Source: Bacteroidota bacterium (GTDB lineage: Bacteria; Bacteroidota; Bacteroidia; Bacteroidales; VadinHA17). From it: DNA of 64,000 bases. How positions within the stretch are numbered: the stretch's first letter is position 1; every line of letters starts with the position of its first letter. Positions 1 through 64,000 of this stretch are shown piece after piece. Both the position numbers and the translations under genes were made by a program. The stretch is from the NCBI GenBank assembly GCA_029547705.1, contig JAKPOU010000028.1, forward strand, positions 55,982 through 119,981, given 5' to 3'. The notes under the pieces were generated by a model. It searched no databases and was not told where the DNA came from. It saw only the letters and a list, made by a program, of their open reading frames with translations.

Positions 1-242
1 CAATCTACTTTTGGGAATAATTTATAAACATTCCGATACAATCCCTGATTTATTTTTTAATCGGCCGTCATTTTATTAATAGATATTGTATGTTCTTCGT
101 AATTTTATATTTTCATTTACTTTTACTTCATTATTATATGATACTCCAGTTAATGAGCCTGTTAATACTGGTTATTTTGCGGTAAGTCTCTCACTAAAGA
201 ACGGAATTGTTTGAATTATTGGACTAAGTTTTAGTATTTAAT

Positions 243-1511
243 CTAATATTGAACTTCCCATTCGAATTTAGCGAGTACCGGCATATGATTTATTCTTTCA
301 CGCCGGTCAAAGGAACCTGTAATAATAGAGAATCTTGCAGCAGATATAATCCAATCCTGAGGTATATCATTAATATATATTGCTACATTAACTATATAAT
401 CACCCACATTTAATGGTGGTTTAATTAATCTGCAAACAAATGAAAAATCCTCAACTGGTGGAATATCATATAATGTACCTATTAAATTTGAGTCACATGA
501 GATAAGGTTAAATAAATTGATACTGTTAATTGAAATTGAAAATCGAGCCCTTTTAAATTCTTTAAAATAATTTTTAGCAAATACTCTGATAAAAATATCA
601 TCCCCAATGGCATAAGATCTGGAATTTATTCCGTTCTCAAATATTATTTTTTGAAATTTAATATTTCCTACTCCTTTTCTGTCTTTCCTATCCAATAACA
701 ATATTTCCTTTTCAGATATTAATGAATTTAAATAATGGGTTACAACTTCCTGAGTTTTGCCAATGATTTCAACTACACCTTGTTTTAAAATAATTGATTT
801 TGTACATAATGATTCAATAGATCCCATATTATGACTCACAAATAGTACTGTTCTACCCTGTCTTTCAGAAATATCCTGCATTTTTCCAATTGCTTTTTTT
901 TGGAATTCTGCATCTCCTACAGCCAGAACCTCATCTACAATTAGTATTTCAGGCTCAAGGTGTGCTGCCACAGCAAATCCGAGTCTTACAAGCATTCCGC
1001 TGCTGTAGCGTTTGACAGGTGTGTCTATGTAACGTTCCACACCTGCAAAATCTATTATTTCATCCAGTTTTTTGTTTATTTCAACTTTCGTCATACCAAG
1101 GATAGCTCCATTCAAATAAATATTCTCACGGCCGGTCATTTCAGAATGAAATCCTGTTCCTATCTCAAGTAAAGATGCGATCCGCCCCCTGGCTTTTATT
1201 GAACCTGTTGTTGGCGAGGTGACTTTGGACAATATCTTTAACAAGGTGCTTTTGCCTGCTCCATTCTTACCGATAATTCCCAGTACTTCACCTTCTTCAA
1301 TTTCCAGATTTATATCTTTCAGCGCCCAGACATATTCGCTTTCTCCTTTTACTTCTCGGATATTTGTTTCACCTATTTTCAGATAAGGATCCTCGCGGCC
1401 GAGAATGGATGTCTGCCACCATCGGTTTAAATCATGTGACAGCGTACGGGTACTGACCAATCCGAGACGATATTGTTTGGAGAGGTTTTCTATCTTAATT
1501 ACTATACTCAT
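243..1511 (-). CDS. ABC transporter ATP-binding protein, polysaccharide/O-antigen exporter type (Wzt/TagH-like) with C-terminal extension
   Basis: 422-aa ORF. Walker A GKNGAGKST, signature-like YSSGM, Walker B ILIVDE. About 170 aa extend beyond the NBD, as in Wzt/TagH glycan exporters. Lies 8 nt downstream of the ABC-2 permease gene. Confidence 0.85.
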   Translation of the reverse strand: MSIVIKIENLSKQYRLGLVSTRTLSHDLNRWWQTSILGREDPYLKIGETNIREVKGESEYVWALKDINLEIEEGEVLGIIGKNGAGKSTLLKILSKVTSPTTGSIKARGRIASLLEIGTGFHSEMTGRENIYLNGAILGMTKVEINKKLDEIIDFAGVERYIDTPVKRYSSGMLVRLGFAVAAHLEPEILIVDEVLAVGDAEFQKKAIGKMQDISERQGRTVLFVSHNMGSIESLCTKSIILKQGVVEIIGKTQEVVTHYLNSLISEKEILLLDRKDRKGVGNIKFQKIIFENGINSRSYAIGDDIFIRVFAKNYFKEFKRARFSISINSINLFNLISCDSNLIGTLYDIPPVEDFSFVCRLIKPPLNVGDYIVNVAIYINDIPQDWIISAARFSIITGSFDRRERINHMPVLAKFEWEVQY

Positions 1512-1519
1512 TGTATGAA

Positions 1520-2368
1520 TTATACCGTGTCCATAAAGGACCGTTGTACTTTATTAAACACAACTATCCCAATAGCAAGCAAAATCAACATAAATCCGAA
1601 GGAATAGGCAAGACTGGTCCAGTTGAACGTTCCGACTCCCATGGTACCGTATTTGAATGTTTCAATGATCGATGTAACCGGATTAAGCGACATAATCTTC
1701 TGCATTTTTGGCGACATTGTACTCAACGGATAAATTACCGGAGTTGCATACATCCATAACTGAACAAAAAAAGTAAACAATATAGTAAGGTCGCGGTATT
1801 TGGTTGTCAGTGAAGAAATAAGGATACCAAAGCCTAGTGCCAGGCCTGCTAGCATCAGGATCAGGACAGGTATAAGCAGGACATATATGTTTGGCGCCAC
1901 ATCCACCTTTAACAGCAGGAAATAAATGTATACTGTGATAAACAACAAAAACTGGATACCCATACGTACAAGATTGGAAGAAACGGTTGAAAGTGGTATT
2001 ATCAGTCTTGGAAAGTATACTTTTCCAAAGATACTCTGATTAACAATAAATGTTGTTGAAGTCTTTGTCAGGCAATCAGCAAAATAATGCCAGCATACGA
2101 TCCCTGCAAGATAGAACATCGGCTGAGGCAATCCGTCTGTGGAAATCTTCGCTATACCCCCAAAAACCACCATATACATTATCGTGGTTAGTGCAGGCTG
2201 GACAAAAAACCAGACTGGTCCGAGTATCGTCTGTTTGTATTGGGTAACAATATCCCGCTTTACAAAAAGTGTGTACAAATCACGGTACTGCCAGATCTCT
2301 TTCAGATCGATCAGCAAGAGTTTGGTCTTTGGTTTAATAATGGTGGTCCAGGATTCGTCAGATGACAT
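1520..2368 (-). CDS. ABC-2 type polysaccharide exporter permease (Wzm/TagG-like)
   Basis: 282-aa ORF with about 6 hydrophobic helices. The N-terminal motif (WQYRDLYTLFVKRDIVTQYKQTILGPVW) is typical of ABC-2 permeases. Paired with the ATPase gene. Confidence 0.85.
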   Translation of the reverse strand: MSSDESWTTIIKPKTKLLLIDLKEIWQYRDLYTLFVKRDIVTQYKQTILGPVWFFVQPALTTIMYMVVFGGIAKISTDGLPQPMFYLAGIVCWHYFADCLTKTSTTFIVNQSIFGKVYFPRLIIPLSTVSSNLVRMGIQFLLFITVYIYFLLLKVDVAPNIYVLLIPVLILMLAGLALGFGILISSLTTKYRDLTILFTFFVQLWMYATPVIYPLSTMSPKMQKIMSLNPVTSIIETFKYGTMGVGTFNWTSLAYSFGFMLILLAIGIVVFNKVQRSFMDTV

Positions 2369-2451
2369 TCGTATGTTTGTTTTAAATTCTGGATTGTGAG
2401 TTTAGGTGTTCAGGAAGTAACTGTTTTATTAAGTCAGTATTCCGATATATT

Positions 2452-4899
2452 TTAAACATCTTCTTTATAATACCCTTTTACTGAGTCCGAATAACCATAT
2501 TTTCCATACTGGTTATAGTAACTGTAGCCATAGTCATAACCATAGCCCATGGCATAGCCGTAACGGAGGCCATAGCCATAGTAACCAGCAAGTTTGATAT
2601 CGTTTATAACAATTCCGAGATTCTTTATACTTTCATTTTTATGCAGATCATCAATCAGTTCCACAGTATTTTTCGTAGTATATCTCTGACGGACAACAAA
2701 CAAGAATAAATCTGAGAATGGTGAAACAAGTAAAGCATCCGTAACAATTGCAACCGGAGGAGTATCAATTATTATGTAATCAAATCTCTTTTTAGATTTT
2801 TCAATAAAATTCCTCATCTCATCAAGTTCAATCTGTTCTGCAGGATTCGGAGGGATAGGCCCAGATGGTGCAAACCACAGATTTTCTATTTCCGCTTTCT
2901 GAATGATTTCTTCAAATTTATTTTCACCTATAAGATAGGTACTGATACCCATCTCGTTATCAGTATCAAATATTTTGTGCAAACGAGGCTTTCGAAGATC
3001 CAAACCTATGAGGAGAACTTTCTTCCCTGACATTGCAATAATAGACGCCAGGTTTACTGAAACAAAAGTCTTGCCTTCCGCACTTATTGTTGATGTGATG
3101 GAAATCACCGGACATTCTGTTTCCTTAAAAAAGTATTTTAGGTTTGTACGAAGGGAACGAAATGATTCTGACAGGATTGATCCCGGATTTTCAGCCACCG
3201 GCAATTCAGTTTTATTGCCATTATGACTAATATATCCTATAACCGGGACTGCAGTTCTTTTTTCAATATCCCCTTTGTCAATGATTTTGTTATTAAAGAA
3301 ATCCAGTATCAGTATTCCTCCCAGCGGAATCAACAATCCAAACAGCAATGCCATTCTGTAATTCTTTTTTGATTTTGGCTTTATCATAATTGTACTGAAA
3401 GGTCCTGCGTAATCAATAATCCTGTTATTGGACACATTGGCAGCCTTTGCAATACCGGCTTCAGCTTTCTTCTCAAGCAGGAATGTATATACTGTATTAT
3501 TTATTTCAAATTTTCTCTGTATTTTAATTAGTTTTCTCTCAGTAGAAGGAAGTTTGTTAAGAGCGATTTCAACTTTTTTAAGACGCTCTTCCGCATCGGC
3601 AAGAATCCCGTCGATATTTTGCAATTCACTTTTAATATTTTCATTTATAGCATCCTTGACCGCAATTATAGATGAATCAAGAAATTTAACAGGTTCAAGG
3701 GATTCATCAAGGTTCATAGAAAGGATACTTTTCTGTTTCTGCAGCTGGGAAAGCTCATTTACAAGATTGGTTATAAGCTGATCGGAAACTCCCATCACTG
3801 AAGGCGCGACAATATCCCCGCTCTCATTCCTGGTTTCAATATAGTTCCTGAGATATAAATAATACCTTTTTTGTAAAGAAAGAGAGGTTTTCTCATTTTC
3901 AATTATTTCAAGCTTATTCTGAATAACAGTTCCCTCCTGGCTTATATCTATCAGTTTGTTTCCCAATCTGAAGCTTTCCATGTCCCCTTCTGCAAGGGCC
4001 AGAGAATCAGAAATGATTCCCAACTGGTCATCTATAAATGCAATAGTCCTGTCAGCCGTCTGGTTTTTAAGCTCCAGCCCTGATTGGATATAAACATCCA
4101 TTAACTTATTCAGATAATCAGCTTCCCGTTCTGCTACAGCACCAGTGGAGGAAAGAGTTACAAGAGATGCTCCTTCTGCGATCGGAATGACTGATAATGA
4201 TGATCTGTATCTGTTTGCCAGTGAAGAAGGACTGACAAAATAAAAATAATACCTGTTTGAACTTACTGTACTGAATATTTTTTCCCTCGGATTTTTTCGT
4301 TCAATTTTAAAATCGAATCCCATTTCCTTAAACTGATCTCCAAAATTCAATTCCCGTTCAAAATTAGAATCACCATTAATTTTAAGAAGAAATTTCTCCT
4401 CCGACAAAATTCTTATATTGACCGGCTTATTTAAAACCTGGTCAGAAAGCATTTTGTAGACTACAATAAAAGGATTATTTTTATACTGCTGAGTTTCAGC
4501 AACCCCCCTCTTGCCAACTTTCATGTAAACCACATGAAAATCCGGGAGCTGGTTCATGACTTCTAAATTAAGGTTGAATGATTTCAGTATCCCGATTTCA
4601 TTGTTCAGGTTTTGCTGTAAATTATAAGAGCCGGACCCCGGAAAAATATTTGCCAGTTCAGCAGTTGATCCAGAAAGTCTGTCGTCTTTGATCAGCATTG
4701 TTGAGGAAACAGTAAACATTTTCTCTCCCCACCGGTTTGTTCCATAAGCCAGGCTTAAAGTCAGGAAGAGTGCTATGGCAAACCAGTACCAGTTGCTTAT
4801 GAATAATGATACGTAACGCTTAAAGTCTATACCATCATCTTCAAATGAACTGAGATATGCCTTCCCGGATTGCGTTTTAGGAGATTGTTGCATATTCAT
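2452..4899 (-). CDS. polysaccharide co-polymerase / tyrosine autokinase (Wzc/GumC-like, PCP-2a)
   Basis: 815-aa ORF. N-terminal TM helix, long coiled-coil periplasmic region and a second TM. C-terminal P-loop kinase domain (SAEGKTF, IIIDTPP). Terminal tyrosine cluster with 16 Y in the last 47 aa. Confidence 0.85.
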   Translation of the reverse strand: MNMQQSPKTQSGKAYLSSFEDDGIDFKRYVSLFISNWYWFAIALFLTLSLAYGTNRWGEKMFTVSSTMLIKDDRLSGSTAELANIFPGSGSYNLQQNLNNEIGILKSFNLNLEVMNQLPDFHVVYMKVGKRGVAETQQYKNNPFIVVYKMLSDQVLNKPVNIRILSEEKFLLKINGDSNFERELNFGDQFKEMGFDFKIERKNPREKIFSTVSSNRYYFYFVSPSSLANRYRSSLSVIPIAEGASLVTLSSTGAVAEREADYLNKLMDVYIQSGLELKNQTADRTIAFIDDQLGIISDSLALAEGDMESFRLGNKLIDISQEGTVIQNKLEIIENEKTSLSLQKRYYLYLRNYIETRNESGDIVAPSVMGVSDQLITNLVNELSQLQKQKSILSMNLDESLEPVKFLDSSIIAVKDAINENIKSELQNIDGILADAEERLKKVEIALNKLPSTERKLIKIQRKFEINNTVYTFLLEKKAEAGIAKAANVSNNRIIDYAGPFSTIMIKPKSKKNYRMALLFGLLIPLGGILILDFFNNKIIDKGDIEKRTAVPVIGYISHNGNKTELPVAENPGSILSESFRSLRTNLKYFFKETECPVISITSTISAEGKTFVSVNLASIIAMSGKKVLLIGLDLRKPRLHKIFDTDNEMGISTYLIGENKFEEIIQKAEIENLWFAPSGPIPPNPAEQIELDEMRNFIEKSKKRFDYIIIDTPPVAIVTDALLVSPFSDLFLFVVRQRYTTKNTVELIDDLHKNESIKNLGIVINDIKLAGYYGYGLRYGYAMGYGYDYGYSYYNQYGKYGYSDSVKGYYKEDV

Positions 4900-4959
4900 T
4901 GTTTAGGATTCAAGAAACTTGGACGCATGCTTCTGGATTTCAGATATCGGTCGGTATAA

Positions 4960-5448
4960 TCATGGTCTCTCAGGAAAAATTTCCTTTAATTTTGTTCCGT
5001 CAGTGCCCGGGATAATTTCAAAAAGTCTGAAATAGGTATCCGAATCTGTAATTTCAGATACATCTTTTGGAATAAATTCTTTAGCTGCATAGGCGCTCTT
5101 TGAAAGCATGGAAGCAACTGATTCGAGTGTTTCCGATACCATTGACTGGCTAACAGCTCCGTATGAAACAATTGCACTATTCGTAAATGCAAGTTTAAGA
5201 TCAGTCTTCCCCATACCTGTTTTTGCAACAACATACTGGGGATTTGCAAGGTCCGGCAGATATATCACTGTTGATTTAATTTTATCTTTTTCTGCTTGTA
5301 ATTCCACCAATAAATAAGGCTTCACCGTGTAGTACCGTAATCCAGTTTCATTCTTCAGTCCGGGATCAGAATAGAATTTTATAGTTGCACAGCCTTGTAT
5401 TATAAAAATACCCGCCAGCATCATTAAAAGTTTGACAGAATTGTTCAT
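4960..5448 (-). CDS. lipoprotein of unknown function, between the OPX and PCP genes
   Basis: 162-aa ORF with signal peptide and lipobox (IIQGC). I recognise no conserved motif. Confidence 0.6.
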   Translation of the reverse strand: MNNSVKLLMMLAGIFIIQGCATIKFYSDPGLKNETGLRYYTVKPYLLVELQAEKDKIKSTVIYLPDLANPQYVVAKTGMGKTDLKLAFTNSAIVSYGAVSQSMVSETLESVASMLSKSAYAAKEFIPKDVSEITDSDTYFRLFEIIPGTDGTKLKEIFPERP

Positions 5449-5529
5449 ATTATCTGGTTTTAAAGTAAAGGAAAGTGCTCATTCAATATCGACTATTTAA
5501 TTTCAGATCTGTAAATGTTGTTTCCCCTG

Positions 5530-6315
5530 TTATTTTCCAAAGTAATTAATAAGTAATAATGTAGTTGTAAGTAACGATGTAGCGGTTGTAAGTATAAACG
5601 AAAAAGTAGGAAGATTCAGATTAAAGATCTTTTTTGATTCCGGTTCAACGATCACAACATCATTGGGCAGAAGAAAATAGGCTTCGCTTGATAAAATTGC
5701 TTTGTCCTGAAGGTTAAGTGTGTAAGTTTTTGTTACTCCATCAACCGGCCTTACTACAAGTAGTTTGTCACGCCGGCCGTAATCATTAATGCCCCCGGCT
5801 CTGCCAATTGCCTCAAATACAGTAAGATAATTGTTATAGTTGAGATATGTTCCGGGTGAACGTACTTCTCCTATTACTGTGAACTTGAAGCTTAACAACT
5901 TACATTCAACAGTGGAATTATTGAAATGTCTGTCTGCTGCCTTTTGAATTATTTGTCGTGCCTGTTCCAGAGTAGATCCTGCCAGTTTTATCGGGCCAAG
6001 TACCGGTATTAGTATTTCCCCGTTAACATCCACATCATATCCATACAAATATTGACCAGATTCACTTTGCGAATATGTTCCTGGTAACCGGCCTTCTCCG
6101 GAAAGGAAATCATTTATGGTACCGTCCGGCATCATCGCCTTAATTGTGATGAAAAGAATGTCCCTATACTGAATTTTGTAATCAGGTATATCCATGGTAT
6201 AGACTTGTTCATCACCTGTTACCGGAAGATTATTCAGATATGCCAGTTTCTGCTGAGAAGTACAGGCGTTTAACAGTATTACCAGAAACAATAATAAGCT
6301 GTTCTTTAATTTCAT
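5530..6315 (-). CDS. wza: polysaccharide export outer-membrane protein (Wza/OPX family)
   Basis: 261-aa ORF. Lipoprotein signal (LLNAC). Poly_export/SLBB-type motifs (YRDILFITI, VIGEVRSPGTY, GGINDYG). Confidence 0.85.
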   Translation of the reverse strand: MKLKNSLLLFLVILLNACTSQQKLAYLNNLPVTGDEQVYTMDIPDYKIQYRDILFITIKAMMPDGTINDFLSGEGRLPGTYSQSESGQYLYGYDVDVNGEILIPVLGPIKLAGSTLEQARQIIQKAADRHFNNSTVECKLLSFKFTVIGEVRSPGTYLNYNNYLTVFEAIGRAGGINDYGRRDKLLVVRPVDGVTKTYTLNLQDKAILSSEAYFLLPNDVVIVEPESKKIFNLNLPTFSFILTTATSLLTTTLLLINYFGK

Positions 6316-6548
6316 GGTGTTAAAGTCAAATATGTAATAACTTCAAATAAGAAACAAAAGGTGAAATAATAAAGTCTAGTGGAAAAAGTAAAATAAGTTG
6401 GATAAGTGTAACATCTTTTTTCCTGTTTAACTCTAACACTTACTCACGCTTCCGCTCCGTCAGTCCCAAGATTTAAATGTCCTGACCAACGTTTACTTTG
6501 CTGTATTTCACTGTCTTAAATAAGGCAGCAAGGTAACAGTAACCTTAC

Positions 6549-7103
6549 TTAATAAGCAGAATCGCTACCTCCGGAATTCCAAAGCGGGAGCAGGTCTGCC
6601 GATTTATATTTTGACAGGTATGATTCTGCTTCTGAGGGATCAAGAACTATGTAACTCACTTTTCTTTCTACTATCTTCTCAGCCTGCATAACTTTTCTTG
6701 CAAGATATTCACGATCAATACTTTTCCCAACAAAAATAAGATCTATGACCGGGCTGTCCACGCCTCTTGCGAGATCACCTGTCAGATACACACTACTTAA
6801 ATTGCCCAGGCGATGAATTACTTTTTCTATCACCCGGTCAATGCCTGTCTCTTTTAAAATAATGTTATGGATATCTTTAAAGAGAGGATGCCTGTCATTT
6901 GCCTGAAATAATTTCTTGTTACCTTCCCATATTGAATTTAAAAGTCCAGCCTCCTCGAAGCGGTTTAGTTCAATTCTAATTGCATTCGATGATTCCCCCA
7001 ATTCATTTTCTAAGCCTCTCAAATGAGCCCGTGTACTACTGTTAAGAAAAAACTTCTTCAACAGTTTTATCCTGGTTTCAGAGGTAATAAGACTTTTTAA
7101 CAT
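6549..7103 (-). CDS. winged-helix (ArsR-like) transcriptional regulator with nucleotidyltransferase-like C-terminal half
   Basis: 184-aa ORF. The N-terminus TRIKLLKKFFLN...HLRGLENELGESSNAIRIELNRFEEAGLL is wHTH-like. Sits upstream of the export operon on the same strand. Confidence 0.6.
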   Translation of the reverse strand: MLKSLITSETRIKLLKKFFLNSSTRAHLRGLENELGESSNAIRIELNRFEEAGLLNSIWEGNKKLFQANDRHPLFKDIHNIILKETGIDRVIEKVIHRLGNLSSVYLTGDLARGVDSPVIDLIFVGKSIDREYLARKVMQAEKIVERKVSYIVLDPSEAESYLSKYKSADLLPLWNSGGSDSAY

Positions 7104-7231
7104 CAGAGCAGTAGATTGAGTAACAAATTTACTCAGTGTTTTGAATTATGCAATTAAATTGAAGAAAAATTTATAAACAATTGCTGTGTATAATATTTTT
7201 CTTCTCCACGAGCATATTTATGATTTAGTAG

Positions 7232-7239
7232 TATATTTG
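7232..7239 (+). promoter_or_regulatory. candidate Bacteroidota -7 promoter box (TATATTTG)
   Basis: Exact match to the TAnnTTTG consensus, 52 nt upstream of the ORF start at 7291. Confidence 0.35.
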
Positions 7240-7290
7240 TATTGACTCTGAAGTCAATCTAAATACAGCTTGATCTGATATTCATAAACT

Positions 7291-10080
7291 ATGTTTTCAA
7301 AATCAGCAAATATGAATAAACTTATACCAATATTATTTTTTTTGGCCTTTTCACTAATTGCAAAATCTCAATTAACAGGAGACGGAACATATTCCAATCC
7401 CTGGAAAGGAACACTTGCCGGAGATCAAACCTGGAACGGCACAAAATATATTAACGGGAATATAATAGTTGATAATGAAAAATTAACCATAAGCCCGGGG
7501 ACAATAATTATATTTCTTTCCAGATCAGCCAATCTGATTATAACCGGTTCCGGCCAGCTTGAAGCTGTAGGGACAGCAGGGAACATGATACGGTTTACGG
7601 CAGATTTTAACAATAACGGGGTTTACGGTGAAACAGGTGAAACATGGGGGCATATTTCTTTTCAGAATATGGGAAATGCAGGACCATCACTGATAAATTA
7701 CTGCATAATTGAATACGGAGACGTTTCTACTGCCGGTACTGCGGATAATCCTTACAGATATGGAGGAGCTGTCCATGCTGCTTTCGATGATTTAACTATT
7801 TCAAATTGTATTATTCAAAACAACAAAGCTAAATTCGGAGGAGCTGTATTTGTTAATAAGTATTTTTCCCCGACAATAAATAATTGCTATTTTTTCAATA
7901 ATAAATCAGCTCATGCCGGTGGAGGAATATATTTTTGGGTTGGTTCCGAATCCATCGTCACAAATTGTATTTTCGATTCAAATCATTGTCTGGAACCATC
8001 GAATGAAAGATATACCGGAGGAGGTATCTGTACACAAAACGAAACCAGAATTAAGATATTAAACTGTACTTTCGTAAACAATACAACTACCCGTTCTGCC
8101 GGTTCAAGCATTGAACTTTTTGGAACCTTGGGTGGAGATACTGTTCAAAATTGTATTATTTGGGGGGACGGTGTTCATTTTTTTATGATAGGTAACTCCC
8201 ATGTTGTCCAATATTGTGCAATACAGGGTGCCTATCCTACGGGAACAGGCAATTTTCAGCTTGATTCAGGAAATTCTTCTGTCAATGGACCAAATTTTAA
8301 AACAACAGATGGATCCGACTGGTCAATAAATTATGTGTCTCCCTGCCGTGATGCAGGGACAACTCCTGAACCGGAGCTGCCTTTGGATTTTTCGGGAAAT
8401 CCCCGGATTGGTCCTTATGATATAGGTGCTTTTGAGGTACAGTACAGCCGCTGGAAAACGACTGCCTCCTCTATAAACTGGAACACTGAGAATAACTGGG
8501 ATGGAGGGATTCCGACATCCGCCAGGGATGTTATCATACCTGCAGGTGCTTCATATTACCCTGTGGAATCACCGGGACCGGACTTCACCATTGGTGCCGG
8601 AAAACAAATGATCATTGAAGCCGGAGCAAGGGCAACTCTCCGCTCTCTTAACAACTACGGCATTATTAAACTCAATCATAGCACTACGGATTTTGCATCC
8701 CTGATTCTGAACAGCTATACCAGGGGAACCGGCGGATCGGAAGAAATACAACTATTCCTCAGCGGAGGGGGAAGTGAATTAAATGAAGACTACAAATGGC
8801 ATTACATTTCAAGTCCTGTAACTTCACTATCAACAAATGTATTCACTCAGATCACAAAGAACCTAGCACAGTATATTGAAAGCAGACCTGTATTTTCACT
8901 GGCGGACGGATGGGTGGCATATGACGGCTATGTCTATTCAACAGGAAGGACCGACGGACCCACATTTTCTGCCCTTGCTCCAGGCAAGGGATATAATTAT
9001 TTCAACAGTACGGATCATACATTTACATTCGGAGGTTCGCTTAATACTTATGATGTAACAACATCTCTTGCATATACCATAGGAACCCCTCAGTCAGTGC
9101 ACGGGTTCAATCTGCTTGGAAATCCTTTCTCTTCTGGACTGAACTGGGATGATATAATTGAGGGAGTATATTATCCCTACCCGGATAATACCAGCAAGGG
9201 TCTCTATTTTACAAGAGACAATAAGCAATGTTCATATATCGCAGGCGTCGGTATTCCTTCCGATGTTACAGGCATAATACCCCCGATGCAGGGGTTTTTC
9301 AATAAAACATCCTCAGCAGGAAAATCAATAATTCTCCCGGCTGCAGCCAGAACACATGATAATATTCATTCCCGCTACAAGGGCAGCGGGATCATTCCCC
9401 TGGTCAGGCTCGCCATCCTCGAGGATGATGTCAGTAACGATGAAACGGTGGTACGGTTCAGCGAACTGGCAAAAACAGGTCTTGACAATGATTATGATGC
9501 ACTCAAAATGTTCCTTTCGTCAAAGAAAACCACAATCCATACATCACTCGGGGGAGTTGACTATGCCATCAACGGACAACCCTTTCCGGAATCAATCCTC
9601 GAAATACCTGTTGTGGTAAACGTGACATCCACAAAAACCCATAAGATTGCAAGCACCCAGCTGCAGGGACTTGACGGCTATGACCTTTACCTTACCGATA
9701 AAAGCACGGGATTCACTGCAAACCTAAAAACTAATCCGGTACTGACATTCTCGGCAGAACCGGGATTATTTAAAGACAGATTCATTCTGAAGATAGATAT
9801 CTCAACCGGAATAGGTGACATATATACATCTGCTAATTCATTCAACATTTACCAGAGCTTCGGCAATATAAACATACAGACTCTGGAGGATGCATGGGAC
9901 GGAAAAACAGGTTCCGTTAAGATTATGGACATGTCGGGGAAGATCGTCACGGATCTCAGGAATGCCGGATTCAGTAAAAACAGCGTTACGGAAGTACAGG
10001 CCCCGGCCTCCGGCGGATTGTATTTCATAGAGATCAGTTCCGGAATGAACAGGTACGTGGGCAAGGTGATGATTAAATAA
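7291..10080 (+). CDS. secreted right-handed beta-helix repeat protein with T9SS C-terminal sorting domain
   Basis: 929-aa ORF. The signal peptide probably starts at M8 (7312). Repeated NCxFxxNxAxxGGAI-type parallel beta-helix units. C-terminal approx 80 aa (..GLYFIEISSGMNRYVGKVMIK) is a typical T9SS CTD. Confidence 0.8.
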   Translation: MFSKSANMNKLIPILFFLAFSLIAKSQLTGDGTYSNPWKGTLAGDQTWNGTKYINGNIIVDNEKLTISPGTIIIFLSRSANLIITGSGQLEAVGTAGNMIRFTADFNNNGVYGETGETWGHISFQNMGNAGPSLINYCIIEYGDVSTAGTADNPYRYGGAVHAAFDDLTISNCIIQNNKAKFGGAVFVNKYFSPTINNCYFFNNKSAHAGGGIYFWVGSESIVTNCIFDSNHCLEPSNERYTGGGICTQNETRIKILNCTFVNNTTTRSAGSSIELFGTLGGDTVQNCIIWGDGVHFFMIGNSHVVQYCAIQGAYPTGTGNFQLDSGNSSVNGPNFKTTDGSDWSINYVSPCRDAGTTPEPELPLDFSGNPRIGPYDIGAFEVQYSRWKTTASSINWNTENNWDGGIPTSARDVIIPAGASYYPVESPGPDFTIGAGKQMIIEAGARATLRSLNNYGIIKLNHSTTDFASLILNSYTRGTGGSEEIQLFLSGGGSELNEDYKWHYISSPVTSLSTNVFTQITKNLAQYIESRPVFSLADGWVAYDGYVYSTGRTDGPTFSALAPGKGYNYFNSTDHTFTFGGSLNTYDVTTSLAYTIGTPQSVHGFNLLGNPFSSGLNWDDIIEGVYYPYPDNTSKGLYFTRDNKQCSYIAGVGIPSDVTGIIPPMQGFFNKTSSAGKSIILPAAARTHDNIHSRYKGSGIIPLVRLAILEDDVSNDETVVRFSELAKTGLDNDYDALKMFLSSKKTTIHTSLGGVDYAINGQPFPESILEIPVVVNVTSTKTHKIASTQLQGLDGYDLYLTDKSTGFTANLKTNPVLTFSAEPGLFKDRFILKIDISTGIGDIYTSANSFNIYQSFGNINIQTLEDAWDGKTGSVKIMDMSGKIVTDLRNAGFSKNSVTEVQAPASGGLYFIEISSGMNRYVGKVMIK

Positions 10081-10122
10081 ATTTGCCGGCTGCAAAGCCA
10101 AAGCGCCGGAACTGTTTGTAAC

Positions 10123-10153
10123 TTTGCAGCTTTGTAAACGTAAAAGCTGCAAA
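10123..10153 (+). terminator. hairpin (11-bp perfect stem, 9-nt loop) downstream of the 929-aa gene
   Basis: TTTGCAGCTTT-gtaaacgta-AAAGCTGCAAA. The trailing T-run is weak, so intrinsic-terminator status is uncertain. Confidence 0.4.
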
Positions 10154-10643
10154 TTGATTTGTACAAATTAAAATTATATGTAATTTTGTAACAATTCTGT
10201 AATACATCTCTGCTTGTGAAAGATCCTGCACAAAAAATATCAGGAAAAGAAGTATACACCAGGCCGGAAATACACAGGGTAATCCTTGACAATTCGATCT
10301 CCCTGGTGATGATGACCGATATTCCTCCCAACCCTCCGCCAAGGGAAAACTACAGAAAGGGAAACGATTCCCCCTTTGAAAGTCCGTTCGGGGATAAGCC
10401 TTTCGCTTAGATTATTCATTCATTCACCATAGTATTGAATGTCTTTCATCAATTTAAGTCATAATAATCAACACTTTTCGTAAATTCTTATTACTTTTAT
10501 ACATTGATTAATATTAATCCTGGTATAAAACTGTTGCTGATTCCTGTTGTATTGATTTTAAATTTTCCGGATAAAGGAAGCGTGTGCAACTAATTTATTG
10601 CCCGGATTGTCCTATAATTTGAATAACAGTTAATTCACCGGAT

Positions 10644-13016
10644 ATGAAACAGAGGGTAGCATTTCTTTCAGTTTTATTTCTTTCAGTTTCGTTGCTGTTT
10701 GGCCAGCCTCAGGAAACAGTGTACGAAGGCACACTTATAGCCACGGGTTTGCGGCAGAGTATACCCATTCCCTCGTCAGGCCCCTTTGACATTGGCTTTA
10801 ACTTTACCTTTTTCGGCAACACCTATAATCATTTCTACGTGAGTGCCAACGGACTTGTGATGTTCACACAGCCGGACGGACTCTACAATGACGAGGTTAC
10901 AATCCCCGACCCGGCAATGCCAAACAATTATATTGCTCCGTTCTGGGATAATCTTTCCATTCTGGACCGGGGAAATGTAATGTACAGGACAATCGGCACA
11001 GCTCCCGGCAGGAAATGCATCATCCAGTACAAAAATATGGGCTTCGATCCTGTTCTGAAACCTTTCGGAACATTCTCAGTGATCCTATATGAAACTACAA
11101 ATGTTGTCCAGATCCAGTACAGGCTGATAGTTGACCCATTCTCTCCCGAACCCCATGGGGCCAGTGCCACAATAGGGCTTGAAAACGCTGATGGAACAGC
11201 AGGCGTTTTATATGCATTCCATGAGGATGACGCCGTCTATACAGGAGACGCCATCTCCTTCACTCCTGCCGGTCCGGATGACTATACCATTAATGACAAT
11301 GCCATCTACGACGGAGTGTTTCTGACCAGCAATCTCACACTTCCTGATCCCGAAAGAGTTGATCTCGTTAGTCCTGCAAAAGATGCGATAACGGGTACAA
11401 ACCATACTTTTATCTGGACTGCCTCCTCCAAGGCCACAAATTACTATCTGCTCCTGGACAGCAAACCGGATCTGTCAGATGCCTCCTATACCAGTGTCGG
11501 GCTTAATCTGAACCATACTGTCACCGGCCTGGAGCCTGATAAAACATATTACTGGACTGTTTTTGCCGAGAATTCAACCGGCATTGCCTGGTGCGAAGTA
11601 AGCCGTTTCACCACCAGTACAACGCCACCGTTATCCGCAGTGCCACAGACCATCTGGATGGAACAGGGCCAGGAGAAAACAATACAGCTTAATTATACCG
11701 GGGGAGATGGAAGCACAAAAACTGCAGTCATTACTTCTCTGCCGGCCCAGGGCATACTCTACCAGTATAATGCAGGAGGCAGGGGAGCTCAGATTACTTC
11801 CGTGCCTGCAACAGTTACTGATGCCGGCAGGAATATTATTTATTCCGCTTCAGGCAATGCCGGTAACAATGCCGGTAACTTCAGGTTTATTATGAGTGAT
11901 AATACAGGCAACTCCCCCGAGGCAACGATAAAGATCAATGTCAGTCCTCCGGGAGTCCCTTCTGTGCTTTATATGGCAAAAAATATAAATGTGGAGATAC
12001 AGTTTGACAGGCTGATGGCTGATCCCGCCGGGAAACAGAATCAGTTTGAAGTGAAAGTTAACGGGTTACCGGCTGCTGTCAGCAGCGTGAGCCTTAAAAC
12101 AGGGGATCCCTATACGATTGTATTAAATCTCTCCGTCCCCCTGACGGGAACCGAAAATGTAACGCTCTCATACAACCAGGGGGATGTGGCATCAACAAGC
12201 GGCGGACTGCTTCTGCCATTCACCGGTCAGCCCGTTACTCTTAAGGCACAGACCATCACTTTCACACAATCCCTTGACAGGAAATACAGCCTGCAGTCAT
12301 TTACACTCAGTGCAACAGCTTCCAGCAGCCTTGGAATAACCTTCGCAAGTGCAAATCCGGCAGTTGCTGTCATCAGTGGCAACAGAACCTGTAACTTCAG
12401 GGGAGTGGGAACATCTTCCATTACAGCCCGGCAGGCAGGAAATGCCACGTATGCTCCTGCCCGTTATATCAGAACACTGACAGTCAGCAAGGGTGATCAG
12501 ACTATCACATTCGATCCCATACCTGCCCAGGCACTGGAATATCCTGATTTCAACCTTGTTGCAACGGCAACCTCAGGACTCCCGGTCAGTTTCTCCAGCA
12601 GTGACCCCGGTGTTGCAACAGTAACAGGATCTCAAGTACATATTACAGGTACAGGAACCACGGTTATCACAGCAGCACAGGCCGGTTCGGAATTATGGAA
12701 TCCGGCTGCCGATGTTCAGCAGCCACTTGTTGTCAATGCCACCGGGATCGATGATGCTTTTGCTCCGGAAAACAGTTTTAATATCTATTCAGCCGGTAAT
12801 TATATCTATGTCCGGACAAATGCAGGAGAACAGGACGGAATGACCGGTACAGTAACAATTTTTGATATCACGGGCAAACCGGTAAGCATACTTGAAAATA
12901 TTGAATTCTCCGGAGATAGCAGGATTGAAATTCCTGCCGGCGATATGAAAGGACTGTATATAGTTGAAATCCGTACAGCCACAATAAAAGCAAGAAAGAA
13001 AGTGGTGGTAAGATAA
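10644..13016 (+). CDS. secreted multi-domain adhesin-like protein (FN3-like and tandem Ig-like modules) with T9SS C-terminal sorting domain
   Basis: 790-aa ORF with signal peptide. Two tandem homologous modules (ITFTQSL...ITARQAGNATYAPA and ITFDPIP...ITAAQAGSELWNPA). The C-terminus (..GLYIVEIRTATIKARKKVVVR) resembles the CTD of the previous gene. Confidence 0.8.
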   Translation: MKQRVAFLSVLFLSVSLLFGQPQETVYEGTLIATGLRQSIPIPSSGPFDIGFNFTFFGNTYNHFYVSANGLVMFTQPDGLYNDEVTIPDPAMPNNYIAPFWDNLSILDRGNVMYRTIGTAPGRKCIIQYKNMGFDPVLKPFGTFSVILYETTNVVQIQYRLIVDPFSPEPHGASATIGLENADGTAGVLYAFHEDDAVYTGDAISFTPAGPDDYTINDNAIYDGVFLTSNLTLPDPERVDLVSPAKDAITGTNHTFIWTASSKATNYYLLLDSKPDLSDASYTSVGLNLNHTVTGLEPDKTYYWTVFAENSTGIAWCEVSRFTTSTTPPLSAVPQTIWMEQGQEKTIQLNYTGGDGSTKTAVITSLPAQGILYQYNAGGRGAQITSVPATVTDAGRNIIYSASGNAGNNAGNFRFIMSDNTGNSPEATIKINVSPPGVPSVLYMAKNINVEIQFDRLMADPAGKQNQFEVKVNGLPAAVSSVSLKTGDPYTIVLNLSVPLTGTENVTLSYNQGDVASTSGGLLLPFTGQPVTLKAQTITFTQSLDRKYSLQSFTLSATASSSLGITFASANPAVAVISGNRTCNFRGVGTSSITARQAGNATYAPARYIRTLTVSKGDQTITFDPIPAQALEYPDFNLVATATSGLPVSFSSSDPGVATVTGSQVHITGTGTTVITAAQAGSELWNPAADVQQPLVVNATGIDDAFAPENSFNIYSAGNYIYVRTNAGEQDGMTGTVTIFDITGKPVSILENIEFSGDSRIEIPAGDMKGLYIVEIRTATIKARKKVVVR

Positions 13017-13157
13017 AACCGGACTTAACAATTTTAAACGTGTGTTTTTTCAATTACACCTGTTAATCATTTAACAGGGCCGGGAAATTCTATAAGAAAA
13101 TACAAAAATATTGCAGGACTCTTTTTTGTTTTACTCTATCTCGGATATCTCGGATCA

Positions 13158-13445
13158 GTGACCTTTTTCCACCACAGCCATTCTGTCGGCGATATAACAG
13201 TTGTTCATTCCCATCCGCACAAATCCCATAATGATAATTCTCATTCCGGTCACGATCATTCAGAATATCTGCTTGTACTGATCCATTTCCTTTCGGTAAT
13301 CATAACCGCCGGCACTGTCTTTTTTTACGGGATAACAATTACGCAAAAACTTTATTACAGGATCTTTTCATGCCGGAACGAGATCAGCATCCCGAATTTT
13401 AATTTCTCAGGGATAAACCGTCCCTGGGCACCTTCACTCCGCTAA
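13158..13445 (+). CDS. His-rich small membrane protein, possibly start-codon-damaged
   Basis: 95-aa ORF from GTG with HHSHS..HSHPHKSHNDNSHSGHDHSE. The in-frame upstream extension encodes a basic-plus-TM N-terminus but has ATA where ATG would be expected (13092). Confidence 0.3.
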   Translation: MTFFHHSHSVGDITVVHSHPHKSHNDNSHSGHDHSEYLLVLIHFLSVIITAGTVFFYGITITQKLYYRIFSCRNEISIPNFNFSGINRPWAPSLR

Positions 13446-13469
13446 ACCGGCCCAGACATCATAATATTA

Positions 13470-13880
13470 TTGAATGTAAGATCCGAAATAGCCCCGATGA
13501 ACAATCAGACAATAGGAACCAGGTTTTTTCACAGATTTGGTCTGAGAAGTAAAGTAGTCATCGATTTTTTTAATATAAAGGAAGAAAGAGACGGAGGCAA
13601 CAGACAGGAATATCCCTTACACGAAAGAGATGTTGCGGAAGCTGTAAAGCACAACATCAAAACCGGTGCAGTGACTTATGAGCACTACTTCAGGGACTAC
13701 GACCTCTTTACCTTATTCGCATCAACCCAGAGCCTGAAGAGGGATTCATACTACGGGGCAAACCACTCGTTCGCCGATTATGGCTATTTCAATCTCGACT
13801 GGGATTTTGCCAAAGACATTTATTTCTCTGTGACCGGAACCTATTCAGGAAAATCTCTTGGCACTCCTGCAGAAATCTAA
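13470..13880 (+). CDS. hypothetical protein or gene fragment (aromatic-rich, beta-barrel-like C-terminal half)
   Basis: 136-aa ORF from TTG. No signal peptide and no recognised motif. May be a remnant. Confidence 0.25.
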   Translation: MNVRSEIAPMNNQTIGTRFFHRFGLRSKVVIDFFNIKEERDGGNRQEYPLHERDVAEAVKHNIKTGAVTYEHYFRDYDLFTLFASTQSLKRDSYYGANHSFADYGYFNLDWDFAKDIYFSVTGTYSGKSLGTPAEI

Positions 13881-13934
13881 AAATTTTATGCCCCATGATA
13901 TCTGTCACTTACATCTCCCAACCTGCAATGTGGA

Positions 13935-14762
13935 CTAATATAATTCTTTCAATATTTTAGCAATCTCCTGTGTTTCCCATAAAGTTTTACCAGTAGTTTG
14001 TACCATCATACTATATCCGTCGTCTTCTTCAATCAGGGTAACATCAATCCTGCCGTTGGGATGTATTTCACGAATAAAGCTCCTGCCATGTCTGTCAAAT
14101 GGCAAAGAATGCGGAATTTCTATAACATAATCACAATTAACAAGCTTTTTAGCCAATGCATAAAGCTTGTCCTTGCCATGGTCATCGCTTAAATGTATTC
14201 TTTTTTCTGATGGATTGATATCAGAGGGTACTAAAACAGGTTCTTTTTGTGATTTAATAAATTCTTGATAATAATCGAAATGTAAAAGTGAACTAATGTG
14301 TTTTACATTGTCCTTTCTTCTATCTGGTTTATCATCAAATTCAATATTAATAAGACTTTTTCTCCATACCTCGTTAACAGGGAAACTTAATGCAAAAGAA
14401 TCGCAAAGATTAGCCCACATTAAACCTTCAACAATGCTTCCATTGTAATTGGGTTCGGTAGGTTCATCCAAATAACAAAATGCATCGAATGTATGTTCAA
14501 TTCCTTTTTCATACGGCGAATTTCGAAAACTGAAATAAAAGTCTTTTTGGTTTTTATTTATCTCAGTATCACCTAACCAATTGTGTATTGTATATGTTGC
14601 TGCTAATTCAGTTTCCTCAAAATTATTCACCACTTTACAAGAATTAAAACCTTCTTGTTTTGCCTTCTTGCATAATTCTAAAAATGCACTCATTTTTTGT
14701 TGTGCATCGAATTTTGATTTAGCCGGATAATAAGCTGATATTTCATTGAAAAATAAGTCCAT
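13935..14762 (-). CDS. protein of unknown function, third gene of the DUF262/ATPase operon
   Basis: 275-aa ORF. It starts 2 nt after the stop of the ATPase gene and sits in the AT-rich block. I recognise no motif. Confidence 0.75.
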   Translation of the reverse strand: MDLFFNEISAYYPAKSKFDAQQKMSAFLELCKKAKQEGFNSCKVVNNFEETELAATYTIHNWLGDTEINKNQKDFYFSFRNSPYEKGIEHTFDAFCYLDEPTEPNYNGSIVEGLMWANLCDSFALSFPVNEVWRKSLINIEFDDKPDRRKDNVKHISSLLHFDYYQEFIKSQKEPVLVPSDINPSEKRIHLSDDHGKDKLYALAKKLVNCDYVIEIPHSLPFDRHGRSFIREIHPNGRIDVTLIEEDDGYSMMVQTTGKTLWETQEIAKILKELY

Positions 14763-14764
14763 AG

Positions 14765-15895
14765 CTAAATAAGTTTTAATAATAAATTACTCCACTCATC
14801 TAACAATCCTGCGGGATACTCGCTTAATGTACCTTTTTTATCAATGAATATTTCTGTAACTCTACTACGATGTTCATCATCATTAGGATTTCTATCAAAA
14901 TAATAAATGGCTAATTTATCATGGTCTAAAACATTATCTTTTACAGCTACCCTGATTCCGTTGATAATATGATCACTGTGGGATTCACAGAAAATTTGAA
15001 CGCCATTTTCTGCAGCTAAAGCCATTAGCCTGCCCATAGCCGACTGACCTGTCGGATGCAAATGAGATTCAGGATTTTCAATCAACAATAGGGACCCGGG
15101 CTCAGCTTTTAAAAGAGATACTATTAAAGGGAGCACATATAATATACCGAAACCGACATTATAAGGCGAAAATTCATTTGTAAATCTTGTTTTTGTTTCA
15201 AATTGGATTCCAAGTCTCAAAGAATCAACTCCTTTTAAATCTTCAATAACAAGTTTAGTGCCTGGGCTTATTTCTCCTAACCATGCTGCTGTTTGGTGTA
15301 ATAGATTATTAGAACTAGCCTTTAAGTGTCGTAAATTTTCTAATTGAATTATTTCACTATTACCAAACATTGAAAGATAATGAACAGCATATTCTCCTTT
15401 AATACCAATGTTTTTGTTTTGTTTTACTTCAAGTTCTGATTTGGGATATAATTTCTGAGGGCCATAGTGTTCAGCGGACAAGTATTGACAATGATTATTA
15501 AATAGAGAAAACCCTTCAAATTTTGAGATTTGATTGATAATAAGATTGCCACCATGTTCAATAGGTAAAATATCGGTTGTTGGATCAAATTGAAAAGCCC
15601 ACTGATATCTTTGTCCTTTTTGTGTCTGAATTTCAAATTCAATATGTTCACCTCTACCTGCTGATTGATAATAAGCATCTTTACCAGTGCCAATAGAAAT
15701 TAGATCTTTGTCGTTAAGTAATAATCCTTTAGTATCAAGTAGGCCTTTTTGAAATGATTGGCGCAATAACAACAATGATTGAAGAAGTGATGATTTTCCC
15801 ATACCATTCATACCAAAACATAAGTTTAGGTTTGAAGGTTTTAATTTCAGGCTTTTAAAAGCCTTGAAATTTTTAATAGCTATGTATTTAATCAT
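14765..15895 (-). CDS. AAA_15/AAA_21-type ABC ATPase (DUF3696-like C-terminus)
   Basis: 376-aa ORF. Walker [10 protein letters not shown] (15791-15814), [13 protein letters not shown] (Walker B/D-loop), CESHSDH (H-loop), C-terminal YPAGLLDEW. Its start overlaps the upstream gene by 8 nt. Confidence 0.85.
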
Positions 15896-17024
15896 GGGCT
15901 AATGAATTTCTTATGACTGTTTCAATTATCGAAAAACGATTAATAACATTTTGTTTGTCAGCAGTACCGGTACTTATTGCTTTATCCAATTTTTTATCTG
16001 AAGAATTTAGTGACTCCATAAACTGTTCAATAACAAAATCTTTGTTCGTTATTAGTTTATTTCTTTCTGTATCGGACAATTTAGCCAAAAGTACAGACCA
16101 CACTTCAAAAAGAGCTTTGTTTAATGGCTTGCGTTTATCGGATTTCTTATATATTTTTCTGAAAGCACGATTACCAAAAATAGCCCTTGCTGCTTTCATT
16201 GATGAAATAAAATCATTGGTTATAGTTTGTAACCTGGCTTCTGATAAGTCTTTCAACTCACTTACAGCGCTATTAAGGTACTCCTCCAAATTGCCTTTAT
16301 ATTCAGAAACTGGGTGTAAATAAAAGGCTATGAATCGGGTAACAAAATCCCGGTCAAGCATTCTTTCGGTAGGTATTGAATTTGTTGTAGCTGAAGTGAA
16401 TTCTTGAATTTCTGCAAGTTTTTTAATATAATCTGCAGCCTTACCCTGGTTCAAAGCATGTCTTATTTCTGCTGGTTCCAATATCAGACCTCCTGTATTA
16501 ATTCTTTTAAAGATATTATATTTTACCTCTGGCGGTGTACCTGGATTTATTATATAAACAGTTATCTCATGTTCCTCAATCCTTCGTTGCAGGTCTCTTG
16601 GAAGATTATCAAATTTAAAACCATTGAATTGTGTGAGATATTCCAGATTTTGGAGCGTTAAAATTTTATTAATTACGAAGTTTTTAAATGTACTTAATCG
16701 CTGGAGGCCGTCTACAACAAGCCAATCGTTATCATTAGTACCATCAAAATAAAATGCCGGTAAAGGGATTCTGATAAGTATCGATTCAATTAAGCGGCTT
16801 TGTTTTGTTTCATCCCAAAGGTCTGATTTACGTTGAAAACCAGTAAGCATATTTATTTCACCATTTCTTAAACGACGGAAAATGGCTTCAAGAATCATTT
16901 GCTTTGTTTGAATATCAATCTTCTTTGGATCAAAAGGTTTCGATATTTCAGCAACTGGACCATAGTACAGTAACTCATCTTCTACCAGATCCTTGGCGTT
17001 ATCGTAATTTTTTGTTATTACCAT
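15888..17024 (-). CDS. DUF262 / ParB-like nuclease-superfamily domain protein
   Basis: 378-aa ORF. Motifs [28 protein letters not shown] (DGQQR-like), [23 protein letters not shown]. No DUF1524/HNH C-terminal domain is evident. Confidence 0.85.
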
Positions 17025-17252
17025 CTTATTCCCAATAATATTTACAACATTCTTTTGTTAACACACATGACTGCCTCGGATATCATGGCTTCCTAGTACT
17101 CGCTCGCTAATCAATTCATTTTATCGCTATAGAATCTCAACCTATAAACAGTTGCTTTTGTTATCGATTTTTGACGGAAAGAGCCTGGTTTCTCCGGATT
17201 TTTCGGTACATTCCACTGGTCGTGGATTATAAAAGAGTTATGACCTCACACC

Positions 17253-18275
17253 TTACTCCTCAACTTTCCTCCGTGTTTCTTCCTTTTCTATTATTTTTAT
17301 CTGTCCCGATGCCTGAATAGCTTTAAGTGTGATCTCCTTGGAATTATTCTCTGCATTCTCAGCTTTGGAATAGGCCTGTTTAAGTTGAATATTAAGGTCA
17401 TTGATCTTTGCAATCAGCGATTCGATCTGTTGATTCTTTAACTTTACCTCTCCTTCGTGGTCTTTAAGAAGAAGTTGTTTTTCGAATTTGTAATCCTTCT
17501 CAAGCCGGGAAGTTACGTCCTTTACTGCAACCTGGACTGCCTTCTCAAGTTCAGCCGGGAAGCTTTCTGCTTTTGATCTCAATCCTTCCAGTTCTTGTTC
17601 AGCAGCAGCCACACTTTGTTCCCTGAGCTTAATCCCGCTATCAAAGGCTTCCAATTTTTCTTTCAGCTCTTTTTCAAGCTGGAACTTCTTCTGCTCATAT
17701 TCATCCTTATCTTTTTTCCTCGTAAGCTTAAGATTATACTGGAATTCCTCTTCTTCACGAACCCGTTGCTTTTTGAGGGTTTCCTCTGCTTCTTTTCTGT
17801 TTTCTTCCCATAACTTCGTTTCTTTGTCGCGAATCAGTTTCTCCTGCCTGATCTCTTCTTCCAGCTCGCTTTTTCTTTGTGTCGTTTCACGTTCAAATTC
17901 CTCCTTCTTTTCTTTCTGGACTGCAAGAATTACAGCAAGTGAATCGGCTCCCGCATTTATCTGATAAAGATCCTTCAGCCTTTGATCCTCAATTAGTATT
18001 GCTTCTCTGATCTTAGCCAGTTTCTGACGTTCAGTGGTGAGATCGTCTTCAATCCTGTCAAGCTTGCTGTTCAATGAAAGTTTCAATGAACTTATAGCTC
18101 CAATGATCTCTTCATCTGTCAGTTTTGCAGCATCCTCCACCGTAGCTTCTTTCACTTTCTTTTCCTGTTCTGCTTTCGGACTTTCCTGTTTCGAATCCTG
18201 GATTCTCTTTAACAATTCATTATAAGCATTCAGTATTTCTGATTTTGTGTTCGTTAAACTTATTTTCTTTTCCAT
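17253..18275 (-). CDS. E/K-rich coiled-coil protein of unknown function
   Basis: 340-aa ORF, almost entirely heptad-like charged sequence, with no TM helix or signal peptide. Confidence 0.7.
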   Translation of the reverse strand: MEKKISLTNTKSEILNAYNELLKRIQDSKQESPKAEQEKKVKEATVEDAAKLTDEEIIGAISSLKLSLNSKLDRIEDDLTTERQKLAKIREAILIEDQRLKDLYQINAGADSLAVILAVQKEKKEEFERETTQRKSELEEEIRQEKLIRDKETKLWEENRKEAEETLKKQRVREEEEFQYNLKLTRKKDKDEYEQKKFQLEKELKEKLEAFDSGIKLREQSVAAAEQELEGLRSKAESFPAELEKAVQVAVKDVTSRLEKDYKFEKQLLLKDHEGEVKLKNQQIESLIAKINDLNIQLKQAYSKAENAENNSKEITLKAIQASGQIKIIEKEETRRKVEE

Positions 18276-18569
18276 GGTTTAGGGTTTTTAAATTTGGTAA
18301 CTTCTTTTTATTCATTCTTTTAAATAATCATGGCCCGGAATTTCAGAAAAATATGACTGTAATATTACAAAGATAAATATATTCAAACCTTCCACAAAAA
18401 AACCAGATACATATATAGTTTTGATATTCTGATATTTAACAAGCTATCCGGAACAGATCTGCCGCTACCGGGAACTAAAAACATCATTATCTTTTTACCC
18501 GCTGATGTCATGTTTTCCTTATCAGACAAATGCAGACCGCAGGAATGAAGGATTTCCTGCAATAAATCC

Positions 18570-18577
18570 TATATTTG
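18570..18577 (+). promoter_or_regulatory. candidate Bacteroidota -7 promoter box (TATATTTG)
   Basis: Exact TAnnTTTG match, 20 nt upstream of the ATG at 18597. Confidence 0.4.
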
Positions 18578-18596
18578 TTTTTCAATACGATTCCTG

Positions 18597-20282
18597 ATGA
18601 AGATCAAATCCGGATATATCATCATTTTCATTTTTATTTACCTTTTTCTGCCTGTTGAGCGGATATCATCCCAGGAAATTCCCCATCCGGTTGCCAATAC
18701 TGGCATTTATCAGTTCCTTGATGAACTGGCAAACGACCAGGTAGTCCAACTCAGCTCCGTTGTAAAACCATACTCCAGGCTGTTCATAGCCCGATGCCTG
18801 CGGGATGCAGACGAAAAACGTGACCGGCTTTCCCCCAGGCAGCAAAGAGAACTTGATTTTTACCTGAGGGATTTCGGGAAGGAAGACAGTTCAAGGAATA
18901 AGCTTTTCAGATCATCTTTCAGCAGTAACTTCGAAAAAGTGAGTTCTGCAAGGGAAGATCTTTTTTCCCGTCTGATAAAAGTAATACGAGGCAATAAAAG
19001 ATGGGATCTTTTTTATTATTCTGATTCTCTCTTCTCACTTACAATAAATCCTATTATTGGCGGAGAATTTTTTACCAACTCCTCCGGAACGGCAACATAC
19101 TGGAGAAACGGAATCGAGGCAAGGGCATACGTCAACCGGTGGGGGTTTTATGCTTCCCTCAGGGACAATCATGAAAAACCTCTCCTGGGGAAGCCTTCAT
19201 TCCTGACACAGAGAGAAGGCGGACACCTTAAGGGAAGCAGCGACTGGAGCGAAATGCAGGGCGGAATCACTTATTCATGGAAATGGGGAAATGCAGGATT
19301 TGTGAAAGACAACATTGAATGGGGAAATAATTATAACGGTGCGAATATCTTCGGCGGAAGGAATCCTTCATTCATACAGCTGAGGCTTCAGCTCAGACCT
19401 GCAAAATGGTTCACGTTCAACTATTTCCACGGATGGCTCAATTCAATGGTGGTGGACAGCGCAAACTCCTACTGGATGTCAAACAGTTACGGCACAAATT
19501 ACCGGGAAGTGTATCACAGGAAATTTCTTACAGCAAACATGTTAACTGTCACTCCGTTTAAATACCTGAACATCTCCGCGGGAAACAGCATAGTATACAA
19601 CAACACATCGGTAAACCCGGCATACCTTATGCCGCTGTTCTTCTACAAGTCTGTGGACCATTCAGTATCATCAGGTATTGACAACATGAATTCCCAGATG
19701 TTTTTTGATATAAGTTCCAGGCAGATCAGACATCTTCACCTGTACGCGACTCTCTTTGTTGATGAACTTGCAATAAGCCGTATATCCAAAAAGGATGCAT
19801 GGAACTTCCTGAGCTGGAAAAGCGGATTCCGGCTGAATAATTTTCCTTTCAGCGATACATATTTCACTACGGAATTCACTTATTCCTACCCGCTTACCTA
19901 TCAGCATTATGTGCCGACCACTACATTTGAATCAAACAATTACAACCTCGGGCACTATCTTAAGGATAATTCAAGGGAATGGTTCATATCTGCCGGATAC
20001 CGGCCGGTGGGCAATCTGGATATTCAGCTGTTTTTCTCAGATGCAGTCAGAGGACCGGATTATACCGAACTTGCTGCCCCCAGGGTTGGCAACCCTCCCC
20101 TTGAATCAGTTGAATGGAGGAACACATCTGCCGGACTGAAAGCTGTTTATCAGCTGATCAACGATCTATATGCGCAATTTTCGTTTTCTTACAGTAATAT
20201 TTCCGGGAACAAGAACTGGAGTCCGGAGTATTTACAGGGAAAGAAATTAACAGTTAATTTTGGAATCACATTCGGATTCTAG
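18597..20282 (+). CDS. outer-membrane protein, capsule assembly Wzi-like
   Basis: 561-aa ORF with signal peptide. The N-terminal helical segment (YQFLDELANDQVV..VKPYSRLFIARCL) and an aromatic-rich beta-barrel body ending in F resemble the Wzi family. Assigned from memory. Confidence 0.55.
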   Translation: MKIKSGYIIIFIFIYLFLPVERISSQEIPHPVANTGIYQFLDELANDQVVQLSSVVKPYSRLFIARCLRDADEKRDRLSPRQQRELDFYLRDFGKEDSSRNKLFRSSFSSNFEKVSSAREDLFSRLIKVIRGNKRWDLFYYSDSLFSLTINPIIGGEFFTNSSGTATYWRNGIEARAYVNRWGFYASLRDNHEKPLLGKPSFLTQREGGHLKGSSDWSEMQGGITYSWKWGNAGFVKDNIEWGNNYNGANIFGGRNPSFIQLRLQLRPAKWFTFNYFHGWLNSMVVDSANSYWMSNSYGTNYREVYHRKFLTANMLTVTPFKYLNISAGNSIVYNNTSVNPAYLMPLFFYKSVDHSVSSGIDNMNSQMFFDISSRQIRHLHLYATLFVDELAISRISKKDAWNFLSWKSGFRLNNFPFSDTYFTTEFTYSYPLTYQHYVPTTTFESNNYNLGHYLKDNSREWFISAGYRPVGNLDIQLFFSDAVRGPDYTELAAPRVGNPPLESVEWRNTSAGLKAVYQLINDLYAQFSFSYSNISGNKNWSPEYLQGKKLTVNFGITFGF

Positions 20283-20445
20283 CAAGGCCGGATATACATA
20301 TATATCAGAAATCCTGTGTGTTAATCCGTATCTATTTAAAACTGGTCTGATAAAAAATCTGCCGGAAAACATCACAGCAACAGCTGTTCTTCAAGACCGT
20401 TGAAAAATTCCCTGAATCCCCGCTCGTTTTTTAGCTGAAAAAACT

Positions 20446-20453
20446 TATATTTG
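20446..20453 (+). promoter_or_regulatory. candidate Bacteroidota -7 promoter box (TATATTTG)
   Basis: Exact TAnnTTTG match. It contains the TTG that opens the ORF-track call at 20451, which argues for a downstream start. Confidence 0.4.
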
Positions 20454-20486
20454 GCACGTCCTTTATCAGGGACCTACTGTCAAATT

Positions 20487-22172
20487 GTGAAAAGAAATAA
20501 ATTCAGGGTAATCACGCTGTTTACCGATATTGTTATTCTTGCAGTATCGTTTATGATCGCGGTCCTTTTCAGGCCCGCCGGGATCAGTTCCTATGTCCCT
20601 TCCCATGGTGTTTTTTTCATAATCCTGGCCGTGATCTGGCTGACTGTCTCCATAGTCAACGGCAAAATGCATAGGGGTAAGATTATTAATTTTACCAGCC
20701 TCTTCAACAGGGTAATAGGGAGCAACCTGATATCCGTGTCCCTTCTCGCCCTGATAATGTATATCATAAGGGATTATTCCTATTCACGTGCCGTGTTCCT
20801 GGGAACCACAGTAATAGCAACCATCTTCGAACTTTTGGCGGGATCTGTGTATATAGCCTATAAAAAGGCCAATATCCGCGATTATGATGAAGCTGAAAAA
20901 TTCAGGAAGTACAGGAAGCCTACGGAAGAGGAGCTGGTAAACAATCTTAACGGAAATGGCAATGGCTTCAGGAATGGCAACGGAAACGGAAATGGTAACG
21001 CTTACGTTTACTGGAACGGTAATGGCAACGGCAACGGAAATGGCCACAGCCACGGAAACGCTAACGGAAACGGAAACGGAAACGGAAATGGAAACGGCAT
21101 TGATCACGAAAACTTGCAGAACGTCAGTCCCGGGATAATAGAAAAAATAGAAAGGAAAGTGGGACCTGAAATGACCGGGGCAATACTGGCAATGACCGGA
21201 CCCAACCTGAATGGCCGTACCGCGGTTTTATCCACAACCACAGTTTTCAACGTCGAAAATCTCCCTAAAGAAAAATACACATACCTAATCAACCTGCACA
21301 GGATAAATGACATAGCACACCTCGACAGCTTTATTGAGGCTGTCAATAATAAAATTGAATTAAACGGGTACTTCTTCTGCTGTGTCGAGACAAAGGATCA
21401 GAGGAAAAAAAGGATACTGCAGAAATATCCTGCCGGTCTTAATTACATCTATTATTCCTTTGATTTTATTCTGAAACGCATTTTGCCGAAACTAAAATTC
21501 ACCCGTCCCCTGTACATGTTTCTGACAAACGGCGGAAACTCCGTTATATCGCGTGCCGAGGCCCTTGGCCGCCTCTGCAGGGGAGGATTTCATATCATGC
21601 AGGAATCATTCATCGGAAACCAGCTCTGCATAGAGGCAAAAAAGATAAGGAAGCCCCTTCCGGTGAACGGATATTCCTATGGTCCGATCATTGCCCTGCC
21701 GCGGATAGGAAAGGACGGAAAGCAGATTAAAGTCTACAAGCTCAGGACCATGCACCCCTATTCGGAATATATCCAGGATTATGTTTACAAAATGCATAAT
21801 CTTCAGGAAGGAGGCAAGTTCAAAAATGATTTCCGGATTACAACCTGGGGGGCCTTCTGCAGAAAAGTATGGCTCGACGAGCTGCCAATGCTTATCAATA
21901 TGTTCAAGGGCAACATGAAGCTTGTGGGTGTAAGACCGCTCAGCAAACAATATTTCAACCTCTATGATGACGGGGTGAAGGAAAAAAGACTGAAACACAA
22001 GCCGGGTCTGGTACCTCCGTATTATGCCGACATGCCTGCCAGCCTCGAGGAGATACAGGAATCTGAGATGAGATATCTCGAAGAATTTGAAAAACAACCG
22101 GTAAAAACAGATTTAAGATATTTTTTCAAATCGTGGTGGAATATTTTCTTCCACGAAGCCAGAAGCAACTGA
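20487..22172 (+). CDS. polyprenyl-phosphate sugar-1-phosphate transferase (bacterial sugar transferase, WbaP/EpsL-like) with internal Asn-Gly repeat
   Basis: ORF 20451-22172. The likely start is GTG 20487 (VKRNKFRV..) or ATG 20553. N-terminal TM helices. The C-terminal catalytic block KFKNDFRITTWGAFCRKVWLDELPMLINMFKGNMKLVGVRPL is typical of PF02397-type transferases. Confidence 0.8.
   Translation: MKRNKFRVITLFTDIVILAVSFMIAVLFRPAGISSYVPSHGVFFIILAVIWLTVSIVNGKMHRGKIINFTSLFNRVIGSNLISVSLLALIMYIIRDYSYSRAVFLGTTVIATIFELLAGSVYIAYKKANIRDYDEAEKFRKYRKPTEEELVNNLNGNGNGFRNGNGNGNGNAYVYWNGNGNGNGNGHSHGNANGNGNGNGNGNGIDHENLQNVSPGIIEKIERKVGPEMTGAILAMTGPNLNGRTAVLSTTTVFNVENLPKEKYTYLINLHRINDIAHLDSFIEAVNNKIELNGYFFCCVETKDQRKKRILQKYPAGLNYIYYSFDFILKRILPKLKFTRPLYMFLTNGGNSVISRAEALGRLCRGGFHIMQESFIGNQLCIEAKKIRKPLPVNGYSYGPIIALPRIGKDGKQIKVYKLRTMHPYSEYIQDYVYKMHNLQEGGKFKNDFRITTWGAFCRKVWLDELPMLINMFKGNMKLVGVRPLSKQYFNLYDDGVKEKRLKHKPGLVPPYYADMPASLEEIQESEMRYLEEFEKQPVKTDLRYFFKSWWNIFFHEARSN
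20949..21098 (+). repeat. in-frame (AAY-GGN)n hexanucleotide repeat encoding an (Asn-Gly)n tract
   Basis: 150 nt encoding NGNGNGFRNGNGNGNGNAYVYWNGNGNGNGNGHSHGNANGNGNGNGNGNG. Confidence 0.9.
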
Positions 22173-22310
22173 TTCCCCCGGTCCGGTTTATTGTTGCAGG
22201 TTCAGAAAAAGCGAAAACAGATTATCAAATCTTTTAACCGTTGTATCAGAGTATATATATCTGTTAAATACTCAAAGGTCTGTTTTAACCTGAAACTAAA
22301 GAATCTCTGT

Positions 22311-22814
22311 ATGAAAAAAATATTGCTTCTTATTATAGCTTCAATGTTCATTACATTTTCCAGGGCACAAAAATGCTCCGACTGGATTATTACTGAATAT
22401 GACGAAGTTGCTGATATAACAGTAATTTCCATGAAAGAAAGGATGTATATTGAAAAGGATGGTCAGCGGAAAGTTTCAATATATGTAGCCCGGAAAATTG
22501 AAAATAACGAGAAACAAACTGTGCTTACAATAGATGTAAGAGATGGTGGATGTATTAATAATCTTAATGGTATAATTTTCCTTTTTACAGATGGTACGAG
22601 GTTAAAGCAGATGAATCATGGTCCTTATAATTGTGAAGGTTTTGCAATGCTGCATATAGATATCCCGGACTATGAAGGACATACAATCCAGGATTACCTG
22701 AAACAGAAAAAGATTAAAACACTTCGCGTTTACACAAATGATTCATTTATTGACGTTGATTTTTCAGAAGCAAATCAGGTAAAATTGATAAATACCCTTA
22801 AATGTATTGAATAA
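22311..22814 (+). CDS. secreted hypothetical protein
   Basis: ORF 22191-22814. ATG at 22311 gives a clean signal peptide MKKILLLIIASMFITFSRAQ. AT-rich, with no recognised motif. Confidence 0.6.
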   Translation: MKKILLLIIASMFITFSRAQKCSDWIITEYDEVADITVISMKERMYIEKDGQRKVSIYVARKIENNEKQTVLTIDVRDGGCINNLNGIIFLFTDGTRLKQMNHGPYNCEGFAMLHIDIPDYEGHTIQDYLKQKKIKTLRVYTNDSFIDVDFSEANQVKLINTLKCIE

Positions 22815-23048
22815 TTGATGGTGTCAGGATGACTTGCAGCAACTGCTTTTTCAGATGGAAAAATCAGTCTGAAATTCCGGGGATAATATACTCTGGCAAA
22901 ATACCCGGAATCAATAAGATCCCTAGCGGAACGGAGATTCACCAATCAAAATTGTTAACTTTATGCCGGTTTGCCGGCTCCGTCCGTGCTGACGCAGACA
23001 GCAGAGCCGGGCAAATAATCAGTGACTGAAACTATTACCAGGTATAAC

Positions 23049-24209
23049 ATGAATAAAGGAAGGAAAAAAGTTTTTGTATCCGGTTGTTTTGATATGCTCC
23101 ATTCGGGGCATGTTGCTTTTCTGCAGGAAGCCGCACAATACGGTGACCTTTATATTGGTCTGGGTTCAGATAAAACCATCAGGGAACTGAAGGGCAGGGA
23201 AACCGTCTATTCGGAAGAGGAAAGGGCCTATATGCTGAGCTCCCTGAAAAGTGTGCACAGGGTTTCCGTTAACACGGGAAGCGGACTCATGGATTTCCGG
23301 GATGACATGAAAAATCTTGCTCCCGATATCTTCATTGTAAACGAGGACGGACACTCACCGGAAAAGGAAGAGCTCTGCACGGAACTGGGAATTGAATACA
23401 GAGTACTGAAAAGGATTCCGCATGCAAACCTTCCGGCGCGGTCAACAACGGCATTGCGTTCCTCCCGGCCCATCCCCTACAGGATTGACATTGCCGGAAC
23501 ATGGATAGATCAGCCATATGTGTCGAAATATCACCCGGGTGCAGCAATAACAGCATCCATAGAACCCACTATAGAATTCAACGAAAGGTCGGGCATGGCC
23601 ACTTCAACACGAAAAAAGGCAATCGAACTGTGGAACGACCATCTGCCCTTTGAAAAGCCGGAAAAGCTTGCAAAAACTCTTTTCAGATATGATAACGACC
23701 CCGGAACCGTCGAGGTGAGCGGTTCACAGGATTCCATAGGAATAGCAATGCCCGGGATCAACAGGTTCTACTACGACAGGGGGGAATACTGGCCCTCACA
23801 TTTTGACACCATCACCGATCCGGAAACTATCGGATGGCTGGAGGAAAGACTTTATATGGTGACCCTGTGGCCCAGACCGGAGGGCTTCGATGTTCTTTCC
23901 GAAACATATATAAATGATGAGAATGTGAAAAGCCTGGCCACTGCAGCCGATCTGGCATGGGAAGGACTGACAAACAAGGATATGGACAGGTTTTCGGAGG
24001 GATTCCTGGATTCCTTCCGCTCACAGGTGAGGATGTTCCCCAAAATGCTGACTCCCGAGATTGAAAGAATAATAAGGCAGTATCATGGAAAAGCCAGGGC
24101 ATGGAAACTGTCCGGAGCCGGAGGAGGAGGCTACCTCGTCCTGGTCAGTGAGGAGGAAATACCCAATTCATTCAAAGTAAAGATACGTCTGAGGGAACTG
24201 GGATTCTAG
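23049..24209 (+). CDS. fusion of cytidylyl/adenylyltransferase-like domain with GHMP-kinase-like domain (sugar-nucleotide biosynthesis)
   Basis: The N-terminus VFVSGCFDMLHSGHVAFL is the HxGH nucleotidyltransferase motif. The C-terminus KLSGAGGGGYLVLV is GHMP kinase motif III. The ORF may alternatively start at GTG 23022. Confidence 0.75.
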   Translation: MNKGRKKVFVSGCFDMLHSGHVAFLQEAAQYGDLYIGLGSDKTIRELKGRETVYSEEERAYMLSSLKSVHRVSVNTGSGLMDFRDDMKNLAPDIFIVNEDGHSPEKEELCTELGIEYRVLKRIPHANLPARSTTALRSSRPIPYRIDIAGTWIDQPYVSKYHPGAAITASIEPTIEFNERSGMATSTRKKAIELWNDHLPFEKPEKLAKTLFRYDNDPGTVEVSGSQDSIGIAMPGINRFYYDRGEYWPSHFDTITDPETIGWLEERLYMVTLWPRPEGFDVLSETYINDENVKSLATAADLAWEGLTNKDMDRFSEGFLDSFRSQVRMFPKMLTPEIERIIRQYHGKARAWKLSGAGGGGYLVLVSEEEIPNSFKVKIRLRELGF

Positions 24210-24303
24210 CAGCTTCAGGCTGATTTTACCGGTAAACCGACCGGGAAACCTGTTTGCCGTTAAGGGGAGATCCCGGTTCAATGCGGGAAAAATCAGGATT
24301 TTC

Positions 24304-24864
24304 CTATACCGTCTCCTTTATTTTTCTCAGAAACGTAACCGGAATAGTGAGAAGAATATTCTGCTCAAGCTTGTCGATACGCACAATGACTCTCCTTTTT
24401 CCGCCTGTCCTGATAAGCTCCCCGGTCAGACCGACCATTGAACCGTTTATAACCTCAACAAGATCGCCCTTTTCAAACTTTTCGCTTGTAACCTCCAGTT
24501 CGGCATCACTGTTTACAAGCAGACGGAGATTGTCGATCTGGTTCTGGGGAATCGAAACAGGCTGTCCTTCAAATGAAACAAACTTGACTACCCCGTAGGT
24601 CTTGTAAACCTTGGCAAATTCCTTCGGAACAACCTTAACGAAAACGTAGGAAGAAAGCAGGGGTTTCAGAATCAGCTTCTTCCGGTCACTCCACTGGCGG
24701 TAGGTCTTCTGAAGGGGGAGAAATGACTCAACTGACTCTTCCAGAAGCCTGGCATGAACAAGCTTTTCGGCACGCGGATGGGTATAGACGGCAAACCATC
24801 TGGGCTGTACCTGTTGCTTAAATACCACAGGCCCGGAAGATTCGGATGATATCACAGAATCCAT
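24304..24864 (-). CDS. UpxY-family / NusG-like transcription antitermination protein
   Basis: RWFAVYTHPRAEKLV...LPLQKTYRQWSDRKK..KPLLSSYVFVKV is an NGN domain, followed by a KOW-like EKFEKGDLVEVINGSMVGLTGELI. The start is probably the ATG at 24864 (ORF track gives 24900). Confidence 0.75.
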   Translation of the reverse strand: MDSVISSESSGPVVFKQQVQPRWFAVYTHPRAEKLVHARLLEESVESFLPLQKTYRQWSDRKKLILKPLLSSYVFVKVVPKEFAKVYKTYGVVKFVSFEGQPVSIPQNQIDNLRLLVNSDAELEVTSEKFEKGDLVEVINGSMVGLTGELIRTGGKRRVIVRIDKLEQNILLTIPVTFLRKIKETV

Positions 24865-25049
24865 TATCAGCAGTTTTCGGCAAAGATAGAAAAAAGGCAT
24901 AAAGGAGCAAATGGGAAGGCCCTCCCGTTATGCTGTTTAATCAGCTCCGGAAAAGCTTTTCTGAACTGTTGTAATTCTTTGTTTGAGTGCCTGTTAATAA
25001 GATGTCGTAGTATCATGTACAGCGTGTTTTTTTTGTACGGAAAAAAAGT

Positions 25050-25057
25050 TATCTTTG
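25050..25057 (+). promoter_or_regulatory. candidate -7 promoter box (TATCTTTG)
   Basis: TAnnTTTG match 25 nt upstream of the ATG at 25082. It overlaps the TTG ORF-track start, which favours the ATG. Confidence 0.3.
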
Positions 25058-25081
25058 CGGCACAATTTTAAATCTTATGCC

Positions 25082-25465
25082 ATGGCTCAAAAGGAAAAGA
25101 CAAGGTATTCGGATGCGGAGCTTGAGGAGTTCAGGGAAATTATCCTGGCGAAGCTGGATAAGGCCAGGAAAGATTATGAAATACTGAAATCAAGCATTTC
25201 ACACGAGGAGAGCAACGACACAATGGACACCTCTCCCACATTCAAGGTTCTTGAAGAAGGCGCAACCACTCTTTCAAAAGAGGAAGCCGGCAGACTGGCC
25301 CAGCGTCAGCTTAAATTCATACAACATCTTCAGGCTGCACTGGTAAGGATTGAAAACAAAACATACGGAATATGCCGTGAGACAGGAAAACTCATAGCAA
25401 AGGAAAGATTGCGTGCCGTACCCCATGCCACACTGTGCATTGATGCAAAGCTGAAACAGAAGTAA
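25082..25465 (+). CDS. DksA/TraR-family zinc-finger regulator
   Basis: N-terminal coiled-coil region plus the C-terminal YGICRETGKLIAKERLRAVPHATLCIDAK motif. Confidence 0.7.
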   Translation: MAQKEKTRYSDAELEEFREIILAKLDKARKDYEILKSSISHEESNDTMDTSPTFKVLEEGATTLSKEEAGRLAQRQLKFIQHLQAALVRIENKTYGICRETGKLIAKERLRAVPHATLCIDAKLKQK

Positions 25466-25476
25466 GATGCAAGGAT

Positions 25477-25516
25477 AAAAAACCTGAGCCATCCCTGAAA
25501 GGATGGCTTTTTTTTT
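25477..25516. terminator. bidirectional intrinsic terminator between convergent genes
   Basis: The stem AGCCATCC/GGATGGCT with a 6-nt loop is flanked by A6 on the left and T9 on the right. Confidence 0.7.
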
Positions 25517-26447
25517 ATAGCACCGACCTGAAATAGTCAATCGTCTTCTTAAGGCCCGTTTCCAGGTCAACCAGCGGTTCCCAGCCAAGCTCCCTCCTGG
25601 CAAGGGAAATATCCGGACGACGCTGCCGGGGATCATCCGCCGGCAATGGCAGATACCTGAGCCTGGATCCTGATCCGGTAAGACCGATAATCTTTTCAGC
25701 AAGATCCCTGACCGATATCTCAGCCGGATTCCCGATGTTTACAGGACCGGTGAAAGTGTCGGGTGTTTCCATCAGGGTGATCAGACCCCTTATAAGATCA
25801 TCCACGTACTGGAAACTCCGGGTATGGGAACCATCGCCGAAGATGGTCAGATCCTCCCCCTTCAGCGCCTGAACGATGAAGTTTGATATCACCCTTCCGT
25901 CATTCAGGCTCATGCGGGGACCGTAGGTGTTGAATATCCTGGCCAGCTTGATCTTCAGCCTGTGCTGCATGTGATAATTCATGAAAAGGGTTTCGGCACA
26001 GCGCTTGCCTTCATCATAGCATGCACGGGGACCAAGTGTGTTTACATTGCCCCAGTACGACTCAGGCTGGGGATGGATTTCCGGATCACCGTAAATCTCG
26101 CTGGTTGAAGCCTGCAGTATCTTTGACCCGGTACGCTTTGCCAGACCCAGTGTGTTTATCGCTCCCATAACCGAGGTCTTGATGGTCTTGATGCCATTAA
26201 ACTGATAATGCAGGGGAGAGGCAGGACAGGCGAGATTGTATATTTCGTCAACCTCAATCAGCAAGGGATTTATTATATCATGCCTTACAACCTCAAAACA
26301 ATGGTTATCCAGCAGATGCATGATATTTTTCTTCGAGCCGGTGAAGTAATTGTCAAGACAGATGACTTCATTGCCAAGTTCAAGAAGCCTTTCACAGAGA
26401 TGCGATCCGATGAATCCGGCACCGCCTGTTACCAGTATGCGTTTCAT
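25515..26447 (-). CDS. UDP-glucuronate decarboxylase (UDP-xylose synthase), SDR family
   Basis: 310 aa. [37 protein letters not shown], and a YDEGKR catalytic YxxxK. Confidence 0.9.
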
Positions 26448-26488
26448 AAGGGGATATTTAGATTATGGCAAATATAGCCATTCTGTAT

Positions 26489-29400
26489 TTACTGTGCCTT
26501 GTCAATCAGGATCTTTACAGTCACTTCGTCGATTTCGACTTCCTTCCCCCTGCTGCCGTTGATATTCCTGTCAAGAACGATTTCCGTGGCCAGGGTCTGC
26601 GACCCGATATAGTCCGAATGCTTCAGAATGGCCTCCCTTACATAATCATGATCCTCTATCCTGATCCTTATCTTGTCTGTCACGTTGTAACCGCTCTCCT
26701 TGCGCATGTTCTGGATACGGTTGATGAATTCCCTCGCTATTCCCTCATGCCGGAGTTCATCCGTAACAGTAACATCCAGGGCTACCGTCAGCCGGCCTTC
26801 ATTGGCAACCTGCAGGCCGGGTATGTCCTCCGATATTATCTCCACATCCTCAAGGGTAAGCCGGATATCCTGTCCCTGTATCTTAAGATCCCATGTTCCC
26901 GAGGCCTCGAAGGATGCTATCTCTTCCTGCGACAGCCCTGCAACCGCATTGCTTATATCCTTCATCATCCTGCCGTATTTCGGACCAAGAAGGCGGAAAT
27001 TGGGTTTGATCTTCCTGACGAGCATGGCAGCCGTATCATCCAGATATTCGACTTCCCGCACATTTACCTCGGTAAGAACCAGATCCCTTACAGCCTCAAA
27101 TTTCTTCCTGAAGCTGCTGTCGGGAACCGGGAGCATAATCTTTGCAAGCGGCTGCCTCACTTTTATACTCACCTTCCTCCTGAGAGCATGTACCATTGAG
27201 GATATCTTCTGGGCTATAAACATCTTTTCTTCCAGATCCTTGTCGATCAGTGACTCATCATGAACGGGAAAGAGTGCAAGGTGTACCGATTCCTCGGGAT
27301 TTCTTCCGCTTGTCATGTTAAGGTCGCGGAAAAGCAGATCCATGAAGAAGGGAGCAACGGGAGCCGCAAGGCGGCTGACCGTTTCAAGGCAGGTAAAGAG
27401 GGTCTGGTAGGCTGAAATCTTATCATGGTCATAATCACCGCCCCAGTAGCGCTTCCGGCTCTGACGCACATACCAGTTGCTGAGATTGTCAATTACAAAA
27501 TCCTGAATTGCCCTGGCTGCCCGGGTCAGGTCATAATCCTCATAACTCCGCCCTGCCTCCCTGACAAGCGAATTGAGAAGCGAGATTATCCATCTGTCTA
27601 TTTCGGGTCTTTCATTTACCGGTATGTCCTTTTCGGCATATCTGAAATCATCAACATTTGCATAAAGGGCAAAGAATGAATAGGTGTTGTAAAGGGTTCC
27701 GAAAAATTTCCGCTTCACCTCATCCACTCCCTCAATGTCAAACTTGAGATTGTCCCATGGCTGGGAATTTGTAAGCAGATACCAGCGCAGAGGATCAGAT
27801 CCGTATTTTTCAATGATCTCGAAAGGATCGGCAGCATTTCCCAGACGCTTCGACATCTTGTTGCCGTTCTTGTCGAGGATCAGGCCGTTGGAAATGATAT
27901 TCCTGAATGCGACCGAATCAGATATCATGCATGCAATGGTATGCAGGGTAAAGAACCAGCCCCTGGTCTGGTCAACGCCTTCCGCAACGAAATCGGCAGG
28001 GAACATTTCACTGAAATTATCCCTGTTCTCGAAAGGGTAATGGGACTGTGCATAGGGCATGGCTCCCGAATCGAACCATACGTCGATAAGGTCCGGTTCA
28101 CGGAACATCTTCCTTCCCGACGGACTCACCAGTATGATATTGTCCACAAAAGGCCGGTGAAGATCCAGTTTGTTGTAGTTCTCCGGCGAATTGTCGCCTT
28201 CTGTGAATGTGGCAAGAGGATTGCTCTCCATGAAACCCGCCATGACCGACTTTTCCATTTCGGCTTTAAGCTCGCTCACCGAACCGATGCATACTGATTC
28301 CTTCCCGTCATCGGTCCTCCATACCGGAAGGGGAGTTCCCCAGAAACGTGAACGCGAAAGGTTCCAGTCCACGAGGTTCTCCAGCCATTTCCCGAACCTT
28401 CCCGATCCTGTTGAAGCAGGCTTCCAGTTGATGGTATTGTTCAGTTCTATAAGCCTGTCGCGGAATGCCGTGGTACGTATGAACCATGCATCAATGGGAT
28501 AATAGAGTACGGGCTTGTCGGTACGCCAGCAATGAGGATAGCTGTGTTCCATCTTTTCAATCCTGAACACCTTGCCGGTCTGCTTGAGCATGACGGCGAT
28601 GTCAACATCCAGGGTATCCGTATCCGGATCAATATTTTCATCATATTCGTTCTTCACGGGCCGGCCTTCAAAAGGACCATAGCTGTTCAGACTGACACGT
28701 TCCCTGACAAATTTCTCATCCAGGTCGCTGACGGGCACCATATATCCCTTTTTGTCAACCATGGGGCCAAAAGTGCCGTCCTTCATCCTGAGAAGCATGG
28801 CCGGAACACCGTATTCCCGGGCTATTTTGTAGTCATCGGCTCCGAAGGTCGGGGCAATATGCACAATTCCCGTACCGTCCTCTGTAGTCACAAAATCTCC
28901 CGTCAGCACTTTGAAAGCTCCTTCACCGGGTTTCACCCAGTCGATGAGCTGTTCGTAATCAATACCTTCAAGTCTGCTTCCCGGAAACCGGTCAAGTACC
29001 CTGAAAGGTACTTTCCTGTCACCCGCCCTGTATTCCGGCAGATCGGCACTCTCATCCGTGCCGGGGAACATGGCATCCCTGAGATCTCCGGCAAAAATGA
29101 CAGTAATGGGTTCTCCCGAATAGGGATTGAAGCTGCGAACCTTTATGTATTCAATATCCTTTCCCACTGCAAGGGCAGTGTTCGACGGCAATGTCCAGGG
29201 GGTAGTGGTCCAGGCCATCATATGCACGTCTGCGGTATCAATGTCTTCAAAAAGGAATTCCGACTTTTCGTTCCTTATAAGCCTGAACAGGGCTATACAG
29301 GTTGTGTCCCTTACATCCCTGTAGCAGTTCGGCAGGTTCAGTTCATGTGAACTCAGTCCGGTGCCCGCTGCCGGGGAGTACGGCTGTATGGTATAGTCCT

Positions 29401-29929
29401 TGTACAGGTAACCCTTTGAATAAAGCTGTTTCAGGAGCCACCACAGCGTTTCGATATAACGGTTGTCGTAGGTTATGTACGGATCGTCCATGTTGACCCA
29501 GTAGCCCATCCTGTGCGTAAGGTCTTCCCACTGATCGGTGTATTTCATCACATCGATGCGGCAGGCCCTGTTGAATTCCTCTATTGAGATCTTTTCAGTT
29601 CCGATATCTTCCTTTGTTATCCCGAGAGCCTGTTCAACTCCCAGCTCAATGGGCAGGCCGTGGGTATCCCATCCGGCCTTGCGCTTAACCTCATAACCGC
29701 ACTGCGTCCTGTACCTGCAGATGGCATCCTTGATGGTTCTCGACAGGACGTGATGGATTCCCGGCATACCGTTTGCCGAGGGAGGTCCTTCATAGAAAAT
29801 GTATTCCCCCTTGCCGTTAAGCTGCCTTATACTCTTGAAAAAAATATTGTCCCTGTCCCATATCTTCAGTATGTCCTTGTTCACACGGGACAGGTCAAGA
29901 GTCTTATATTCAGGAAATTTTCCCCTCAT
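26489..29929 (-). CDS. ileS: isoleucine--tRNA ligase
   Basis: 1146 aa. HIGH-region PSANGMPGIHH, KMSKRLGN, and a long type-2 C-terminal extension. Confidence 0.97.
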   Translation of the reverse strand: MRGKFPEYKTLDLSRVNKDILKIWDRDNIFFKSIRQLNGKGEYIFYEGPPSANGMPGIHHVLSRTIKDAICRYRTQCGYEVKRKAGWDTHGLPIELGVEQALGITKEDIGTEKISIEEFNRACRIDVMKYTDQWEDLTHRMGYWVNMDDPYITYDNRYIETLWWLLKQLYSKGYLYKDYTIQPYSPAAGTGLSSHELNLPNCYRDVRDTTCIALFRLIRNEKSEFLFEDIDTADVHMMAWTTTPWTLPSNTALAVGKDIEYIKVRSFNPYSGEPITVIFAGDLRDAMFPGTDESADLPEYRAGDRKVPFRVLDRFPGSRLEGIDYEQLIDWVKPGEGAFKVLTGDFVTTEDGTGIVHIAPTFGADDYKIAREYGVPAMLLRMKDGTFGPMVDKKGYMVPVSDLDEKFVRERVSLNSYGPFEGRPVKNEYDENIDPDTDTLDVDIAVMLKQTGKVFRIEKMEHSYPHCWRTDKPVLYYPIDAWFIRTTAFRDRLIELNNTINWKPASTGSGRFGKWLENLVDWNLSRSRFWGTPLPVWRTDDGKESVCIGSVSELKAEMEKSVMAGFMESNPLATFTEGDNSPENYNKLDLHRPFVDNIILVSPSGRKMFREPDLIDVWFDSGAMPYAQSHYPFENRDNFSEMFPADFVAEGVDQTRGWFFTLHTIACMISDSVAFRNIISNGLILDKNGNKMSKRLGNAADPFEIIEKYGSDPLRWYLLTNSQPWDNLKFDIEGVDEVKRKFFGTLYNTYSFFALYANVDDFRYAEKDIPVNERPEIDRWIISLLNSLVREAGRSYEDYDLTRAARAIQDFVIDNLSNWYVRQSRKRYWGGDYDHDKISAYQTLFTCLETVSRLAAPVAPFFMDLLFRDLNMTSGRNPEESVHLALFPVHDESLIDKDLEEKMFIAQKISSMVHALRRKVSIKVRQPLAKIMLPVPDSSFRKKFEAVRDLVLTEVNVREVEYLDDTAAMLVRKIKPNFRLLGPKYGRMMKDISNAVAGLSQEEIASFEASGTWDLKIQGQDIRLTLEDVEIISEDIPGLQVANEGRLTVALDVTVTDELRHEGIAREFINRIQNMRKESGYNVTDKIRIRIEDHDYVREAILKHSDYIGSQTLATEIVLDRNINGSRGKEVEIDEVTVKILIDKAQ

Positions 29930-30038
29930 CTTACACTTTTTATTTATGAACTGAAAAAACGAACAAAGATAATAAAAATGTCACTGCTGTTGGGAATAAC
30001 TTTAATTACTACTTTTATCAGCCATTCAATTTCTGACT

Positions 30039-30614
30039 ATGGAAAAGTCTGAACGCAAAATAATCCTTGCCGTTACAGGTGCCAGCGGATCGGTCTATGC
30101 GCTGAAACTGCTGGATTTCCTCAGGAAGATAAAGGACCCTCCCGCTGAAACCGCCGTTATATTTTCTGATAACGGAAAGGAGATATGGAAATATGAGAAT
30201 GGCAGGGATTACGAGGCGTTTCCTCCCGAAAAGGAATATGACAGCAGGGATTTCCATGCACCCTTTGCTTCCGGTTCATCCGACTACGACACCATGATAA
30301 TCTGTCCGGCCTCAATGGGTATTCTCGGAAGGATAGCCAGCGGCAGCTCGGATGACCTCATTGCAAGGGCTGCAGATGTAATGCTGAAGGAAAAAAGAAA
30401 GCTGATAGTGGTTCCCCGCGAAACACCCTACAACCTTGTCCATGTCAGGAACATGGAAACCATCCTTCTTGCCGGGGGAATAGTGTGCCCGGCATCGCCT
30501 TCATTCTACAGCAGGCCGGGAAATATTGATGATCTTGTTATGACAGTGGTGGAAAGGATTGTGTCGCTTGCCGGTTTTGATGCACCTTTACACAGATGGA
30601 TGAAGAATGGTTGA
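30039..30614 (+). CDS. ubiX: UbiX-family flavin prenyltransferase
   Basis: 191 aa. ILAVTGASGSVYALKLL, ICPASMGILGRIASG, VPRETPYNLVH. Confidence 0.9.
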   Translation: MEKSERKIILAVTGASGSVYALKLLDFLRKIKDPPAETAVIFSDNGKEIWKYENGRDYEAFPPEKEYDSRDFHAPFASGSSDYDTMIICPASMGILGRIASGSSDDLIARAADVMLKEKRKLIVVPRETPYNLVHVRNMETILLAGGIVCPASPSFYSRPGNIDDLVMTVVERIVSLAGFDAPLHRWMKNG

Positions 30615-31062
30615 CAGGAGGATTAAAAGGTTTTTCAGAAAGCACCATGTGCTGACAATAGCAACCTCGGTCCGTGAAACACCATGGTGTGCCAGTTGCT
30701 TCTATGTTTACCTGGAAGAGGAAAATTCCCTGGTCTTTACCACCGATCTGAAGACAAGGCACGGGCAGGAATTCCTGAAGAATGCCTCGGTAGCCGGAAC
30801 CGTTGCGCTTGAAACCGGAATTATCGGCAGGATACGCGGAATTCAGTTCTCCGGAACTGTTTACGAACCGGAGGGAGAAATGGCTGCCAGGGCAGAAAGT
30901 GCCTATCTGAAAAGATTTCCCGTTGCCATGCTTATGGACACAAGGCTGTGGGTCGTAAAGATCAGCTATCTGAAATATACCGACAACCGGCTCGGATTCG
31001 GGAAAAAACTGATATGGGACCTGTCATCCGGATCCGGTCAGTCATCTGAGTTTCATTTCTGA
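30607..31062 (+). CDS. pyridoxamine-5'-phosphate-oxidase-like (YhbP-type) FMN-binding protein
   Basis: 151 aa. HHVLTIATSVRETPWCASCFYVY. Overlaps ubiX by 8 nt. Confidence 0.65.
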   Translation: MVDRRIKRFFRKHHVLTIATSVRETPWCASCFYVYLEEENSLVFTTDLKTRHGQEFLKNASVAGTVALETGIIGRIRGIQFSGTVYEPEGEMAARAESAYLKRFPVAMLMDTRLWVVKISYLKYTDNRLGFGKKLIWDLSSGSGQSSEFHF

Positions 31063-31125
31063 TCTGAGACTGATATCTGCATCGCAAGACCTGTTGCGGT
31101 TATTTCTCCGGCAGCCATATCAGGT

Positions 31126-31725
31126 TTATTTCTGAAGCTGCTGCCTGACTATCTTTGCAATATATTTCCCCAGGATGTCGAATTCGATGTTCACCACCGT
31201 TCCCGCCTTGATCTGGTGGAAATTGGTCACTTCCCATGTAAAGGGAATGATTGCGACCTGAAAGGATTTCGGCTGTGAGTTGACTACGGTGAGACTGACT
31301 CCGTTCACGGCAACCGACCCTTTTTCAACTGTCAGGTAATCATCCTGCAGAGGTTCATATTCGAAGGTATAATACCAGCTTCCGCCTGCTTCCGTAACTT
31401 CCGTACAGACTGCCGTCTGGTCAACATGCCCCTGAACCATGTGTCCGTCAAGCCGGGCATCCAGCCTGGTGCTTCTTTCAAGGTTTACCTTGTCGCCGGT
31501 TTTCAGAAGACCGAGATTTGACTTTTCAAGAGTTTCCTTTATGGCCGTGACTGTATAGCAGTCGCCTTCCGTTTTTACGACAGTAAGGCATACCCCGTTA
31601 TGCGATATGCTCTGATCTATCCTGAGCTCATGCGTGAATGAGCATTTCATTATAATATGAAGATTGTCCTGCTCCCTCTCGAGTTTTACAACCGGTGCCG
31701 CTTCTTCAACTATTCCCGAAAACAT
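31126..31725 (-). CDS. ribE: riboflavin synthase alpha subunit
   Basis: 199 aa. MFSGIVEE start and duplicated lumazine-binding repeats (SISHNGVCLTV and SVAVNGVSLTV). Confidence 0.9.
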   Translation of the reverse strand: MFSGIVEEAAPVVKLEREQDNLHIIMKCSFTHELRIDQSISHNGVCLTVVKTEGDCYTVTAIKETLEKSNLGLLKTGDKVNLERSTRLDARLDGHMVQGHVDQTAVCTEVTEAGGSWYYTFEYEPLQDDYLTVEKGSVAVNGVSLTVVNSQPKSFQVAIIPFTWEVTNFHQIKAGTVVNIEFDILGKYIAKIVRQQLQK

Positions 31726-31807
31726 GTTTTTATGTTATTGATCCGCCTGCAAAAGTAATGAAATTGTTCTGTGCTTTTATGTCTCAAACGGAGAGCGATA
31801 AATTGTC

Positions 31808-32269
31808 TCAGCGTTTTCTTTTCTTAATCTTAACCCTCCCCTTCTCAAGAGGGAAACCATCCTTTTTCCAGGCTATGATACCCCCTTCAAGATTGAAGAG
31901 ATTCCGGAATCCCTTGTCATACAGCAACCTGGCAGCCTGTTTGCTTCTGAAGCCATCAGTACAGTACAGGAATAAAGCCGTGTTTTTGCTGATCGTGTCT
32001 GTAAAAGCATACAATTCCTTCGCCGAGGGAATATTTATTGCATCCCTGATCCTTCTGCCCCTGTACTCAAAAGACATTCTTACATCTATAAGCCAGGCAG
32101 GATTCTCTTTAAGATATTGCAGATGAAAATAATGCGGATCGAGAGATTTAAATTTCAGGGAATCGGGATCCCGGGCAGCGGCAGCCAGGACAGGCGCAAG
32201 AAAAAGAAATATGCTGAATGCAAGGGATCTTATCCCATATTTATTTTTTATCCGGTATCTGTGTAACAT
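31808..32269 (-). CDS. rhodanese-domain protein (secreted)
   Basis: 153 aa with signal peptide. Active-site loop LYCTDGFRSKQAA. Confidence 0.75.
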   Translation of the reverse strand: MLHRYRIKNKYGIRSLAFSIFLFLAPVLAAAARDPDSLKFKSLDPHYFHLQYLKENPAWLIDVRMSFEYRGRRIRDAINIPSAKELYAFTDTISKNTALFLYCTDGFRSKQAARLLYDKGFRNLFNLEGGIIAWKKDGFPLEKGRVKIKKRKR

Positions 32270-32486
32270 CGGGTTTCTGTTTATTCTGACTTCCTGAACG
32301 GTTAACGGGGTCGTTCACCTTCAGGGATTCTGCCTGTTTACCGTCCCTGTCCAAATTGTTTTAATGTCGGGCCGGGGTTCCACTGATTCACCTTACTTCT
32401 CAAAATAAATGCATCGTTCCGTGAGTACAAAATAATAAACGATGAAGAATGACTTATTATTTGGTATTTTTACAACAATACAAATT

Positions 32487-33188
32487 ATGATGAAAAAACT
32501 GGTAATACTCACTGGTGCCGGAATGTCGGCGGAAAGCGGTATACGGACCTTCAGGGAGACGGGCGGACTATGGGAGGAATATGATGTGAATGAAGTCGCT
32601 TCACCCATGGGATGGGCAAAAAACAGGGATCTGGTACTGAGGTTCTATAATGAAAGAAGGACACAGCTTGCGGTATGTGAACCAAATGACGGACACAAGG
32701 GCCTTGCCGCACTTGAAAAGTATTTCGACGTTCACGTCATCACCCAGAATGTCGACGATCTTCATGAGAGGGCGGGAAGCACGAAGATCCTCCATCTGCA
32801 CGGGGAACTGACGAAAGTGAGGAGTACCAAAGATCCTTCACTGGTTTACGACATAGGATACAAGGAAGTCAATCCAGGGGATCTCTGCGAGAAGGGAAGT
32901 CAGCTCCGGCCGCATATTGTCTGGTTTGGCGAGGCAGTCCCGCTGATGGATGAAGCAGTGGAAATAACTTCCACGGCAGATATTTTTGCGGTGATCGGTT
33001 CCTCACTCAATGTTTATCCTGCTGCGGGACTTGTCGGCTTTGCTCCGCGGAACGCCTCCCTCTGGCTCATTGATCCGCATGATGTATATGTTCCTTCAGT
33101 TAAGAATATCAACGTGATAAAGGAAAAAGCATCGGACGGGGTAAGGATACTGACCCGGAATCTTCTCGAACAGTACGGAATTATCTGA
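32487..33188 (+). CDS. Sir2-family NAD-dependent protein deacylase (CobB-like)
   Basis: LTGAGMSAESGIRTFR, ITQNVDDLHERAG, HLHGEL. The start is taken at MMKKLVIL (ORF track 32442). Confidence 0.85.
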   Translation: MMKKLVILTGAGMSAESGIRTFRETGGLWEEYDVNEVASPMGWAKNRDLVLRFYNERRTQLAVCEPNDGHKGLAALEKYFDVHVITQNVDDLHERAGSTKILHLHGELTKVRSTKDPSLVYDIGYKEVNPGDLCEKGSQLRPHIVWFGEAVPLMDEAVEITSTADIFAVIGSSLNVYPAAGLVGFAPRNASLWLIDPHDVYVPSVKNINVIKEKASDGVRILTRNLLEQYGII

Positions 33189-33200
33189 TATCTTTGGAGG

Positions 33201-35147
33201 ATGATTGACCGCTCCACCATAGAACGCATACTCAATGCCGCCCAGATAGTTGAGGTGGTACAGGAATTTGTCCCCCTCAAAAGACGGGGTGCAAATTATC
33301 TCGGCCTCTGCCCCTTTCATAATGAAAAAACACCCTCTTTCACCGTGTCGCCTTCCAGGGAGATATTCAAATGCTTCGGATGCGGCAAGGTGGGAAACGT
33401 GGTCAATTTCATAATGGAACACGAACACCTCTCCTATCCGGAGGCCCTGAAATTCCTGGCAAGGAAATATCATATCGAAGTAGTTGAAAGAGAGCTTTCT
33501 CAGGAGGAAATTGAAAAGCAGAACGAAAGGGAAAGCCTTCTTGTCGTTACTGCATACGCATCCCGGCAGTTCTCGGAAAACCTCTTCAACAGCGACGAGG
33601 GCCGGTCGGTGGGACTTTCATATTTCAGGGAAAGAGGATTCAGGCATAACACCCTCAAGAAATTTGAAACGGGATACAGCCTGGAGAAACGCGATGCCTT
33701 TTCGCAGAAAGCTCTGGATGACGGTCACAGAAAGGATTTCCTTGTAAAAACAGGCCTGTCAATTGAACACGAAGACCGTATCTTCGACAGATTCAGCGGA
33801 AGAATAATATTTCCCATCCATTCCCTTTCCGGTCAGGTGCTTGGTTTCGGGGGAAGAATCCTGAAGACGGATGCAAAGGCAGCAAAATATCTCAACTCCC
33901 CGGAGTCGGAGATATATCACAAAAGCCGTATCCTTTACGGTATCTATCAGGCACGAAGGGCAATAACAAAAGAAGACAAGTGCTTCCTGGTGGAAGGATA
34001 CACCGATGTGATGTCACTGCATGAGGCAAACGTGGAGAATGTTGTCGCTTCTTCGGGCACTTCACTCACCCGCGAACAGGTCAGGCTCATAAAACGCTTT
34101 ACGTCAAACATAACAATGCTGTATGACGGCGATCCCGCAGGTATAAAAGCCTCATTGCGGGGAACCGACCTGGTGCTCGAGGAAGGAATGAATGTAAGGA
34201 TTGTCCTTCTTCCGGAAAATGAAGACCCTGATTCCTGGTCAAGGAAAGTAAGCAACGAAGAATTCCGGAATTATCTCAATGAAAATGAGACAGATTTCAT
34301 ACGTTTCAAAATAAACCTCCTTATTGAAGATGCTGCGGGTGACCCCGTAAAAAAGGCTAATCTGATCCGCGATATAGTCAGGTCAATAGCCGTTATTCCC
34401 GAATCCATAACCAGGACAATATACATCAAGGAATGCAGCGTCGTGATGGAAGTACCCGAAGAGGTGCTTTACCATGAGGTGAACAAGATGCGTCAGCAGA
34501 GATCATTTCAGGACAGGAACAAATATCCCGGACCAGAGGATCTGCCCGTTCCGCCGCCGGTCATTCCCAAAAAGGCAAAACAGGAAGTAACAACCTACGT
34601 ATCCGAAAAGGAAATAATCAGGATTCTCCTCAAATTCGGAAGCAATGAGTTTGACAGGGTGATCCGTAAGGAAGACGGACGGGAGGAAGTTACAACCGTG
34701 GCCGATTATATAGTAAGGGAAATTGTTTCGGATGAACTGACCTTTGATGACATGATCCTCGGAAACATATTTGAAGAATTCAGGTTTGCAAGCGAACAGG
34801 GAGTATTTCTTGAAGACAAGGTCTTTATCAAAAATGAAGACCCTGCCATTTCAATGCTGTCCGCGGATATTCTTGCCGAATCACATCAGCTGAGCAGGAT
34901 ATGGGTAAACAAGCATACCTATGTCGAGACCGAGGACATGAAGCTGAGGGAAATTGTTCCGGATGCTGTCCTGAAATTCAAGGGCGACAAGATAAAGCTC
35001 AGACTGCAGGAGTTAATGGAAGAGCTCCGGGAGGCAGTCAGCTCAGGCGATATGGAAAGGATTCCGGAACTCCAGAAAAGAGACCAGGCACTCAAGGCCG
35101 CACTTGGAATAATATCCCGGCAACTCGGAAACAGGATACTGCTGTAA
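33201..35147 (+). CDS. dnaG: DNA primase
   Basis: 648 aa. Zinc-finger CPFHNEKTPSFTVSPSREIFKCFGCG and TOPRIM block LVEGYTDVMSLH...LYDGDPAG. Confidence 0.95.
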   Translation: MIDRSTIERILNAAQIVEVVQEFVPLKRRGANYLGLCPFHNEKTPSFTVSPSREIFKCFGCGKVGNVVNFIMEHEHLSYPEALKFLARKYHIEVVERELSQEEIEKQNERESLLVVTAYASRQFSENLFNSDEGRSVGLSYFRERGFRHNTLKKFETGYSLEKRDAFSQKALDDGHRKDFLVKTGLSIEHEDRIFDRFSGRIIFPIHSLSGQVLGFGGRILKTDAKAAKYLNSPESEIYHKSRILYGIYQARRAITKEDKCFLVEGYTDVMSLHEANVENVVASSGTSLTREQVRLIKRFTSNITMLYDGDPAGIKASLRGTDLVLEEGMNVRIVLLPENEDPDSWSRKVSNEEFRNYLNENETDFIRFKINLLIEDAAGDPVKKANLIRDIVRSIAVIPESITRTIYIKECSVVMEVPEEVLYHEVNKMRQQRSFQDRNKYPGPEDLPVPPPVIPKKAKQEVTTYVSEKEIIRILLKFGSNEFDRVIRKEDGREEVTTVADYIVREIVSDELTFDDMILGNIFEEFRFASEQGVFLEDKVFIKNEDPAISMLSADILAESHQLSRIWVNKHTYVETEDMKLREIVPDAVLKFKGDKIKLRLQELMEELREAVSSGDMERIPELQKRDQALKAALGIISRQLGNRILL

Positions 35148-35160
35148 ATACAAACATTTT

Positions 35161-35679
35161 TTATCTTTTCCTTTCCATTTTTAATCCTCTTTCTTGCAAA
35201 AACTCATATATATCTATACATTTTACTCCATTCTTATGTGCTACTGCCGGAATTCGATTCGGCTTTAATTTATTTTCGTCTGTTATTAAAACATAGTTGT
35301 GTACTTTACAATAACCAATCAAATATGGGTCTGCCTCCTCTTTGCCTTCAGCTTGTTTATTTGGTGTAAGAAACCCCGTATTGTATTCTTCATTGATAAT
35401 AGGTTTTGCTGCATTGAAACTTGCAACATCTGTATCAACTACTAATAGTTTTCTCCATTTCTTAATCCAGTCTTTTAGAAATACTTCCTTCCCCCTATAC
35501 TCATTAATTTCCTGTTCGACAAAGTCAATGGTTTTGAAGCAGCCCTGCCGTATTAAATCTTCAATTTCCTCCCAAATTGCAGTAAATACAGGATTTCCCC
35601 TTTTAAAATTAAAGTCCAATCGCATCAGGGCACTTGTGTCAATTACATAAACCTTATTTCCTTCACTGAATAAGTCCAT
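35161..35679 (-). CDS. DUF4411-family PIN-like nuclease-domain protein (candidate toxin/effector)
   Basis: 172 aa. YVIDTSALMRL, ADPYLIGYCKVHNYVLITDE, RIPAVAHKNGVKCIDIYEFL. Starts 2 nt after the stop of the upstream XRE/ImmA gene. Confidence 0.8.
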   Translation of the reverse strand: MDLFSEGNKVYVIDTSALMRLDFNFKRGNPVFTAIWEEIEDLIRQGCFKTIDFVEQEINEYRGKEVFLKDWIKKWRKLLVVDTDVASFNAAKPIINEEYNTGFLTPNKQAEGKEEADPYLIGYCKVHNYVLITDENKLKPNRIPAVAHKNGVKCIDIYEFLQERGLKMERKR

Positions 35680-35681
35680 TG

Positions 35682-36824
35682 TTAAGCGTTCAGAAATTGA
35701 CGGGCCTTGGGAATATAGGACAACTTAACTCCCAGAAAATCAGACAAATCTTTAATATTAATGCGATTTTGGTCAAATGCCATGAACGCCAGGCTAATAT
35801 AGGTTTTGCCTTTTTCCTGGACCGCCTCTTTGGCTAAATCTCTCCCTTCAGAATTTTTCGCCCTTGCGAAGGGCGGCTTGTTCCATTGTTTGTGTTTTTC
35901 TTTATAAAAAGCTGCTGTGGTAAGCTTCTGTTCAAATAAGCTTCTCAGTATTGCCAGAGGGCCAACATGAAAATGCCTGCCAAGCTCAGTCAGGTCCTTT
36001 AATAACCATTCTTCCTGACCTTGCTCCTGATATGAGCGAACAATATCCATACGCAATAATTCTTCTGAAGGCACTAATACTTCGGCAGCAAAAGCGTTAC
36101 ACCACTTTTCCACTTCCCATTGCGGATTCAGAGATAAATCACTTATCGCATTCTCATTTAATAAAATGTGTCCCAGTTCATGAAATAGGGTAAATGTTTT
36201 TGAGTGATCCTGTTCGCCTCCTCTTTTTATGCCGATAATCGGAATAAGATCATCTACAATGGCAAAACCCCGTACATTGTCTTGTGTTAAGCTTAGTTGA
36301 AATACAGCAATACCCAGGTTCTCAATGCGTTCTATGTAAACTTCCAATGCTATTCTAACATGTTCAATTTCCCTTATTTCGTCCAAGTGAAGCAGTTGAC
36401 GAATTTTTTCTGCAACTTCCCGCGGATTATTCTTTAATGATTCAGATAAATTGAATTTGGGAAATGGCATTCCCATTTCTTCGCGCAACTCAACAAACGA
36501 TTGAGCCAAAGCTCTTGCCTTACGGACTGCCATAATGGTTTTTTCATGAAAATACCCAAGTTCCTTTGAATCAATGCTACGTCTATCTGCAGGAAACGGT
36601 TTTTCCTTTGGTGGATTATTAAGTAAAAGTGTAGCAATAGTTCGTTTGTATGTTTTTGAAAATGCCTTAAGCTCTGCCAGGGTGGGCTGTTTCCCACCTG
36701 ATTCTAATTGAACCAACCGCTTAGGCGAAATACCAGTACTTTCAGAAGCCTGTGCCTGGTTCAGTGCAAGCGATTCCCTCGCCCATACAAGGACTTCATG
36801 ATTGATGTGAATACTTTCCTTCAT
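35682..36824 (-). CDS. fused XRE-family HTH / ImmA-IrrE (COG2856, M78) zinc metallopeptidase
   Basis: N-terminal HTH (LNQAQASESTGISPKRLVQLESGGKQPTLAELKAFSKTY). HEXXH FHELGHIL at 36168-36182. The start is probably the ATG at 36824 (ORF track TTG 36851). Confidence 0.85.
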   Translation of the reverse strand: MKESIHINHEVLVWARESLALNQAQASESTGISPKRLVQLESGGKQPTLAELKAFSKTYKRTIATLLLNNPPKEKPFPADRRSIDSKELGYFHEKTIMAVRKARALAQSFVELREEMGMPFPKFNLSESLKNNPREVAEKIRQLLHLDEIREIEHVRIALEVYIERIENLGIAVFQLSLTQDNVRGFAIVDDLIPIIGIKRGGEQDHSKTFTLFHELGHILLNENAISDLSLNPQWEVEKWCNAFAAEVLVPSEELLRMDIVRSYQEQGQEEWLLKDLTELGRHFHVGPLAILRSLFEQKLTTAAFYKEKHKQWNKPPFARAKNSEGRDLAKEAVQEKGKTYISLAFMAFDQNRINIKDLSDFLGVKLSYIPKARQFLNA

Positions 36825-36906
36825 GTAAACTTTGATTAAATATTGTAACAAATTAAGAAGGCAATTCTCAAATATTTGGTTGTGCTTTTAAAACAGATAA
36901 TCTTCC

Positions 36907-37054
36907 TTTACGGATCAAATTTAATACCTTTTCCACGTTCTGATTGCCGGTTTTGAACGTACTCATTTACCAGGTTGTAGTTCTTACCGGGTTTGTCAGC
37001 CAGCAAAGTCTGTTTTATTCCTTTATCTTCCAGTACTACTTTTATTCTGTTCAT
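36907..37054 (-). pseudogene. truncated or degenerate XRE-family HTH gene remnant
   Basis: The minus-strand ATG at 37054 reads MNRIKVVLEDKGIKQTLLADKPGKNYNLVNE(YVQNRQ..), which is HTH_XRE-like. The expected C-terminal helices are missing. The exact frame near 36958 is uncertain by 1 nt in my reading. Confidence 0.3.
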
Positions 37055-37305
37055 GCGGACAATGATTCAAACTGCTAAAATAGTTCTTAATTATTGACTT
37101 ATCTCATATTTCAATATAAGAAGTGTTTGAATTATTGTTTCACTATCCTTCACGCTGTTGATAAAAATGCTCTTTGGGTTTTACGAAGGCCCGTGGTAGC
37201 CAGTACCCTTTATTAAGGCCTGTGTATAAGATTTATCTCTGATAGTTCCTGTCCGATTTGATGAATTCCAAGCAGAATTTTTTCTGTTTGTTGTTTTCAT
37301 CTCCA

Positions 37306-37508
37306 TCACTTTTTATTCTCCAACTTCTGACCAGCATCCTCGAGTATCTTTTCCTCAAGTCCTTTTTCTGCTTCCTGACTGCCATGATTTGGGAAGATGA
37401 TCATACATGGTTTCTTGTCATGTTTAAGTTTTACATGTGAACCTTATTGTGAAAAAGGAGAGACCAGCCATCTTTTGTCAGAATCTTATAAAGTTCAGAA
37501 CAGCCCAT
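37306..37508 (-). pseudogene. hicA: HicA-like toxin gene with a single-nucleotide frameshift
   Basis: Frame a reads MGCSELYKILTKDGWSLLFHNKVHM-stop. Frame b continues HVKLKHDKKPCMIIFPNHGSQEAEKGLEEKILEDAGQ... Together these match the HicA pattern (SE..L...GW...H.KL.H......P.H.....G....IL...G). The span is 203 nt, one nt short of an intact frame. Confidence 0.5.
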
Positions 37509-37692
37509 TGCCTGCTGAGAGGATACTACAGCACAAAGGTAAATAATAATTTGCCTGGATATCAATATTCTTTCATTTTTGTGCTGACATTGGCTATAAT
37601 TTATATCAGGTGCAGCTTTTAATCCTGAAACCCGGCCGGAAAAACGCATCAATGAATCTGCCCCGGTTGCGCATTATTTCGGAATTTTATTA

Positions 37693-37700
37693 TAAATTTG
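37693..37700 (+). promoter_or_regulatory. candidate -7 promoter box (TAAATTTG)
   Basis: TAnnTTTG match 19 nt upstream of the ATG at 37720. The GTG at 37705 is too close to be the start. Confidence 0.4.
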
Positions 37701-37719
37701 GTCTGTGAATTCTCTGTCC

Positions 37720-38622
37720 ATGAAAGTCAATATATATCTCCTACTGACATTTGTCTTTCTCATTACCTTTTCCTGCAGAAAAAAGGCTCCGGAAAAAATC
37801 AGCTTCACTCCTGTTTTTTCAACCCTTTCTGAAAATTCCTCCGCAGATACCGGCCCGGAAACAAAATATGAAACCTATTACGGACTGCTTACTCCGGTTG
37901 AGATCTGCTCCATCTTCAACAGGCTCGGGGTGCCTTATAATAATGCAGCCCTGAATCCGGTATCAAACAGCGACTTATACATGAGCATGGCGAAAGCTGC
38001 CGTGAATACCGGAATTTACGGGGTGGATTTCGGTTACCTGAAAATGTTCGGACTGGGACAGGAAGTGATCAACTACATGGTTACCATACGCAGGATTAGC
38101 GGGAAGCTCGGAATTCCGGACTACCTGATGCTCAATCCTCTCAAACAGATTGAAAGCGATATTGCAGATCCCGACACCGTTACTGCCCTCATGGAAAAAG
38201 CCTTTTCTGACCTGGAGAACCACCTGATGAGAAACGAAAGGGAAAGTATTGCAGGCCTGATGCTCATGGGCGGATGGGTGGAAGCAATGTTCATTGCAAC
38301 CCAGCTGGCTTATGATCACGAAAATCCCGATCCGGTGGTAATACAGAAAATCGCCGAACAGAAATACACCCTGAAATCACTGCTGAGTTTCATGAAAAAC
38401 TATTATGACGACCCGGTGGTGGTTTATTACACGAAAAAACTGAAATTTCTCAATAATTACTTCGACAGCTTCGACATCTTTTTCAAACCCGGTGACCTTG
38501 AAATAGATACCCTTAAAAAGGTATTGCGTTCCTCGGGTGCTGACATGACAATCACCCTTCCAACCCTTGACATAATAAAGGATTATGTCGCAAAGCTGAG
38601 AACCGAGATGGTAAGCCCCTGA
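37720..38622 (+). CDS. lipoprotein of unknown function upstream of the alpha-2-macroglobulin gene
   Basis: MKVNIYLLLTFVFLITFSC lipobox. About 300 aa, apparently helical, with no recognised motif. Confidence 0.7.
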   Translation: MKVNIYLLLTFVFLITFSCRKKAPEKISFTPVFSTLSENSSADTGPETKYETYYGLLTPVEICSIFNRLGVPYNNAALNPVSNSDLYMSMAKAAVNTGIYGVDFGYLKMFGLGQEVINYMVTIRRISGKLGIPDYLMLNPLKQIESDIADPDTVTALMEKAFSDLENHLMRNERESIAGLMLMGGWVEAMFIATQLAYDHENPDPVVIQKIAEQKYTLKSLLSFMKNYYDDPVVVYYTKKLKFLNNYFDSFDIFFKPGDLEIDTLKKVLRSSGADMTITLPTLDIIKDYVAKLRTEMVSP

Positions 38623-38679
38623 AATATTATCCGGGGAATTCGTAATTTTAAATACTAAACCCGTTTATCTGTTTTCATC

Positions 38680-41600
38680 ATGAAATTCTCCCGGTTTTTC
38701 ATCGCTACGATTTTTATCGCCATCGCTGTTTCATGCGGGCGGGGTGACAAATCCTCACAAAAACAGGAACTTCCGAAGGTTCCCGGACTTACAGGGACAG
38801 TTCTGCCCCTGGACAATGGCTTCAGCCGCTATATCTCGGCCTATACATCGGGAATCATACCTGCGGCTTCTGCCATAGAAATACGCTTCACTCAGGAATT
38901 TGCCTCCGCTGCGGGCAAACGGCTGCCCTCCGGACTTTTCGAGTTCAGTCCGGCAGTAAAGGGCAAAACCGAATGGGCCGATGAAACAACCCTGGTATTC
39001 AGACCGTCAAAGCCTCTCGATCCGGGGAAAACATATACCGGCAGACTGAATATCCACAAGCTCGGAAACGTTGAGGAAAGACTGAAAGAATTCCCAATCA
39101 GAATACAAACACTAAAAAAAGATTTCACCATAAGCTGCGGTATCCCTGAAAGCAGTCCGGAAGGCGACAGGTATACCATAACAGGGGAACTGACAACAGC
39201 GGATTTTATTCCTGATGCGGAAGCAGAAAGCTTTGTTGATGCAAGGCTGAACAGAAGGAAAACCGTAATAAAATGGGAGCATGAGGACAATCTCGTTCAC
39301 AGGTTCACGCTGACTGACATAGTGAGGGAAGAAAGGGCAGGGGAACTGACAATCTCATGGGACGGCACCGTTTCGGGAATCAGGAGAAAGGGATCACAAA
39401 ATATCAGCATACCGGCTTCGGGTGATTTCATTGTAATGGATGTCAGAACCCGTTCAGGTGACAATCCGGCAATTGATATTGTCTTCTCGGATCCGGTGGA
39501 TGAATCGCAGGAAACGGAAGGACTTGTCTTCCTGGAACCTGCCATGCGGTTCACGACAAGCATCAGCAGGAATGTGCTGAGTCTTCTTCCCGCCGACAGG
39601 CTTCCCCAAACAGTGACACTCAACATTGAACCCTCACTCAGAAATATAAAAGGCAAAACTCTCTCTTCATCCTTTTCATCAAAACTCGAATTTGCGCCTC
39701 TCAGACCGGAAATAAGGCTTATTGGCAAAGGTCTTATCGTGCCATCGTCACAAAACCTGATATTCCCGTTCAGGGCAGCCAACCTGAAGGCTGTTGACCT
39801 GAAAATCATTAAAATATTTGAAAACAACCTCCCCTATTTCCTGCAGGAAAGTGAAATGGACAGGGGATATTATATCAAACGCTTCGGCCGGCCGGTTTAC
39901 TCCGGGAGAGTTGACCTGAACCCGGAAAGCGGATCAGGCGGATTGGCAAGCACGGGAACCGGAAACCCGGCAGCCGGAAACAGTCCGGGCACGGGAACGG
40001 AAAACAGCGGAGCCATAACCGCAGCCGGAACGGGATCATGGAATCTCTACACCATCGACCTTGCCGATTATATAAATGTTGAACCGGGTGTCCTTTACAA
40101 TGTAAGGCTCAGCATGAGGAGATCCTATTCAACGCTTTCATGTTCCGGCGACGGACGTCCCTCACGCTTTGAAGAACTCCTCGATGAGGCCCGGGAAATG
40201 GAAAGGTCATACTATGATGATCCTGATGACTATTTTGACGACAGTCATGAATCCATCTACTATTCAATGGGATTCCGCTGGGAGGACCGTGATAACCCTT
40301 GTCTGGACGCATATTACAGTCCCGACAGAAACGTTTCGAGGAATATTCTGGCATCAAATCTCGGACTGATAGCCAAGATGGGCGAAGACAACATCCTTCA
40401 CGTGTCTGTTAACGATCTCCTGACCGCAATGCCTGTCACCGATGTCCGGATAACGGCCTATGACTACCAGATGCAGCAGATAGTATCCGGAAGTACTGAC
40501 CCGGAAGGTTCCTTCTCACTCTACTGTCCTGGAAAGCCCTTCCTTGTAACCGCAGAAAAGGACAGGGACCGTAATTACCTGAAGGTGAATGACGGATCAT
40601 CTCTCCCGCTCAGTTCCTTTGATGTATCGGGTACAAGGCCGGAAAAGGGAATCAAGGCATTTATCCACGGCGAAAGGGATGTATGGAGACCGGGCGACTC
40701 GATTTATCTTTCCCTCTTCATCAGGGATATGCTGAATGATCTGCCTGCTGACCATCCCGTGCAGTTCGAACTTATCAATCCCCTTGAACAGAGAGTGGAC
40801 AACCAGATACATAAACCGGAGGGAAAAAGGCTGATCGTTGTCAGAACCGCGACGGGTGCCGATGCCATTACCGGAAATTACAGTGCCCAGTTCAGGATTG
40901 GAGGTGCCGTCTTTACAAAACGGATACGAATTGAGACCATCAAACCCAACCGTCTGAAAATAAATCTTGACTTCCCTTCAGAAATACTTGGCGGAAGCGA
41001 ACGGAGCACCACCGGAAACCTCGGTGTGAAATGGCTCAACGGTGCAGTGGCAGGAAACCTCAATGCTTCTGTTGACTATCTGCTCAAACACACAAAAACC
41101 GAATTTCCGAAATACAGCCAGTATGTCTTTGATGATCCGGTTGCGGAATATTATACTGAAACGGTTAACATTTTCAATAACAGGATCGATGACAATGGCA
41201 ATGCGCTGATAGCATTCAGTCCGGGTGAACAGTTCAGTGCACCCGGAATGCTGAATGCACTTTTTACGGTGAGGGTAATGGAACCGGGAGGAGACGAAAG
41301 CATCATACAGTCAGACTATAAATATGCTCCCTTCCCTGTTTTTGTCGGAATCAGTCTGCCGGAACTGGGTGATAAGGGCAGAACTCTCTATACAGACAGG
41401 GATAATCAGGTAAGGATAGTAACGCTGAATGAAAAGGGCATACCGGTCAGCTCGGAAGTGGAGCTTAACATTTACAAGCTGTCATACAGGTGGTGGTGGG
41501 AGTCGGACGATGAATACCTGGCGGATTATATTTCCGGGCGCATCCACAAGCCCGTGATCAGACAGAAGGTAATCGTCCCTGCCGGCGGGACAGGCATCAG

Positions 41601-44343
41601 GTTCAACATAGGCAGAAAGGAATGGGGCAGGTATCTGGTACGGGCCAGCACACCATCAGGACATTCAACGGGGAAAATAGTTCTTGTCGACTGGCCATGG
41701 GAATACGGCATGAAGCCGGGTGCCGACGGAGCCACCCTCCTGGCAGTTAATACCGACAAGGAGAAATATCATCCGGGCGATGAGGTAAGATTGTCCTTCC
41801 CTTCACCGGAAAATGCACGCGCCATTATATCAATAGAAAATGCCACGGGAGTACTGAACCAGATTAACACGAGAACGGACAGGGGCAGCACTGAGGTCAG
41901 GTTCAGGGTTACTTCCGGAATGGCTCCGAACGTTTATGCACATGTATCGGTTATTCAGCCTCATGGCCAGACTGTCAATGATATGCCTGTCCGGCTTTAC
42001 GGCATAGCCGGTATAATGGTGGAAGACAAGGATTCACGGCTTCAGCCCGTGATAAATGCCCCTGCCGAGGTCAGGTCGCGGCAGTCCTTCGCGGTCAGTA
42101 TAAATGAAGCCTCAGGCAGGGCAATGTCTTACACCCTTGCTGTTGTGGATGAGGGATTGCTTGATATCACCGGCTTCAGAACGCCGGATCCATGGAACTA
42201 TTTCTACGCCAGGGAAGCACTCGGGGTAAGGACCTGGGATCTGTACGACCAGGTTTTCGGATCCTTCGGGGGAACACTTGACAGGATATTTGCGGTCGGA
42301 GGCGACGAAAGCCTCATCGACAGATCGGCAAGCAAGGCCCAGAGATTTATTCCGGTAGTGAAATTCCTCGGACCCTTCCACCTTCGCCAGGGAAAGACGA
42401 ATACACACATGATCACCCTTCCGCAGTACACGGGATCTGTCAGGGCAATGGTAACGGCCGGGAATGAAACAGCCTACGGAGCATCAGACAGGTCAATACT
42501 TGTCAGGGATCCTCTGATGGTGCTGGCCACTGCCCCGAGAGTCATTGGTCCGGGAGAAAAAGCCGCGCTTCCCGTTACCGTTTTTATAAACAGCAGCAAT
42601 ATCAGGGAAGTGAGCCTGAAAGCTGAAGGCAACGGATTCATAAGCTTCCCGAAGGCTTCGGAAACCTTGTCAGCAGCCGGCAGCACCGAGCTGAACAGCG
42701 AATTTGCATTTATCGCGGGCGGTAAGACAGGGATTGCCGGAATCAAAGTGACTGCCACCGGTGGTGGCGAAACAGCCGTTCATGAAATACAGATCCCCGT
42801 CCGGAATCCCAATCCCCCGGAAACCAGATCAGAGCTTAAACTGCTGAAACCGGGAGAGAAATGGGAAACATCCTTCACTCCTTTCGGAACTGAGGGATCC
42901 TCTTCAGCAGTGATCGGACTGTCAGGACTTCCTTCAGCGAACCTTGAAAAACATCTGGACTACCTCCTCAATTACCCTCACGGCTGTACTGAACAGATTG
43001 TTTCTGCAGCATTTCCGCAGATATGGCTCGGAGACCTGTTTAAAAACGATGAAGCCACTGCCGCACAGTCAGCAACAAATATAAAAGAGGCCATCGGTAA
43101 AATCCTTTCAAGGCAGATGGTAAACGGAGGATTCGGAGCCTGGCCCGGCTCTTACCAGGCCGACAACTGGATAACTTCCTATACCGGGCATTTCATGACA
43201 GAGGCCGGAAGGAAGGGATATAACATAACATCGGGATTCTTGCAGAAATGGACGGCTTATCAGAAAAAGGCCGCCCGGGAATGGAGGTATGATCCCCGGA
43301 ATATCCAGACTTCTAACGATCAGGCCTACCGCCTTTTCACGCTTGCACTTGCCGGCACCCCGGAAAAAGGCGCCATGAACAGGCTGAGGGAAACACAGGA
43401 TGTTCCTGCCCTCTCGCGCTGGCTGCTTGCAGCAGCATTCGCGGCAAGCGGACGGAACGAGGTGGCAGGTTCTCTCCTGGACGTCCGCAATACCTCAACG
43501 GAAACGGAATACCAGCCTTTTTACTACGGGAGCGCCCTGCGCGACAAGGCAATAATACTGTATACCCTCACACTTCTTGATAAAAAGGAACAGGCTCTTC
43601 CCCTGCTGAGGGAAGTATGCGGAATGCTGACGGAAAATCCGTGGCACAGTACCCAGTCACTTGCATGGGGACTGTTTGCATATATGAAATGGGTGCAGGC
43701 CATGCCTGCGGATGACAAATCCCCGGCAAGGGTAAGCATGAGCTTCAACAACAGACAATCCGAAAAAAGCATAGTCCCCGGGGAAATAGTTTCGGAAAGC
43801 CTGGATATGCTTGCGGGATCCAATTCACTCACCCTGGTCAATAATTCCGGATCTCCTGTCTATGCCACCCTGATGAGAAAAGGAATACCCCCGGCATCAG
43901 ATGTTACGGCTGTTGAAAAGGGATTGAGACTGAAGGTTGATTATGTGAACACCCGGCTGGAACCTGTTGATCACCGGAAACTGGCAACGGGAACCTCCTT
44001 CCTTATGGTGGTCAGGGTGACAAACACCGGCTTTTCGGGGGTTAATGACATTGCACTTACAAGAATGGTCCCTTCCGGATGGGAGATCAGGAATATCAGG
44101 ATACATGAGGCAGAATACGGCATCAGGGAAAGTGCGTCGGACTATACAGACATCAGGGATGACCGTGTGAATAATTATTTCAGCCTCGGAAGGGGAGAGA
44201 CAAAAACATTTGTTCTTGTCCTGAATGCTGCCTATAAGGGAGAATATTTCCAGCCGTCAATATGGTGCGAGGCAATGTATACGGAAGATTGCCATGCACG
44301 CTATCCGGGAGGGAGAGTGACAGTTACCGGGGATCAGGATTGA
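38680..44343 (+). CDS. bacterial alpha-2-macroglobulin family lipoprotein (YfhM-like) with thioester motif
   Basis: 1887 aa. Lipobox IAVSC. MG-domain repeats. Thioester GCTEQ at 42985-42996 (YPHGCTEQIVSAAFP). Confidence 0.95.
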   Translation: MKFSRFFIATIFIAIAVSCGRGDKSSQKQELPKVPGLTGTVLPLDNGFSRYISAYTSGIIPAASAIEIRFTQEFASAAGKRLPSGLFEFSPAVKGKTEWADETTLVFRPSKPLDPGKTYTGRLNIHKLGNVEERLKEFPIRIQTLKKDFTISCGIPESSPEGDRYTITGELTTADFIPDAEAESFVDARLNRRKTVIKWEHEDNLVHRFTLTDIVREERAGELTISWDGTVSGIRRKGSQNISIPASGDFIVMDVRTRSGDNPAIDIVFSDPVDESQETEGLVFLEPAMRFTTSISRNVLSLLPADRLPQTVTLNIEPSLRNIKGKTLSSSFSSKLEFAPLRPEIRLIGKGLIVPSSQNLIFPFRAANLKAVDLKIIKIFENNLPYFLQESEMDRGYYIKRFGRPVYSGRVDLNPESGSGGLASTGTGNPAAGNSPGTGTENSGAITAAGTGSWNLYTIDLADYINVEPGVLYNVRLSMRRSYSTLSCSGDGRPSRFEELLDEAREMERSYYDDPDDYFDDSHESIYYSMGFRWEDRDNPCLDAYYSPDRNVSRNILASNLGLIAKMGEDNILHVSVNDLLTAMPVTDVRITAYDYQMQQIVSGSTDPEGSFSLYCPGKPFLVTAEKDRDRNYLKVNDGSSLPLSSFDVSGTRPEKGIKAFIHGERDVWRPGDSIYLSLFIRDMLNDLPADHPVQFELINPLEQRVDNQIHKPEGKRLIVVRTATGADAITGNYSAQFRIGGAVFTKRIRIETIKPNRLKINLDFPSEILGGSERSTTGNLGVKWLNGAVAGNLNASVDYLLKHTKTEFPKYSQYVFDDPVAEYYTETVNIFNNRIDDNGNALIAFSPGEQFSAPGMLNALFTVRVMEPGGDESIIQSDYKYAPFPVFVGISLPELGDKGRTLYTDRDNQVRIVTLNEKGIPVSSEVELNIYKLSYRWWWESDDEYLADYISGRIHKPVIRQKVIVPAGGTGIRFNIGRKEWGRYLVRASTPSGHSTGKIVLVDWPWEYGMKPGADGATLLAVNTDKEKYHPGDEVRLSFPSPENARAIISIENATGVLNQINTRTDRGSTEVRFRVTSGMAPNVYAHVSVIQPHGQTVNDMPVRLYGIAGIMVEDKDSRLQPVINAPAEVRSRQSFAVSINEASGRAMSYTLAVVDEGLLDITGFRTPDPWNYFYAREALGVRTWDLYDQVFGSFGGTLDRIFAVGGDESLIDRSASKAQRFIPVVKFLGPFHLRQGKTNTHMITLPQYTGSVRAMVTAGNETAYGASDRSILVRDPLMVLATAPRVIGPGEKAALPVTVFINSSNIREVSLKAEGNGFISFPKASETLSAAGSTELNSEFAFIAGGKTGIAGIKVTATGGGETAVHEIQIPVRNPNPPETRSELKLLKPGEKWETSFTPFGTEGSSSAVIGLSGLPSANLEKHLDYLLNYPHGCTEQIVSAAFPQIWLGDLFKNDEATAAQSATNIKEAIGKILSRQMVNGGFGAWPGSYQADNWITSYTGHFMTEAGRKGYNITSGFLQKWTAYQKKAAREWRYDPRNIQTSNDQAYRLFTLALAGTPEKGAMNRLRETQDVPALSRWLLAAAFAASGRNEVAGSLLDVRNTSTETEYQPFYYGSALRDKAIILYTLTLLDKKEQALPLLREVCGMLTENPWHSTQSLAWGLFAYMKWVQAMPADDKSPARVSMSFNNRQSEKSIVPGEIVSESLDMLAGSNSLTLVNNSGSPVYATLMRKGIPPASDVTAVEKGLRLKVDYVNTRLEPVDHRKLATGTSFLMVVRVTNTGFSGVNDIALTRMVPSGWEIRNIRIHEAEYGIRESASDYTDIRDDRVNNYFSLGRGETKTFVLVLNAAYKGEYFQPSIWCEAMYTEDCHARYPGGRVTVTGDQD

Positions 44344-46814
44344 AGGGAAATGTAAAAACCATACTGATTGCCGCCGGGGTGATCATCATTCCGGTACTGC
44401 TGTCGCCCCTGCCCCGCTTCAGATCCCCCCTGTCTACGGTTGTGGAGGCAGCAGACGGGAGCCTGCTGGGTGCACGGATAGCAGAGGACGGCCAGTGGAG
44501 ATTCCCCCCATCCGGAGAGGTGCCGGACAGGTTTGAAAAAGCATTGCTGACCTTCGAGGACAGGTACTTCTATCTGCATCCGGGGATAAATCCGGTTTCA
44601 CTGGCAAGAGCCCTTGTCACGAATATAAAGGCGGGTAAGATCCTGAGCGGGGGAAGCACTGTAACAATGCAGGTTGCCAGACTCTCATCCGGGAATATCC
44701 GTAGAAGCTATTCCGCAAAGCTGAGTGAGATGCTTTCCGCACTCAAACTGGAGCTTTTCCGTTCAAAAAAGAAAATACTCGGAATTTATGCCGCAAATGC
44801 TCCCTTCGGCGGAAACACGGTAGGCCTGGACGCTGCTGCCTGGAGATACCTGGGAAAAGCGCCTGAAGACATGACATGGGCGGAAGCTGCTGTTCTTGCA
44901 GTGCTTCCCAATTCACCGGCCCTCGTTCATCCCGGGAGGAACCAGACAATTCTCAGGGCAAGACGCGATGAGCTTCTTGGGAAACTGTACAAGCGGAAAT
45001 ATATCGACTCACTCACACTGATGCTCTCCCTTGATGAACCCCTTCCCTCTGAACCGGGGAAACTTCCTTCAGCGACACCCCATCTCACGGATTATTTCCT
45101 TAAACACGGCAGGGGCGAAAGGATAAGGACCACAATAGATCCGCTGCTGCAGGAAAGGGCGAATGCAGTGATCCGCGCACATCAGAAGGAATTGTCGGGA
45201 AACCTCATTCACAACTCGGCATGCATCATTGTAAAGGTTGAAACGGGGGAAGTTCTGGCCTATGCCGGAAACAGTACTCCTGAAAGTGCTGTAAGACACG
45301 GGAATGATGTTGATATAATAAGGTCGCCCAGAAGTACGGGCAGCATTCTGAAGCCCCTCCTTTACGCGGCCATGCAGCAATCAGGTGATATTCTCCCTAA
45401 CAGTCTTGTGCCGGATATTCCCTCGCGTTTCCAGGGCTTTACCCCGAAAAACTTCGATCTGAGCTACAGCGGAGCCGTTCCTGCCTCCCTGGCCTTGTCG
45501 CAGTCCCTCAACATTCCCTCTGTCAGAATGCTTCAGCAGTACAGTCCGGAAAGAATGCTCGCTCTTCTCAGGAAAACCGGATTCACCACATTCACCAGAC
45601 CTGCCTCTCATTACGGATTGTCACTCATCCTCGGGGGAGGCGAAACAACACTCTGGGAACTTGCCGGAGTATATTCCTCCCTGTCAAGAGTGCTGAACAG
45701 ATACAACAGGGAAGGAAAGTACAATGATGCCGACTATCACATGCCGGTCCTGATCTCCCCTGATACACCCGGGACGGCATCCCTGCCGGCATCGGTATCC
45801 GTATCGCAACTTCGGCCCGCACCGCAACCGGCACGCGGGGCCGTATCCGCAACATCACCGCAGCCTGCAGGAAAAAACAGGAAATCAAAACCGGAAAACT
45901 TCAGCTCAGTGCCGGTACTTTCAGCATCCTCCATCTGGCTGACCTATGAAGCCCTGAGGAAGGTCAACAGACCGGAAGGGGAATCCGGATGGCAGTTTTT
46001 CTCCTCATCAGGCACTATAGCATGGAAAACCGGAACAAGCTTCGGTTTCCGTGATGCCTGGGCCGTAGGTACAACTCCCGGATATGTAATAGCTGTTTGG
46101 GCCGGCAATGCGGACGGTGAGGGAAGACCGGGACTGACGGGCACTGCTGCCGCCGCTCCCATATTATTTGATCTCGCCGGAATAACGGGGAACATGGAAT
46201 TGTTTTCAGAACCAAAGGAATGGTTTACGGAACCGTCGGATGAGATGACCATGGTCAGAGTCTGCTCCGCAAGCGGATACAGGGCCGGACCCGACTGCCC
46301 CGAAACCATGGAAATAATGGCCTGCGTGAATGGTCTGCGCAGTGAAGCCTGTCCGTACCACAGGCTGATCCATCTTGACAAAAGCGGGACAATGCAGGTA
46401 AATACAGATTGTGCTCCTGCCGCCAGTATCAGGAATGAGCCCTGGTTCATCCTTCCTCCTGCGATGGAATTTTTCTACCGGCGGAAGCATCCCGGATATA
46501 AAACGCTTCCGCCCTTCGCCCCGGGCTGCCGGCCCGGCAGGGACATTCCCGCAATGGAATTCATATATCCTACACCGGGAATAAAAATATTCATCCCAAG
46601 GGACCAGACCGGTGAAATGACCAGGATAATTTCAGAAGTAGCGCACAGGAATCCTTCTAAAAAGATATTCTGGCATCTCGATGACAAATTCCAGACCTCA
46701 ACAAGATCCATTCACCAGGTTGAGATCCTTGCCGGACCGGGTGACCATACCATGACCGCCGTGGATGAAGACGGCAACACCATAATCTGCCCGTTCAGCA
46801 TCACCGGAAGATGA
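44340..46814 (+). CDS. pbpC: penicillin-binding protein 1C (glycosyltransferase + transpeptidase-like)
   Basis: GT51 motifs FEDRYFYLHPGINP and GGSTVTMQVARL. SxxK-type STGSILKP. The TTG at 44340 overlaps the A2M stop (TTGA) and gives MKGNVKTILIAAGVIIIPVLL. The alternative ATG at 44262 would overlap A2M by 82 nt. Confidence 0.9.
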   Translation: MKGNVKTILIAAGVIIIPVLLSPLPRFRSPLSTVVEAADGSLLGARIAEDGQWRFPPSGEVPDRFEKALLTFEDRYFYLHPGINPVSLARALVTNIKAGKILSGGSTVTMQVARLSSGNIRRSYSAKLSEMLSALKLELFRSKKKILGIYAANAPFGGNTVGLDAAAWRYLGKAPEDMTWAEAAVLAVLPNSPALVHPGRNQTILRARRDELLGKLYKRKYIDSLTLMLSLDEPLPSEPGKLPSATPHLTDYFLKHGRGERIRTTIDPLLQERANAVIRAHQKELSGNLIHNSACIIVKVETGEVLAYAGNSTPESAVRHGNDVDIIRSPRSTGSILKPLLYAAMQQSGDILPNSLVPDIPSRFQGFTPKNFDLSYSGAVPASLALSQSLNIPSVRMLQQYSPERMLALLRKTGFTTFTRPASHYGLSLILGGGETTLWELAGVYSSLSRVLNRYNREGKYNDADYHMPVLISPDTPGTASLPASVSVSQLRPAPQPARGAVSATSPQPAGKNRKSKPENFSSVPVLSASSIWLTYEALRKVNRPEGESGWQFFSSSGTIAWKTGTSFGFRDAWAVGTTPGYVIAVWAGNADGEGRPGLTGTAAAAPILFDLAGITGNMELFSEPKEWFTEPSDEMTMVRVCSASGYRAGPDCPETMEIMACVNGLRSEACPYHRLIHLDKSGTMQVNTDCAPAASIRNEPWFILPPAMEFFYRRKHPGYKTLPPFAPGCRPGRDIPAMEFIYPTPGIKIFIPRDQTGEMTRIISEVAHRNPSKKIFWHLDDKFQTSTRSIHQVEILAGPGDHTMTAVDEDGNTIICPFSITGR

Positions 46815-47115
46815 AGATAAAGATTCCCTGGAAACAACCCGGCTTAATATCTAACAAACGTCCGATAAAAGATTCCCGGGAGGAAACCCGGCATAGACCT
46901 GGCAGAAAATAAAATCAGGGAAAACAAAAATAAACAACGGAAAAATATATCTTTATATCCAGATATTTTGTATGGCTGTATGGTTCTGAAATTATGCTGA
47001 AATCGTCCGGGCCTGATGCCGCAATTGCTCCGTACCTGATGATGATGCCCTAACAGCCTGACCGGTATCAAAGCTATTTACCGAATGCTCAAATGATAAT
47101 TAAAAAATCAGAATA

Positions 47116-47358
47116 ATGGATAAAGCAGAACGTATTCTTGTTTTCAACAATGAAATAGAAGCAAGGCTTCTGGGAGAAATCCTTCTGTCAAAGGGGATTC
47201 CGCATATCATCAGATCCTTTCATGATTCAGCCTATGACGGTCTGTTTCAGTTACAGTCGGGGTGGGGTGTTTTGGAAAGTCCGGAAAATTTCAGGGATGA
47301 AATCATGAAGATCTATAATGAAATGACTTCACCGGAAAACCGTACCGAAACAGTTTAA
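47116..47358 (+). CDS. small DUF2007-like protein
   Basis: 80 aa. ILVFNNEIEARLLGEILLSKGIPHII resembles the putative signal-transducing DUF2007 fold. Confidence 0.5.
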   Translation: MDKAERILVFNNEIEARLLGEILLSKGIPHIIRSFHDSAYDGLFQLQSGWGVLESPENFRDEIMKIYNEMTSPENRTETV

Positions 47359-47382
47359 AATTTTTTTTTATTGTCCGGGCTG

Positions 47383-48396
47383 TCAGTGCCGCTTTTTTCT
47401 TCTTTCAAGGCTTCTCAGAAAAAAGTAACTGATCACTGCAATGAGCACAAGCCCTGCCGTCAGCAGAAGATAGGAAGTCTTCCAGTTATCTCCTCCCGTT
47501 ATCATGGTATATTCCGACATGCCGCCAATACTGGCGATAAGGGTGAGGGGCATGAATATGGTTGTGATAAATGTTAGTCTCCGCATGGTGGCATTCGTCT
47601 CATTGGACACTTTTGTCATCATGTTGTTCAGAAGGGAGCTGTAAAGTTCCATGAGACTTGTGACTATTTCACGGTAGTTTTCCGAAAGTTCAAAAAATCT
47701 TACCAGGTGATCATAAACATCGCGGAATGCAAATATTGCCTTCCCGGCAATGAAAGGACAATCCATCCTGCAGATTTTAACCAGGATCTCCCTTTCATGG
47801 TAAAGATTCTTCCGGAGATTCAGCAGATCCTTTCTTATTCTGAGGAGCTCGTTCACCCGGAATTTATCAGGAGCATCAATGATCTGGTCTTCCGCCAGCT
47901 CAAGCTCGTCTTCAAGATTTTCAAATGCATGGAATTTCTGGTCAACTACGTAATCGAGAATCACATGCAGCAGGAATGCGGGCTCAGATCTGGCGATTCC
48001 CGGATCTTTCTCAATGATATTGATGATATTATTCAGAGGCCTGCGGTCGTCACTGCCAGTGCCGCTCACCGTAACCAGAAAATTCTTTCCGATGAAAAAA
48101 TCCACTTCATCAATATAAAGCATCTTGTCTTTATAGCTGAAATCCTTGAAGATCATGAATGTATTACCCGGGAAATGTTCAATCTTGGGCATCTGACTGC
48201 TGTCAAGACAATCCTCAACTGACAGGGGATGAACCCCAAGGGTGTCTACAAGAGAATGAAGCTCCCCAATCTCCGGCTTGAAAAAATCGATCCAGATAAA
48301 CCCTCCTCCACCAAGAGCCATAATGGCTTCTTCATGAGTCTTAAGCCTGTGTAACATTCCCTTGCCGGTAAAATGATAGAATCTTGTCTCAGACAT
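47383..48396 (-). CDS. corA: CorA-family divalent cation transporter (variant GMS motif)
   Basis: 337 aa. Two C-terminal TM helices. FMPLTLIASIGGMSEY occupies the position where CorA has YGMNF. Confidence 0.8.
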   Translation of the reverse strand: MSETRFYHFTGKGMLHRLKTHEEAIMALGGGGFIWIDFFKPEIGELHSLVDTLGVHPLSVEDCLDSSQMPKIEHFPGNTFMIFKDFSYKDKMLYIDEVDFFIGKNFLVTVSGTGSDDRRPLNNIINIIEKDPGIARSEPAFLLHVILDYVVDQKFHAFENLEDELELAEDQIIDAPDKFRVNELLRIRKDLLNLRKNLYHEREILVKICRMDCPFIAGKAIFAFRDVYDHLVRFFELSENYREIVTSLMELYSSLLNNMMTKVSNETNATMRRLTFITTIFMPLTLIASIGGMSEYTMITGGDNWKTSYLLLTAGLVLIAVISYFFLRSLERRKKRH

Positions 48397-48627
48397 AACG
48401 GATGATAGCTTTGTTGCTGACTAAATTAGATTACTAAGTTACATAAAAACAAAATGCATTTTTAAAGAGTGGTTCCCGGAAAAAGAATTACGGAAAAATC
48501 TCCGTTGCTCTATATCACTGATTAACAGCCGCTCTGGCTGATTCTCCAAATTTGTTCTTGATTTCTTCGAATAATTTTTCCACCTTCGTGTATTAACCCG
48601 GCAGCACCAGGACAAATAAACCACCTT

Positions 48628-49521
48628 ATGGAAATACAGGGAGAAAGGAAATCTCTTTTTATACTGAATCCTTATGCGGGAATAATCCCTGTCAAAATCA
48701 TAATATCCGAAGAGCTTAAAAGAAGAAAGAATGAATTATCGTATTTCAAATCACTGAGTATTGATGATTCCGGTTCTAGAATAAAGCAATCATTCGACAG
48801 GTACGACATATTTATTGCAGCCGGGGGCGACGGAACGGTCAGAAGCGTGGCATCGGAACTGATCGGAACAAATAAGATTCTCGGTGTACTTCCCATGGGA
48901 TCGGGAAACGGTTTTGCCAAGGAGCTGGGATTCAGGACAAATATCCGTTCTCTCCTGAAGGATATCAAGAAAGGTGAAAAGCTGCAGATCGATGTAATAA
49001 AGATAAATGACATGAATTGCCTGAACGTTGCAGGCATAGGCCTTGACAGCTTCGTGGCCCATTCCTTCGACAGGCTCAGAACAAGAGGGTTCTGGTCATA
49101 TGCATGGGTTACCATGCTTAATTTCATCAGGTTGAAACCAGTTCATATAGAGATTATTCCGGAAGGAGAAGAAAAAATTTCCGAAGATCTCTTTGTTCTG
49201 ACCATCGCCAATACAAGACAGTTCGGCAATAATGCATATATAGCTCCCGATGCCAGACCGGATGACGGTATCATTGATCTGGTGATGATCCGGCCATTTC
49301 CTAAATTTATGTTTCCAGTATTCATTTACAGACTTTTCAGGGGAACCCTGAAAGATTCGAAATATGTTAAATGCCTGAAAACCGACAGGCCCCTGACCAT
49401 CAGAACGAGTGAAACAAGATTTCATATCGACGGCGAGCCGGTCGAAATCCCGGGAGACGTATCGGTAAAGATTATCAGCAATTCCCTGTCTGTGCTTAAG
49501 ACCAGGCATAATAAACTATGA
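48628..49521 (+). CDS. diacylglycerol/lipid kinase family protein (YegS-like)
   Basis: 297 aa. FIAAGGDGTVRSVASEL and LPMGSGNGFA. Confidence 0.85.
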   Translation: MEIQGERKSLFILNPYAGIIPVKIIISEELKRRKNELSYFKSLSIDDSGSRIKQSFDRYDIFIAAGGDGTVRSVASELIGTNKILGVLPMGSGNGFAKELGFRTNIRSLLKDIKKGEKLQIDVIKINDMNCLNVAGIGLDSFVAHSFDRLRTRGFWSYAWVTMLNFIRLKPVHIEIIPEGEEKISEDLFVLTIANTRQFGNNAYIAPDARPDDGIIDLVMIRPFPKFMFPVFIYRLFRGTLKDSKYVKCLKTDRPLTIRTSETRFHIDGEPVEIPGDVSVKIISNSLSVLKTRHNKL

Positions 49522-49671
49522 GTCTGAACTGCAGGCATGTTTTCTCCGCTTATTTACCCTTCACCTGAATAAGGCGGTACGCCGGTGAATAAATTGAACA
49601 AAACTTAGTAATAATAAAAATAAATCATTCATATATAGAACATAAGCACAATAAACAATTACCAATACATA

Positions 49672-50688
49672 ATGAATATTGAATCAGGAAATAAAATGAA
49701 ACGAAGGGATTTTGTAGGAAAAACAATGATTGCAGGTGGAATGATGGCTCCGGCTGCCGGTTTGATGTCTCCCGGGCCACAGGGAAGACCTGTTCCGCCT
49801 GATGAGGAAATAGTCATAGAGAGAGCTGTCGCAGGCAGGCCTCATGAAGGAAAAGTGCTGGCGGTAATACAGCCTCATTGTGATGATATAGCCTATTTTG
49901 CGGCTGGCACCGTAGCCAAGCTCATCCATGAGGGCTATACTGCATACCTGATCAGGACGACCAATGATGATGCCGCGGGAAGCGGCAGTTCATACGGGGA
50001 GAGAGTCCTGAACAATGAAAAATCCAATGAGGCATTTGCAAGGGTGATGGGTTTCAAAAAGGTCTATGACCTCGGGTACCGTAATCACAGGATGGATGAA
50101 TACAATATCCAGGAAATAAAAGGAAGGCTCATATTCCTGTTCAGGCTTCTGAAAGTTGATACTATTGTCAGCTTTGATCCCTGGGACCATTATGAAGAGA
50201 ACCCCGACCACTACGTTACTGCCCGTGCTGTTGAGGCGGCACGCTGGATGGCAGGAATGGGTACCGACTATCCCGAACAGCTTGAAGTGGTTGACCCTCA
50301 TCCGGTGATCGAAAGGTATTATTACGCTAGAGGACCCCAGGTCTTCAACCGTATCGTTGACATTTCCGGTTTCATCGACAGAAAAACTGAAGCCAATATG
50401 GCTGTTATAGCCCAGGGCAGCGGCGGACACGCCGGATCAAACCTCAGGAAAAGACTGGCAGCGGAAGGAAAGAAACTTCCGCTTCTCGGCAATGACGACC
50501 GTACCGCCGATTTCAACTACATCAAGAATTTCATGCTGGACATGTATTCTGAACAGATGAGAGGCATCCCGTCCGACAGGGAACTCGGAAAATATTACGG
50601 ACTTGAATGGGCTGAACGGTTCAGGTATTTCGGTCCTCAAAAATCCGGACTGAATGATTACATCAGTAAAAATGCGGTGAAATTATAG
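49672..50688 (+). CDS. PIG-L/LmbE-family deacetylase with Tat-type signal
   Basis: KRRDFVGKTMIAGGMMAPAAG twin-arginine leader. IQPHCDDIAYFAAG is a PIG-L motif variant. The start could be 49696. Confidence 0.75.
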   Translation: MNIESGNKMKRRDFVGKTMIAGGMMAPAAGLMSPGPQGRPVPPDEEIVIERAVAGRPHEGKVLAVIQPHCDDIAYFAAGTVAKLIHEGYTAYLIRTTNDDAAGSGSSYGERVLNNEKSNEAFARVMGFKKVYDLGYRNHRMDEYNIQEIKGRLIFLFRLLKVDTIVSFDPWDHYEENPDHYVTARAVEAARWMAGMGTDYPEQLEVVDPHPVIERYYYARGPQVFNRIVDISGFIDRKTEANMAVIAQGSGGHAGSNLRKRLAAEGKKLPLLGNDDRTADFNYIKNFMLDMYSEQMRGIPSDRELGKYYGLEWAERFRYFGPQKSGLNDYISKNAVKL

Positions 50689-50786
50689 TTATCCATGCAA
50701 GTCCCCGATTAAGTACTGCTTCATGTCGTAACGGCCTGTTCTTCTATCAGTTTCGAAGGCAACAGGCGGATCCGGAATGATAAATA

Positions 50787-51359
50787 TTATGGTCTGACAG
50801 TGCCGGTAAGGCACCATGTGTCGGTGAATTGCTTATGCCTGCTGATAAAATCATCAGTGGCGAAATCGAAGGGGCAGTATGATAATTCTCCCTTGTCCCT
50901 GTCACTCTTGTTTATCTGAAGCTCGGTCCGGTCACCATTTCCAACTTTGCCGAGAACAGTACCGGCATCAACTTTATCGCCCTTTTTCACATTCAGATCA
51001 ACGACATGATCGTAAATCAGTTTGAAAACAGAAGCTGATGATGTCTTAATCCATACCTCGTAATCGGGAAAGTTGTCATTCAGCCTGATGTCTTCCACAT
51101 AGCCGGCACAAACAGATCTCACCTCAACGGATGAACCGTTTACATAATACTCAAAGGCAGGATTTTTCTGTCCAGGCCTGAGATCGGCACCAAATGGTAT
51201 TATATGCCTGACTGTTGTGATATCAACCGGTGTCACTGACAAAACAGGTGGCGTTTCATCATCCTTCTGTCCGCTTTTCCTGCAGGCAACAGCCACCTGG
51301 GAAATGATAACCATCACAATAACCAGTCTGGTTTTCCAGGATGCTGACATTTTTTTCAT
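50787..51359 (-). CDS. lipoprotein of unknown function, last gene of the BlaI/BlaR1-like operon
   Basis: 190 aa. Lipobox VAVAC. A barrel-like KKGDKVDAGTVLGKVGNG segment with no HxH metal site. The start overlaps the upstream stop by 4 nt. Confidence 0.65.
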   Translation of the reverse strand: MKKMSASWKTRLVIVMVIISQVAVACRKSGQKDDETPPVLSVTPVDITTVRHIIPFGADLRPGQKNPAFEYYVNGSSVEVRSVCAGYVEDIRLNDNFPDYEVWIKTSSASVFKLIYDHVVDLNVKKGDKVDAGTVLGKVGNGDRTELQINKSDRDKGELSYCPFDFATDDFISRHKQFTDTWCLTGTVRP

Positions 51360-53095
51360 GACCTGTGCCTTTTCCCCTTTTGTCCGGAATCATTACCGGG
51401 TGTGACAGATCCGGTTTTCGTGGTTATTTCAATCACTCCGTCTTTCCCTTCCACTCCATAACGCCTGAAAGCAAAATCACCCTTCAAAACATTGACGGAT
51501 TTGATAATTTCAGGATCTATTGAATTTATACTGATATCTTTAATGATACCGTCAACTATTATAAGAGGATTGCTCATCGGTCCGGAAGAGCTGCCGGGTA
51601 TTGGTATACCGGTATTCTTTAATGACGATATGGCAGCATCATTGTCCCTGCCCGCGGGCGGTGGCGGCGGCGGTGGCGGAGGTGGCGGCGGCGGCGGCGG
51701 AGGTGGCGGCGGCGGCGGAGGCGGAGGTGGCGGGGGTGGAGGAGGCGGAGGCGGTGGAGGCGGTGGAGGGGGAGGAATACCGGCTTCATTATTCAATACC
51801 TTTATAGTGTCCTGAACCATTGATATCTTCATTCCGGAGCCAAATACAGGCTTCAGTACCATCGTTTTGAATCCCACATAACTCACAACAAGTACGGCAT
51901 CATCCGGAACATTGTCAAGCTGAAAAAATCCCTTGTTATCCGAAATTGTTCCGGTTGTTGTTCCTTTTATCACTATTACAGCACCTTCAAGCGGCTTTCC
52001 GTCCTTCCGGACAATTACCCCTCTTAATCCTTCAGGCATGATGGCTGAAACGGGAATTATCACCTCTGTCCCGGCCCCGGTTTTCTGTACGGCTTCTCCT
52101 GTTGAAATACCGGATCCTACGGGAAGGGCATCACTGCTTCCTTTATCCGCAGCCTTGCTTCCTTCAGATAAGATCCCTGCAACCGGATTACCTGCACCCG
52201 GATTTTCATTTATATTAATATATCTGTACTCAGGTTCTGAGAATGAATACAGGATAATTGCAAAAACAGGAAGAATCAACAGTACTTTGAACTTCCTGAA
52301 TGGTGAGGTTTCTGTTTTTTTCATCATGTGAAACCGTTTTTTGTTAAGTGAATAATTAAATGAGTTTGTAAGACTGATGACCTTTGAATTAAACAGCTGA
52401 TTTATCAAAGCTGCCCTGTAGAGAGCCGGATTTGCCGAGACCTGAAGGGCTTGTTCATCAGCAAGATATTCATGGTTCTGCCTTATAAGACCGGAATATA
52501 TCCAGCTGAACGGATTTATCCATTGCACTGCACGCAGCAATTCACATAATAATAGGTCAAACCAGTGATTCTGACGGACATGAGCCAGTTCGTGGTTCAT
52601 AATCTCCTCAGCTTCATCTTCTCCAACAGCAGGATCAATGAAAATATAGTTGAAGAATGAGAATGACGAGGGAAATCCCGAAACCCTGACAAGCTTTATG
52701 GATCCACGGCAATTAACACCTGCTCTGCGGATTGTATCCCTGAGCAGGAGAAGATGCCATAAAATCCTGTATAACAGAAATAATACACCGGAAAGATAGA
52801 TGATGAACATTACTGCTGACAGAAGGGAAGTACCGGACATATTCCCTTTTGCCTCTGCTATCGCATCTTCCGTAACCGGCAACACTGATACTATCCCGTT
52901 TTGTGAGCCTGCCGGAACTTCCACCTGATAGTGAATGGTAATAAACGGGAAAGCAAATGAAACTATAATGCCGGTAAGAAGATACAAACGGTTCAGTAAA
53001 AAAAATCTTTCGTTCCGCAGAAATAAAAGATAAACAGCAGCAAATCCTGTCAGCCACAGTGCCGACTTTGCCATATACAATATAAACGTTTCCAT
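51356..53095 (-). CDS. BlaR1/MecR1-like M56 peptidase-family sensor with CarboxypepD_reg-like domain, poly-proline spacer and TonB-dependent-receptor plug-like C-terminus
   Basis: 579 aa. TM helices. HELAHVRQNH (HEXXH). GAVIVIKGTTTGTISDNKGFFQL. 40 consecutive Pro. PLIIVDGI..IKSVNVLKG..YGVEGKDGVIEITTK. Confidence 0.85.
   Translation of the reverse strand: METFILYMAKSALWLTGFAAVYLLFLRNERFFLLNRLYLLTGIIVSFAFPFITIHYQVEVPAGSQNGIVSVLPVTEDAIAEAKGNMSGTSLLSAVMFIIYLSGVLFLLYRILWHLLLLRDTIRRAGVNCRGSIKLVRVSGFPSSFSFFNYIFIDPAVGEDEAEEIMNHELAHVRQNHWFDLLLCELLRAVQWINPFSWIYSGLIRQNHEYLADEQALQVSANPALYRAALINQLFNSKVISLTNSFNYSLNKKRFHMMKKTETSPFRKFKVLLILPVFAIILYSFSEPEYRYININENPGAGNPVAGILSEGSKAADKGSSDALPVGSGISTGEAVQKTGAGTEVIIPVSAIMPEGLRGVIVRKDGKPLEGAVIVIKGTTTGTISDNKGFFQLDNVPDDAVLVVSYVGFKTMVLKPVFGSGMKISMVQDTIKVLNNEAGIPPPPPPPPPPPPPPPPPPPPPPPPPPPPPPPPPPPPPPPPAGRDNDAAISSLKNTGIPIPGSSSGPMSNPLIIVDGIIKDISINSIDPEIIKSVNVLKGDFAFRRYGVEGKDGVIEITTKTGSVTPGNDSGQKGKRHRS
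51656..51775 (-). repeat. 40 consecutive proline codons (imperfect CCN repeat; GGN on the plus strand)
   Basis: I counted codon by codon in the frame of the 51356-53095 ORF. The run is flanked by Ile (51776-51778) and Ala (51653-51655). Confidence 0.95.
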
Positions 53096-53472
53096 TATTT
53101 TTCCTTATTCTTCATCCGAAGCTCCTTTTTCGTATCTTCAAGCAGTTCATCCAGTTCCCCTATCGAAAGATCTTTTTCTCTTGCAAAGAATGATGCCATT
53201 GCAGGAAATGAGTTATCAAAATAGCTTTCCAGCAGTCTGAAAAGCTGTTTCCCGGAATATTCGTCTTTCGAAATGACAGGAAAATAAACATAAACATTTC
53301 CATAAGCCTTATGCTTTACAAATCCCTTCTTTTCCAGGACCCTGACAACAGTTGAAACTGTATTCCGTGCAGGCTTGGGATCCTCGAAACGGTCACGTAT
53401 ATCCCTGACCACTCCTTCACCCAGATCCCACAATATCTGCATAACCTGTTCCTCAGCGCGTGTAAGTCTCAT
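53095..53472 (-). CDS. BlaI/MecI/CopY-family transcriptional repressor
   Basis: 125 aa. MRLTRAEEQVMQILWDLGEGVVRDIRD...TVSTVVRVLEKKGFV is a winged helix. The stop overlaps the sensor gene's start. Confidence 0.9.
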   Translation of the reverse strand: MRLTRAEEQVMQILWDLGEGVVRDIRDRFEDPKPARNTVSTVVRVLEKKGFVKHKAYGNVYVYFPVISKDEYSGKQLFRLLESYFDNSFPAMASFFAREKDLSIGELDELLEDTKKELRMKNKEK

Positions 53473-53520
53473 TTTATATCAAATAATTATGGTATGACAT
53501 CATAACAAATCAGGACATAA

Positions 53521-53552
53521 CAAATATATGACTATTTTGATAGTCATGCAAA
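53521..53552 (-). promoter_or_regulatory. candidate promoter of the blaI-like operon (-33 TTTG, -7 TATATTTG on the minus strand)
   Basis: The reverse complement shows TTTG (53549-53552) and TATATTTG (53521-53528), separated by 20 nt. It lies 49 nt upstream of the ATG at 53472. Confidence 0.45.
53528..53547. promoter_or_regulatory. perfect palindrome ATGACTAT-TTTG-ATAGTCAT, candidate BlaI-family operator
   Basis: 8-4-8 perfect inverted repeat that fills the spacer between the putative -33 and -7 elements. Confidence 0.5.
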
Positions 53553-53567
53553 TTTTTTTTAATAAAA

Positions 53568-53587
53568 ATGACTACGATTTTAGTCGT
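53568..53587. promoter_or_regulatory. second operator-like site ATGACTA-N6-TAGTCGT
   Basis: Same 7-6-7 geometry as site 1 with one mismatch. It starts exactly 40 bp from site 1. Confidence 0.4.
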
Positions 53588-53738
53588 ATTTGTAATTGCC
53601 TGATCTGACTGTTCCGTCTGACATGTTTTCCTGGTTTTCATAGAAAGAATATCCAGGACTTCAGTATTTGGTTCATTTATTTTCGATGAACAAATAATTT
53701 TACCTAATTTGCAGAACAGAATCTAAAACTTGTAAACC

Positions 53739-54476
53739 ATGAAGAAACGTATTATTTATCTTTTTTCAGTGACGCTTATTTTTTTCATCACTCTCGCGTC
53801 ATGTGCAGAAGGTCCCAATAAACTCACCGGACAGGAAAAGAAAGACGGCTGGACACTTCTCTTCAACGGTAAGGATTTCACCGGATGGAGGCAGTACGGC
53901 GGCAGCGGGATGCCCTCAAACTGGGCCATTGAAGACAATGCCATGAAGGTGTTTTTAGCAGAAGGGAAAAGAGAAGGACAGGGTGCAGGCGGAGACATAA
54001 TCTATGCATCCAGGGAATTCAGGAATTTCGAACTGTCAATTGACTGGAAAACAGCACCGAAGGGCAACTCAGGCATTTTCTACTATGTGAAGGAAACTCC
54101 CGGATCGGCCATATACTCTGCATCACCCGAGATACAGGTACTGGACAATGAAAATGCAAGCGACAATAAAATCGACAGTCACCTGGCAGGTTCTCTCTAT
54201 GACATGCTTCCCGCCATACCACAAAACGCCAGGCCCGCGGGTGAATGGAACACCATTGTCATCCGGGTTAAGGACGGCAGGGTGACACATACCCAGAACG
54301 GTGAGAAAGTGGTGGAATACGAACTGTGGACTCCCGGATGGGATAAACTGGTCGAAAACAGCAAATTCAGGAATTTTCCCGGATTCACAGCGGGAATTCC
54401 AAGAGAGGGCTATATAGGACTTCAGGACCACGGCTACACAATCTGGTTCAGGAATATCAAGATAAGGGAGTTGTAA
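53739..54476 (+). CDS. DUF1080 (3-keto-disaccharide hydrolase-like) lipoprotein
   Basis: 245 aa. Lipobox LASC. GWTLLFNGKDFTGWRQ, NSGIFY, GYIGLQDHGYTIWFRNIKIREL. Confidence 0.85.
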   Translation: MKKRIIYLFSVTLIFFITLASCAEGPNKLTGQEKKDGWTLLFNGKDFTGWRQYGGSGMPSNWAIEDNAMKVFLAEGKREGQGAGGDIIYASREFRNFELSIDWKTAPKGNSGIFYYVKETPGSAIYSASPEIQVLDNENASDNKIDSHLAGSLYDMLPAIPQNARPAGEWNTIVIRVKDGRVTHTQNGEKVVEYELWTPGWDKLVENSKFRNFPGFTAGIPREGYIGLQDHGYTIWFRNIKIREL

Positions 54477-54637
54477 CAGCCCCGGATTCCGTTTGCACCT
54501 TCCCGGTCATATACTGTCCGGTTCCGGTCACAAACAGAATTCCCGTCTGAACGGGATCTGCTGAAATCTAAATAATTGTCACAAAATTCAAGAATGTTAT
54601 CCCGTGTAACGGATACATCAAAAAACCTAATGATTAT

Positions 54638-57316
54638 ATGAAAAGGAAAATCACATGGCTCGCAGGCGCAATACTTTTTGCCCTTTCCTCTTTCTTGAAC
54701 AGTTCAACGGCACAGCAGCTGACAGACTATAACTACAGGGGGTCACTCGACGTTCTGAGCAATACAGTCAGCAACGACGTTCAGTTCAACGGCTATACAA
54801 ACCACTGGTGGAATGATTACAAGAAATGGTACAGATACGGAAGCCTTTATAAAATAGTAATCCCCGATGTTGAAAGAAAAATTATCCAGAGCAGGATTGA
54901 CATGGCAGAAGACATGAACCTTCCGGGTCTCTGGATGCAGGAAGGTTTTCTTACAGGCTGGCTTGAGGGACAATGCACCCTGCTTGACAACCCGTCCCCG
55001 GCAGAGCTCTCGGCTGCTGCCGCCGGAGGCAACGTACTGGTGATCACTTCTCCCGCATCGGAAACGGGAAAGATACTTCATGCAAAATATCCGGGTAATG
55101 AAAAATGGAAGCGGATCCTGAAAAGCTATCAGTTCAATGATCCTTTCCTGACAGTGATAGACGCATTCATACTCGAAAACGGAAACCGGAAAATATTCGT
55201 GATCTCTTCCGGCAGTCATGCAGCGGCACTGAAAGTAAAAGACCTGATGGAAAATGTAAAATCTGTTCTTTCAAAATATGATCTGCACAAGGGATGGTTT
55301 GCCACTGAAACTCTCCTGAAATCAGTGACCTGCACACCCGGACATCCTCTTGAAATAATCGGCAGGGGAATGAATGAGGGCAACTCCTGGTTTGTCTTCA
55401 ACGGTTATATGGATTTCCTAATGAAGGATGAACTGGATGACTGGCTCTCAAGAACAAAACTGCCGGTAGTAGGAGACGTCGGCTTCTCTCCCGTTTTCGG
55501 ACTCGACAACTATGACGGACTTCAGGTGCAGGACATGCCCGACAGGCAGTCATGGATAGATTTTGCACATTCCAGGAACGGATACGTCTTCCGTCCTGTC
55601 TGGGACCCGGGAAGCGATCCCTATCACTATGACGGCTACATAGCCACGGCAGGCAACAAGCTGCAGATAGACAACGAGAATGTTCCGTTCATAGTAAATA
55701 CCGGCGGACTGCTGAATAATCTTGTCCCTTCAATGGTCCTGTTCATAGACAAGGGTGAAAAGCTTACAAAAAAGCAGCTCTTTGATGCCATCATGGCACG
55801 GAGAGAGGTGGGCATTACACAGGAAGGAATCGTGATGGGTCCTGCTGAGTTCAGAACGGCAATGCAGATGCTCTTCCTCGACAGGGTATACCTGGAAAAT
55901 TATTTCGGTGACCGGATCGATCTGGATGCGGTAATGGACGGTTATACCCTCAGCTTCAGCATCAGCAACACTTATGACCAGCCCGTGACCGGGACATGGG
56001 ACGTTCAGCTTCCCGAGGGAATACAGACAGATGAATCACTTTCATCATCGGTAACGATTCCGGCCGGGGGCAGTACGACTGTCCGCGTGAACATAAGGCC
56101 CGGTGCCGGGGGAATGGATTATCCCAATCCCATTGTAGCCGGTTTCAAATGGGGCGGAAATGAGAAGTACACCATGTGCGTAATGGAAATGCCTCCCGCC
56201 ATTTCCGTTCATAAACTTATCTACGGACATGCACCGGTGGTATCATTCCCCGTAAGCATCCATAACTTCAGCGGGGAAAGCAGGTATCCGGTAACTGTAA
56301 GGGTGATTGACGGCAAAAGGCCGTCAAAGCCTGTATTCACCTCAACACAGTACGGAACAAATCCCACGGGAACATATACAGATCTCAGATTTGACCTTAA
56401 AGTGCCTGCAGGAAACTACGAAGTGGAAGTGACTGCCCTGGGAATAAAAGCATTCAGTCAGCTCGGTGTCGGCAGGGCTTCAGGAAAAGTATATGCCTAT
56501 GCCACCGACCTTAATAATGACGGGATAGATGAATTCAGGCTTGAAAACGACAGTGTAAGAATAACACTTCTTGCAACAGGGGCAAGAGTGATTGAATATA
56601 TTGTAAAGAGCCGCAATGATAATGTCCTCTTCAAGCTATGGCCCGAAAAGTCCGGAGATGACAAACGTCCGAACCGTTTGTGGGGATATTACCCCTATGG
56701 CGGTTTTGAGGATTTCCTCGGCCAGGCAAGTATGGAAACCCATAAGGTTTATGATGCCGAGCTTGTAAAAAGCGAAGGAGACTATGTACAGGTGAGAATG
56801 AGCGCCGATTATTACGGGAACAAGCTGGAAAAGACCTTCACCCTTTATGGGAATTCTCCCCTTCTTGAGGTGCGTTATGCCCTGAAGTTCATCAATCCCG
56901 AAGCCAATGTCATCGGGCCCCAGCCTATTCTGGAACTGGGAGAATCACACTGGACCGAAGACGTGTTCATTACACCCACAATAGGAGGCCGTGAGGAACT
57001 CCGGATGCGGCCGGAGGACTATTACGGAAGGGCATTAATGATTGAGGAAGGCTGGAACGCAGGCTACGACACGAAAGAAGATATAGCCTTCATAGGTGCC
57101 TTCCCTGTTGAACAACCAATCTTCCTTCATATGTGGATGAATCATCCCCGGAACAGTGATGCACACCATTATTATGTTGAATTCCAGCCATGGACACCGA
57201 TATATCAGAAAAATACAATGTATTTTACCTATTACCTGTGGGGATCGGGAGGCAAATGGGAATCAGCCCTTAAGGAAATGAGAAACAGAAACCTGATATC
57301 AGTACGTAAAAAATAA
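54638..57316 (+). CDS. large secreted protein of unknown function
   Basis: 892 aa with signal peptide (..SSTAQQ). I recognise no catalytic motif. First gene of a tight three-gene cluster. Confidence 0.75.
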   Translation: MKRKITWLAGAILFALSSFLNSSTAQQLTDYNYRGSLDVLSNTVSNDVQFNGYTNHWWNDYKKWYRYGSLYKIVIPDVERKIIQSRIDMAEDMNLPGLWMQEGFLTGWLEGQCTLLDNPSPAELSAAAAGGNVLVITSPASETGKILHAKYPGNEKWKRILKSYQFNDPFLTVIDAFILENGNRKIFVISSGSHAAALKVKDLMENVKSVLSKYDLHKGWFATETLLKSVTCTPGHPLEIIGRGMNEGNSWFVFNGYMDFLMKDELDDWLSRTKLPVVGDVGFSPVFGLDNYDGLQVQDMPDRQSWIDFAHSRNGYVFRPVWDPGSDPYHYDGYIATAGNKLQIDNENVPFIVNTGGLLNNLVPSMVLFIDKGEKLTKKQLFDAIMARREVGITQEGIVMGPAEFRTAMQMLFLDRVYLENYFGDRIDLDAVMDGYTLSFSISNTYDQPVTGTWDVQLPEGIQTDESLSSSVTIPAGGSTTVRVNIRPGAGGMDYPNPIVAGFKWGGNEKYTMCVMEMPPAISVHKLIYGHAPVVSFPVSIHNFSGESRYPVTVRVIDGKRPSKPVFTSTQYGTNPTGTYTDLRFDLKVPAGNYEVEVTALGIKAFSQLGVGRASGKVYAYATDLNNDGIDEFRLENDSVRITLLATGARVIEYIVKSRNDNVLFKLWPEKSGDDKRPNRLWGYYPYGGFEDFLGQASMETHKVYDAELVKSEGDYVQVRMSADYYGNKLEKTFTLYGNSPLLEVRYALKFINPEANVIGPQPILELGESHWTEDVFITPTIGGREELRMRPEDYYGRALMIEEGWNAGYDTKEDIAFIGAFPVEQPIFLHMWMNHPRNSDAHHYYVEFQPWTPIYQKNTMYFTYYLWGSGGKWESALKEMRNRNLISVRKK

Positions 57317-57328
57317 AACCATCAGAAA

Positions 57329-59152
57329 ATGAAGTCATCAAAAAAAACAGCAGTTGTATTACTATTGGCACTTCTCCTGATTCTTCCGCTTACAGGACAA
57401 GTGGCAAAGCAAAAGGAATCCCTGCAGATAAAGAATATTGAATTACTATATCCGAGTCCGGCAGTTCCGTATTATCATCTGAAAGCAGATCTGGAGCTGC
57501 CCCGTTCCTCAATGATTGAGGTTGAAGCAGAAGTGAACGGAAAGGTTCTCCGTTACCTGAACCTTCACAAGGCTGGAGAGGAGGAAGATCCTTCCCTCCC
57601 GGCAATGACCCATCGTCCGCCTTCGGGTGCAGGCCTTTCCCAGGACAACACCCTGTACAGGGACATGAGCATCACGGGATGGGTCAAATGGCAGCCCGGA
57701 CAGAATTACCGGATAAAACTCAGTGTGAGGATGAAGGATAATATCCAGGCTTCACCTAAAGATCAGATCATTTCAGCAGTGAGGACACTTACTGCTCCTG
57801 AAAAGGTAAAAACATTCGACCCTGCCTGGAAAAGCTATAAATCGGTTGTTCTGACCGAAACCGCGGGAATAGACAGAAAGGCTGAACCCGTTGAGGTTCT
57901 CCTTGCATTCTATCCCGACGAGGCAGAGGATATCAAGAGGGATATAAGGGTGGTTGCAGTTGATCCTGTCAGCTATGAACTGACAGAAGTCACGTCACAG
58001 GTTTATGATCTTCAGCAGTATCTGGTGGAGGATGACCTTGCCCCCGATGAAAACGGAAGACCCACCAGGGATGTTCCTGTCTGGTTCCCGACAGTGTCGG
58101 CAAGAGTTGCCTTCCTGGCAGATGTGCCGGCCCGCTCCAGCCGTATCTTCCATATTTACTACAACAACCCGGATGCACTGTCGAAGGTGTACATGTCGGA
58201 TCTGACTGTTCAGGGCGAAGGCCCCGGACTCCAGATCGAGAACCGGCACCTGTCGGTTGTCCTTCATCCCAAATCAGGGCACCTCGACCAGATAACACTC
58301 AAGAACAAATCCGGTTTCCCGCTTTATCACCGCAAGGAAACAAACGGTGCCATCCACTGGAATCCTGAAATCTATACTCCGCCCAGACCCTGGACCCATA
58401 CATCCGACTGGGATCCGCCACAGAACATAAGTTCATACTCCGGTCCGGTGAAGGCAGAAACAGCTGTATGGGGCAATCTCCGGGAAATACCCGAAGTGGA
58501 CGCTTCCGTCAGATATGAGTTTTATCCCGGCAAACCCTATTTCATCAGTTCAACAACGATGAGGATAAATGAAACCATGCACTGCAATGCACTCCGCAAT
58601 GCCGAGATAGTGATAAAGAGGGAACTGATAACCCATGCCGCATGGTATGACGTTATCAGGGATAAGGTCATCATATATGACGTAACGAAGATGCCGGATC
58701 TGACCGACCTCTTCATGGAAGCAGATGTTCCGTGGATCACTTTCTACAACCAGGAGGAAGGAGTGGGTTTTGCAGGCATTCAGCTTGAGTATTCAAATTC
58801 CGGACTCGAGAATCCTGCCAGGCTTCTCAATCCCTTCTTCTATATAACAGGAGGCCCGTGGATATACTGGGCAAGGGCATTATCCCTGCCCTTCCTTTCC
58901 TCGAACATGCAGCAATTGGTGCCGGCAATGAAAGGAAACGTATTTTCAGAAAAATGGGCTTACCTGATGTATGAAACGGCAAAGGGTGCGGAACCCTATG
59001 CTCCTGTTCTTGAACATATGAAAGCACTGACCAGTCCCCTGCGCATTCAGCTGGTGGAAGAAGTGGATGACAGGGTGTCAAAGACAGTTACCGAACTCTA
59101 TGTAGGCGAAGGCAGAACAGGTTGGGAAGGGCGTGATACCGGAAGGCACTAG
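57329..59152 (+). CDS. secreted protein of unknown function
   Basis: 607 aa with signal peptide. Lies 12 nt after the previous gene. No recognised motif. Confidence 0.75.
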   Translation: MKSSKKTAVVLLLALLLILPLTGQVAKQKESLQIKNIELLYPSPAVPYYHLKADLELPRSSMIEVEAEVNGKVLRYLNLHKAGEEEDPSLPAMTHRPPSGAGLSQDNTLYRDMSITGWVKWQPGQNYRIKLSVRMKDNIQASPKDQIISAVRTLTAPEKVKTFDPAWKSYKSVVLTETAGIDRKAEPVEVLLAFYPDEAEDIKRDIRVVAVDPVSYELTEVTSQVYDLQQYLVEDDLAPDENGRPTRDVPVWFPTVSARVAFLADVPARSSRIFHIYYNNPDALSKVYMSDLTVQGEGPGLQIENRHLSVVLHPKSGHLDQITLKNKSGFPLYHRKETNGAIHWNPEIYTPPRPWTHTSDWDPPQNISSYSGPVKAETAVWGNLREIPEVDASVRYEFYPGKPYFISSTTMRINETMHCNALRNAEIVIKRELITHAAWYDVIRDKVIIYDVTKMPDLTDLFMEADVPWITFYNQEEGVGFAGIQLEYSNSGLENPARLLNPFFYITGGPWIYWARALSLPFLSSNMQQLVPAMKGNVFSEKWAYLMYETAKGAEPYAPVLEHMKALTSPLRIQLVEEVDDRVSKTVTELYVGEGRTGWEGRDTGRH

Positions 59153-61316
59153 AAAATTTTTGCTTTTTTGCCTCTTCTTCCTTTCCGGAGGAATAGTTAT
59201 TCATTGCCAGGAAAAGGCAGTGAACCGTGACAGGTACCGTATAGGTATATCACCAAGCAGCGAGGCGATAAAGATTGACGGAGTGCTGGATGAGAGATCT
59301 TGGCAGCTTTCGGATACAGCCGGGAATTTCATCCGTGTTACACCGGTGGATACCGGCTTTGCAACAGCTCAGACCACCGTGTTCGTCACCTACGACAGGA
59401 ATAACCTGTATGTCGGGGCCATATGCTATGATCCCTCTCCCGGCAAAAGGCCGGTGGAGTCCCTTCGCAGGGACTTCGTTTTCAGTAAAAATGACAACTT
59501 CAGAATACACATAGATACCTATAATAATTTCACCAACGGTTTTGTTTTCGGTGTCTCAGCTGCCGGAGCCCAGTGCGACGGTGTGATAAACAACGGAAAC
59601 GAGTCAAGCTTCACCTGGGATATCAAATGGAGATCTTCAGTGAAGAACTACGATGACCGCTGGGTTGCCGAGATGGCAATTCCGTTCAGGAGCCTTCGCT
59701 ATTACGGGGGAGTAAGCGAATGGGGAGTCAATTTCGGCCGTCTTGATCTTAAAACGAATGAAAAATCAGCATGGGCCCCTGTCCCCCGCCAGTTTCCGCA
59801 TAATTCCCTTCCGCATGCAGGAACGCTGGTATGGGACAAGGCCCCTGACAGGGCCGGACTGCGTATGTCATTCATCCCCTATGCCACGGGAACGATCATA
59901 AAAAACACAGAAGCGGGAGAGGCAGCAAAATGGAAATGGAACGCGGGCTTTGACACAAAAATGATATTATCCACTTCCATGAACCTCGATCTGACTGTTA
60001 ATCCCGATTATTCACAGGTAGAGGAGGACAGGCAGCAGATTGACCTCGACCGCTTTGAATTGTTTTATCCGGAAAGGCGTCAGTTTTTCCTTGAGAACAG
60101 CGACCTCTTCGCCAGCCTTGGCAACAGCCAGGCACGGCCTTTCTTTTCAAGACGCATAGGACTAAATGTTCCGGTGAATTTCGGAGGAAGGCTTACCGGA
60201 AGGATAGGGAAAAGATGGAGGATAGGGATGATGGATATGCAGACGGGCTCAAAGGGTTCAGTCCCTTCAGGAAATTATGCGGTGACTGTCCTTCAGCGGG
60301 AGATCTTCAGCCGTTCCAGCATCTCCGGCTTCCTTGTCCACAAACAGGTCACCGGAACTTACAGTGACACGGCCTTCACCGGTCACCGTTACAACAGTGT
60401 GGCAGGTATGGAATACAATTACGCAACAGCCGACAACCGCTGGCAGGGAAAAACATTCTACCATCAGTCATTCTACCCCGGAGCGGGAATGAACGCAGCC
60501 GCCCTTTCGGGAAAAATAAGCTACTCCTCACAGTATCTGAAAGCAGGTATAGACCAGTCATGGATAGGTTCAGACTACATCGCCGAGGCGGGTTACATAA
60601 GGAGAACAGGCTTCTATGGGATCACGCCCTCCCTGAGCTATCTTTTCTATCCCCCGGGAGGCGGAAGGATACTCAGTCACGGCCCCGACATCACCATCAA
60701 TGCGGTTTTTGATCCGGGATTCAGGCTCAGCGACCGGGAAACAAGGCTTTCATATATTATCGGATGGAAGAATACCAGCAAACTAAGCCTGGCCATTGAG
60801 GAACAATCAGTTAAACTGACCATGGATTATGATCCGACCAATACAGGAAGCGAAAAACTTGAAGCAGGTGAACAGTTCCGGTGGAAGAATATAAGGGCTG
60901 AATTTATTTCCGACGCCCGGAAATTATTCAACTATGAAATGAAAGCAGGCATGGGAGGCTATTACAACGGGAAACGCTGGAATATTGACGGGCTGATGAA
61001 CTACCGCGTACAACCATACGGGAGCATAGGAATGACAATGAGCTATAACAACATTTCATTGCCTGAACCCTATAACAGTGCGAGGCTCATCCTTGCAGGA
61101 CCCACACTCGATATAACCTTCACGGATAAAATATTCCTGACCACATTCGTTCAATACAACAACCAGATAGATAATCTGAATATGAATATCCGCTTCCAGT
61201 GGCGCTTTGCACCGGTATCGGACCTCTTCATCGTGTACACGGGGAATTCATACACGGAACATTTCGGGAACAAGAACCGCGGACTGGTGGTTAAACTATC
61301 CTACTGGTTTAACTGA
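59133..61316 (+). CDS. CBM9-like/DOMON-like N-terminal domain plus beta-barrel protein (DUF5916-type)
   Basis: 727 aa from GTG, overlapping the previous gene by 20 nt. IKIDGVLDERSWQ..NLYVGAICYD is CBM9-like. The aromatic-rich barrel ends in LSYWFN. Confidence 0.65.
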   Translation: MIPEGTRKFLLFCLFFLSGGIVIHCQEKAVNRDRYRIGISPSSEAIKIDGVLDERSWQLSDTAGNFIRVTPVDTGFATAQTTVFVTYDRNNLYVGAICYDPSPGKRPVESLRRDFVFSKNDNFRIHIDTYNNFTNGFVFGVSAAGAQCDGVINNGNESSFTWDIKWRSSVKNYDDRWVAEMAIPFRSLRYYGGVSEWGVNFGRLDLKTNEKSAWAPVPRQFPHNSLPHAGTLVWDKAPDRAGLRMSFIPYATGTIIKNTEAGEAAKWKWNAGFDTKMILSTSMNLDLTVNPDYSQVEEDRQQIDLDRFELFYPERRQFFLENSDLFASLGNSQARPFFSRRIGLNVPVNFGGRLTGRIGKRWRIGMMDMQTGSKGSVPSGNYAVTVLQREIFSRSSISGFLVHKQVTGTYSDTAFTGHRYNSVAGMEYNYATADNRWQGKTFYHQSFYPGAGMNAAALSGKISYSSQYLKAGIDQSWIGSDYIAEAGYIRRTGFYGITPSLSYLFYPPGGGRILSHGPDITINAVFDPGFRLSDRETRLSYIIGWKNTSKLSLAIEEQSVKLTMDYDPTNTGSEKLEAGEQFRWKNIRAEFISDARKLFNYEMKAGMGGYYNGKRWNIDGLMNYRVQPYGSIGMTMSYNNISLPEPYNSARLILAGPTLDITFTDKIFLTTFVQYNNQIDNLNMNIRFQWRFAPVSDLFIVYTGNSYTEHFGNKNRGLVVKLSYWFN

Positions 61317-61382
61317 TTCCGAAAACCGAAGAAAGCGGGCTGGTGGTTAAACTGTCATACTGGTTTAACAGACTCCGTAAAC
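61268..61382 (+). repeat. 56-bp tandem duplication spanning the 3' end of the 59133-61316 gene
   Basis: The core 61284-61313 versus 61340-61369 is identical at 28 of 30 nt. Both copies encode LVVKLSYWFN, and the stop TGA is replaced by AGA in copy 2. Confidence 0.85.
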
Positions 61383-61627
61383 AGGAGAAAAATGAAATCC
61401 TATTTTATTTTGGAGAGTATTATGCTTTCCCTTTTTTCTCAATCTTTTATATCAAACCCCTTATTGATTTAATTAAATCGTTGTATCTTCAAATAGCATT
61501 ATCAGAAAACCCTGTTTTCTAGTTATTCTGTCCTTTATCCGGGATGTTTCAGAAATATACAGACTATATACCTTATAAACAAATAATTAAGATTCCTGTT
61601 AGTGTGACTGTTTAAATCCTTCATATC

Positions 61628-63130
61628 ATGATAAAAAAAATCTGTGTATTAATTTTCTTATGCGCTTCCTCTTATAATATCTTGTATTCAAATAGCTTTG
61701 AATCAGAAGTGCGGAAAATGAACAAAAATTTCAATGGTCCATTGAAAACAAATCCTCACAATCCAAATTATTTTACCGATAATACAGGGAAGGCTGTTTA
61801 TTTAACCGGCTCTCATACATGGGCTAATTTTCAGGAAATAGGTATTGATACCACTAAAAGATTTGATTATGATGATTATTTGGAAATGATGATAAATTGT
61901 CATCATAATTTTATGAGGCTGTGGATGTTTGAGAACTCTGCCTTTGCCAGCTGGACACCGGATACCGTACTATGGCATCCGAATATATATCAACGTTCAG
62001 GACAGGGAAAAGCTGGTGACGGGGGTACCAGATTTGATTTAACCAGATTTAATCAATATTATTTTGACCGTTTACGTCAGCGTATTATTCAGGCCGGGAA
62101 CCGGGGAATTTATGTATCAGTTATGCTGTTTCAGGGCTGGAGTCTGGATAAAACCGGTATCTCTGATCCATGGAGAGCGCATCCGTGGAATAAAAACAAT
62201 AATATTAACGGCATAGGAGCCAAAGACAGTATAGCCGACAATAACTCTTCGGCTACAATTCATAGCCTGAAAAATCCTGAATTACTGAAAATCCAGGAAG
62301 AATATTTAAAGAAAGTAATTGAAACAGTAAATGATCTTGACAATGTTTTATATGAAGTCAGTAATGAAGGCGGAGATCATGATTGGCACGAATGGGTTAT
62401 AAATTTTGTCCGTAAGTATGAAGGTAAAAAAACCAAACAACATGTCATTGGTTATACTACACCAAGTCAGCAGGGTCATTTAAACAAAAATTTATATGAA
62501 AGCTCTGCTGACTGGGTATCACCGGCTATGGAACCGTTAGGCTGGGCCTATCCGGGAACACTTTATATGCAAAATTACATGGAGGATCCGCCGGCCAATA
62601 AATTTGGGAAAGTTAATATTTTGGATACCGATCATTTATGGGGACACGGTGGTAATTGGAAATGGGTTTGGAAGAGTTTCACCAGAGGTTATAATCCAAT
62701 CTTTATGGACCCCTGGCAACCTATTGAATATCATGGCGATCAGCGAGTTTCATGGGTCTTCGTGGGTGGTGTGAGCAAAGATAATCGTGATTATCCTGAT
62801 TGGGATCTTGTACGTACTAATATGGGATACACCAGGAAAATTGCAGAAAGTGTTAATTTGATTGATTTATTTCCGGAACCTGATCTGGCTTCAACAGGGT
62901 ATTGTCTGACAGATAAAAAGAATGTATTTATTGTGTATTTACCGGAAGGTGGTGATGTCACTTTAAATATGCTTTCATGTGATGTAAATGCAAATTACCA
63001 TATTGAGTGGTTTTTCCCGATTCTCAACAGATCCATGGAAATAAACAAACCAGTAACCGGGGGCGGATACAAAAATTTCAGTTTGCCTTTTTCTGGTGAC
63101 GGAGTGCTGATTTTAACCAAAACTCCTTAA
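61628..63130 (+). CDS. secreted clan GH-A-like (beta/alpha)8 glycoside hydrolase, family unresolved
   Basis: 500 aa with signal peptide. NFMRLWMFE and LYEVSNEGG (an NE acid/base-like motif). Sits in an AT-rich block. Confidence 0.5.
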   Translation: MIKKICVLIFLCASSYNILYSNSFESEVRKMNKNFNGPLKTNPHNPNYFTDNTGKAVYLTGSHTWANFQEIGIDTTKRFDYDDYLEMMINCHHNFMRLWMFENSAFASWTPDTVLWHPNIYQRSGQGKAGDGGTRFDLTRFNQYYFDRLRQRIIQAGNRGIYVSVMLFQGWSLDKTGISDPWRAHPWNKNNNINGIGAKDSIADNNSSATIHSLKNPELLKIQEEYLKKVIETVNDLDNVLYEVSNEGGDHDWHEWVINFVRKYEGKKTKQHVIGYTTPSQQGHLNKNLYESSADWVSPAMEPLGWAYPGTLYMQNYMEDPPANKFGKVNILDTDHLWGHGGNWKWVWKSFTRGYNPIFMDPWQPIEYHGDQRVSWVFVGGVSKDNRDYPDWDLVRTNMGYTRKIAESVNLIDLFPEPDLASTGYCLTDKKNVFIVYLPEGGDVTLNMLSCDVNANYHIEWFFPILNRSMEINKPVTGGGYKNFSLPFSGDGVLILTKTP

Positions 63131-63393
63131 AATAATCATTAAAAGTACGTGAAGGTTAATTGCCCCTTAAAAGATATTATTATCTGAATTTATTCCGGAT
63201 TTATTTTTGTAATTCATTCAAGTTATAAGAAACTTGTCAAACAGGATTTTCTAAATACACACAACTGTATGAAGTCCACGAAAATATTGCTTCATAACAT
63301 AGCCCGTCTCAATTTTCTTTAATTAAACAATTATTTTATATATTTCCATTAATATATCAGACAAGAAAAATCTAACGAAACAGCGCTGTTAAC

Positions 63394-64000
63394 ATGACAC
63401 TCACCAGACGTAACTTCATCAAAACTACCGGAGCAGGGCTGATTGCAGCCGGAGCTCCCGTGCTTGCATCAGGTTCATTCAGCCACCCCGTCCCTGAGGC
63501 AAAGTATCCGTTCAGACTGGCCATTGCCGGTTATACCTTTGCAAAGTTCAATCTCGACCAGACACTGGAAATGATGAAAAGAGTGAACATTGGCTTACTC
63601 GGAGTGAAGGATTTTCATCTTCCTCTCGACAGTTCGCAGGAAGTTATCAACCAGACACTGGAAAAGATGAAATCGTTCGGAGTGGAACCCTACGGTGTGG
63701 GTCCCATCTACATGAAAAGTGAGGAAGCCATTGATCAGGCCTTCGCCTATGCCGGAAGAGTAGGGACAAATACCCTTGTTGGAGTTCCTGATGTCCATCT
63801 TCTTCCCTATGTGGAAAAGAAGGTCAGGGAATATAATATCCGCCTGGCGATTCATAATCACGGACCGGATCTGCCGATCTATCCGGGAGCAATTGATGTG
63901 TGGAAGGAGATCAGGGATCTTGATCCGAGGATGGGCTTCTGCCTTGATATTGCACATTCGGTAAGACTGGGCCAGGATCCTTTCCGGGATTTCCTGAATT
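63394..64000 (+). CDS. sugar phosphate isomerase/epimerase (xylose-isomerase-like TIM barrel) with Tat signal, 3'-truncated by the window end
   Basis: I translated this by hand: MTLTRRNFIKTTGAGLIAAGAPVLA..FRLAIAGYTF..LAIHNHGPD..GFCLDIAHS. The frame stays open to the window end. It is absent from the ORF track because it has no stop. Confidence 0.8.
   Translation, partial: MTLTRRNFIKTTGAGLIAAGAPVLASGSFSHPVPEAKYPFRLAIAGYTFAKFNLDQTLEMMKRVNIGLLGVKDFHLPLDSSQEVINQTLEKMKSFGVEPYGVGPIYMKSEEAIDQAFAYAGRVGTNTLVGVPDVHLLPYVEKKVREYNIRLAIHNHGPDLPIYPGAIDVWKEIRDLDPRMGFCLDIAHSVRLGQDPFRDFLN

Follow-up and report, generated by a model that had tools for sequence, protein, structure and literature searches.

Two adjoining minus-strand genes between dnaG and an alpha-2-macroglobulin (A2M) operon, in a stretch of 64,000 nucleotides of a Bacteroidota contig (the whole of which is called the window here), raise the question of whether they form a toxin–antitoxin (TA) system in which the antitoxin is itself a protease, and of how the toxin would then be set free. 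In our opinion, the pair is likely to be a type II TA system of two genes, horizontally acquired and lodged in the chromosome. It would be of the VapBC52, or 'HTH-ImmA(M78) + DUF4411-PIN', kind, which belongs to the wider Rosmer-like group of systems with peptidase antitoxins.

The gene pair and the islet around it

The features of the locus are given below, with the basis of each assignment in brackets.

33201-35147, plus strand: dnaG (Pfam)
35148..37660, no strand: AT-rich islet of ~2.5 kb, the TA cassette and its decayed neighbours (empty-site comparison, composition)
35161..35679, minus strand: toxin gene, 172-aa DUF4411 PIN-like nuclease of VapC52 type (Pfam PF14367)
35680..35681, minus strand: 2-nt spacer from the antitoxin stop TAA to the toxin ATG (sequence)
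35682..36824, minus strand: antitoxin gene, XRE HTH and M78 peptidase, 380 aa from ATG (Pfam HTH_3 and Peptidase_M78)
36842..36871, minus strand: promoter-like site, TTGAGA, 18 nt, TG-extended TACAAT (consensus match only, 10/12)
36908..37054, minus strand: 48-aa ORF resembling the N-terminal half of a Cro/C1 HTH (HTH_26, E 0.058, weak)
37213..37309, minus strand: hicB remnant, ~311 bp shorter than in L001 through an internal deletion (alignment with L001)
37306..37508, minus strand: hicA pseudogene with one frameshift, an islet neighbour outside the TA system (PF07927)

A preliminary description of the locus had placed two minus-strand genes 2 nt apart, directly downstream of dnaG, in an AT-rich insert next to an A2M operon, and all of this was borne out. 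The junction of the genes reads TAA-CA-ATG, and their 2-nt spacing points to a bicistronic operon. The toxin gene is convergent with dnaG, its stop codon lying 13 nt past the dnaG stop. The neighbouring 1887-aa alpha-2-macroglobulin protein contains the domains bMG3, A2M_BRD, bMG6, MG2 and bMG10, and a gene for a 305-aa lipoprotein sits between the islet and the A2M gene. The GC content is 0.375 in the islet (35148-37660), 0.47 in dnaG, 0.45 in the lipoprotein gene and 0.50 in the A2M gene.

The islet occupies the dnaG–lipoprotein intergenic spacer. In about 60 related metagenome contigs the same gap is an empty site of 8–553 nt (997 nt in one contig) with no TA genes, and in comparison with these contigs the insert of 2.5–2.9 kb is limited to the window's own lineage. 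The right edge of the islet was placed by alignment to the empty sites. No terminal direct or inverted repeats flank it, and no tRNA, Rfam match, integrase, excisionase or phage gene was found within its 2.5 kb. Its hicA gene carries a 2-bp indel, is intact (61 aa) in the relative L001 and, when the frameshift is repaired, matches PF07927 (HicA_toxin) at E 8.3e-15; hicB, now a remnant, encodes 135 aa in L001. The 48-aa HTH ORF is equally short in L001 and probably represents a truncated gene.

The length of 172 aa given earlier for the toxin stands, whereas that of 389 aa for the antitoxin is obtained only by counting the ORF (35682-36851, minus strand) from the first TTG at 36851. The start is most likely the ATG at 36824 (MKESIHIN..., 380 aa), because the homologs have 382–383 aa and the promoter-like site (36871-36842) and the TTG overlap. 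This site lies just upstream of the ATG and contains TAATTTG, which comes close to the Bacteroidota -7 element but is 1 base off the TAnnTTTG consensus. Of 72 homologous cassettes, 37 have the consensus itself at most 50 nt from the ATG; a control window had it in 6 of 72. No conserved palindromic operator is evident upstream of the antitoxin genes across the homologous loci, because their upstream regions are unrelated, the Bacteroidota -7 promoter element excepted.

The two proteins and the systems they resemble

The toxin matches Pfam DUF4411 (PF14367) at E 6e-21 with the whole model covered. Over its full length it also matches the 'DUF4411 family protein' of 9vzy_D/9vzz_A, with E-values of 7e-7 (pairwise) and 1.8e-40 (family profile). 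In a fold search its AF2 model (pLDDT 80.8) matched VapC PIN toxins at a probability of 1.00, the best structural matches being VapC2, VapC21, VapC11 and Shigella VapC. All of the putative catalytic residues D14, E57, D117 and E135 are present; among 79 diverse DUF4411 family members D14 is invariant, and the other three are at least 90% conserved. These comparisons show the 172-aa protein to be, by its sequence, a PIN-fold nuclease with its four putative acidic catalytic residues intact.

The antitoxin gives Pfam matches to HTH_3 (E 8.5e-9) and Peptidase_M78 (E 3.7e-14). The HMM search upheld the XRE HTH, M78 and DUF4411 domain calls of the preliminary description, and its motifs FHELGH, YVIDTS, ADPYLIGY and ITDE were all found in the sequence. 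The protein consists of an N-terminal XRE HTH, a flexible linker, a zinc peptidase of the M78/IrrE type and a conserved helical C-terminal domain. The alignment with VapB52 (9vzy_A) runs end to end, at E 2.8e-27 pairwise (residues 18-384 against 4-384) and at E 8e-38 by profile (residues 9-376 of 382 profile positions aligned); it shows that the C-terminal domain and the predicted HEXXH + Glu zinc site (H215-E216-x-x-H219 and E239 in the 380-aa numbering) are kept. The HEXXH motif and the third ligand Glu are invariant in 72/72 antitoxin homologs, a pattern that speaks for a peptidase both catalytically active and under selection.

Two differences from VapB52, both modest, concern the regulation of this peptidase. 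The zinc-capping Cys229 of VapB52, its 'cysteine switch', is replaced in the window antitoxin by Ser228 (380-aa numbering); Cys occupies this position in 61 of 72 relatives, and Ser, Thr or Ala in the window's subclade (11/72). Since not every CapP has the switch and IrrE lacks it, the latter being in this respect like the window antitoxin and unlike CapP, Ser228 concerns regulation and not membership in the fold. In the linker, the window motif D80-R81-R82 is aligned to D-F-R of VapB52. The D and the second R are found in all 72 homologs; at the F position 67 have R and 2 have F or Y. The site of self-cleavage may therefore be other than in VapB52, where the 'FR' site is itself only 'probable' (PMC13273310). 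The linker carrying this motif is probably flexible or disordered: in the AF2 model (pLDDT 67.8) residues 73-90 and the loop 226-230 have pLDDT < 50. A fold search of this mediocre model against a PDB copy to April 2026, probably without 9VZY, gave XRE-HTH matches only (DdrO, CapH N-domain, P22 c2), all at E > 0.001.

The preliminary description held that the pairing lacked experimental characterization. This proved wrong, and published work on VapBC52 (Rv2514c/Rv2515c of Mycobacterium tuberculosis) covers nearly all the experiments proposed there. In TASmania (Akarsu et al. 2019), Rv2514c was toxic in M. smegmatis and was rescued by Rv2515c (PMC6504116). Singh et al. (NAR 2026) solved the structures of VapC52 and VapBC52 (PDB 9VZY/9VZZ), found an antitoxin to toxin ratio of 1:2, and reported tRNA cleavage, phage resistance and a self-cleavage by VapB52 that ssDNA triggers and that was abolished in the HEXXH double mutant H216A/H220A (PMC13273310). 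Like the window, VapBC52 has the antitoxin-first order and a DUF4411 PIN toxin with the same four acidic residues, and VapB52 resembles the window antitoxin over its full length, with an XRE HTH, a linker, a HEXXH + Glu peptidase, a helical middle and a C-terminal domain. However, the homology is distant, between an actinobacterial pathogen and a Bacteroidota host (Rikenellaceae-like) from activated sludge.

Computational surveys had predicted the same arrangement. Makarova et al. (2009) proposed that COG2856-Xre fusions, Rv2515c being named, share operons with toxins of the PIN family (PMC2701414). In the survey of Matelska et al. (2017), DUF4411.1 follows immediately downstream of genes in which DUF955 and HTH are fused (PMC5499597). 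This 'three-component' TA class, the equivalent of the COG2856-Xre + PIN class, was described outside Actinobacteria and is identical in architecture to the window, which is one more instance of a class predicted computationally.

RosmerTA (RmrT/RmrA; Millman et al. 2022, Ernits et al. 2023) likewise has an antitoxin composed of an HTH and an ImmA-type zinc peptidase, and the window antitoxin matches 13 PADLOC RmrA models (best E 5e-19, residues 16-330). PIN-like partners of the RmrA-type antitoxin hub are reported in NetFlax. Unlike the window, RosmerTA has a variable gene order and validated toxins of unrelated kinds, e.g. membrane-depolarising proteins. The window toxin belongs to no recognised RmrT family, as neither it nor its Bradyrhizobium homolog matched a PADLOC model.

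The peptidase is also homologous to those of CapP/CapH (regulators of CBASS) and IrrE/DdrO (Deinococcus), with a PADLOC capP match at E 1.6e-9, and the N-terminal HTH resembles those of DdrO and CapH by fold matches. In these systems ssDNA is the known activator and the cut is made before Arg (F82-R83 in CapH), but peptidase and HTH repressor are separate proteins, whereas in the window both are fused in one polypeptide. Their peptidase carries a C-terminal GAF domain, and none was found by Pfam in the window antitoxin. Their output is de-repression of an operon; that of the window would be release of a toxin, the sole downstream gene being that of the PIN protein. The canonical VapBC toxin has the PIN fold of the window toxin; however, the fourth acidic residue of the latter is Glu, unlike canonical VapBC, and the canonical antitoxin is a small protein (RHH/AbrB/Phd) that wraps the PIN active site, in contrast to a 380-aa HTH-peptidase.

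Distribution of the cassette and selection upon it

The cassette is common in environmental Bacteroidota, one scan having found it in 80 species-level genomes. In 80/80 of them the antitoxin gene is directly upstream of the toxin gene on the same strand. The scan took in relatives at 55–97% identity, and this linkage thus holds for that subfamily; in distant members it rests on one plasmid example (Bradyrhizobium, 30% identity), VapBC52 itself and the survey of Matelska et al. Nearly all of 81 cassettes have the two genes spaced by -4 to +3 nt, and 79 of the 80 genomes resemble the window in nothing but these genes. Both proteins are 97% identical to the copies in the relatives L001 and L082, and codon comparison with these put dN/dS at 0.15-0.17 in the toxin and at 0.09-0.11 in the antitoxin. 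Taken as genomic evidence, these data show a pair that is always linked, appears to be translationally coupled, is mobile as a two-gene unit and evolves under purifying selection.

A nonsense-mutated toxin gene beside an intact antitoxin gene was found at 5 loci and the converse at 1 (binomial p ~0.01), as would be expected for a toxic gene. The synonymous divergence of the cassette is three- to seven-fold below that of its flanks. Most genomic neighbours of the homologous cassettes are housekeeping genes, and restriction-modification enzymes make up roughly 12/69 of the upstream neighbours in other genomes. An unannotated gene for a 127-aa protein abuts the antitoxin gene on its upstream side in 7 of the 11 Ser/Thr/Ala loci and in none of the 61 Cys loci, and is missing from the window. 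A MazF/PemK-like identity, prompted by its 'KGDILLP...HPAVVW', found no support in Pfam, PADLOC, NCBIfam or PDB.

Competing explanations and the proposed mechanism

The toxin could instead be a passenger in a repressor/anti-repressor switch of the ImmR/ImmA type carried by a prophage or an integrative conjugative element (ICE). XRE repressors are cleaved by the homologous peptidases ImmA, IrrE and CapP. Many COG2856-Xre operons are located in phages (Makarova et al. 2009, PMC2701414). However, such switches sit beside integration and excision genes, of which the islet has none, and in the window protease and HTH are fused in one chain. A search for the toxin family yielded one weak match among 50,697 phage records, one among 72,556 plasmids and nothing from IMG/VR, and there is no integrase or phage family among the 25 commonest Pfam families on each side of the cassette in ~70 other genomes. 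The constant embedding in prophage lysogeny modules that the preliminary description had considered was therefore not found; this explanation is largely refuted by islet content and surveys, and we have rejected it as having next to no probability. It is very improbable, too, that the pair is a decaying, non-functional remnant of an acquired islet. The dead hicAB of the same islet (frameshift, 311-bp deletion), the apparently truncated HTH ORF and the nonsense toxins of some homologous cassettes elsewhere would fit such decay, but neither ORF is truncated or lacks a catalytic residue, a promoter-like site is in place, and the identity and dN/dS values in comparison with L001 and L082 speak against it. 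An equally small probability is assigned to a regulatory pair, i.e. a transcription factor and a non-toxic RNA-processing PIN enzyme. PIN domains do occur in housekeeping RNases; however, the patchy distribution, varied insertion sites and two-gene mobility, the asymmetric inactivation of the toxin and the demonstrated toxicity of a homolog (PMC6504116) are at variance with this role.

More weight, though still that of an unlikely alternative, may be given to an ordinary type II TA system for addiction or stress, in which the host's Lon or Clp removes the antitoxin and the M78 domain has another substrate or serves as a scaffold or sensor. The authors of NetFlax argue that hub antitoxin domains can be sensors rather than neutralisers (PMC10440598); the gating details of VapB52 are not conserved, the Cys switch being lost and F changed to R at the putative cleavage site; and the neighbouring genes are mostly of housekeeping, not defence, type. 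On the other hand, the zinc site and the D-x-R motif, the latter in a linker predicted to be disordered, are both invariant, and the homolog VapB52 cleaves itself in a HEXXH-dependent manner (PMC13273310).

For a self-cleaving system of the VapBC52 kind, the functional steps are inferred from this distant homolog (toxin pairwise E only 7e-7). One antitoxin would bind a toxin dimer, as in VapBC52, its N-terminal HTH domain holding the complex and its C-terminal helices occluding the nuclease active site. The antitoxin's own peptidase would be activated by a stress signal, by analogy with VapB52, CapP and IrrE the ssDNA that may arise from DNA damage or phage replication. A cut in the HTH-peptidase linker around D80-R81-R82 would then make the complex fall apart, and the freed PIN toxin would cleave tRNAs and thereby stop translation, growth and phage replication. 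The logic proposed in the preliminary description, in which a protease gates the release of a PIN RNase and the pair behaves like a TA or abortive-infection system, agrees in this respect with the homologous system of M. tuberculosis. Because Ser replaces the autoinhibitory Cys, the lock on the window peptidase is probably looser, as in IrrE, and the enzyme signal-stimulated rather than strictly signal-dependent.

A more speculative extension, possible but rather doubtful in our estimate, is that the Ser/Thr/Ala + Arg-Arg subclade (11/72) is gated otherwise than VapBC52 and CapP. Its peptidase may be constitutively 'unlocked', like IrrE, with zinc, access to the substrate or some signal besides ssDNA setting its activity; alternatively, the 127-aa gene product may be a third partner, lost from the window. 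In the case of such different gating, the low synonymous divergence of the cassette would reflect recent replacement or sweeps among related strains.

Summarizing the data on the likely TA system of the VapBC52 kind, it may be suggested that the locus be annotated as a VapBC52-like, or HTH-ImmA + DUF4411, TA system and not as 'uncharacterised'. The natural variants of its family, with Cys changed to Ser, Thr or Ala and F to R, provide material for probing the cysteine switch and the specificity of the cleavage site. The cassette appears to be a mobile unit of two genes, complete in itself, that inserts beside housekeeping or restriction-modification genes, and its presence here would extend the architecture of VapBC52, a toxin held in check by a signal-activated protease antitoxin, from mycobacteria to environmental Bacteroidota.

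Anatomy and identity of the gene pair

The cassette consists of two genes on the minus strand, which are listed here with the putative promoter:

35161-35679 (-), toxin gene, ORF of 172 aa
35682-36851 (-), antitoxin gene, ORF of 389 aa counted from the first TTG
36871-36842 (-), promoter-like site, TTGAGA, 18 nt, TG-extended TACAAT, overlapping the TTG

In agreement with the preliminary description, ORF calls and the junction sequence (TAA-CA-ATG) place the two minus-strand ORFs 2 nt apart, and the Pfam search found the XRE HTH and the M78 peptidase in one protein (HTH_3, residues 23-73, E 8.5e-9; Peptidase_M78, residues 177-302, E 3.7e-14) and DUF4411 in the other (PF14367, E 6e-21, the whole model covered). 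The only anatomical detail to be corrected is the antitoxin length of 389 aa. Translation most likely begins at the ATG at 36824 (380 aa), since the homologs have 382-383 aa and the promoter-like site overlaps the TTG. The Bacteroidota -7 element TAnnTTTG was found 12-25 nt ahead of the antitoxin ATG in 37 of 72 cassettes (upstream 50 nt, loci L004-L078 of our scans) versus 6/72 in a control window, a position that would imply very short leaders. The window version, TAATTTG, is one base short and lies within a sigma-70-like site.

Both proteins were matched over their full length to the Mycobacterium tuberculosis VapC52 and VapBC52 structures (PDB entries 9VZY/9VZZ): the antitoxin to 9vzy_A (E 2.8e-27; 8e-38 with the family profile) and the toxin to 9vzy_D (E 7e-7; 1.8e-40 with a profile from 79 diverse DUF4411 proteins). 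When modelled with AlphaFold (pLDDT 80.8), the toxin matched VapC PIN toxins at probability 1.00. It has all four acidic PIN residues, D14, E57, D117 and E135, whose conservation within the family ranges from at least 90% to complete. All 72 antitoxin homologs keep H215-E216-x-x-H219 and E239, the third zinc ligand, and the C-terminal ~60 residues, whose VapB52 counterpart occludes the toxin active site, are strongly conserved. PADLOC classed the antitoxin as the Rosmer antitoxin RmrA (E 5e-19), with a weaker match to CapP; the toxin is without a PADLOC model.

Such a pairing was predicted by Makarova et al. 2009 for COG2856-Xre fusions, e.g., Rv2515c, with PIN toxins (PMC2701414). DUF4411.1 was placed downstream of fused DUF955-HTH genes by Matelska et al. 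2017 (PMC5499597), and the NetFlax TA network notes PIN-like partners in its ImmA/Rosmer zone (PMC10440598), inside which the window architecture falls. The earlier opinion that the pairing lacks experimental characterisation does not hold, as M. tuberculosis VapBC52 has been characterised (PMC6504116, PMC13273310).

Linkage, mobility and selection

A genome scan with one genome per species gave 80 loci with toxin homologs of 55-97% identity, mostly in Bacteroidota, but also in Ignavibacteria and in a small number of bins with a Proteobacteria label. The co-occurrence of DUF4411 with ImmA/IrrE genes, suggested earlier as a check, was found in all of them: an antitoxin homolog lies directly upstream on the same strand (80/80), with a spacing of -4 to +3 nt in nearly all loci. 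A conjugative plasmid of Bradyrhizobium carries a copy of 30% identity in the same arrangement. At one metagenome locus (L166/L167, 6073-7128, minus strand), a second, convergent HTH + M78 gene of 351 aa directly follows the DUF4411 toxin.

Likeness to the window is limited to the two genes (~35145-36830) in 79/80 loci, and the flanks in other genomes vary greatly, with 79 Pfam families on one side and 94 on the other. Restriction enzymes (Type ISP, Type IIG or ResIII) make up ~12/69 upstream neighbours; integrase and phage genes are absent from the most frequent neighbour families. The toxin family gave one weak match in 50,697 phage records, one match in 72,556 plasmids and none in IMG/VR. 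In a Saprospiraceae MAG (L002), the cassette lies immediately 3' of the complete gene (138-4853) for a Type ISP restriction enzyme of 1571 aa. A short ORF past the cassette (6523-6813) encodes the final ~50 residues of the Type ISP C-terminal domain a second time, as though an insertion had duplicated the 3' end of that gene.

Compared with its copies in two close relatives, L001 and L082, the toxin gene has a dN/dS of 0.15-0.17 and the antitoxin gene one of 0.09-0.11. Five loci (L040, L057, L062, L071, L077) have a single premature stop codon in the toxin gene next to an antitoxin of full length, and one locus has the converse; given the gene lengths, this excess (p about 0.01) is of the kind that would be expected for a toxic gene. 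Decay of other kinds was also seen: the toxin is C-terminally truncated in L026, both genes are decayed in L047, and the antitoxin is fragmented beside an apparently intact toxin in L024, a long-read MAG.

The cassette (35161-36824) has a dS of 0.08-0.13 between the window and L001/L082, three to seven times below that of dnaG (33201-35147; 0.55-0.57) and the lipoprotein gene (37705-38622; 0.40-0.43), and a sliding comparison showed a block of 95-99% identity coinciding with it. This suggests either recent recombinational replacement, homogenisation or a sweep among related strains, or an unusual sequence constraint.

The islet between dnaG and the lipoprotein gene

The cassette lies next to dnaG in an AT-rich insert, together with decayed neighbours:

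33201-35147 (+), dnaG, ending 13 nt ahead of the toxin stop codon
36908-37054 (-), 48-aa ORF, MNRIKVVLEDKGIKQT..., resembling the N-terminal half of a Cro/C1 HTH protein
37213-37508 (-), dead hicAB pair adjoining the cassette (L001 3860-4467)

On the other flank, 850 bp of AT-rich sequence lead to a lipoprotein gene (305 aa), beyond which a bacterial alpha-2-macroglobulin of 1887 aa is encoded. The location directly downstream of dnaG was read correctly in the preliminary description, and so was the AT-rich insert before the A2M genes: GC is 0.375 across 35148-37660 versus 0.45-0.50 in flanking genes, and relatives have empty sites. In a metagenome scan anchored on the lipoprotein gene, ~60 related contigs with both genes had a dnaG-lipoprotein gene gap of 8-553 nt (one of 997) holding no TA genes. 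The cassette-bearing spacer of 2.5-2.9 kb is confined to the window's own lineage, i.e., L001 (a Rikenellaceae MAG), L081 (an activated-sludge contig, 100% identical) and L082. The right edge is at ~37660, where the conserved promoter region of the lipoprotein gene resumes; no flanking repeats, tRNA, integrase or Rfam match were found at the islet.

The hicA pseudogene carries a 2-bp indel (HicA_toxin after frameshift repair, E 8.3e-15), and ~311 bp of hicB are deleted in the window; both genes are intact in L001 and L082. The 48-aa HTH ORF has the same short length in L001 and is probably a truncated gene common to relatives; L044 and L076 also have similar fragments close to their cassettes. 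A Sir2-family gene just upstream of dnaG (32442-33188, plus strand), conserved in L001, has the appearance of a housekeeping gene of the CobB type. At L161 1-890, the distant Bradyrhizobium plasmid pair likewise has a SIR2 family protein as a neighbour, along with an HNH endonuclease. Sir2 genes near both DUF4411 pairs are probably a coincidence.

Regulation in comparison with VapBC52

In M. smegmatis, the toxicity of Rv2514c (VapC52) is relieved by Rv2515c (VapB52) (PMC6504116). One VapB52 is bound per VapC52 dimer (Singh et al., PMC13273310); binding needs its N-terminal domain, and its C-terminal domain occludes the active site. Single-stranded DNA activates the IrrE-type peptidase of VapB52, and the N-terminal domain is cut off, which H216A/H220A abolishes; VapC52 cleaves tRNAs, including those of phage D29, and confers phage resistance (PMC13273310). 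Protease-gated release of a PIN RNase, as proposed earlier, was a good guess that matches this system. Anatomy, linkage and selection of the window pair were observed directly; by homology, it would follow the same cycle, with neutralisation geometry, trigger and RNA targets presumably all as in VapBC52.

Two regulatory positions differ. C229 of VapB52, which caps zinc in the inactive state ("cysteine switch"), aligns with Ser228 of the window; of 72 relatives, 61 have Cys there, and the other residues (Ser, Thr or Ala) are restricted to the 11 members of the subclade to which the window belongs. Some CapP homologs also lack the switch (2026 CapP preprint). Since the switchless IrrE is active without ssDNA and merely stimulated by it (same preprint), the window antitoxin may, by analogy, be less tightly locked. 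The "FR" motif (F75-R76 in VapB52; CapH is cut at F82-R83) corresponds to D80-R81-R82, within a linker predicted to be disordered in the antitoxin model; D and the second R do not vary, but Arg occupies the F position in 67/72.

A conserved 127-aa gene abuts the antitoxin start in 7/11 switch-Cys-less loci versus 0/61 others, counts that come from one clade and are not independent:

L003 4463-4846
L007 4466-4849
L011 4463-4846
L013 866-1249
L024 4465-4854
L027 4465-4857
L044 1921-2304

It is decayed in L021 and missing from the window, and Pfam, PADLOC, NCBIfam and PDB gave no match to it; every one of the 134 clusters in its family is annotated as "hypothetical". In other contexts, it is the leading gene of defence-type modules, namely UDG-like + methyltransferase + GmrSD, Vsr + C-protein + Dcm, and D12 methyltransferase inside an integrative element. 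A different mode of gating in this subclade, which lacks the Cys and carries RR, perhaps involving a third partner, seems to us rather improbable. In our opinion, the changes from Cys to Ser and from FR to RR are differences in regulation and not in kind, and the window pair is a further example of an already predicted and experimentally characterised TA architecture.
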